Of a stretch of 64,000 nucleotides of DNA, positions 1 to 64,000 are shown one piece after another; the first letter of the stretch is position 1, and each line of letters starts with the position of its first letter. The DNA comes from Perna viridis. Lineage: Eukaryota. The stretch lies in NCBI GenBank assembly GCA_037379345.1, contig CM074516.1:31161626-31225625 (forward strand), read 5' to 3'. The translations under genes were made by a program, and so were the position numbers. The notes below the pieces were generated by a model, which was not told the DNA's origin, did no database searches, and saw nothing but the letters and a program-made list of their open reading frames with translations.

Positions 1-1959
1 ACCCTCACTTGGTGGTATATTTTCGACTTGTTCCTGCAACATATATTTCGGTTCAGCGAATTGGGCTTTACAGTATACCTTAGATATTTTAGAAAAATCA
101 AAATCACATGTAATATCTACTGGTTGCAAAAGAACCAGTTTAGTTGTTAAATGGGCCCTTAAGCGATCATTACAACTAGCGAATGTAGAAATCAAATTCA
201 TGACAAAAAAATAGTGATATATAAAAATGATTTCTAAAGAGATATGTGTCCGACGTAAAAATAGCTTTAGGGATTATAACCAACCAAGAATAGTAAACGC
301 AATACCACGGGCAGTGGCTGACACTACATCTCCAGACAGTGAACAAAAAAAAAACCAATAACTTAAAATTCTCTACAACATGCTTATATTTTACCTTATC
401 AAATGCTTCCACGTTCAGATGACATTATTCTTTGAACCAGAATCCCTTAAATCTGTGGCTTCACACCTTGAATTGCGCATGATAAAACCTCTCGATTCTG
501 GAATTGGCATCCTATTTCGATATTCTGGGGGCTGGATACTTCTTGTATGCATTTTGTGTTTATCTCGATCTTCCTATAAATTTTATTCGTATACGGTGCT
601 CTTTGAAATACGTGTACACCATATTATTTATAAAAGATATAAAGGTATTTTATTATTTTTAATAAGTACTAATAAAAAATTAGTTTCATATCCATAAGAA
701 AACGTAACTTTTTATTTAGGGAAGGAACACGATGCGTATAAAACTACTTTGTATTTTTGCTTATGCAAAATACATATTTCACTAAATAATTCAAGTCTGT
801 GGCACAAAAACATAAAACCAGGATATGTGCAGAAAAAGTGATCATATTTGTTTAATGAAAACATATAATCTGTTTTTATCTGAAATATGAACGTAGCCTA
901 GTGAATTAGAAACGCACAAACAACTTTTTCTCCCCTTCTACGTATTGTTAAGCCACCAAATAAAAACAAATAAATATAAAAAAAAGTCGTCTTAGCAGAC
1001 ATATATTGACAAAAAGAAAAATGACAAAAACTAGCATATGAATTTAATATATGAATATTGCACAGCAAACGACCTTGAATCGCACCTTTTCCTATGTTAT
1101 AACACTATAACACAATCATTGATGCTTGTTCATTGTGATGTTAAAATAAAATAACTTTATATATTCACAGTTGATATAGTCATATTTCAGAAACAGTTAA
1201 TATGTGGCTTTTCATAGAAACCGTGTTCTTAGGAGATAAAATTTATATAGAAAACACTCTAGAAAATCAAAACTATGGGAAATAACTCAGTAAATGACAC
1301 TAAAATTCAATAGAAACTGTTGGATTTTAGAAGTGAATTATCTCCTATGAGCAGACAGATTGGGATGAATGATTATAAATTGCATTATATAGACTTATAA
1401 AGAAACTTCATGAATTCTGCCGTATTTTATACAAATGTATCTAGGCAAATATTTGCAAAAAATATATATGATGTAGTTCAACACATGTTTAAGCTGCATT
1501 GAAATTACCAATTATTTTCATATCATTCGAACATATAAATAGCATATCATATCAATACTTGTATGTAACAAGGTATAATGTTGTAAAAGGTTACCTTGTA
1601 TTATGAATTTCTAAGCATTCCTTCATACAGTTAATGGAACAAAAATGATATGACGACTCCGACACTGACTGAGCTTTTTGTTATAGTACAGCGTTAAATG
1701 AATAAATAGTATGCAACTTTGTGTATATACTAATGGATAGTTTCTTTTCAGATTTTCATACATTACATAATTACAAAACGAAATAACGAAATAAGTCAAT
1801 GATATCAGATAAAAAAAATTAACAACGTACGTCATGTAAATGTTATTATTTATTCAGAAAGGATTTTCTGTACCAAAAAAGCCGTACATTTTGTTTGGGA
1901 TAGATTTTTCCTCTTTCCGTAACAGATTTTTGAACAACATACCACAAACTTAAAAACTG

Positions 1960-2051
1960 TGTCAGGCGACTGTCCATGATTGTTTGATCGCCTGAATATA
2001 GCTGCAATATTGCTGCTCGGCCGTTAAACCACAACAATCAGTCAATCAATT
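1960..2051 (+). mobile_element. SINE 3' fragment (Meta-domain-like tail)
   Basis: gatcgcctgaatatagctgcaatattgctgctcggccgttaaaccacaacaatcagtcaatcaat resembles, from recall, the 3' portion of molluscan MetaSINE-type elements ending in a (TCAA)n tail. Confidence 0.45.
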
Positions 2052-2159
2052 ATGATTATTTGTAGAGTCAGTATATTTTGTTGGAGGGTTCTCAAGGCGT
2101 AAACCAAATCCCCATAACAAACCTACTGGCTGGCTAAATAATCAAAAGATTGAAAATGA

Positions 2160-3000
2160 ATGCACAGAAAACAATAATACAGAACAAAGCAGCTGCAATA
2201 TAACTGCGTATGTATTAAAAGGAACTAAAAATGGATTCTGCCTTTGAACTTTACGGTCTGCAACAGCTGAATGAATGCTTAGCCCATTTCTACATGGATG
2301 TTAGCAAAACTGACGGAGAGCTTCACAAAACTTCATCGATAGTCTAAGATATTTATTAAACAGATATTTAATAGCACAGCCTTACAACACAATGTTTGAC
2401 ATTGCGAGGGATACAAGTTTCGCAAACTCGTGAAAATATATTAACTTATGATGGCGGCTAGAGCTTAATATGATGGGATTATTTGATGTCGAACATTACC
2501 TCACTATCAATGAAGTTGACAGAAGAAAATTGTATTCATCTTTATTTTTGTCTCCAAACAACACGTTTGGGTTGCATAAATAAAGTACAAGTTGATATCC
2601 ACTTTTATTTCAGTGGGAGAGGAAAAACGAAAACATGCAACAAATACACAAAACACGTTTTATGGTTCAAAGAAATCCCAAATTCGGACTTTAGTATATT
2701 GTAAAAACAATAAACAAACTGAAAATAAATCATCACGTAGACGATAAAAAGAAAACATCTGCTTGAAGCCCGAAAACGCTGGGTCTGAATTTTTTTCAGT
2801 ATTATCGTATGACAAGTATATGAGTAAACTAATTGTTAAATGTGACAGACTATGACAAGGACCGAAGAATAATCCGTACCATTTGCTAAAGCATTGACTG
2901 CTCCTATCATTTTACCTATATAATATAGAGAAACACAAGAATCTACCATTGTAGCTCTATCCCGTAGTGATTTATATACGTCAGCTAAAAAGTACAGGTC
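2160..3000 (+). mobile_element. Degenerate Crypton-like (DUF3504 tyrosine recombinase family) remnant
   Basis: Broken frames read LNECLAHFYMDVSKTDGELHKTSS, LRYLLNRYL...FDIARDTSF and NKVQVDIHFYFSGRG. These match the DUF3504/Crypton-A pattern (L..FY...RK.DG..Y; LRY.LNRYL; LQNKV.FDI.FYF.RRG). Multiple stops and frameshifts. Confidence 0.6.
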
Positions 3001-3825
3001 TAATCCGTTACTGTTTACTGGCACTTTAATATATTGCATTTAAGTCATGTTGAACATTGCAAAACTAAAACAAAACTCGGGGATTTAATGCGTGTTTACG
3101 AGGTGTGGACATTGATAATTTACGGAAACACCTATGTTTGTTAAACAAAATCAACAAATGTTTAACAATTGATCCGTAACCATTGTTTATAAAAGAGACT
3201 GACCTAAATTGTTTCATTAGTTTGTTTAAGAAACATTATATTCCCATTTTCGTTAAGGTTTGTTACTTTGTCTCTAATTTTACCAACAATATAATAGCTA
3301 TTCAAAAATAAGGAGGATCTTGATCGATATTTATCTTTATTGAATTAAAAGCAATGACCGACCGTTTGCTATTTCAATTTTAAAAATCCAGGTCTGCCTT
3401 TATCAACGGCCATGACCCCTCAATATCTGTTTGCAGTGTATTGCGCGAGGAATTTCTGTCTGGCCTTTGAATGTATTGTTTCATTTTTTTTTCTTTCAGT
3501 TTACTTTTAGGTGGCAGGAGTATATAGGGGCAACTAATTTGCTGTACCTGAGTACAATACTGTTGTGAGCCCAACTGCAGACTGTCCTGTGGTGTGAGGG
3601 TTTCCTTGTCATTCATTGAATACCCATGGATGGCCTTGAGCTGACATTTTTCGTCCTGATGGGGTTGCTGTCTCTTCGACATATTTACCATATCCATTCT
3701 CAATGTATTTATCAAACAGTTTATCAAATAGTTTGTGTATACACCATGACTTCCCAATAAATGTTCGTATTTGTTTTAAGGATGTATTAGGTGGTTTGTT
3801 GGTAAAACGAAGGTGGAAAAACGAA

Positions 3826-4035
3826 ATGCAGAGGACCTTTACTCTACCAGAGCACCTGGTGTCATGCTCCCAGTTTTTAGAGTCCGAGTTGCTCATTTGC
3901 TTTTGTTACTTTGTATGTATGATTTAAGTTACTTTATGTTCTTGGTTGTTTATGTCTGTTTTCCATGTCTGGTCTTTGTCCCTGGATTACATTCTTTTGA
4001 TTACCGCTATAACCTTGGTTCCCTTGATTACTCTT
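3826..4035 (+). mobile_element. Naiad PLE 3' UTR fragment
   Basis: Matches the 3' end of the copies at 8087 and 35980 (gcagaggac...gcacctgg...ccgagttgctcat...cccttgattactct). Confidence 0.85.
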
Positions 4036-4451
4036 TAAGAAAGTATGTATGAGTATATAATCATATATAAACGGACAGCCGCGTATAAAACATGATAAGT
4101 TTATTAACAATTATGATTATTTATATGAATTACAGAAAGCCTATATGTAACTTAAAGGAATAGAGTTGGTCTCTCCTAGATTATATATAACCATTACCTA
4201 ATGAAATACCTTAATTGACTGGACAATTGATAGGGATATATAAACTTTCTATCAGACAATCCATTCACCTTTTTAGATGATCGACTTTATTTCTTGTGCT
4301 AACTTTTGGTTATTTTCGTTTCTTTTAAGTTTTTTTTTCAGGTGTTTTACATGCTTTCCTCTCTTTATATAAGATGTAATGCATCAAGCTTGAAGAATTG
4401 TAATATAGTAAATGGTTACAAAAAAGCCTACACCATAGAAAATCAAGTTAC

Positions 4452-4855
4452 CTTTCGTTATCATGAACTCGTTGGACTTGACTTTATATGAGCAAGTCGG
4501 CGGGTGTTTCTAGAGAAACAGAGGACGCTTACCATACCGGTGCACTTGTTCCATGCTCCCAGTTTTTAGTGGAGCCAGAGTTGCTCATTTGCTTTTGTTA
4601 CTTTGTATGTATGACTTTTTTACTTTATGTTCTTTGTTGTGTATGTCTGTTTTCCATGTCTTATTGTATTATTTTGTCTACCCAGTTTTTAATGGAGTCC
4701 GAGTTGCTCATTTACTTTTGTTACTTTGTATGTATGATTTTAGTTACTTTATGTTCTTTATTGTGTATGTCTGTTTTCCATGTCTGGTCTGTCTTTGTCC
4801 CTGGATTACATTCTTTTGATTACCGCTATAACCTTGGTTCCCTTGATTACTCTTT
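4452..4855 (+). mobile_element. Naiad PLE 3' UTR fragment with internal duplication
   Basis: Same 3' UTR. The segment cccagtttttagtggag...ttccatgtct occurs twice (about 4558-4660 and 4681-4785). Confidence 0.85.
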
Positions 4856-4956
4856 CATACTAAATCAAATTGAATATATCAGCTTAAAAGAGTTACATAT
4901 ATAAATGGCTTTTGAAATTTCTATATTGCTTCATATTACTTTAAAAAGGATAAATA

Positions 4957-5235
4957 GCCCCGTGCAGGTCCGGATGTTGCAGCGCTAAGCTTATCGTAGA
5001 AGGCGACCTAATAGCGCTCAGGTCCCCTGGCCGGGGCTTGTGGGCTTTGCAAATATAGCAACCAGGTTGTGTGTCCGAGGTGGTGGAATGGGGAACCCCT
5101 GGCATGCTACATGCTGGGGTCGTCAGTCCATAAACGGCAAACCTGTCCTCAAACCATAGTGGTGCACCTTGTTGAAAAAAAAATGCCACGTTCTTTGCTG
5201 GAATACAGTTGCTTGGGCGTTAATCAATCAATCAA
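4957..5235 (+). mobile_element. GC-rich SINE-like repeat with (TCAA)n tail
   Basis: GC-rich island starting ccccgtgcaggtccgg. It contains the hairpin agcgcta-...-tcgtagaaggcga-...-tagcgct and ends gcgttaatcaatcaatcaaa, like the tail at 2040. Confidence 0.5.
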
Positions 5236-5908
5236 AAAAGGACAAATAAGAGTAACAATAGAATTTTTGAACACTAATTCGATTCATAATCAAGTCAAGT
5301 CCAAAATAAATGTGACAAAATAGATATTACATCACCGGAGTTGCTGGTGCCTCAATGGTCCTGACTTGGTGTAGGCATTCCAAACGATATATTTGGTTGA
5401 AACTAGGTTTTATAGCGCGTCAAACCTCCCTCTTCTTTATTGCGTGAATATACTGGTTGCGACTAAAAAGCATTTGTATGCTATAGTGTCATAGTCGATA
5501 AATCAGTGGTCATAACAATACAAAGTATGACGTACAAAAAAGCAAAAGCAATTATCAAAATAGCTTAAACGTCAAAAGAAGCAAATAAGTCCAAACGTTA
5601 TCACAAGAAAAAAATTCTTACACTTAAAGAGTTAATCACCAGGTGAATAAACTGTTTTCTAGAAAATTTGAATCTCCCTGTCAATCGTCCTGTCAACGAC
5701 CTAAGATATTTCATCAGTTAATGGTCATATAATCAAAGGAAGACCAACTCTATCACCTGAAGTTAGACTCGCTGTAATTTGTCCTCAAACGAGAGACCTT
5801 ATCTAAGTATAGATATATGATATCGATTTTAAATGTCTGTTTTACTTTAAGCAATCATGCAATTCAGTACTATATTACAACATGCAACAGTACATATGTC
5901 AGTAATGG

Positions 5909-6045
5909 AAGAGTAATCAAGGGAACCAAGATTCTCCCGGAAATCAAAATAATGTAAGCCAGATACAAAGACCAGATGGGGAAAACAGACATACATAACA
6001 AAGAACATAACAGAAGATAGTTCATATAAGAGAAGCAAATATAGT
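5909..6045 (-). mobile_element. Old Naiad PLE 3' end fragment
   Basis: aagagtaatcaagggaaccaag... is the reverse complement of the Naiad 3' terminus, diverged. Confidence 0.7.
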
Positions 6046-6419
6046 TACGTGGCTTCTACTATGGATTATCCAGTTCTGCGTTTAAAATTTTTTTTATCAA
6101 TTACGTATCTCCATAACATTTTCTGTGTTGAATAACTGCAGTAGTAGAAAGGCATTCAAGATGAAAGGGATGTTCGTCCCTCTGTTCGTATTTTTATTGT
6201 TTATATCCTCTATATAAATCTATTCAACTACTATGTTTGGCATATGGTGGTTAGTAATCTAAAATAGTTGTCAGGGAAACTTATAATTCAGGTGGTTAGA
6301 TTATATAGAATCTACATTATGACTGTGTTAAGAGAAAATGCTTTTTTATATTACTTATTCTACAAGGAGTACTTCCATTCTGACTACTTCTTGTATAGAA
6401 TAATTTTTATTAAGATTTT

Positions 6420-6576
6420 AGGCCCTGGTGCCACAAAACCTAAAATTACTTAAGTTTGAGAAAGTTTCTAAACTGTTTATGATGTCATTTAATCCAAAGC
6501 CAAAGACTGATTGAATTTACCATGGATGTTAAGAATATTCTCAAAAGCATTTGTTATTTTTTGTGGAGCTGGGCCC
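6420..6576. mobile_element. Short MITE (PIF/Harbinger-like ends)
   Basis: Imperfect terminal inverted repeats ggccctggtgccacaaaa / ttttgtggagctgggccc. Confidence 0.5.
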
Positions 6577-7952
6577 AGATATCCTTCTCTTGATAAAATA
6601 CATCGCATTACTAGTTAGTTAAATGTGTTTATATTCGTTAAAAATGTTTAGTAAAATTACTTTACATGATTATTGTAAATGTGTCTAGAGGGATATGCAA
6701 TTGTTGTCTAGAAATGAGATAAATGAATGTGTGTTTACGTTTTGTAATTCCAGATACAAAGTTCATGTTGTACGATTACGTGCCTATTGTTTAGTTCAGC
6801 CCTGCTGTGTGACTTCCTGTTTTTCGTTTTGTATTACCTGTTTTGTTTTTTTTTCTTTTTTATTTGTCTTCGGACTAACCATTGCTTGCACATTAGGTAT
6901 TCAGACGTCTTTTTTTTTTCAAATATAAATTTTTGTTTGGCATATGTGATAGGCATTGTCATTTTATATTCGTTTAATGTCTTTTTCTGAACATTTCGGA
7001 AGAATAATGTAAGCAAAGAGGATGGTTTTATGTAGTACTTACTCTTGTATTGACCTTTTGTCTTTTGTATTGTTTATTTCTTGAAAAAAATTTTAATTTC
7101 AAATGTGTGTACCAAATAAATTATGATATATTTCCCTACATGTACAGAACATTGTAGAAAGGTTTGTATTAAAATAATTTCCAAAGTTGTGCCACATCTG
7201 TTGAAACATTTGATACGGTTGATGTATTTCCGTTGAAATTTAAGACAATTAATTATTTCTGAATCATCAAGCCTCGAATTAAAAATTTTAATCATATTTC
7301 AAAAATGTTTTTGAATCGTTGAATTCAACACCTTCATGAAATGATAGAAATAGACATTTAGTAATAAAGCAATAATGTTTTAATATGTGTTTTTCTTAAA
7401 TACCAATTACAAGACAATTATATAAGGGAATGCAAAAGCAATTTTCTCTGCACTAATTTCAGTTGAAGCTTTTTTATCAAGCATATGTCCATGTCAATTT
7501 ATGGAGCTCATGGCGAATATAGAATTGATCGTTGAAATGAAACCTCTCAGCCCTCCACAATCGATTGCGACCAACTCAATGCAACACGAAATGGCGGATA
7601 CTGACATGAAAATTAAAATAAGCCATCTGACCCTTCCTGAGACCATCTCCATAACATTTCATTTTTTTTCCATATATATTGAAAAATGAAAACAATCTGA
7701 GGTCCCTTCCAAAGTGCTCTTTTATTTCCAAATTTTGCCGTATTTAATTTCTAAACAAACATTTATGAAATCATTTGCTGAGGTTTAACGTAAAGTAACC
7801 AATTATTGTCATTACACTTGAACATCTGAAATAACATTAAAAATGACTAATGCAACCTGGCCAAGTAAAAAGGCCACCTTTTTTCAATTTTTTTCGCATT
7901 CTTTTCAAAATTACGAAGTTTTGCGACTTACTGTTTTTGCTCCGTTTCTTAC

Positions 7953-8003
<51 letters not shown>
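7953..8003 (+). repeat. (ATT)n microsatellite
   Basis: About 16 direct ATT repeats, which explain the poly-Ile ORF 7843..8085. Confidence 0.95.
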
Positions 8004-8004
<1 letters not shown>

Positions 8005-8086
8005 CTTCTTCTGCAAGTAAAGATGTCCTGGAGATTTCTCGGAGACCGTTTATTCGATTCATACCAAACTTGGCTCAAAAATTAAT

Positions 8087-10530
8087 AAGAGTATCAAGGA
8101 AACTAAGATTATAGCGGTAATCAAAAGAATGTAATCCAGGGACAAAGACTAGACGTGGAAAACAGACATACACAACAAAGAACATAAAGTAACTAAAATC
8201 ATACATACAAAGTAACAAAAGTAAATGAGCAACTCGGACTCCACTAAAAACTGGGAGCCTGGACCAGGTGCACCGGTAGGGTAAGCGTACTCTGCTTTTC
8301 TAGAAACACCCGCCGAGTTGTTGCTCATAAAAAGTCAAGTCCGGGGTAGACAAACGAGGAAAGGTAAACTATGACCCGTTGAATAAATCAGTTTTCGTGG
8401 TGCTGATGGATACATCACAACGATCCACGAGTTCATGATGACGACCATAAAACTTCTGTAGTGATGACTTCAATCTTGTAGCAACATAACCTTGTTCCAG
8501 AAGCCTATTTTTTAGACTTCTAGCGCGATACAAAAAGTCTACGTAGTTTCGGCAAGCTCTGGCATAACGTATGAGTTGTGATATGAACACTCCATGCGCA
8601 GGAGCCGAAGGGATGTTGCCACAGATGAAAGGAAAGTTGACAATTCTGAATGAAAAGTCATCACGTTTGTCGTAAAGTTTGGTCAATAGTTTTCCTTTAC
8701 CATCGATTTCTAAGTGTAGGTCAAGATATGAGGCTGACTTCACAGTGTCTATAGTATCCTTTATCTCAAGTTCTTTTGGGTAGATGCGATGTATCAGATC
8801 CCCGAAATTAGGATTGTTTAAAGATAATACGTCATCTATATAGCGGAAACTGAGATTGAAGGATCTAGCCAAACGATATTCTTTCTTTCTAATCAAATCA
8901 TCTATAAAGTCAGCCTCATGAGAGTGAAGAAATAGGTCAGTAAGTAAAGGACCACAGTTTGTTCCCATTGGAATGCCGAACGTTTGTTGAAAAACACGTC
9001 CACCACACTGGACAAATGTGTTGTCGATTAAAAGTTCCAGCATTTTGTAAACATCTTCCTCTGTATATTTGGAATTATTTCTTACAATCTTGAGGAATCT
9101 TTACCAAGAGCTATATATTTGTATCTAGGTGTACCATCTTTTTTGGAAAACCAACGATGTATAATGTTTTTAAGTCGGGATTTTAACTGAGTATGGGGAA
9201 TAGAAGTATACAGTGTTGAAAAATCATAGGTTTTGATGCTATTATATTCTAATAATAGTCTTGAACTGATTGTCTCCAACAGATCTTTCGAATTTTTCAG
9301 CACATTGAATTAATACCACTACGGGAGTAACAAGTGTTGTGGTAGGACTGCAGACCTTCTTTGACAGTTGTGAGTATAGAAGTTATAAGTTTTGAAAGAG
9401 GTTTGGTGGTACATTTTGCAGATCCAGCTATGAAACGTTGTTTGTATGGATTCTTGTGAAGTTTAGGAATCCAACACATAGACGGTAAATCACAATCATC
9501 GTCCTTGGTAGAGAGACCAAAAGAGGATAGCACAGATTGATGGTTTTCCACAATCTCTTCTTGGGAGAGAGTGGTAGCAGTATAGGTCTTATCACTGCTA
9601 TTATTTTCTACGTCTACCTCTGATAATAAACATTGGATATTAAACGTTTTGCAGACAAAAACAATGTTGTTTTGGGTTTTGTCTGCTGGTACGACAACAT
9701 ATTTGTCATGTATAGTAGACAATGCTTTTGCTACATCGGGGTCTTTGAAAACTGATGTAGCCTTGGCACTCATTGACCTACTTAAAACTTTCATTCGTTT
9801 CAAAATTAAAGACCTCACGACCTTTAACCACTCTGACAGAGAATCAATGTCTTCTTGTTCTCGTTTTATCCTTTTTCTTGCATAGTTCTGGACGGCATCC
9901 ATAAGAACTTTAAAGTTATAATTCCAATTTATGGAGCGTGGTTCACGGACCTTTAGAAAGGATATTACGTAGAGATTCGTTTTCGATAATGGTTAAATCT
10001 CCCGTAACGACGTTATCAGAAGGACCATATTTGAATGGAGAGGTTTTGCAAGAACAATATGTGGTTTAGCCTTGAAGTCCTCAATCTCGAGGTTCTGCAA
10101 TAGCCTTTTATAATTGAAAATTTTGGATGCAATGGGTGAAGTATAGGAATATGAAATAATTGGTATGGATTTGTCTTTGAATTATGGGGGAATTTTGGTG
10201 GTAACGTTTTTGTGATGGAGGATATTAGCCAAATTAATTGCATCTATACCTTTGTTGACAAACGGTAGTGAAGAAATGATCGTTTTTCTTCATCTTGACT
10301 TTTCACACAAACTGGTTTAAAGAGTCTGTGGAGTCTATGCAATATCTAAAATGATGGCAACAAGTCTATATAATGAAGAGGTGGGGGTCAGAAACAGGGG
10401 TGTCAAGACTTGTTTTGTAAAGGGGGTGTAGTGGAGTGAGAGGTATAGAATAAATTTTGGTTCTAATGTGATGAAGTCCAAAAGGTTTTTGTATGAAAGG
10501 AAGGACACCATCTATGGAGACATAATGTAA
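8087..10530 (-). mobile_element. Naiad-clade Penelope-like retroelement, 5'-truncated, frameshifted RT
   Basis: RT motifs PADK, WIPKLHKNPYKQRFIAGS, YDFSTLYT, GIPMGTNC, FRYIDD, YLDL, LYDKRDDF. The ORF stops right after the thumb (FYGRHHEL...DLFNGS*) with no C-terminal GIY-YIG. The upstream linker is homologous to the CxC...GHVITGDL...KGPKYREP segment of the 40713 copy. A 4-nt deletion near 9300 and other frameshifts break the ORF. Confidence 0.88.
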
Positions 10531-10956
10531 TTTTGGAACTCATTACATGTATACAAATAACTCAGAACGCTGTTCTAGACTTGCTGATATCATAGGCGTA
10601 AAAAAATCTAGAATGCCGCCATTTTTTTCAAAATGGCCGCCAAAATCGGCAAAATTTCAGCATTGCTCGATTTCACTGAAAATTTATAAACATTGGATTC
10701 TAAATTCAATGGCGGCTTCATAATTTGACTAAATTCGACTACTTGCCGGTTTTGGCGACTTTTGTGTTTTGCTTGCAAACACAGTATTCCTTGTTTGTTA
10801 TGGTTTTTTCTGTTTTCTTGGTTCCATATAGTCAATTTTTAACTTTATTATATTTATCATATGATTGTAGAATAATGAAATACAAACCTATTAGCTGTGA
10901 TTTGACGCGATTCGCATCTTGGTATTGTGATTTGTGATAAGATATATCTCAAGTGA

Positions 10957-12600
10957 TTTACTTACTTACTTATCCTCTTTGCGCCTGGTGGCGCATAAGA
11001 CTGTAATTAGGGACCTCCAGTTTTCTCGGTTTCTGGCTTTTTGGCTCTGCTCTCAATTTTACCCCAGGTCTTTCTCGTGTCTTTGAACTCTGATGTCATA
11101 GTGCCTCCATGTTTCTCTTGGTCGTCCTCTGTTTAGTTTGCCTCTGATGATGTCCATTTGGCAGTTACTCTGATGATATTGTATGCCTCTCTTCTGTTGA
11201 CATGGCCAAACCAACTTAATCGTCTATGCATTATCTGGATCATGATGTCAGTTTGACCAGTCTTTTCATACAATGCCAGGTTGGTGATCTTTTGTGGCCA
11301 ATATATTCTTGAGAGATCTCTCAGGCATTTGTTGTGGAATCCTGAGAGTCTCTTGATGTCTTTCTGTGTTATTCGCCAGCATCCAGACCCATACAGAAGG
11401 ATTGATATGACAATGCTGTTTTATAATTTGGTTTTTGTCCACAGGCTGATGTTGTTTTTCTTCCATATTCTGTTTAGTTAGTGAAATGCGACATTTGCCT
11501 TTTGAGGTCTGTTGGCAATATCCATTGATGTTGCAATGCTTTTACTTAATGTACTTCCTAGATAGGTAAAATCTTTGATTCTTCAAGTGGTTCATTGTCT
11601 AACCTGATTTCTGTTGGGGAAGGAACAAGTCGCATGGCTTTTGTCTTTCTTTTATTGATGTTCAATCCAACTTGTTTAGCGTCTTTTGACAGGTCTTCAG
11701 TTTTTCCCTGCAGATGTTCGGCATTGTTGGATAGCAGAGCTACATCATCGGCAAACTTGAGATCTTCTAGCGTTTATGTTAAAGTCCACCTTATGCCCCT
11801 TTGCCGATTCCCAACAATTCTCGTCATCATCCAAACTATTGCTACAAAGAATAACATAGGTGACATGATGCATCCTTGTCTGATTCCACTTGTGATGTAA
11901 AACCATTCACTGAGCTTGTTGTCATCTATAATGCTGCATGAAAAGTTGTTATAGAATGATTTAAGTATTCGAACGAGTTTATCTGGGCATCCATAGGCTG
12001 TAAGTATTTTCCAGAGGCTCTCATGATGTAGACTGTCAAATGCCTTTTCAAAGTCTATAAAGTTTAGATGTAATTTACTATTCCATTCTATGCACTGCTC
12101 CGTTATTTTTCGTAGAGTAAAGATGTGATCAATGCAACCAAAACCTGATCTGACTCCTGCTTGTTGTTTTTGGAGTTTGTTCTCAATGGCTTCATTCAGT
12201 CGCATGCAGATGATCTTGCAAAAGACTTTGATGGGAACTGAAAGGAGCGTTATACCGCGCGAGTTTGAACAGCTCACTCTATCACCCCTTTTCGGTAACT
12301 TAACTATCAGTCCTATGCACCAACCAGTTAGGAGTATCTCAGATTCCCATATTTCTGAAAACAAAATGTGTAGCTGATATGTAGCTAGCTTAATATCTGC
12401 TTGAAAAGTTCACCATTTAAGTTGTCAATTCCAGGTGCTTTGTTGTTTTTTTTTTCAGTTTTAGGATGGCTTTCATGGTTATGTCTTTTGTTGGTGGTTC
12501 GAGATGTATGTCCATTCATTCTCCAAAGTTTTCTTGGTTGTTACTGTTGGAAGGTGCTCCAGTGAGTTCTTTTGTAATTCTATATACTTCACTTAGCTCA
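10957..12600 (-). mobile_element. RTE-clade non-LTR retrotransposon, 5'-truncated
   Basis: IVKLPKRGD..CSN.RGITLLS, QAG.RSG.GCIDHIFTLR, FIDFEKAFDS, GIRQGCIMSPMLF, FADD and FTYLGS, with a (TAAG)n 3' tail at 10957-10975. Confidence 0.9.
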
Positions 12601-12802
12601 GACTTGTATTAATATCTTTGAAAAGTATATCAAATCAATGTACGAGAAGGGAAATGCGTTTTAATCCAATATACTATTAAAATGTATACAGGGTCTACTG
12701 CACCTGAACATAGTTTAGCTTTAATAAATCCGCAACGGCCTTTATCAAACGATAGAAACTGTGCAAACAGTGACATCTGATAAGGGTGTTCCTTATTTAG
12801 CT

Positions 12803-15800
12803 ATGTTTAATTTTCTGAAATTCAGAAGGAAGTTTAATGTGGTTGTAACGCATTGCAGATGTCAGAATAAGGTATGTGTTTGTGAATAATTAATTGAAAA
12901 ATATCAATATCAATATTTTAAATCGGATAGTTGTATATGAATCATAATAAGTCGTTTGATAATCACAGATATTCACATGAATGAATTGGCTTCAATTAAT
13001 AGTCATGATCTACATTTTAATGTGTAATGTGAAGTTCATCTGTGATGTTTGTATGTTCTGAAAAGAAAGGCATGGACATTATAAATCTGTCTAAAGTAAC
13101 ATGAAACTGTTGAAAACGTTGATATGTGAATTCGTCGTATTTTTGGTATTATAATCCAAGCTTCAAAATGATGTTTAAGATTGGAAGTTTTAAAACAGTT
13201 ACATATTTTGCAGACTTTTACCTTGATGGACAGCGTCATGATGGAGAAAAAATGGTGTAGTACGCTGACCGACTCAAATGACATTATCATACATTTACGT
13301 ACATCTTATTCATCTGGGCTTGTGTTTGACGTTCTTTATATCGCCATAACAAATGAAAAATTCCCCCTTCCAACCAATGTGTTTGGTTACGTGTCACAAT
13401 CTGGAATGAAAATTCCTTTGAAGAATAGTTTGTCTGGAAGTAAAATCAGACTATTGGTATATGGATTGCAAAAACGATTATTTAACGGGGAACCTTTCGA
13501 CGAAGTAGTGTGTTTTGGGGAAAGTGAAATAACAAGTGAGTTTTTGTTTGTTTTTTTAAAATAACTGTAACATGTACATAGAAAACACGTACCGATGTTA
13601 CAATTAGTAATATAATAAAACAATAAGTGGCTGACATTGATCAGATTTTTCTATGAGGTGATACTAGAAGCATGAAATTTTATCATTCTATAAAGAGTAA
13701 AGCAAACATTATTTTATCACACCTTTAAACTACTTTTTACCAGAATATAATGAAACTGATATTGTTTAAATGCAATCGTTTAATTTTATTCTTTCATCTT
13801 TTCAGTTAAACAACAGACAAATTTTCAAATAGATATAACTCTGAATAAGAATATGGAAATACCAGTTGATTCTTCGTACAAGGTATACATCTAACGTTAA
13901 TTACTGTGTGGTTTACTTGTTCAATACAAATATATCAAAACCCACATGAAATTTCTTTAGTATCAAATTTATTTAGGGATTGAATGTTTCGTAATTGATC
14001 TTACATCGGCGTTGACCGTATTACATTTTCAGTGAAGCACGCTTACTCCCTCATACTGACTTTGATCTAAGTGTTATCTAGTTATTGTTCTTTTTCTTCT
14101 TGTTTTTCCAAGAATTTCAGGTACTGCATGACGTACCATCAAAAATTATACGGACTACTCCAGAAGTATCTGCCGTACCAGGTGCTATGCCCCTGCATTT
14201 AATATGATTCCTTATTTTATTTCAATTATATTTTAAATGTACATAGGAAATGGGCGATACACTAATACGATATTAACAGTGATCAATAAAAATATTCCAT
14301 TTAGTCATTTTCATTGGCCTTTATAAATAGTTCGAAGACGTGCTTCATCGACTCATGTGATATCACGTGTAAAATCGGTTATCCAATGATATACTAGTAA
14401 GCGTATTTTAATGATATGAAAAGTAAATGTAATCATTCATTTTTCATTTTAACTGTGTATTTACTTCTTCCATGTTTTTTTTACAAAAGACAACACAATG
14501 AAACACTTTGCAATTTTGAAAAAAAATATATTGAATTAGTTGTGATTACTTAATGATATTTATGAACATTATGACGGATACAACTTAAAATAAACAATAG
14601 ATATCAATGTATATTTTATCAATTTTCAGGGTGACCTTGACGTAAAGGTCCAACGACATATCCCACCTAAATATACACTAAGACATGACTCATAATTTTT
14701 CTTTCAAGTCGAATTTCTCATTTTCATTAAATACTGTAGTAAAATTTTCATTCGTTGTGTAATAGCAAAATCATTGGACTACGAGATTCCCATAGACTTT
14801 CCTTCCGCCACCAATGTTTTATGCATCGTATTAGCAACCACAAGAGAGCTATATGAAAAAGGCAAAGTGTATGTATCCAAAACAACTGGTAGCAGTTCTT
14901 CCTTTACTTTCAAAACATGTAAGTTTCTATTTAAACAAACAAATTATTCCATCTAATTTGACAGCAAAGAATGTGATAAAAGTATGCATAGAATTTAATT
15001 TAATCAAATAACATTCAAAAATTTTAAAAAAAATACTAGGAATGTCAAAACTGTTCAATGCTCCATTTTGAAAACATTTTATTAAAAGTACTACTCATAT
15101 TAAAACTGCAAATTCCAGTAAGCTGTACACTGTTTCAATGAGTTATATCTTATAAGCAGTATTAGTAAATACTAAATAAGTAAGGTGATATCTTAAATAT
15201 CAAATAACATTTCAGATGCCAGGGTACACTTGACTAGAATATCATATACTATTTCAGATGCATTGCATTAGGTACCGACTCTGTCGAACAAAACATCAAA
15301 ACAACATGAATATATAATCATCGATTTATATACTTGCACGAAATTGACGGTTACCCTGCAAGAGACAATAATTATTGATTGTGGAAAGAAAGAATTGAAT
15401 CTTACTTTTATTTTATTTTCTTTCCGATGTAATAACTTATTCTGTCAACTGTTCTCAAACTACACATTTCCGTTTCTTACATCGTTAATATCAATATATA
15501 ACAATCACCACTTTCAAAACAGGATACCCTTAACAGCTTATGTCAGGATCATCTTCATATTTGTTTCAGATTTGAACAAGGATGATATACATTCGCTGTT
15601 TTTCTTGGCAACTAAGTACGGATTGCGTGTTGGAAAACCTAATTTGCATCCAATAAGATACATCTACAGAAATAAACCTGATCACTACTTTAACAACATC
15701 CGATTTCAACGAGACGGTATCATGGAGCCATATCTAAAAAGTAATGGAGGTGAGCAAGGTTCTGTGTTAAACGGTCGACTAAAAGGATTGTTTTTCAGTA

Positions 15801-16249
15801 CACTGGTAGATCCTTTAACCAACATGCCATACGATTTCTCATATTTTGGGAACATTCGGTTGTATGTGGAAGCTAGCTATCTCTTTCATCCTAATTGCAA
15901 TTTGTACTTTTCTGACTTTTATTGCCATACCAAACGGCATCACGTGACTTTAGTTCTCACTCCAAAATCATCTCCTACGAATGAACTTTGTAGAAAATAT
16001 CTTCTCCAGCTAGATATACTCAACAATCCCTATCTCCATATTTTCAGATACAATGATGGTTCATTTTGTGTGTTAGCCAATATGAATGTTGTTGTTGAGA
16101 TCTTTTATACAGACCCGATAGATATTTCAAGCCTTTTAGAAATTGGTGCAGGCTTTATGAGAAGGACACCTACCAAGGGAAGAGGATACGCCTTACCATC
16201 TGGCATTCCAAAGAATTCGTCATGTGTTTTATGTAATTTGTATCGATGA
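12803..16249 (+). pseudogene. PHYHIP-like copy A (complete exon set, one in-frame TAA)
   Basis: Exons 12803-12871 (tentative), 13214-13535, 13806-13882, 14630-14918 and 15570-16249, with GT-AG sites and matching phases (0,1,0,1). The last exon has the PHYHIP C-domain motifs YRN..YF, PYLK.NGG..GS..NG.L.GLFFS, F.P..NLYF.DFYC, NNPYL, K...C..CN. TAA at 14693-14695 lies in frame. Confidence 0.8.
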
Positions 16250-16914
16250 TGTTTTCGTCGGAAAAAAAGGAAACAATATCATTAATATCAAAACAAGAGA
16301 TGTGTAATTATGTAACATTTCGTCTTTTGAATTACGCACGGCATTCGTATTAAACGGATAATCAGCGTGTTTGGCGAAATAATAGCTAAGTTTCGAACAT
16401 TTTGTGAAAAGGAACCTTCTTTTGTACTTATTCATAAATATAACGATGCTAAAAAATCAAATTCAATAAATAATTTTGTCAAAGGCTAATATTTGTTTCA
16501 CTTAATCTGATTTTTCCTCAAATGTTCATCAAAATATCCCCAAAATTGTAATGTTTTCAAATAAAATATGCAATTGTACGTGTTGGCTGAACATAAACCG
16601 AATTTCTTATAAACTTTGTAATACAGGTATTATTACATTTTTCGAAAATCCATATCATATTATGGTCCTTTATATTAGTTCAATTGTTTGATACCTCTCC
16701 CAAATTCGGTACTTAACTCTGACTACCTTAATGCAATTTGTGTTGTACACCGGAAATTGCTTCGCGGATTTGTAATGAGTAGCGATCATGCCTTGTGAAT
16801 GTTTAAAAGAGCCTAAAAGCTATGGGATTAATAGGCAGTAAATACCGCACTGATTGCAAGTCTGCAGATAAGTTAATATGTCATTATATATTGTAACAAT
16901 TTAAAGAAATGAAA

Positions 16915-17892
16915 ATGTTTTTTAGTGATGACCTCAATCTTGTAGCAACATAACGCTGTTCCAGAAGCCTATTTGTCAGAATTCTAGCGCAATACAAAAA
17001 GTCTGCGTAGTTTTGGCAAGCTCTTCCATATCGTATGAGTTGTGATATGAACACTTCAGGTGCTGAAGAGGTGTTCCCACAGATAAAAGGAAAGTTTACA
17101 CTTCTAAATAAAAAAGTCATCACGTTTGTCGTAAAGTTTGGTCAATAGATTTCCTTTACCATCGATTTCTAAGTTTTGGTCATGATATGAGGCTGATTTC
17201 ACAGTGTCTGTAGTATCCTTTATATCAAGTTTTTTTAGGTAGATGCGATGTATCTAATACACAAAATTCGGATTGTTAAAAGATAATACATCATCTATAT
17301 AGCGGAAACTGAGATTAAAGGATCTAGCCCAACGATATTTTTAGGGTCAGATCAGCAATAAAGTCAGCCTCATTAGAGTGAAAGAATATGTCAGCAAGTA
17401 AAGGAGCACAATTTGTTCCCATTGTAATGCCGACCGTTTGTTGAAAAAAACACCATTCTGGTCAAATATGTTGTCTATTAAATATTCCAGTATTTTGTAA
17501 ACATCTTCCTCTGTATATTTGGAAAAGGATTTGGAATTATTTTTTACACAGTATTAGGAATCTTCACCAAGAACTATATATTTGTATCTAGGTGTACCAT
17601 CTTTTTTTGAAAAAAAACAACGATGTATAATGTTTTAAATTCGGGATTTTAACTGAGTATGTGGAATAGAAGTATACAGTGTTGAAAAATCATAGGTTTA
17701 ATGCTATTATATTCTGATAATAGTCTTGAACTGATTGTCTCCAAAAGATCATTCGAATTTTTCAGAGTCCACATTGAATTAATACCACTAGGGGGTAACA
17801 AGTGTTGTGGTAAGACTGCAAATCGTCTTTGACAGATGTGAGTATAGAAGTTAAAAGTTTTGAAAGGGGTTTAGTGGTACAATTTGCAGATT
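16915..17892 (-). mobile_element. Naiad PLE RT fragment (older, degraded)
   Basis: Colinear with 8455-9425 (SAKCTTKPLSK through VATRLRSSL), with many indels. Confidence 0.85.
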
Positions 17893-18590
17893 CAGTATTT
17901 AGTTTTATGATGATATCGTCAAGGTCTTCTAGTTTATTAGTAAAATATTCTCTGAACCTGAAGAATCTAGCAAATTTGTCTAGGTCTTCTTCCAGTTGAA
18001 CTTCATTTATATTGTTATGAGTAGGAAAAATTCAAACCTTAAGATAAAAGTGTAGTTTCAGTTTCAGATAGAGCAATAGATGAGAGGTTGACAACTGTAG
18101 TGGTGGAATTTCCTTTGAAAATTGATTTTTTCTTATATCTGCGATAAAGAATTTTTAAGCGTAGTTTTGTCCTGTGAAAAAATACGTATTTCTGTATTGT
18201 CCGATGTGTGTACAATCGCCTCGTGTGAATTTGTAAAGTTGTTTACTTTTTAATTTCTTGGATTTAATAGATCGGATTTCGACTAATCGTCTCTGAATAT
18301 TACAAATTTCCAGATCAGATAGAAAAGAACGAGCTTGTTTCAGTAAATTTTAATGATCTGTGATGAAATCGGTTGGATTTTTCTCCAGTGGGGGAAGCCT
18401 TTTGTGCTGACTTATTCCTTGGTGAAACTCTCGCAGCTACTTTATTTGAATTGGGAAGTCATTCAAAAACATCCTAAGCTCTCCAAAGTCTTTCCTGAGG
18501 CACTTGTTCTGGCATTCCGTAGACCTAGGAGTCTAAGAGATGCCCTGGTAAGAGCCCATCTCAGCCCAAACAAAATACAAATATTCTGAA
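17893..18590. mobile_element. Neptune/Penelope-type PLE fragments in inverted arrangement
   Basis: Minus strand: VVNLSS.ALSETETTLLS.GLNF.PT....EDLDKFARFFRFREYF (PLE N-terminal domain). Plus strand 18353-18589: PFVLTY...WEVIQKHPKLSKVFPEALVLAFRRPRSLRDALVRA (RT-to-GIY-YIG linker of C-terminal-EN PLEs). Confidence 0.7.
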
Positions 18591-18757
18591 ATGTGAACAA
18601 TATTTATTTGTTGTGACATGTATCGTTAATTCTCTATCCTACGTAATAACACCTATATGAACTGTCAAGTACTACCATACATCACGTTCTAAATTACAGC
18701 CCTAGATTAATCCTACGAGAAGGAATGACCCGGCCAGCGAAAACTATAGTTTTATAT

Positions 18758-18920
18758 AACCTAGCTGGCCGAGTGGGCTAGGGAGCTGGACTTAGTGCCG
18801 GTGGTGTTGCCACAGATGACACAGCATACGAGTTCGAGTCCTGCGGAGGGAACGACCAAACATTCGCTTTGCAAATCTGTCAGTTTTGACATCATCATTG
18901 GATATTTTCAGACTCTTTTT
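18758..18920 (+). mobile_element. tRNA-derived SINE
   Basis: Pol III A box tggccgagtgg and B box gagttcgagtcc, followed by a non-tRNA body. No acceptor stem could be formed. Confidence 0.65.
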
Positions 18921-19838
18921 TATATAGACAAGTCTAAAGGAATCTGCCAACCAGCAAACTTAACTGGTATCGGATCGTTGAGTCATGACGATGCAGCACA
19001 AACAAAAAAATTATATGTCTAAAGGATTGTACAACGATACCGATAAAGATGTTAATACACTATAATAAAATATATAATGAGCAAAATTTTCAGTCAACAA
19101 ATGACCTTCAGTGCCTTATCGTTGTATAATCCTTCAGACTTATACAAATATATATATTTCTACTTTCGTGTATAGACGTTATGGATGGTGGATGGTAATG
19201 GTTTAACATTGTGGCATTTTTCGTTTCTCTCAGGTCAGTTGTTTATTGAAGCCCAAACGCAAAAATAAAAGTAGAAGTAGTAAATATACACAGCGAGTGT
19301 TAAGTTAGACAATAAAAGATTGGCGTGTCATATGTCATGAATGAATACAATCGTCACAAGATTTTTAAAAAATGTTAGTTATATTATTTTTATCCCTACT
19401 TTTTTAACAAAAATATTTTTCGTAAAGGTGGTTTAAACCGTTTGAAATCGTACTCGTAGACAACTCTTGGGCAAATATAACTTAAAGAAATTGAATTGTA
19501 TATGTAAAGGAACTGTTTTCTTCTTCTCAAATCTATTATTTTAAAAGATTAATCCAATAAAATCAAATAGTTGTGTTATTCACATTGCACGAGTTTTTAC
19601 ATATATACTATTTAAACAACGTAGTTACAGAACACTTTATCCATATTTGGGGGTCTTCATATCAGGGCTAATCTTTTGATAACAAACATTTATGCGGTGT
19701 ACTATATATAGAAAGGCATAAAAATAGCATGACTTTTAAAGGACACGATGTTATTGATTTTCAGAAATATACAGGAAGTCCGTTCAATGAACTGAAATTT
19801 TAATTCCTTCATTTTAGACGAATCACACCATCTTTATC

Positions 19839-22800
19839 ATGTCCTATAGAAACGTTGACAATAGCATTTCATTAGAACGCTGTGAAGTAGTAAGTATATT
19901 GATAAACGTAAATAAACTTTTAGAGAAGAAAGAATAAGTTTTAGACAAAACTTTTTTCACATGAATGTTTGGAATGACCCAGGATATTTTCTAGTACATA
20001 AAGGATATCAAATACAACAAAATGTAGCATTTTATATTAGAGATTATATCACAACATGTTCACTGATTTTGGTTAAACTAGTGTTCCAGGATACAAATGA
20101 TACAGACTATATTATCATAGTGAAATAATAGTTGTCCATAATTCTATTTTATCTCAACCTGAAATCATGACGGTGTATTTACTACTAGAGAAATGTAGAT
20201 GCAATTAATTTGGCTATGGTGATCTACCATGAAAACGTCACAAACAATCTTCAGCCGAGTACAATTTAAAAAACAAATCCATGCCGATTATTTCATATTC
20301 CTATACATAACCTATTGCATCAAACGTTCTCAACTACAAAAAAAGGTTTTGTAGTAAATGAAGATTGAGGACTTCAAGAATGTGTTTACATAAATGATTC
20401 GAACCAACAATTCCATAGAGTGAGCAGTAGAATTAAAGGACCAAAATTATCTCTTTTTAGACTGCAACATGGGCATGGACGTTTACTCTGAAGGATTCAC
20501 ATGATAAAATTGTACCTCTTAGTATTACCTGTCCGATCAACGTGGTTTTTAATGTATTGTATATCCTTGTCATCAATAAAGAAGACTCTTCATCAACTAA
20601 TATATTTGTTAATACTCACAAAAGTGGACTTACTATATTGGTTAATCTAAACTTGAACTTTGTTGGATGGAAAGTTAAGGTTTTAGGGTTTCAGACTATC
20701 AACTCGGTTACAGGGCAGTTTGATATAGCATTATGCAGTGGTACTACAGATATAACTTGTGAGTTTAAACATAAAGAGTAAATACTTGAGAAAAAAAAAA
20801 CAAATCTATCTTTTGATGTTACAAACATTATAATGCTGACGTTAGTAATTGAGAGCAATATTACTACTAATGTACATGTAATGCGTTAAAAGTATTATTA
20901 TTTACTAGTTTTTTTTCTATTGTATCATTTTCAATAAGAATTTGAAATTACTAAGATGAACAAATGAAATAAATTGGTTTAGTTGTTCAAAGACACTCAG
21001 AAAATTGACTTAACTTTTCTAAAATTCTTTATAATTACTTTACTCGTGTCATGTAATCAACATTTGATAACGAAATGAACTTTTTGAGCCTGACAACACA
21101 CAGAAGGAACAGCTCGAACAAAGATGTGCCACCACAAATAAACACAATAATTTCGAACCGACTCAACTCTTTATGCGAAACGTCGCGTGCTTGCCAGAAA
21201 AAACACTGACTACCAATTTGAGACTTTTTTGTATGACCCGTTGATCATTTAAAAAATTCCAGTATTCAAAACGAGCAATCTCCCCCCGAAGCGGTTAAAA
21301 AGTTAAATAATCAAGTATTAGAACAAACGGTTTAAGGTATGTAAAGACTAACTAACAAATGGTAGTAAATCTTTGATTCCTAAAAATTTGATAAATCTCG
21401 TTATATCCACTGATGTATTTATGTAAATTATGATGTAAATTATAGTATCAGAATCGGGTAGTTGTGACGTCTTCTACATAAACATGGCTGTAATTAATGA
21501 AGTGGATTTACCATTACAAGTTCCTACTCAGGTATAGTATAAATAATTAACATCGTAGTGCTATTCAAATATGTTCTTATTTTAATCTAATGAAGAAAAT
21601 GAACCCTGTTTTACAGAAAGTGTTTGATTTAAACTTTATGAGTGTGATATTGGTAGTAAAACATAATATTTTGTTAGGAAAACCGATACTACATTGACAA
21701 CCATTTGTTAATAGATTTAACCGCTCTTTAGGAAATAAAATATATCAGAAAAATTGTAGTTAAGATGAGTGCGACAAATGTATGTAACACTCGAAGGGTG
21801 ACAATAATAACATATATCAAAACATTTTATAGGGTACACTTCCAGTCAGCGTTTTCCGTCAACCGCCCTCATTGTATAGATTGGATATTAATCATATTTT
21901 CTCTCAAGAAAGGGATTTCATAGTGTTTGTAAAATTCAAGAGGCAGTTAAGATGTTACGTTATTCAACGTCAACGAATTTCTAAATACCAATTTCCATTT
22001 GAAATACCTTCTGCAACAACCGTGAACTGTAAAGTCATCTGTGCTCGTCGGCATCAGATTGAAGACAGTTTCGTGTGTCTCGCCACCATTTCTCACAGCC
22101 AGACAATTACGTTTAAAACTTGTAAGTATAATATATAAATAGGAAATTATTCCTATGCGACAAATCAGATATGGACGTATAATGTTCTAGCTTTAACAAA
22201 AATTAAGCCGTCCTGATAAACTGCAAATCAATCAATGTGGTAATAAAGCGTACGTCTATAAAAAAAAAACAATACAACATGTTAAGATATAAGCCTGCAC
22301 ATGAAAAAGCTTGTTAAGTCATGACTATTGCCGGGATTTTCGCCTATCTGTGTTTTGCCTTGATATTGCCCATTCTTATATGGACCTTTTCTTTCGACTA
22401 TCGCTTTTGTTTATTAGATCGGTAATTTTTGTTTTGCCCTACCTTTGAAAGAGATCGTTCCCACTTTGTATGTCATAGTTATAAATGTGAAATGTTTATG
22501 ATCTCAAACTTTCAAAATATCTTGGCACTGCTACGATGTTAAAAACCCTTCTCAGAGAACACCAAAAACAAATCAATATAAAATTTGGTAGAATTTTAAG
22601 TACTGTTATTATGAATGCATTAGTGTCTTGCGATATCATGGTATTTAAGAGGTGGGTCTTTATAACTGTTGAATATTGAAATATTTTTTTAAATTCTATC
22701 CCATATCATTCATTTCGTCTTAAGGATGTTCGCTGGTCATGTTCAGCCATGGGTTGTCAGATTTTTAAACTCCTCAGGTTTTATCCATTTCATAACATTA

Positions 22801-23968
22801 ATATTTTTTGCCCATTGACCCCAACCTTTCTTCTAATAATTGAATTTAACACACCTTAAACTATTATTTCGGACGTTATTTTAGACTCCTCTGGTTTTAT
22901 CCATTTCATAGCATTAATATTGTTTGCCCATTGACCCCAACCTTTCTTCTAACAATTGAATTTAACACACCTTAAACTGTTATTTCGGAAGGTTTTTTAA
23001 AATCCTTATTAATTCTTCAGTTGTTTTAATAGACTGAACCTACTTAGACAAACCTATAGAAAATCTTGAGAAATCCTTTTTCCACCAAAATTTCAAATGC
23101 TAATATTTCAAAAACGAGCACACTGACCCATATATTTTTTTATATTGTTCTATCATGAAAGATATTAAAAGATGTCACCAATCTTTGAAATCCTTGGTTT
23201 CAGACCAGCAAACATTCTTAACATTTGCTTCTTTTCAGACGAACTACTATCGCTTTGTGTGTTTATTTGTCATAACTCTCTTTATTTATTTCAGTCCTTA
23301 GCCTATCCGATACATACAGACTATATAACCTAGCAATGGAATTTGGATCTAGAAAAGTTACAGTAAACCTAAAGCCTATTCAATTTTTCTATAGAAACAA
23401 GTCTGTTGAATATTTCAACGTGATACTGAATCATCTAGGTGGTGAAATGCGGCCATATTTAAAGAGTAATGGCGGAGAGCAAGGCTCTGTTCTGAACGGA
23501 CGACTTCCAGGGTTGTTTTTTAGTACATATCTTGATCCGAATACGAACTTGCCAAACCCCTGTTCGTTCTATGGACCAGTTAGGTTGTATGTTCAAGCTC
23601 TAATCATGTTTAATCCTCAATGTAATCTTTATTTTGCCGATTTTTACTGCCATTACAAACGACACCACGTGACAATCATCCTAACTCCGAAGTTGTCTCC
23701 TTGTGTTCCGTTTTGTCGGCAGTATTTGACTGAACTGAATATTTTCAATAATCCTTATTTATGCTTGCATGCAACTCCCCAAGGTTTATTTGTCATGGCC
23801 AACATGGACGTCACGACGGAGGTTTTCTATACAGAAACTATTAATGTTATCAGCATACTAGCATTGAATTCAGGAAAATTTGAGAGATCCACAACCATTG
23901 GACGAGGATATGCTCCACCTACAGGACTTCCTAAAAATTCTGCATGCACAGTTTGTAATCTAATATAG
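19839..23968 (+). CDS. PHYHIP/PHYHIPL-like protein copy B, intact, about 465 aa (two FN3-like modules plus PHYHIP C-terminal domain)
   Basis: Exons 19839-19889, 20461-20758, 21446-21531, 21833-22121 and 23295-23968. All GT-AG, phases 0,1,0,1, 1398 nt with no internal stop. The C-terminal exon FYRNK..EYF...MRPYLKSNGG..GS..NG.LPGLFFS...YG..RL.....FNPQCNLYFADFYC.Y..H.V..L.PK.S....FC...L..L....N.YL...E..YTE...KNSACTVCN matches the recalled PHYHIP family sequence. Divergent paralog, so no symbol given. Confidence 0.88.
20195..20380 (+). mobile_element. Old internal Naiad fragment in intron 1 of copy B
   Basis: Homologous to 40855-41040 (DAINLA...PIISYSYT...IEDFK). A counterpart lies at 30290-30456. 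Confidence 0.7.
22721..23221. mobile_element. TTAA-flanked MITE (Kolobok-like) in the last intron of copy B
   Basis: TIRs aggatgttcgctggtc / gaccagcaaacattct flanked by TTAA. Internal ~118-bp tandem duplication (about 22768-23000). Orthologous copy at 32636-33020. Confidence 0.65.
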
Positions 23969-24230
23969 CGTTATAAATGATAAAAAAATCAATTCAAGTG
24001 GTTTTTTCCTTAAACGAAATTTTATTAACCTTTATATAGAATTACGGTACGTTCTTTGCAAAAAGCTACCCGCCCTTCAGTTTAAGTTCATAATAAGTCG
24101 TCTGTTCGTATTTCATTTCTTTTTTGTGTTTTTTGTAAGTGTTTTCCTCTGTTGTCTGCTTCGTTTATATCTATGAATGAATTTCTGTTTGTTTGACAAT
24201 TCATTTTTCTCCTTTTCAATTTAACATTGT

Positions 24231-24402
24231 TTAAAATGTTTTGCTTCACCAGCAGATCGCGTCACATTGATGACATCAGGTGCTCATCCGAAAGGATTAA
24301 AATGTTTTGCCTCACTAGCGGCACCCGTCACATTGATGACATCAGGTGTTCCTTCGGAAGGTTTAAAATATTTTGCTTCACCAGCGGCCCCCTTCACATT
24401 AC
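24231..24402 (-). repeat. 66-bp tandem repeat (~2.6 units) of a Naiad-3'UTR-related motif
   Basis: Units start at 24233, 24299 and 24365. The reverse strand reads gacgggtgccgctagtgaggca...atcctttcggatgagcacctg. Confidence 0.8.
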
Positions 24403-24479
24403 AAGTGAGTAATTCAAGTAAATGTCCAGTTCGGGAGGTTGTAAAACCTGAATTCAAGTTCAAGATTTCTTTTAACGAA

Positions 24480-25725
24480 AATTGGTACAGTTTTTATGAA
24501 TATCTAACTATAAATAAATTAATAACTTGTTGTCAATCTAGTTTTAGACCAAAACATTCTTGTGAGACAGCATCAAATAACCAATGTTGATCGGCTAAAC
24601 ATATATGGTTGTAAAGTAACGAGTGTATTACATATTGACCTAAGCAAAGCCTTTGATACTGTGAATTATATTGTATCATTATATACCTTGAAATATTTTG
24701 CTGTTTGTGGTCATTTACTTTAATGGTTCAAATCCTATCTAATAGACAACAATGTGTTGCATGGAATGGAATTTTGTCACAGCCAAAAATTATAACTACA
24801 GCTGTCCCACAGGGTTCTATACTTGGACCTTTACTTTCTATATATTATATGTAAATGATGTTTAAAATATTCACATGCTACAAATTATGCAGAGAATATA
24901 TCCAAAATGTATCCGATAACTCAATTGATACCAAATTAAATGCAGGCAATGGATGAAAAAGAAATAAATTGACAATGAATTTAAAGAAAACACAATGTAT
25001 GTTAATTGGAACAAAGCAATAGTTGTCAAAATGTGGAAAAATATGTGATGAAATTAATGATGTTATTTTTTGAAACTGTTGATGTATTAAAACTCCTAGG
25101 AGTAAATATAGATTGTTCTCTGACATGGTCTTTTTAACTAAGAAGATATCGAGAAAACTATTTGTGTTACATAGATTTAAAAGAAAGTCTAGCAATGCTT
25201 TACTTAAGGTTATAAGTCTGTAATTTTTCCTCGTTTTAATTACTGTTATACAACTTGGTCAGGTGCAAAAATGTTGCTAATATTGATAAGATTTTTAAAC
25301 TTCAAAAAAGAGGGGCACAGATAATTTTAAATGAGCAAAATGTCTTGACTCCATCTATTGTACTTTTTTTTTTTAAAATTAAATGGACAGCTATGCCTGA
25401 TTACAGATATACAGCAATGCAATTTTGGTTTTCAAGTCCATAAATCTATTGGTTCCAGAATATTTAAATATATTTAGATATGTTCATCAAGTTAGTGTGA
25501 GATCCACCAGACAGAGCAATCAAAATTTATTGTTTGTTCCAAAATGTAAAACAGAATGTTATATGAGCCTTTTCATTACATCTGGTAGGTATCTGTGGTC
25601 ATTTAAAAAAAATGTAAAACCGAAGAAAGTCATATTTAGAACAGTACTTTGGTTAATCTAAGTGTATATCACCTATATATTTTTTAGTAATGTAATTAAT
25701 TTTTAATTTTAGTTTGGTTTAATAT
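24480..25725 (+). mobile_element. Degraded CR1/L2-type LINE RT
   Basis: QSSFRPKHSCETA, IDLSKAFDTVN, WFKSYL, VPQGSILGPLLF, LQKRGAQIIL, with many frameshifts. Absent from the duplicate unit near 34575. Confidence 0.8.
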
Positions 25726-25875
25726 ATAACGAGTATAGGTGTTGTGTATTTGTCAAATAATCCCACCCTGGATGCAAATGTCAGCCCAAGGCCACCCATT
25801 GGTATTCAATTAACGACGAGGTAATCCTCATACCACAGGACAGGCTGCAGCTGGCCCCACAACATCATTGTACAC

Positions 25876-27368
25876 AGTTACAGCGAAAGAGTTGCCCCTA
25901 TATACTCAAGTAACATAAAAAATAAACTAAAGGTGAAAACGAAACAAGACATACAAATGTCCATTTTATAATTACTGTTGTAAATATGTAATTATTGCAG
26001 GACCATATTGCATATCAAATGGATTACGAAATAGGCAATCAGTGACCAGGGAAATGAATATGTCGATTGAAAAGTACGAGATTATATTAATCTGGAAGAA
26101 AAAGAACTATGCATGAATTTCCTCATCTTATCAAATTCAAGCACAGTTAGGAAGTCCATGAAAGTTTGATTTGATTTTTTTTTAATTTCCAAACAAATGA
26201 GCGGAAGGGGTGTGTCTACAAATAAAACGAAAAAGTTAGCGTTTGGAATTTATATGCATGCAGTTTACGTGCCTGAGATTAGTGTTGAGGGAAACCCTTG
26301 TAACATTTGCTGTCAAGATGCCAATCATGATATTTGTGATGAATAGCACTTGAAACTTGCCACAAAGCAATCCTCTATTCACTCACATGAAAAATGTCAA
26401 ATAGCACCTTCATTTTCTTTTACTGTTCAAATTAATTTAATCATTTACCCCAAGTTCGTTGTTACACCAAAAATGTAAAGAAGGGAAAAATTACTTCCGT
26501 TATTATTTCATTTTTTTTATCCACTATGACATACTTTTTGTACATGTACACATAGTATGACTCTACAGTTCTGGTTACGTAATGAACATGGTTGTAAGTG
26601 TGATAAATTATATAGTACACTTGCAATAGTGTATGTCGATCCTTTATACATTTCTATAACATATTTATTCTGACTTTGTAGGAGCGAATGATAATGAAGG
26701 AAATTGATTTTGCATGATGCTGCCCCTTCTAGATTTGAAGCACAGCTATCTATATTGTACGCATTTCTGTAATTAACATACTAGGTTAACCCTTATTTTC
26801 TATTTTTGAGAAGAAAATACGGGGGGGGGCAGTGTAATCCATCCCTGTAGTAAACCCTCAAATATTTTGAGGATTTTAATTCCATATGAAGTTACAGCGA
26901 AAGAGTTGCCCCTATATACTCAAGTAACATAAAAAAATAAACTAAAGGTGAAAACGAAACAAGACATACAGATGTCCATTTTATAATTACTGTTGTAAAT
27001 ATGTAATTATTGCAGGACCATATTGTAAACAAATTTTGTAACTAAAAATGTCATCCTGTTCAGATAAAGGATATTTTTTCGGAATGATAGCAAAAAGCCT
27101 GAGTAAAAATGGTTCGAAAGATATATTCATATCTCGAAAGGCAAAATATGTAGACAGTAGACAAGTAGCTTACAGAATTTTAAAAGAGAAGTTACACTCC
27201 TGACACCTTCTAGATTTGAAGCACAGCTATCTATATTGTACGCATTTCTGTAATTAACATACTAGGTTAACCCTTATTTTCTATTTTTGAGAACAAAATA
27301 CTGGGGGGATGCAGTGTAATCTAACCCTGTAGTAAACCCTCAAATATTTTGAGGATTTTAATTCCATA
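25876..27368 (+). repeat. Interleaved near-identical local duplications (X..YX..Y)
   Basis: X = 25876-26010 and 26890-27025. Y = 26725-26887 and 27206-27368. Confidence 0.9.
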
Positions 27369-27916
27369 GGAAGAACTCTTAGACCCCACTGATTACCACT
27401 AGTGGTAAAAATGTAAGTTTATATATATATTTTTTTGCTAATTTTCTCCTTTGTATATTGTAATAGATATAACCACCGAACAAGGAAGCAAAGCCTAACA
27501 TATGTACATAGTCAACAAATACAGTCACTGATTTTTCTATCTGCAATATACGCAGTTCAAACTGAGGCAAGTGTCTCCATTGTTTTTTTTTTGGGTGTAG
27601 AGTATTGCTTAAAATAACTGTGGTTACCTTTTCTTTTATTCACATTTTTATTTCATTCGGTTATATTTCTAGACGATCGTTCAAGGTTTCGTTAATATTT
27701 CAAGAGCCTATGTCTAGTAATATTTCCTTCAACTTTGTTATAGAAACGTGTGATTTACAACTCTATGATAAATTAGGGCAAAACAATATAGATGGTAAAA
27801 CTTTCGTTAGGTCCTCGATTGAAAATCAATCAAGATCAAAAATATGTTTCACAAAGGAAGCTACCTGTCGACTTTCATAAGGGAATAAAGGAGACATTTA
27901 TTTTTATTTTTTCCAG

Positions 27917-28218
27917 AAAATAACGACGTGGTCACAGGAATTCATTCTAATGGATACGCATGATAAAACTGTTGAATTGCCAATCTCCTGTCCGATTTGT
28001 TTAGTCTTCAATGCGTTATATATCATAGCAACGAATAAAGCACACATCACACAATTCTTCTTTCTTTGTAAATTCTCATAACAGTAGACTTAACATATCA
28101 CATGATCTAAATATGAGTTTGTCATACTCAGAAATACTGGTTTTCGGTTTACAAACTATCAATTCAGACACAGGACAATATGATGTTACAGTGTGCAGTG
28201 ATTCAACTTATATTAAAA
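27917..28218 (+). pseudogene. PHYHIP-like copy C, orphan first FN3-like exon
   Basis: AG/GT-bounded exon KITTWSQEFILMDTHDKTVELPISCPICLVFNALYIIATNK...FGLQTINSDTGQYDVTVCS, homologous to 20461-20758. It has an internal frameshift, and no downstream exons were found. Confidence 0.75.
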
Positions 28219-28459
28219 GTAAGTAAATGTCATGAACATAAATTGTAAATACGTATTCAATATTGTGTATGCATAGTTAAAATGATTGTAAAAATATATT
28301 AACTTTAACTTGTGTCAAATGACAGGAGTGAAAAAAAATCGCATATATTTCTTACGGTGATGCCATTGCAATTTTCTACTCTGATAAAACTTAAATATTT
28401 TTGTTTTAAATCATACCTTGTCAGAGATACATAAAACTTATCATTTACTTTCTTTTGCG

Positions 28460-28906
28460 GATACTACGCAGACTTTTTGTATCGCGCTAGAATATAGAAC
28501 AAATAGGCTTCTGGAACAGGGTCATGAGATTGAAGTCATCACTACAGAAGTTTTATGGTCGTCATAATGAACTCGTGGATAGCTACGGCGTATCCATCTG
28601 CGCCATGAAAACGGATTTGTTCAACGTTTCATAGTTTTCCTTTCCTCTTTCTTTTACCCCGGACTTGGCTTGTATGAGCAACTCAGCGGGAGTTTCTAGA
28701 AAAGCAGAGAACGCTTACCCTACAAATGCACCTGGTCAATGCTCCCAGTTTTTGTGGAGTCCGAGTTGCTGATATGCTTTTGTTACTTTGTATGTATGAT
28801 TTTATTTACTTTATGTTCTTTGTTGTGTCTGTTTTCCATGTCTGGTCTTTGTCCCTGGATTACATTCGTTTGATTACCGCTATAACCTTGGTTCCTTTGA
28901 TTACTT
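28460..28906 (+). mobile_element. Naiad PLE 3' fragment (RT end plus 3' UTR)
   Basis: YADFLYRAR...[34 protein letters not shown] followed by the conserved UTR. Confidence 0.88.
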
Positions 28907-30534
28907 ATGATCAATGGATAATGTCATAATGTTACACGCGTTTTTCGTTTTTCATTGAATGATACTTTCTTCAGTATTTATTTTTAAAAATAAAGCCATT
29001 TCAGAGAAAAAAAAACAAGTTTCATGTTCAAGTAAAAATCAAATGATTGTAAAATATGTCCTTATCGTGTCAAACGAGGATGTTCTGGTAATAATTTTGG
29101 TAATATTCTTTGATGTTTTTGAGGTGTCACGAAAAAATATTTCGTCCTGCATGGAAAGAGGAAACGTTTTCCGTATGAAAAATGAAAACGGCAAACCGAT
29201 TGTAGACGCAAAGAACAAGGATTTAGATAAAGAAAAAGTGATAATTTTATTACTAAATAATGTTATTTTGCTAAATTTTATGATTATTCAGCAAATGTGC
29301 CTTAAAGACGTAATGTTTTGCTATAAAAACTCATTTACTGAGGCTTAGGTGATTGCCACAATTCCAGTTTTGGTTCAAAGTACAATAGTGACTGAAGTAA
29401 GCAGCTATGGTTTATTTAGTAATGCTCTTGTACAGTTTTGATTTCATTAATTTTCTGAATGTTGTGATTCTCAATTTTAATATAATCCATATTTTATACT
29501 TTTCAGTTGTATAAGATAAACACATCATCACATTTTTTTAGTCTTACAAGATTGTCCAGCTAGCTAAAACGACCTTTTTCCCTAATACTTTGGGTTGCTT
29601 ATAATCCTGACGTTATGTTACGCTTCCATGTGCGAATTTTGCGCGTAATGTCTATGCGTTTTGCAAATCGAAAAGAGAGGGTTAATAACGCCTCCGTTTG
29701 TCGGAATTTATAGCAATATTTAGCAAAATTTTAAAATGCCTGCACATCCCTTCTTTTAAACTTCTGGATTAGGCCCTGCCGTATCTAAAATGACCACACA
29801 ATACAAGTAAACATATTATAAGATTGTTTCTCTCACGGACACCAATCTGCTGAAAAAATGAAAATTAATGAAACTAAATCTGGTCTCTGAGAATTCATTT
29901 ACCAACTTGCAGAGGAATCTAACAAAACAAACAGTTTCAGCTATAAATATGATTTACTGAGATATTCAGAATCGTTTTTACCACAATATGGTACCTTATC
30001 TACTGCAAGCCATGCATGAAAATAGAAAGTATTCTTTTTTAAATTTATTTCTCCAACAGAATTTAGGTAATTCACTTTCTCTTCATATTCTGAATATAAA
30101 ACTATGAGAAAAAAGAACTGCAACTATGTCAAATTTACTCCAGAAATAAAGATGTTGATTGATGTGATTGGTATTTTGCCTAAAGGAAATGATACATATG
30201 AACATTACAAGCTTTAAATTCCTCCCGAGTTCAATGCATTCTCATCAATTCATACATTATTAAACCCATTGTTTCTCACAGTCAGCCAGCTTGGCTAACA
30301 TTATCCATTATAATAACGTCACAAACAAATTTCAGCCGTATTTCAAAGAAAAATCCGTACCGATTATTTCAAATTCCTATACTTCACATATTACATCAAA
30401 CATTCTCAACTATTAAAAAGGTATTGCAGCACCTCAAGATTGAGGACTTCAAGGCTGTGTTTACATCAATGATTCAAACCAACAATCCCTCATAGAGTGT
30501 GTAGAATTAAAGAACCAAAATTATCCCTTTTTAG

Positions 30535-33500
30535 ACAGCAACATGGTCATGGGCGTTTACTCTGAAGGATTCACATGATAAAATTGTACCTCTTAGTATT
30601 ACCTGTCCGATCAACGTGGTTTTTAATGTATTGTATATCCTTGTCATCAATGAATAAGACCCATCAACTAATATATTTGTTAATAAGGGATCACAAAAGT
30701 GGGACAACTATATCGGTTCATCTAAACATGGACTTTGTTGGTTTGGAAAGTTAAGGTTTTCGGGCTTCAGACTATCAACTCGGTTACAGGGGAGTTTGAT
30801 ATAGCATTATGCAGTGGTACTACAGATATAACCTGTGAGTTTTAACATAAAGAATAGATACTTGTAAAAACAAACTTTTGTTAGATGTTACAAACATTAT
30901 AATGCTGAGTTAGTTAGCAGAAGAGAGCAATATTACTGTTAATGTACATGTAATACCCTATATGTATCATTTATATACTGTTTAAGTTTTTTCTTTGATG
31001 TCATTTTCAACAGAAAGTTTGGATGAACAATTGAAATTAATTGGTTTATTATTCAAAGACACTCCGGAAATTGACTAAACATTTCTAAAAATTCTTTATA
31101 AGAACTTTTACACTTTTATCAATTTCATTTATAAGGAAATAAAGTTTAGAGACTGAAAACATACAGAAGCAACAACTCGAAGAAAAGTATGTCACTACAA
31201 ATAGACAAATTAATTTCGCTCCATGACAGCCCAGGATCACTATCCGAAACGTTGCATGCTTGCCAGAAAAACCCTGACTACCAATTTGAAGAAGTTTTTG
31301 TATGACCCGTTGATCAGATCACGATTCTCCAGCAGTCGAAGTAACCATCTCCCACCCAGACGGTTAAAATGTTATATAATCAAGTATCAAAATAAAGAGT
31401 TTATGGTACATAAGACTTACTTTTCAAAAGGTAGTAATCCTTTGATTCTTGAAAAAATGGATAATTTCCCGTTTTAAACAAATATCCAATAATGCCTTTA
31501 TGTAAATCATGTTACAGTATCAGAATCAGTTAGTTGTGATGTCTATTACATAAACATGGCTTCAATTAGTGAAGTGGGTTTACAATTACACGTTCCTACT
31601 GAGGTATAGTATAAATAATTAGCATTGTGGTGCTATGCAAATATATTCTTATTTCAATCTGATGTAGAAAATGAACCGTGTTTCACAGAAAGTGTGTGAT
31701 TTAAACTTTATGAGAGTTATATATGTAGTAAAAAAAAGTTTTTGTTAGGAAAACCGATACTACATACCAGCGTTTTCTGTCAAATGCCTTATCTTTATAT
31801 ATTGGATATTAACCGTATTTTTTCTCAAGAGAGGGATTTCATAGTTTTTGCAAATTTCAAGAGGCAGTTAAGATGTTAAACTATTCAACGTCAACGATTT
31901 TCTGGATTCCCATTTCCATTTGAAATGCCTTCTACAACAACCGTGATTTGTAAGGTCATCTGTGCATGTCGGCATCAGATTGAAGTTGGCAGTTTCATGT
32001 GTCTCGCCACCATTTCTCACAGTCAGACAGTCACGTTTAAAAGTTGTAAGTATAATATATAAATATGAAATTATTCCCATGCGAAAAATCAGCTACGGTG
32101 GTATAATGTTCCACCTTTTTAAGCAGTCCTGTTTTTATATTAATATGGTAAGAAGGCATACGAACAATTGTGATGCATCGATTAAAAACAATGATATAAA
32201 TCAGCACATGAAAAAAGTCAGGATCATTGCGGTGGTTTCCGCCTTGTTATTGCTGTTTTATACAGACCTTTCTCTTTTAGCTATTCCTTTTGTTTATCAG
32301 TTACTATTACCCTTTATTTGCATGAAAAAGTTTCCGCTTTGTATGTCATAGTTTTAATTGTGAAATGTTATACATCTCAATTTTTTTTAAAGTATCATGC
32401 TTATACTTTGAAGCACTGCATACATATTATATCTTGTCAATGATATGTTGTTTAAAACTCTTCTCACAGCATATCAAAAAGATAACAATTTATATTTAAG
32501 TAGACCTTTAAGTACTGATATTAGGTGCATTAGTGTCTTGCGATATTAGAGTGTTTGAGAGATGGACCTTTATTTTATAAGTGTTGAAAATTGATATCTT
32601 TTTTTTAATTCTATCCCATATCATTCATTTCCTCTTAAGAATGTTCGCTGGTCATGTTCAGACATTTTTGTCAGATTTTCAGACTCCTCTGGTTTAATCC
32701 ATTGCACAACATTCATATTTTGCCCAGTGACCCCACCCTTCCTTTAATAATTGCATATAACACACCTTAATATGTTACTTCGGAAGTTTTCATAAAATCC
32801 TTGTCATGTCTTCAGTGATTTTAATAGTTTGAACTAACTTTGACAAAGCATATGACACTTCTAGAGAAATTTGTTTATCTGCCACAGTTTTAAATGTTGG
32901 TATTTCAAAAACGAGCACACTGCCAATATATTTTTTCTTATATTATTCTAACAAGAGAGATATTTCATCACCTTTTCATCACCCTTTGAAATCCTCGTTA
33001 GACCAACGAAAACTCCTAACATTTGCTTCTTTTAAGGCGAATTATTATTGCTTTGTGCGTTCAAATGTCATAACTCTCTCTATATTTTTTTCAGTCCTCA
33101 GCCTATTAGATACATGCAGACTTTATAACCTAGGAATTTGGATCTTCGATCACAGTAAACCTAAAGCCTATTTATTTTTTCTATAGAAACAAGTATGTTG
33201 AATATTTCGACGTTATACTGAATCATCTAGGTGGTGAAATGCGGTCGTATTTAAAGAGTAACAGCGGAAAACAGAGCTCACTTCGGAACGGACGACTTCC
33301 AGTGTTGTTTTTCAGTACATATCTTGATTCGAATACGAACTTGCCAAACCCCTGTTTGTTCTATGGACCAATTAGGTTGTATGCCCAAGCTCTTGTTATG
33401 TTAAATCTTCAATGTAATCTTTATTTTGCCGATTTCTACTGCCATTACAAACGACACCACGTGTCAATCGTATTAACTCCAAAGTTGTCTCTTTCTATTC

Positions 33501-33761
33501 CCTTTTGTCGGCAGTATTTGACTGAACTGAATATTTTCAATAATCCTTATTTAAGCTTACATGAAACTCCACAAGGTGTATTTTCTGTCATGGCCAACAT
33601 GGACGTCACAACATAAATTTTCTCTACAGAAACTATTAATGTTTTAAGTATACTAGCATTGAAAGCAGGAAACAGAGAGATCAACAACCATTGGACGAGG
33701 ATTTGTTCCACCCACAGGAATTCCTAAAAACACTGCATGCACAGTTTGTAATTTAAAATAG
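30535..33761 (+). pseudogene. PHYHIP-like copy D, pseudogene duplicate of copy B
   Basis: Exons and introns are colinear with 20461-23968. There is a premature TAA in the first FN3-like exon, a deletion of the acceptor of the second module near 31765, indels in the last exon, and TAA at 33614-33616. Confidence 0.85.
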
Positions 33762-34723
33762 TGTTATAAATGACTGAAAAAACTTCAAATGACTAATTCC
33801 TTAAATACATTTTGATCGCAAATTGTATTAATCTTTACTTAGAATTACAGTATGTTCTTTGTAAATAGCTACCCACCCTTCAGCCTAAGTTCATGCTCTG
33901 TTTTAGTAGGTCTTGTTGCTGGTATTTCATTTCTTTTTGTGTTATATGTGTCTTCTATATCCTCTATTTTCTGCTTAATGCTCACAGCTTCGTTTAAATC
34001 CATGAGTTCCCATCCGTTTGACAATTCATTTTTCTCCTTTTCAATTTAACATTGCTAAACTTCGTAGTGCTAATTCTTCTTTCATTATACGGCGTTTTTA
34101 AGGAAACGTTTTTTATTTAATAAAAACCCTTGATGATTTGTGGAAAGGGGCAGAACTTAAGAACTTGTAAATTTAATAGGGCTTTGTTTTAAAGAATGAC
34201 ATAAATATGTGCAGTAATCTCCTGAATCAAACCCAAAGAGAAATATTTGTGTTTGTCATTTAAATTTATAAAACGAAAAGCCCAATGAATTCACAAAAAT
34301 ATTCTGAGTAAAACAGGAAGCGGAGTCAATCCATACACACAATGACGACTACAGAACAAAATACAATAACATACAAAAGCTGAAAATAAAGAACACAAGA
34401 AATTAAGTCTTCAAATATTACCTACCATAAAAAAAATTGGGAATGACATCAGGTGCTCCTCCGGAAGGGTTAAAATGTTCTGCTTCATCGGCGCATCTTG
34501 TAAGTTAGTAAAACAAATTAACGTCAAGTTTGGTAGATTATCGAACATGGAATCAAATTCAAGATATATTATAACGAGAATAACACCCCCACCGGGATGA
34601 AAAATGTCAGTTCAGGCCACTGTTTTCATCTATGTGGTGTTAATTGAGATGACGACTACAAATCTTCAGTGACTATTAATATCAATAAAAGCTGAGAATA
34701 CTATTGTCTTAAAAGCTTATTTG

Positions 34724-35447
34724 AGCCAGCACTCCACAGTTTAGTTTAGTTTCGCACTTTTGGCTAGGGATGAAAAATGACATAAATGGAAACCGGTGGT
34801 TGCTATAGTGATTAAAAATGAAGAATTTATTGTAGATAAAACATTTTCTGAAAAAAGGGGACTTTTAAAGGTATTTTGCAATGTTTTATATATTTTCAAT
34901 GTTGAAGGGGCTTTTTTCAATGACAATTTGACTTCATTGTGAAAGTGAAAGTAAGTCAATTTTTTACCATGCTAAATTTAATAAGTGGATTAAAAGTGAA
35001 ATAGCTCAAAATCTAACCGGCGATGCCCATAGGAGGAAGAGGTTTTTGAAGTGAAAAGTTTGAACAGTTTCAGGGATTGAAATAAAAATTTCAGATATTT
35101 TGCGGGAAATTTGATATTTTTAAACCTGATTTTATGAACTTTTTTGCAAATTTTCGCATATTTTTGCATGGTTTCTATGGTAACCCTATATGCTGTGGGT
35201 AATTTTTTTCTGTAGGATCTAAAACAGTATTCTCGCATATTTTTGCATGGTTTCTATAGTAACCCTATATGCTGTGGGTAATTTTTTTCCAGAAAATTTT
35301 TACTGCATCCTGAAGGCCTTGGCTTGAGCTATTTCTAGATATATAGATTTACAGATGCGTCACAATTTGTTAAAGTGATAAATGTTACAAAGCATCAGAT
35401 TACAAGACCAAAATTAGGCAGTTCTACAATACTGTGGAGTGCTGGCT
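34724..35447. mobile_element. MITE with perfect 17-bp TIRs
   Basis: agccagcactccacagt / actgtggagtgctggct, with a possible 3-bp TSD tga. Internal 54-bp direct repeat (35156-35209 and 35234-35288). Confidence 0.75.
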
Positions 35448-35979
35448 GAGAGTATTCTCGCACTACTAAGAATAAAAGTAACGGAACAACTGTGAAATGT
35501 ATACTTCACATTTGACGTCAAGTTTCGATTTCAAATATTCTCTGTCATATGTGTATAGGCTAAGAACATTTGCATCATGTCATGCATGGTGGGATATTTG
35601 TGTCAATTCAAAATTTAAAGGCTGTTGTTGATAGTCAGCAACACACTGTGCTAAGGTCACTTTGAGTTTTTCCGTTTTGGACAGCAATACGGGGCTATAT
35701 TACCATCATGTCATATTCAAAGAGTGCAGACAATGATATTGCCGGGAGTATGCTCATTTAAACCATTTTTAACCAGGAAGTATACAAAACCTACAATCGC
35801 GGTAGAAATAGGTTTGTTTATCGAATAGACATTACAAACAATATCAAATTGATTTATTGACTTTTAGTACTTTATTTGATGCATGTTCATTAAGTGTAAT
35901 GCTCTCGTATGCAATGCAAGTGAGGCATTCTAAAGGTCTGTAGGATCTAAAACAGTATTCTCGAAGTTTTGGAGCTTTC

Positions 35980-36582
35980 TTCGATGGTAAAGAAAAACTA
36001 TTGACCAAACTTTACGACAAACGTGATGACTTTTCATTCAGAATTGTCAACTTTCCTTTCATCTGTGGCAACATCCCTTCGGCACCTGCGCATGGAGTGT
36101 TCATATCACAACTCATACGTTATGCAAGAACTTGCCAAAACTACGTAGACTTTTTGTATCACGTTAGAACTCTAACAAATAGGCTTGTGGGACAAGATTG
36201 AAGTCATCACTACAGAAGTTTTAAGGTCGTCATCATGAACTCGTGGATCGTTATGATGTATCCATCTGCACCATGAAAACTGATTTATTCAACGGGTCAT
36301 AGTTTTTCTTTCCTCGTTTGTCTACCCCGGACTTGACTTTTTATGAGCAACTCGGCGGGTGTTTCTAGAAAAGCAGAGGACGCTTTCCCTACCGATGCAC
36401 CTGGTCCATGCTCCCAGTTTTTAGTGGAGTCCGAGTTGTTCATTTACTTTTGTTACTTTGTATGTATGATTTTAGTTACTTTATGTTCTTTGTTGTGTAT
36501 GTCTGTTTATCATGTCTGGTCTTTGTCCCTGGATTACATTCTTTTGATTACCGCTATAACCTTGGTTCCCTTGATTACTCTT
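35980..36582 (+). mobile_element. Naiad PLE 3' fragment (young)
   Basis: [42 protein letters not shown] plus the complete 3' UTR. Very similar to 8087-8710. Confidence 0.9.
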
Positions 36583-38100
36583 TCGAATTATTTTAGGAGG
36601 ACGCAAAGCTACGTCCCATCTAACTCTTTTTCCAGCGCAGTCGGTATAGTTTCGCTTTTTACATTTTGACCATAAAGATGTTTTTTTCATGGAAACGCAA
36701 ATCACCTGATCGCAATTTTGTTTCCGGATTAGCCAAATACTGATAACTTAGTGGGATTCGAACAAAATGCATTGAAAATTGACATTGCGTGCCATGTGTT
36801 ATCTCCTGAATAAAATGTAGACAAATATAAGTAAAAAGAACAAACTTTATTGCGTCGGCTATTTTTTGTTTTAAGATAGTACTAGTTTTTACTTGTGATT
36901 GGAGTCATTTTGCGATCTTCACTTTCAAGGTTATGCGAGTTCTTAGACGAAATTAATTTGGCGTGGTGTCAACATTCTATCCTAATGTTATGGTGGTTTC
37001 ACATGATTTAGATGTTTCACGGTTATACGACTATAACTATCAAAAGGACAGTTGATCCGTTGACGAAAAAAATAACAAATATTTCTTTGCAAACAATTAA
37101 CCTAATGAAACCGGGATGTTAAGTGGTATAAACCTGGTTTTAATTGACAATATCCATCGGAAATGTCCGTGTTCCAGTTGTTGCCTTGATATTGCCATTT
37201 GTTGTTTTGACTTTCCTTCTTTTGACCACATCTTTTGACTATTGCTCAGAATTGTCTTCCAGGTCGGTAATGTTGGTCTTACCATTTATTTTGTAATTTG
37301 ATAAGTGGTTTACTGGTCATTCTCAATATGCATTTGTTCATTTTTATTAGTGTTTTTGTTTTGGGTAACAATGATTCGAACGATATATTTTTATCTCGAA
37401 AGACAAAGTCTGTAAGACAGGAGACAAGTAGCATACAGCCCCAGAAGGAATTGAAAAAATAAATTACATTCCTGACATCATCTTAGCCACAGGTTGATGT
37501 GCCTGGTGCACCGGTAGGGTAAAAATGCCTTAACACATCCGTCAGATTCCATTGAGTACCGGTTGTTTTTCAGTCTCCGTTTTGCTTTGCTTTGTCTTAT
37601 AGATTCTGGTCTAGAGTTTTGTTCAAAATAACTGTGGTTTCCTTTTCTTTCACTTTAAATTGAGTTCATTTTTATATTTCATTCGGTTAAATCTCTAGAC
37701 GGTCGTTCCAGGTTTGGTTAATATTTCAAGAGAATTTGTCTTGTGATATTTTCTTCAACTTTGTTACAGAAACGTATGATTTACAACTCTAGGATAATCT
37801 AGGGAAAACTATATACAAATCTCCTGTCCGATTTGTTTAGTCTTAAATGCGTTATATATCATAGCAACGAATAAAGCACACAGTTCTGCCATGCACATCT
37901 TTATAAATTCCCATAACAGTAGACTTAACATATCACTTGGTCTAAATATGAGTTTGTCATACTCAGAAATACTGGTTTTCGGTTTACAAACTATCAATTC
38001 AGACACAGGACAATATGATGTCGCAGTGTGTAGTGGTTCCACTTATATTAAAAGTAAATAAATTAAGTAAATGTCATAAACATAAATTGTAAACACCTAT

Positions 38101-51700: not shown

Positions 51701-54700
51701 ATCAACTTATACTATGGAAATTGAGTGTGCCAAGTAGAACAGAAGACCATCAATCTGTTGTTACATGTGTGCATCTCAACTTAGGGTGAACTCACTTAAA
51801 GGACCCTTAAAGCAGTAATAATGGTAGGGTTTACTTGAAAACTCTTTTAACTACCATACCTTCCTATTTATGGTGAACTTCAAAAATTCATTATGTGCAA
51901 TTTTAGAAGTTAATTTAGGTGCAAATTTTTAGTACTTTATGTGATAAGCCCCAAAATACTGCACTATATAAACCATATTAGTAATGTTAATTAGCAACCA
52001 GCCATTGGAGATTTGTGTAGATTTGCAACTATTCTCAGGAAATCATAGGGTAAGTCCATATGCAACACTTGCTGAATATTGAGCACAAAACTAAATGTCT
52101 CCATATTTGAATACCATACTGTATCCTTTTTACTGGGCTATGGTGAGTACACCATTTTGTGCATACATGTACATATCTATCCATAGGAAATGATGTGTGC
52201 TCGTAACAAATTGATGTACCTATCTTCTATGTAACAATTAAATTAGGTCAATTAATTTCAAGTCCACATAAAGTACTAAAAATCAGATCTTGATCAATGA
52301 GTGCACACCAAAATAAAGAAAAAAAACTCAATTTGTGAAGATGAATCAAACTGAAAAAATAACAAGGAAGTAAACAAAATAAGGTGCAACAACAAAAAGG
52401 GAAGATAACTCCAACAAAAAGAAGAATATCAAGAAAGATAACTCAAACAAACAATATTAAAGTATTGTTGTCTGTTGCATTTAAAATATACAAACTGTAA
52501 ATATGACTTTCAATCAGCATTCATTGTTAGTAGTGTTAAAATGTTAATATCATGCATGAATAACATGGGAAATGAAAATGAAAACACATCTATGTAATAA
52601 AAATTTCCTCAAAAACAACTTTTTTCAATGGCACCTTTGTAATTGTAAAAGGTTCCAACATTTCTAGTTGTTGGTCCTTCAATTTGAACTTTATTTTCTT
52701 CAATGTATAATTCATCATAACCAAGTTATATTTCTGCAACTGAATCCTATACATTGCTATTCTAAATTAGATTTGTTCAAAATTGTGTTTTCTTCCAAGC
52801 ATAAAATATTTCATGACTTTGCCACATCGGCAAATTTTGGTTGGCAAAAAAAAAGTTCAAATTATATGTCAGTATACAGACTACATTCTATATGGAGTAA
52901 ATCATTTATATGCTACAATGGCCAAAGTCTTAATCTGAAAGTTACAACCATCTTAATTTCTTTTCAATTATTAATTGTACTAAGTTTTGCAGTCTGATCA
53001 CAAATACATCTGTAATTATGGAAACATAGATGTGTTTAAGGTGAATAACAAAGCTGTTCCCTTGCAAATTAAAAAACAACAAAAACTAAACTAAAAATAA
53101 AACGTGTTGATGTCAATGATATCTAGGTTCTGAAGCATTTTTCCCCCGAACCCACATGCAATAATATTTAAGTATCCCAAAATATATATGATCATACCCT
53201 TCTTTGTATCAGGACTGATTCAAGTTCAACCATAAATAGGAAACAAGGTGCTTTACTTGGGAAAGGTAATGGGAAAATAACTTGAAATATTTTCTTAATA
53301 ACCTAAAAATGCAACTGAAAGGAAATATTGTGAATTAAAAAATAATGCCTAAAATACATAATTATTTACTTTCCTACTAAACAGAAATACAAATTTCATT
53401 CTCATTTTAACTTGCAAGGTACACGCTTTCAATGGACATGCAAAATATATCTAACCATCCAAGAAATTTTCATGCCAAAAAATGCAATATTTCTTATCAT
53501 GCCGTTAGAAAATTTAGCATGCTTTCTTCTAGCTATGAACTATAAATACCAAAGGCCATGACCAACATCTCACTAGCTTCTAACTTGAACTCTAGGGTTG
53601 ACTATTTTGCTCAATTTAAGATATACTCGTGTTTCTCATGAACCTGACTATCTACATAAGGGAAATCTACCCTCTAAAGTCAATCTTTTATACTAAAATT
53701 CAAATCTTTAGTTACTTCTAAAAAGGCTCATACAAATACTCCTCTTTTTTTTCTCTCATAGATGAAATTTATCTTAGATTTTTTTTTTTTGCAATTTTAA
53801 AACTTAGTGAGCTGAATAATTAATTGTTAATCAACTAGTATCACAGAACCTTTAGAATCTCTTCACACTCAATTTAACCATCCCAAAATAGCAACATTTC
53901 TATGTCCAATGCCTTCACCTATATAATTGCTATACTTGTCCTTTACATATAAATTTGATAAGATTTTTCTATGTTTTAAATTCTAGTGAAGGAACAAGTA
54001 TAACTTTTTGACACCCTCCTTCAAATCAATGCTACTTTATCCAAAAAAAAAACATGCACAAGCAAGCACTAACACCACATACTTTCTTTCCCCTCAGCCT
54101 TCTTCTTTCTCCTGATGGACTTTTTTGCCTTCTTCTGAGGAGAAGCATCCTCCTGTGACTCCTGGCTATCAGACAGGGCACCCTTGTCTGGAGACAGAGC
54201 ATCTGGCGAAGACTTAGCAGAGTCATCTGGGGACATTGAATTGAAGGATTCGTCTCCAGCACCTTCAGCAATGGAGGAGGGAAGACCATCTTGTGACAAA
54301 TCCTGTTTTACAGAATATAATGGCAATCATGATTTGTTATTAACAAACAAGATTTGAGCACATTACATTTTCACATGTTGATAAAATACACTAAAGCTTT
54401 TAGTAAGAGTATCATATTTTTTTTTAAAATAACACTTTTCAAAAGATTTACATATGGGTACATATGGGTTATTCATTCTCTAACAATACAAAAGAACATT
54501 TTTTTGTGCATGTTCTCAGGCCCTCCTCTATTTTTAGGGTACCTCATTGCTAATTCTAACAACATGTGATAGGGTATAATTAGCCTGATATCTAATACAA
54601 AATCATTTTAAATTGGCCTGACAGTCAAGTCATGCTCACCTCAGTTTTCTGAGAATCTGGTGAATCTACACTGCCCATTTCCATCAGCTGTGGTTGACTA

Positions 54701-57700
54701 CTCTGCTCAACTGACGAATCCTTTAAAAAAGATATTTATTTCAATTTACACAGTGAAAATAGAACTTCAAAAGAAAAATTTGGGATACATACTGTGAAAG
54801 TATTATTGTTCATTGGTACCAATTTATCTGGTTTTAATGGAAGGGCTAAACCATGATTTTAAGAATACAACGAAATATTAACTGCAGACCATCACTTAAA
54901 AGGTATCAACCTACAACATTGTTAATTTTTTATTAAGAAGTACATACTTCTGAAGGGTGTTTACCAACTCCATCAAGCTGAATTAGCCTAAGTGTTTATT
55001 CAATAGAAATATATTTGTGCAAGCATTTCATTTTTTATTGTATAAATCAGTTGCAAAATGTCATTTGTGAAGGATAACCAACTTCTGGTGTAAGAAACAA
55101 TGTTCATTAAATTAAATTGTACTAAAATGGTTTTTTTTTTTAAGTTTTAAGGGAGGGTCTGGCTTCTATTTAAAGACCTCTGTTTACCAATGAGTAACAA
55201 AAAACATCCAAAGATTTTTTAGTAAAGTCTAAACTTGGGTTACCATTTTAGTAGAGATTGGACAGCTAGCCAGTTTTTCCTTGTTGACGGCATCATTCAA
55301 AACACAGTTTAATCATAAATAATACTTCACTTCGTATTATTACAACTATTAATAGTAACTGAATTATTTTCTTTTTACTTGAAACAATGTTGAAGTTACT
55401 GTCTTTTGTTCAGGTTTGTCAGTAGTGATTTGTACATGAACACTTTATCTTGCAGTTGCAGAAAGCAACATTTAAGGATTTTTATTATGGTAAATCCACG
55501 AATCCAAGAATTCATGAACATACAATTTTTCATGAAACTGCAAAAATTGGTACCCACAAATAAAAGTACCTTCACAGTCATGTACATTGTAATTATAGTT
55601 GATTGTTACTCCCATAACCCTCACTTTTTGGAAAAGGGGTGTGACTGATGTAAATTTGATGTAATTATTCAACAGGATTAGAAAGAAAAAATAGAAAAAT
55701 CTGGTATTTAATGGAAACATAAGTCAAGTATTTTCATAAAACTTACAGGTTTATCTTGATAACAGGGAAATGCCAAAGTTCTATTTCTGGTCATATCATA
55801 ACAGTACCTAATGTTTCTTCACTATCATTTGCATGTAAAACTTTTTCCATTCATTAAATTCTAATCTTTAGTGCTACCCATGTTGTTAAGCTTTATGAGA
55901 TCAATCAGTCAAAAAAGTGTTTCTTCATGTTTATAGTGCAATTATTACAATATACCTGTGGTATCATGCCTTGCTGTGGAACCATGCCTTGTTGTGGAAC
56001 TATACCTTGCTGTGAAACAATGCCCTGTTGTGAAACCATTCCTTGTTGTGGTCCCATATTTGGGTTAGGAGCCATAGCCTGCTGAGAGTTTATTTGTTGG
56101 GGTGGTACAATATTCGGTGCAGTCATCCCCTGACCCATCATGTTAGGAATTTGTTGGGGTGGCATCATATTGGGTGCAGCCATTGGCTGAGCAGGCATCA
56201 GATTTTGGTCCATACCTGCCTGCATCACTGGCATTGCTTGACTTGGCTGTAGGAATGGAAGAATAATTCCATTAATTTCTGAAGTGCTTTTAAATATATC
56301 CTATAAGAATAGGCAAGGAATTTATATATATATATATTGGATAGACTTTTTTGAGCCTATGATGTTGTTTATGTAAGAGAAAAAAACTCCAAAGCTAGGT
56401 ATGGTATGGTATTGCATGACTTGATTTTAGCAATAGAAGAAACATTTCATCAATTCATAAGTATTAAAATGCTTTTTTACTTATCCTTTGAGGATAAGCA
56501 CAGAATTAAAATAAATAGGATATTTTGTGCAAATCATGTTGCTTTCATTAAGCTTTCCAAGCTAGGTTATCCACACATAATATATCAACAAACAATTTTA
56601 CATGACATACTAAGGGTATATCTGATCAGCTACATATTAAGGAAGTAGACCTAGGGTAAGGGACACAACTCTTTCAAATCATTGGAATGTTTGCATTTAT
56701 CGTTTTACATCAATCTCTTGTAAGCATCAAAGAAACTTGGATTATATTCATTCTGTTTCAAAGGAAAGCTTGAAAGGCTTTGGTGAAATTGAATATGATG
56801 ATACAAACATATCACTGATTTCAAGGGTAATGTCCCTTGCCCTAGGACTACCTCCTTAATGCTAGAAGAAAAAAATTACATCAGCAACCATAGGTTGTAA
56901 CTGTGGGGGATTATCTAATTGTCTCTGTCTTTCCTCAGCTTCTCTTTTTAATCGTTCTTCCTCTTCTCTTTTAACTCGTTCTTCCTCCTCCTTTTTCCGT
57001 TTCTCTGCAAGCTCAGCTTGCTTACGTTTTTCTTCTTCTTGTTGCTGTAGGTACTGAATATGACGCTGTTTTAGCTCTTCCTTAGCTTTGACCATCATAG
57101 TGTTAAACATTTCATCTGAAATCTGTGGTTTGTTTTCACAAAGCTGAAATGTACATGTAATATGATTTATAAAGAATTGAAATGTCTCATTAACTCACAT
57201 CATAGGCAATTATGGTAAGTCAAGTATTAGTAAACCAACATTATATACATAAACCTGTAATTCTTTCAGCTAGTTACTAGGTGTTATCATTTAGCATTGG
57301 ACCAAGGTCCAGGACCCTCATTTTCTGATACAAGACCTTTAAATTATATTTATCTAGGTTCTGGATCTATCATACTTACTACTCTTATTTAGGCCCTTTC
57401 ACTTTTTACTCTTGAAAAAAATCTGAATCCCTGCTACAATAAGAAACTTCCATCTATTTACACTGTTAACTCTTGAAGAGCTACATATCAATAACCAGAT
57501 ATTTCAAACATATTATTATCAGATCATTAACATTATTCTAAATACCTTTTTCAGTTCTTCATGAAATTGTTCACTAGCTTCTGCAAATTTCTTTTTCTTT
57601 GCTTCATGTTTTTCTTCAATGGTCTGTAATTCATTTTCTAATTTTTTCTGCAATACAAAATATTGATATGGATAATACATAATCTATTGCTTCTATCAAA

Positions 57701-60700
57701 ATAAAAACTTAAAAAATGGAGGTTGAATACTGAATCATAAATTAAGATTTTAATTCATCTTTAAACAAACCGTATAACTGGTAATTTTCATGGAGAGAAA
57801 TTTTAGTGGTTTGGCATCAAAATATATGTACTTTATTTTCGCTGAATTTAATTTTTGCAGTACCCAACTTGCCACAAAAACAATTCTGTTTAATAGTGGA
57901 AGAGGAACACACATAACATGAATTTAAATGCATTTATACTTTATCAAGCATATGAACACATGTGTATGTACAAAAAGTATTTCTTCAAAACAACTTCACC
58001 TATGTTAGCAACAGAATGTGTAACACACAATAATGGGAGTGCCAAGCTGTCTTGAGCCCTTTAGTCATTTTTAAAGTTAGCAGATAATAAATGGTCATTA
58101 ATGAAGGTGAAAACAATGTTGACTAATCCTTTAATCCAATTAATAAAATGTGTTTGGATGTAAAAACATTAATAAATACGCTTGGCATGTATAAAATATC
58201 TCTTCATGAACTGTGACAATGTCAGTGTTGATGACTATGTTTTAGTGATACCCTTGATTTCCACACAACAGGAAACAAATATTTAAGGGAAGCAACATCA
58301 TATTATGTTAATTATGAAACATAATGATAGCATAAAAAATGGTTGCATAAATAAATACATTCTGCAAAGTACTTTTCTTTCTGCTTTGACAAATTGAAAA
58401 TTATGGCAAAAAAGACAGTGTCATAATGGCAAAACTGTAACGAACTTCATTATATTATTTTCATTTTTGCATTTACTAATTTATAATTTTGCTCATAGTT
58501 TGAAATAGATGATGTAGTTCACAAATATCTTGGCATTTTTGTTTTAAGGTAAGTAATACCCGCTAAATGATTTTCCCAGCAAACAGGTGCGTATACGCAC
58601 GGGTGATTTATACAGGTAAAACGGTTAGGCAGAGCACACCTAGATTTTGAAGTAACTGGACGTGTTGTGTCAAAGTTTGCAATTCACATATTTGGTGAGG
58701 TCTCAGAATTGACAGTTCAAGACATGGAGTTTCACAGGAAAATATGTTGAATCTGCTCAGGTAAGCGTTTTATTTCTGTTTGTGACCGTGTAGATATTTC
58801 TGTCATTGTATGGCATGTCGTACAGGCTTTTAGTTTAATTCTCACGTGGCGGGTCAGTTAATGGTTTAAATCCCATTTTTGAGTGAACATTTAATTATTT
58901 TGGGTTAATTTATTTGTTTCAGGGGTTTTTCCTATCCAGTTTTGTGCTCCGTTTTGAAGGAAACGTCAAATGCTATCATCCTAGTTTTTGACAGAGATAT
59001 ACCTAAATACCGTATGTTAATGTCAGTTTTGTACGGTGTACAACGACCCATATTTCTGTAATTTAGCGGATGGTGTAATATTTATAGTCAGCAGTAGTTT
59101 GTGTTAATTTAGCTGGGATGTTGCATTAATATATCCTACAGTTCTATTTGATAAACAGTGAAATTTGCTGAAATTAGTTTTCCGTCGGTGTATATGGTGA
59201 AATGTTGAAATAATGTGTGGACGTTCAGCACAAGAATTGTGTTATTTATTTCTGAAATTTATATTGGCCGGAAGGTGTGTATTGGTCAATTTGAATGATA
59301 AATTGTGTTGATTTATATGAGAAATGAAAATTATAGTGTGCCATGCGAATCAGAAATGAATATATATTGAAATAGTGAAATTTAGTTTGAATCTATATTG
59401 AAAGTCTACAGAAATTTTGCGTCCTAGATCCTGACCCTCGATTATGGTGTACCGTAGGAGCTATGGTGAGAGGTGATGATTGAATGGATCTATTAGATTT
59501 TACTACACCAATTTTTAGTCTGTTTACTGTGTGTGAACTGTGACTTTTGTTTGCTTACATACTTTCATTTGCATGCCCATTTATTGATGTTCATTTGCAT
59601 GTTGTAAATATGTTTTGTTTTGTTTGATTTGTTCAGTTTATTAAGTTTTAGTAAAATATTATTTTTACTTTTGTCTCTATAAATGCTGGCCAACTGACAA
59701 TCTGACTATCCTAAGTCTTTACAAAAACAAGCAATTTGGAATAACAATTGCAGATATACCGGTACAGCCTAGGGGTTAAGCAGTATTAAAGGAAATTTGT
59801 CATGGATGTCTTATCATGATAAAGGAAATTAATATTATACTATTTTAATTTTTGCAGTCTCTTGTTATCCGCAAAATAGTGCAAAAAATTACATTGCCGC
59901 AAAAAATTCAAGTTACACTGTATATGTAAATTACAAATAAATATTTGATAAAAAAGCAAAAAACTAAGCTGATCTCATTTACACATTCTGGGTCAGTATT
60001 GTGGAATAAGTTAACATTTATATAATTTAGACACTTATTAACTCATTCAAAATTAACATTAAGAAGCTTCTTTAGAATAATGAATAGAGTGTCGTATCAG
60101 AGATAAATCTAGCTGTTTTTTATTTTCTATAGGGAATATATTCATAGTGCTTTAATATCTTTACATTATCTTTTGTTTCAGTGTTTTCTTTATTGTAGTT
60201 TTAAGTTGTTACAGTTTTTTGTGTGAGGGCTTCAGGTAGGATTGTTTAACTTGCTTACAGTGTAACCATTTTGAAATAAAAGATTTTTATCATAAAACAT
60301 CTCAATACCTGATGCATTGTTAAAGATTGCACTTGACGTTTTAGCACCCCCATTCTGCCAGTCGTAACCACTGTTCTTATATCTGGTACAACAGTCTCAC
60401 TAAAGATATCATTTATCAGCCGATGGTTACGTAGATAACGTGCATGGGCTATGTGTTTCACAGAGAAGCCATCATCAGGGTCTTCCTCCTCATCAGCCTG
60501 CTGTATACTGATCCTACCTTGGGCTTCCATTTTTGCTGCCTATGAAAAAGTAAACAACATGGAGCAAAAAGTAACAATGGCATAAATTTCCTTTCAAAAT
60601 ATATTACTTTTGATATGAGCAAAGTTACTCATAATATCAGGAAAATATTTTGAATACAAGGGAAATCCATGATTTAAGTCAACAGTCATTTTTAGTATGA

Positions 60701-63700
60701 TTTAAGTCAATAAAGATATTTTTATCATGATTTAGGTCAACAAAGTCATTTTTATTATGATTTAAGTCAATAAAGATATTTTTATCATGATTTAATTTAA
60801 TAGTCATTTTCAGTATGATTTAAAAGAGTAATAAAGGGAACCAAGGTTATTGTGGTAATCAAAAGAATGTAATCCAGGGACAAAGACCAGACATGGAAAA
60901 CAGACATACACAACCAAGAACATAAAGTAACTTAAATCATACATACAAAGTAACAAAAGTAAATGAGTAACTCGGACTCCACTAAAAACTGGGAGCATGG
61001 ACCAGGTGTACCGGTAGGGTAAGCAGGGGCTGCTCTGGCCTCCAAAATTCTGTCGTCAGAAAAATCGCCAGCTGCCATATCAACACAATTGTTTAGAAAG
61101 AGTATCCATTGCTGATAAACTTCCTGTCAATTTTGATACACAAAACCCAAGCCCCAAGAAAATTGCCAACTGGCTATTTTTGTTGCCAGATAAAATAAAA
61201 AATCGCAAATTGCAACATTGGCGAAGCCCAGCGCGCCCCCTGGGTAAGCATCCTCTGCTTTTTCTAGAAACACCCACAGAGTAGCTCATAAAAAGTCAAG
61301 TCCAGGGTAGACGAAAGAGGAAAGGAAAACTATGACATGTTGAACAAATCAGTTTTCATGGCACAGATGGATACACCAAAACAATCCAAGAGTTCATGGT
61401 GACGACCATAAAACTTCTGTAGTGATGACTTCAATCCTGTAGCAACATAACCCTGTTCCAGTTGCCTATTTGTTAGAATTCTAGCGTGATACAAAAAGCC
61501 TGCATAGTTTTGACAAGCTCTGGTATAACGTATGAGTTACATGGACACTCCATACACAGGTGCTGAAGGGATGTTGCCACAGATGAAAGGACAGTAGACA
61601 ATTCTGAATGAAGTTATCACGTTTGTCGTAAAGTTTGGTCAATAGTTTGCCTTTACCATTGATTTCTAAGTGTAGGTCAAGATATGAGGCTGACTTCACA
61701 GTGTCTGTGGTATCCTTTATCGCAAGTTCTTTGGGGGTAGATGCGATGCGTCAACAAAGTTTTTTTTATCATGATTTAAGTCAACATAGTTGTTTTCATC
61801 AGATTTAAGTCAATACAGTTATTTTTATTATGAGTCATTCTATAATGACCAACCTGTTTTACCAGGATTTAATATATCACAACCTTACCTGTTGAGATCT
61901 GGGTGTTCTTTGTTCTCTCTGTTTTTGTTGTTCTTCTTCCATAGCAGCTTCTGCAGCAGCTGTAACATGAACCACATCATGTAAAATATCAGTTAAGAAA
62001 AAGATTTTATCAGTGGAAGTAAATCTGCTGAAAGTGACAGAATATTTCAAAAGTCCTGATTTTATCACATATAAGTAGGTATTAGCAAAATCATAAGTCA
62101 AAGAATTGTTTTGGTGAAATCTTGACAGACTAAATTCCACTTCAAGTCAGTTAATCTCATGAAAGTTTCAATTTCTGCATAAATTTATTAGAAACGGATT
62201 TCAATAAAAAGCTTTCCCAAGCACAGCATGATATGACCACAATTACTTCAACTCAAGGCAAGTGTCGCAACAACGAAAGTTTTTGACACACTTAAACATT
62301 AGGACTTGCAGTTCATTATGGACACAAAAACTGGTTTTCGTACAATATTTTGAAATTCAATTTAAGTTAACAGTTCTGCTTTCAGGGTGATCTCATGGAT
62401 CCGATCACACTGAACACCATCATCTCAATAAAGAGCTTCACAGAGAGTAGCATAATATGACTGCAGTGGTGGAACCCTGAACAGTAGGGGAAAGTGTAGA
62501 CACCAATCTTTTTTTGATACACTTTAGCATAGGCACTTACTGTTCACCAAGGACAAAACAAGCAGTTTGGACACATTATAGCAAACAATTTTAAATTTAA
62601 ATAAAAGTTCTCAAAAATGATAAAAAAATCTTTTGGGTATAGCTCCTTTAACCCCTTATAACTAAAAAATTGTAAGAGATGTCTGAAATCTGATTAAAAA
62701 TTCAAGGAAGTGATTTTCATAAGGAATCCAATAAAAAAAATTCCAAAACCAGACAAAAAATTAAACTTGATTTTTGAGGTGTTTCCCCTTACAGACTGAA
62801 AATGCTAAATGCCATTTTTAAATCTTTTAACTGTTCTCTGCACAGAATTTCATCAGAAACAAGTTTCAAAAAGAATTGTCAAAACTGAATCTACATCAAT
62901 TGATTGAAACACATATTTTACCCCTTTCTGTCCCTTTTTTTAGCAGAATAGTAGGGTCCAGTGACTCCATTTTAAATAGCAAGCTTATTCTAGCCACGAG
63001 AAACAATAAATCAAAATTTATGAAATTTGGTTCACTACAACCATTGGACAGAAACGAAAGAGTCAACAACGATGACAACAGCATCATAAAATAATACAGC
63101 CACAATTTTTGTTGTCAAAAAGGATTTCAAGAAAAATGTCCTACATCAGATATTTGATTTATTAATAATACAATATGCATGATCTTCCATCTATCCCATA
63201 ATAACACCCTACCTTTTCCCTTAGCAGCAACCCATGCTTGGTAAGCTGATGAATTGTGGTATAGCTTCATAGCCTCATTGTATTGGGCCTAAAATATCAC
63301 AAGATCATATAGCTAGCATCAACAGGACTGCATTCAAAACCACAAACCCTAGCAAAGTTATGATACATACAAAAATGTGCATAAGAAATTTTAAGGGTAA
63401 GACAATTTTCCTAGTTAGATAAAATTAAGCTTTATATGCATAAAGGAAGTGAAATTTAAACAATAAAGACAAAACAAAAATTTATAATCTCTGTCTTGGC
63501 CTATAAGAAAACAAATGATGTGAGACATGTCAAGCAATTTAATACACACTAATTTCTCCACATATAAGAGTGTAATTTTCTAGGTCAATGTCTTTATCAA
63601 TCTAACCTTTTCTGCTTCATATTCATCCATAAATTCCTGTTTCTGAGATTCATCTAAGTCTCTCCACATCTGACCAATAATCTTCCCTATTTCCCATAGC

Positions 63701-63738
63701 TTTAAGTCTGGGTTAGAATTCTTTACACTATCCCAAAT
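45717..63738 (-). CDS. SMARCE1: SWI/SNF (BAF) subunit BAF57, 3' 11 coding exons (5' end outside the window)
   Basis: Exons 63738-63607 (HMG box [28 protein letters not shown]...EYEAEK), 63288-63213 ([14 protein letters not shown]), 61959-61889, 60539-60309 ([24 protein letters not shown]...[16 protein letters not shown]), 57647-57546 ([14 protein letters not shown]), 57143-56880, 56246-55956, 54720-54640, 54302-54083, 51476-51288 and 45832-45717 (stop). All GT-AG and phase-consistent, giving 1773 nt of open frame. Confidence 0.95.
51288..51476 (-). CDS. Exon encoding a ZEB/Zfh1-type C2H2 zinc-finger pair, in frame with SMARCE1
   Basis: [53 protein letters not shown]. Acceptor ttttag, donor gtgaga, 189 nt, phase 1-1. 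Confidence 0.85.
54791..55579. mobile_element. MITE in a SMARCE1 intron
   Basis: Imperfect TIRs actgtgaaagtattattgttcattggtaccaattt / aaattggtacccacaaataaaagtaccttcacagt. Confidence 0.65.
58551..59780 (+). mobile_element. Possible solo LTR or unclassified insertion, nested in an older MITE (about 57770-59922)
   Basis: CpG-retaining, G/T-skewed ~1.2 kb block unlike the flanking intron, with ends gtaataccc / ggggttaa. Outer imperfect TIRs accgtataactggtaattt / aaattcaagttacactgta. Confidence 0.3.
60824..61748 (-). mobile_element. Naiad PLE 3' fragment in a SMARCE1 intron
   Basis: [27 protein letters not shown] plus the 3' UTR, which is interrupted by a TIR element. Confidence 0.88.
61024..61242. 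mobile_element. Small hAT-like MITE nested in the Naiad 3' UTR
   Basis: Ends caggggctgctctgg / ccagcgcgccccctg. The target sequence ggtaag(ca) is duplicated on both sides. Confidence 0.65.
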
Positions 63739-64000
63739 CTGAAATTAGCCAACTTTTAATCAATTGGTTGATTTTCATAGAAGTTCCTCTACATGTAGAT
63801 ATAAGCTTCAATGTATTCCTTGTTTCCTTTTGATTTCTGACTATAAAAATAGAATGTTTTATTGGAAAGTCCTGCATAAATTTGATTTTAATCAAATGTT
63901 GTTCACTAATTTTAGTATTTAAATATGCAATATCATGTTCTTACATTGTAAGACAAGATTATCAATTTGGTAACACTTATCACCAACTGAAGGGTAAAGG

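Follow-up and report, generated by a model that had tools for sequence, protein, structure and literature searches.

The C-terminal domain of PHYHIP proteins (PHYHIP_C), which is encoded by the last exon of a gene that we call copy B in the mussel Perna viridis, is very probably an ADP-ribosyltransferase (ART) fold according to structure prediction. In the model an arginine on strand 1 (R33) and a glutamate on strand 5 (E175) lie in the register of the catalytic residues of known ARTs. Because the domain is predicted to have this fold together with two key catalytic residues, the proteins that carry it are likely to be overlooked NAD-using enzymes. The likeliest single reading, which we hold with modest confidence from the model and by analogy, is that PHYHIP_C is a divergent ART, an intracellular NAD+-using mono-ART with a protein acceptor.

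We analyzed a stretch of 64,000 nucleotides (the window; contig CM074516.1, positions 31,161,626 to 31,225,625 of the forward strand), which is animal DNA with Mytilus proteins as its best named homologs. Copies A, B, D and E, all on the + strand, match the Pfam family PF19281, PHYHIP_C (E 1e-27 to 2e-37), and copy B scores 126.8 bits against a Pfam cut-off of 27. Copy B has the following exons:

19839..19889, + strand: first coding exon, from the ATG; RNA joint 19889-20461, GT..AG
20461..20758, + strand: exon of N-terminal module 1, about 100 aa, without a Pfam hit; RNA joints
21446..21531, + strand: linker exon; RNA joints (cut +2)
21833..22121, + strand: exon of N-terminal module 2, weakly FN3-like (weak hhalign alignment with the vertebrate FN3 region, P=0.023); RNA joint
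23295..23968, + strand: last coding exon, PHYHIP_C, the predicted ART-fold domain (Pfam and folded model)

Copy B is spliced and expressed: four GT..AG joints were observed in RNA reads and one contig set, and the last of them (22121-23295) was covered by 5, 1 and 0 reads in three raw RNA runs of low depth. The spliced frame is 465 aa long from the ATG at 19839 and the C domain starts at residue 243, within a 223-aa open frame at window positions 23297-23965 that we use for residue numbers below. Neither N-terminal module had a match in Pfam. Judged by hydropathy and not by a dedicated predictor, copy B has no N-terminal signal peptide; its first 30 residues contain no hydrophobic stretch, and the most hydrophobic 19-mer (2.1) begins at residue 37, inside module 1.

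A sequence-only reading of this DNA had proposed an ART fold from an R-S-E motif with codons at 23393, 23522 and 23819. These codons do share one frame, as residues 33, 76 and 175, and tblastn showed that the motif had been listed accurately for copies A, B and E, including the Asp in E and a stop codon in D where the Glu would be. By itself the motif counts for little, because 210 shuffled versions of copy B out of 5000 also satisfy a loose form of it. The predicted structure of the domain, however, bears out both the proposed fold and the placement of R on strand 1 and E on strand 5. The domain is predicted to have the split beta-sheet core of six strands that marks ARTs. To read registers we folded residues 27-180 (pLDDT 95.4), a segment that starts six residues ahead of R33 and ends five after E175. 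There were 24 structure matches to this model, 21 of them ART-fold chains, including the top 17, and 3 unrelated. Registers were read from the first and last aligned residues, which assumes that the terminal strands are ungapped. In scabin (71..165 aligned) R33 falls on position 77 and E175 on 160, and the catalytic residues of scabin are Arg77 and Glu160 (PMC7828395). In PARP1 (858..993, aligned from model residue 3) the same two residues fall on 862 and 988, where PARP1 has its catalytic His862 and Glu988 (PMC8150716). In Thermus DarT (7..165 aligned) E175 falls on 160, and E160 is listed as the catalytic residue of T. aquaticus DarT (PMC8120803). Five of five positions therefore agree across the three chains with checked numbering. 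The registers also agree with what we take to be the triad numbers of PARP2 (428, 558), PARP3 (384, 514), PARP16 (152, 254) and RCD1 (333, 428), and with those that we assume for E. coli DarT1 (152), CopC (325) and OspC3 (326); for RhsP2 and AvrPphF they disagree with the triad numbers that we assume. Because the equivalent residues share a cleft in solved enzymes, R33 and E175 would be expected to share one in the model.

Other comparisons were silent. A sequence search of PDB chains returned nothing meaningful, and Foldseek searches of PDB and BFVD found no match at E<=0.001, with xylanases or nucleotidyltransferases in the top rows at TM-scores of 0.1-0.2. Profile-profile comparison with DUF952 (120 sequences), DarT (8), Tpt1 (4) and mussel PARP-like domains (7), all shallow profiles, gave no significant or in-register alignment. 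A scabin-like seed had no match in this genome or in 401 Bacillota genomes, where the controls were silent too, and the profile comparisons thus contain no R-S-E profile. Vertebrate ecto-ART chains were absent from the structure matches, an absence that carries no evidential weight.

To describe conservation we used two sets of sequences. Searching 1.84 billion representatives with a profile yielded 854 proteins at E<=0.001, 150 of them among the matches listed. Alignment A2 contains copy B and 149 of 160 sequences (from 201) that cover the domain and are at most 480 aa long, with 11 omitted for size. The second set was seeded with the motif around C118 and consists of 74 distinct rows from metagenomes, drawn from the best 80 among 171 loci; it may overlap with A2. 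The 80 loci kept have a median of 0.45 of their length in ORFs of at least 100 aa, as expected for animal DNA. The residues that matter here are:

23393..23395, + strand: R33, strand 1; 150/150 in A2, 72/72 in the metagenome set; in register with scabin R77 and PARP1 H862
23516..23518, + strand: F74, strand 2; 145/150 in A2, 69/74 in the metagenome set
23522..23524, + strand: S76, end of strand 2, variable; 79/150 in A2, 7/74 in the metagenome set
23564..23575, + strand: S90-x-[FY]92-G93, near-invariant, before strand 3; S 147/150 and G 150/150, both 74/74 in the metagenome set
23648..23665, + strand: C118 and H123, putative zinc ligands at the tip of an inserted beta-hairpin (strands 109-118 and 123-131); 149/150 each
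23819..23821, + strand: E175, strand 5; E 138, D 6, Q 3 and H 3 of 150 in A2, E 62/73 in the metagenome set
23945..23956, + strand: C217-x-x-C220, putative zinc ligands; 150/150 each

The residue before R33 in A2 is Y in 144 and F in 2 of 150 sequences, showing that the [YFL]-R strand-1 element of ARTC enzymes is present, and position 175 is acidic in 144 of 150. Other conserved polar positions are K56 (149 of 150), R96 (145) and K213 (147). R33 and E175 are conserved from molluscs to fish and birds. C118, H123, C217 and C220 are kept jointly in 148 of the 150 sequences, suggesting that PHYHIP_C carries a zinc site made of these four residues. Such a site had been suggested from the FYCH..HH stretch and the terminal CxxC; C118, H123 and the CxxC agree with it, whereas H119 (70/150) and H124 (32/150) are too variable to be retained as ligands.

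The third residue of the triad is less clear: the ends of the aligned ranges give registers for strands 1 and 5 and leave strand 2 unplaced, and the profile placements vary with the ART family. The full published ARTC pattern (PMC7764402) fits 0 of 150 sequences in A2. The S-T-[SQT] part of its strand-2 element, [YF]-x-S-T-[SQT], occurs in 4 of 150 and copy B reads S-T-Y; the ARTT element [QE]-x-E occurs in 3 of 150 and copy B reads T-x-E. S76 is present at all nine loci of this genome and in four of four vertebrate sequences; most rows of the 74-row metagenome set have M, L, G or A instead. The proposal that S76 is a family-wide ARTC serine is thus not supported. In known ARTs the triad residue comes first in an S-x-S or Y-x-x motif (PMC7955679, Table 1). 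When a profile built from eight mussel PARP strand-2 motifs was run over 216 positions, its Tyr scored best on F74 (12.9), with Y112 at 12.1 and S76 at -9.8. With a Tpt1 profile F74 and S76 tied, and a DUF952 profile favored F75. Y112 was provisionally set aside as less likely, despite a score near that of F74, because it lies 79 residues past the strand-1 residue, compared with 41 for F74 and 34 in PARP1. F74 is far better conserved than S76, and the strand ends at 76; for these reasons we prefer, as a fairly probable assignment, an R-F-E triad with F74 as the equivalent of the PARP Tyr. The alternative is that F74-x-S76 is an ARTC-type motif, which is consistent with the genome loci and vertebrate sequences. 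This genome also has 39 PF00644 matches, several of which are compact single-exon PARP-like domains apparently without the strand-5 Glu (loci L028, L029, L031, L032 and L035-L037, on G000:C12 and C3).

In ARTs of known mechanism the Arg binds the phosphates of NAD+ and the Glu activates the nicotinamide ribose (PMC7827354, PMC7764402). By analogy, NAD+ would bind to PHYHIP_C between strands 1 and 2, R33 would hold the pyrophosphate, F74 with S90-x-F/Y92 would form a wall of the nicotinamide site, the role of the Tyr in PARPs, and E175 would activate the nicotinamide ribose for transfer. Since the Q/E of the ARTT loop is absent, we propose from conservation that zinc on C118, H123, C217 and C220 may clamp the C-terminal tail onto the inserted hairpin and that the two together may shape the acceptor side. 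The N-terminal beta modules could bring in a protein acceptor. Because K35, K56, R96 and K213 are conserved, a nucleic acid would be our next guess for the acceptor.

A less probable explanation, yet one to be taken seriously, is that PHYHIP_C is an ART-fold pseudoenzyme or scaffold with a cleft for NAD+, ADP-ribose, a nucleotide or a protein partner and no transfer activity. Both S-T-S and Q/E-x-E are missing, position 175 is His or Gln in some homologs, and PMC7953787 describes PHYHIP solely as a protein that binds PAHX, BAI1 and DYRK1A. TASOR and LRRC9 offer precedents (PMC7955679, PMC9027952). LRRC9, however, has lost triad residues (PMC7955679), whereas PHYHIP_C keeps an invariant R and an acidic residue at 175 in nearly all of A2, along with many further invariant polar residues. 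It is unlikely that the domain is an ART-fold enzyme without a macromolecular acceptor, either an NAD+ glycohydrolase or one that makes a small ADP-ribose derivative. Tight control would be needed for a NADase that is constitutively active in the cytosol, and no such control was identified; DarT, PARPs and others also transfer without the ARTT Q/E motif.

The remaining copies in the window are:

13253..16249, + strand: copy A, exons near 13253-13534, 14630-14917 and 15570-16249; C domain open
27926..28214, + strand: fragment, a module-1 exon with a frameshift; no C domain was found next to it
30538..33760, + strand: copy D, a pseudogene with stops and frameshifts and a stop codon at the Glu position
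37813..43548, + strand: copy E, with Asp at the Glu position and one base missing from a T run near 42960

In this assembly an upstream exon of copy A has an in-frame TAA at 14693-14695. RNA reads have C at 14694 (4/4 reads in one run and 1/1 in another), as does one contig, and the TAA is either a polymorphic null allele or an assembly error. The sole break seen in copy E is the one-base deletion, in a T run at window positions 42955-42965, and three RNA runs contained zero reads for this copy at 97% likeness; it may be recently lost, absent from the sampled animals, or mis-assembled. The genome contains nine PHYHIP_C loci, seven of them on one contig within ~290 kb and six with an open C domain. 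For the C domain, dN/dS is 0.14 between B and E, 0.17 between B and A, where dS is close to saturation, and 0.46 between B and pseudogene D. As judged from these ratios, the domain is under purifying selection. Two protein-identical copies ~37 kb apart (L022:462-1055 and L023:421-1014, G000:C6; dS 0.01) would be either a very recent duplication or a duplicated haplotype. Among the copies in the window there are also decayed fragments that we take to be reverse-transcriptase-like retroelements, at 8369-9992 (-), 11774-12409 (-) and 40624-41540 (+), and a C2H2 zinc-finger exon lies at 51157-51483 (-), which we presume to resemble the C-terminal cluster of ZEB/Zfh1.

The clustering of the PHYHIP_C loci, together with gene decay, would suit a reading in which the proteins are R-S-E enzymes of the canonical cholera-toxin type, have S76 as their triad Ser and expanded in mussels as immune receptor-effectors. 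The occurrence of S76 throughout this genome and in the vertebrate sequences, and the aromatic-x-S spacing of F74-x-S76, fit as well. The scarcity of Ser at 76 in the metagenome set and the lack of the full ARTC pattern throughout A2 argue against it, and no immune domain was found in the Pfam matches of the 150 alignment members or of 20 long homologs. We consider this reading, which partly overlaps with the mono-ART reading, quite unlikely. That PHYHIP_C is not an ART at all, and that the likeness is due to a common beta arrangement and chance motifs, is highly improbable.

A search for longer fusions, limited to proteins of 838-2390 aa, returned two proteins. PHYHIP_C was found in 0 of 117 candidate stretches of viral contigs and in none of the GenBank phages. 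The sole GTDB match (1/45; L001:837-2103, in a GTDB-representative Bacillales MAG) was rejected as a bacterial member; the gene is split by introns, resembles a eukaryotic one and lies on a contig of 3.8 kb, and it is likely eukaryotic contamination with an animal-type PHYHIP gene. Thus, GTDB, viral contigs and GenBank phages gave no credible bacterial or viral member. In the ESM Atlas, neighbors at 0.86-0.94 (<170 shared features) are unnamed viral and bacterial clusters and DUF5846, which serve as leads only. With residues 125-334 of P0054 as the query, phage, giant-virus and Bacillota clusters appeared at 0.93-0.94, one with DUF5846 in 25% of its members. As a lead only, these clusters are possible distant relatives with an ART fold.

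The weight of the finding lies more with the vertebrate orthologs than with the mussel cluster. Vertebrate PHYHIP and PHYHIPL (FN3 plus PF19281) belong to the same Pfam family as the mussel copies, from which copy B differs in having two diverged N-terminal modules and belonging to a nine-locus family. Four PHYHIP or PHYHIP-like sequences, from salmon, sole and two birds, retain R, S and E as well as all four zinc-type residues. A stop allele of PHYHIPL gives a cerebellar phenotype in mice, and in PMC7953787 the function of PHYHIPL is stated as unknown, with discussion limited to its FN3 domain. The string 'PHYH' is absent from the main text of three ART catalogues (PMC7955679, PMC10450202 and PMC9027952), and a Foldseek screen seeded with PARP1 found LRRC9, TASOR and NEURL4 (PMC10450202). 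Judged by title and start of abstract, none of the papers listed in literature searches deals with the PHYHIP/PHYHIPL C domain; an earlier assignment may exist in supplementary fold tables for whole proteomes, in subscription journals, or in ECOD, TED or InterPro. By consensus, the Arg-type ARTs of mammals lie outside the cell, and the ARTs inside it are PARPs together with a small number of PARP-like domains (PMC9027952). We tentatively propose, from the model and by analogy, that PHYHIP and PHYHIPL are active intracellular ARTs of a new hybrid class with an Arg-Phe-Glu triad and a zinc-clamped acceptor side, absent from human ART catalogues. As such they would be the first ADP-ribose writers of the Arg type in the vertebrate cytosol, with a role in brain, and would have undergone repeated expansion in molluscs and annelids. 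PHYHIP_C would then add an intracellular ART family with both catalytic positions intact, and two brain-enriched vertebrate proteins of unknown biochemical function would gain a testable activity with named residues. A further implication would be that Foldseek screening from a PARP1 seed overlooks some ART folds of animals.

Among known ARTs, PHYHIP_C resembles the R-S-E (ARTC) clade, such as the scabin/pierisin family (PDB 5ewk), pertussis-like S1, CARDS and MTX, in having a single ART core and, at matching register, an aromatic-Arg on strand 1 and a Glu on strand 5. Mammalian-type ecto-ARTs (ARTC1-5) are secreted or GPI-anchored, whereas the first 30 residues of copy B are not hydrophobic, by hydropathy only. 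With the ARTD/PARP clade (PARP1, PARP2, PARP3, PARP16 and tankyrases) it shares the H862/E988 register, a probable intracellular location and a strand 2 of the form G-x-aromatic-F-small that resembles the PARP motif. The tankyrase ART domain holds a CHCC zinc finger (PMC10450202), to which we liken the C-H-C-C residues of PHYHIP_C without claiming homology. By contrast with PARPs, the strand-1 residue is Arg in every sequence of A2 and not the His of H-Y-[EDQ], the likely strand-2 residue is Phe (145/150 at the best-scoring position, in a register read from the profile) and not Tyr, and the domain has no profile match to PARPs and was missed by the published PARP1-seeded Foldseek screen of human models (PMC10450202). 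CC0527/DUF952 (2jqn), DarT (7omv, 8baq, 7yk3) and Tpt1/KptA (7yw2, 7yw4) have no profile similarity to PHYHIP_C, which is larger and, in the searches run, was found only in animal-type DNA; Tpt1 and DarT use a strand-1 His, whereas PHYHIP_C uses Arg. Because two R-S-E motifs and the PARP His are absent, we file PHYHIP_C under neither clade.
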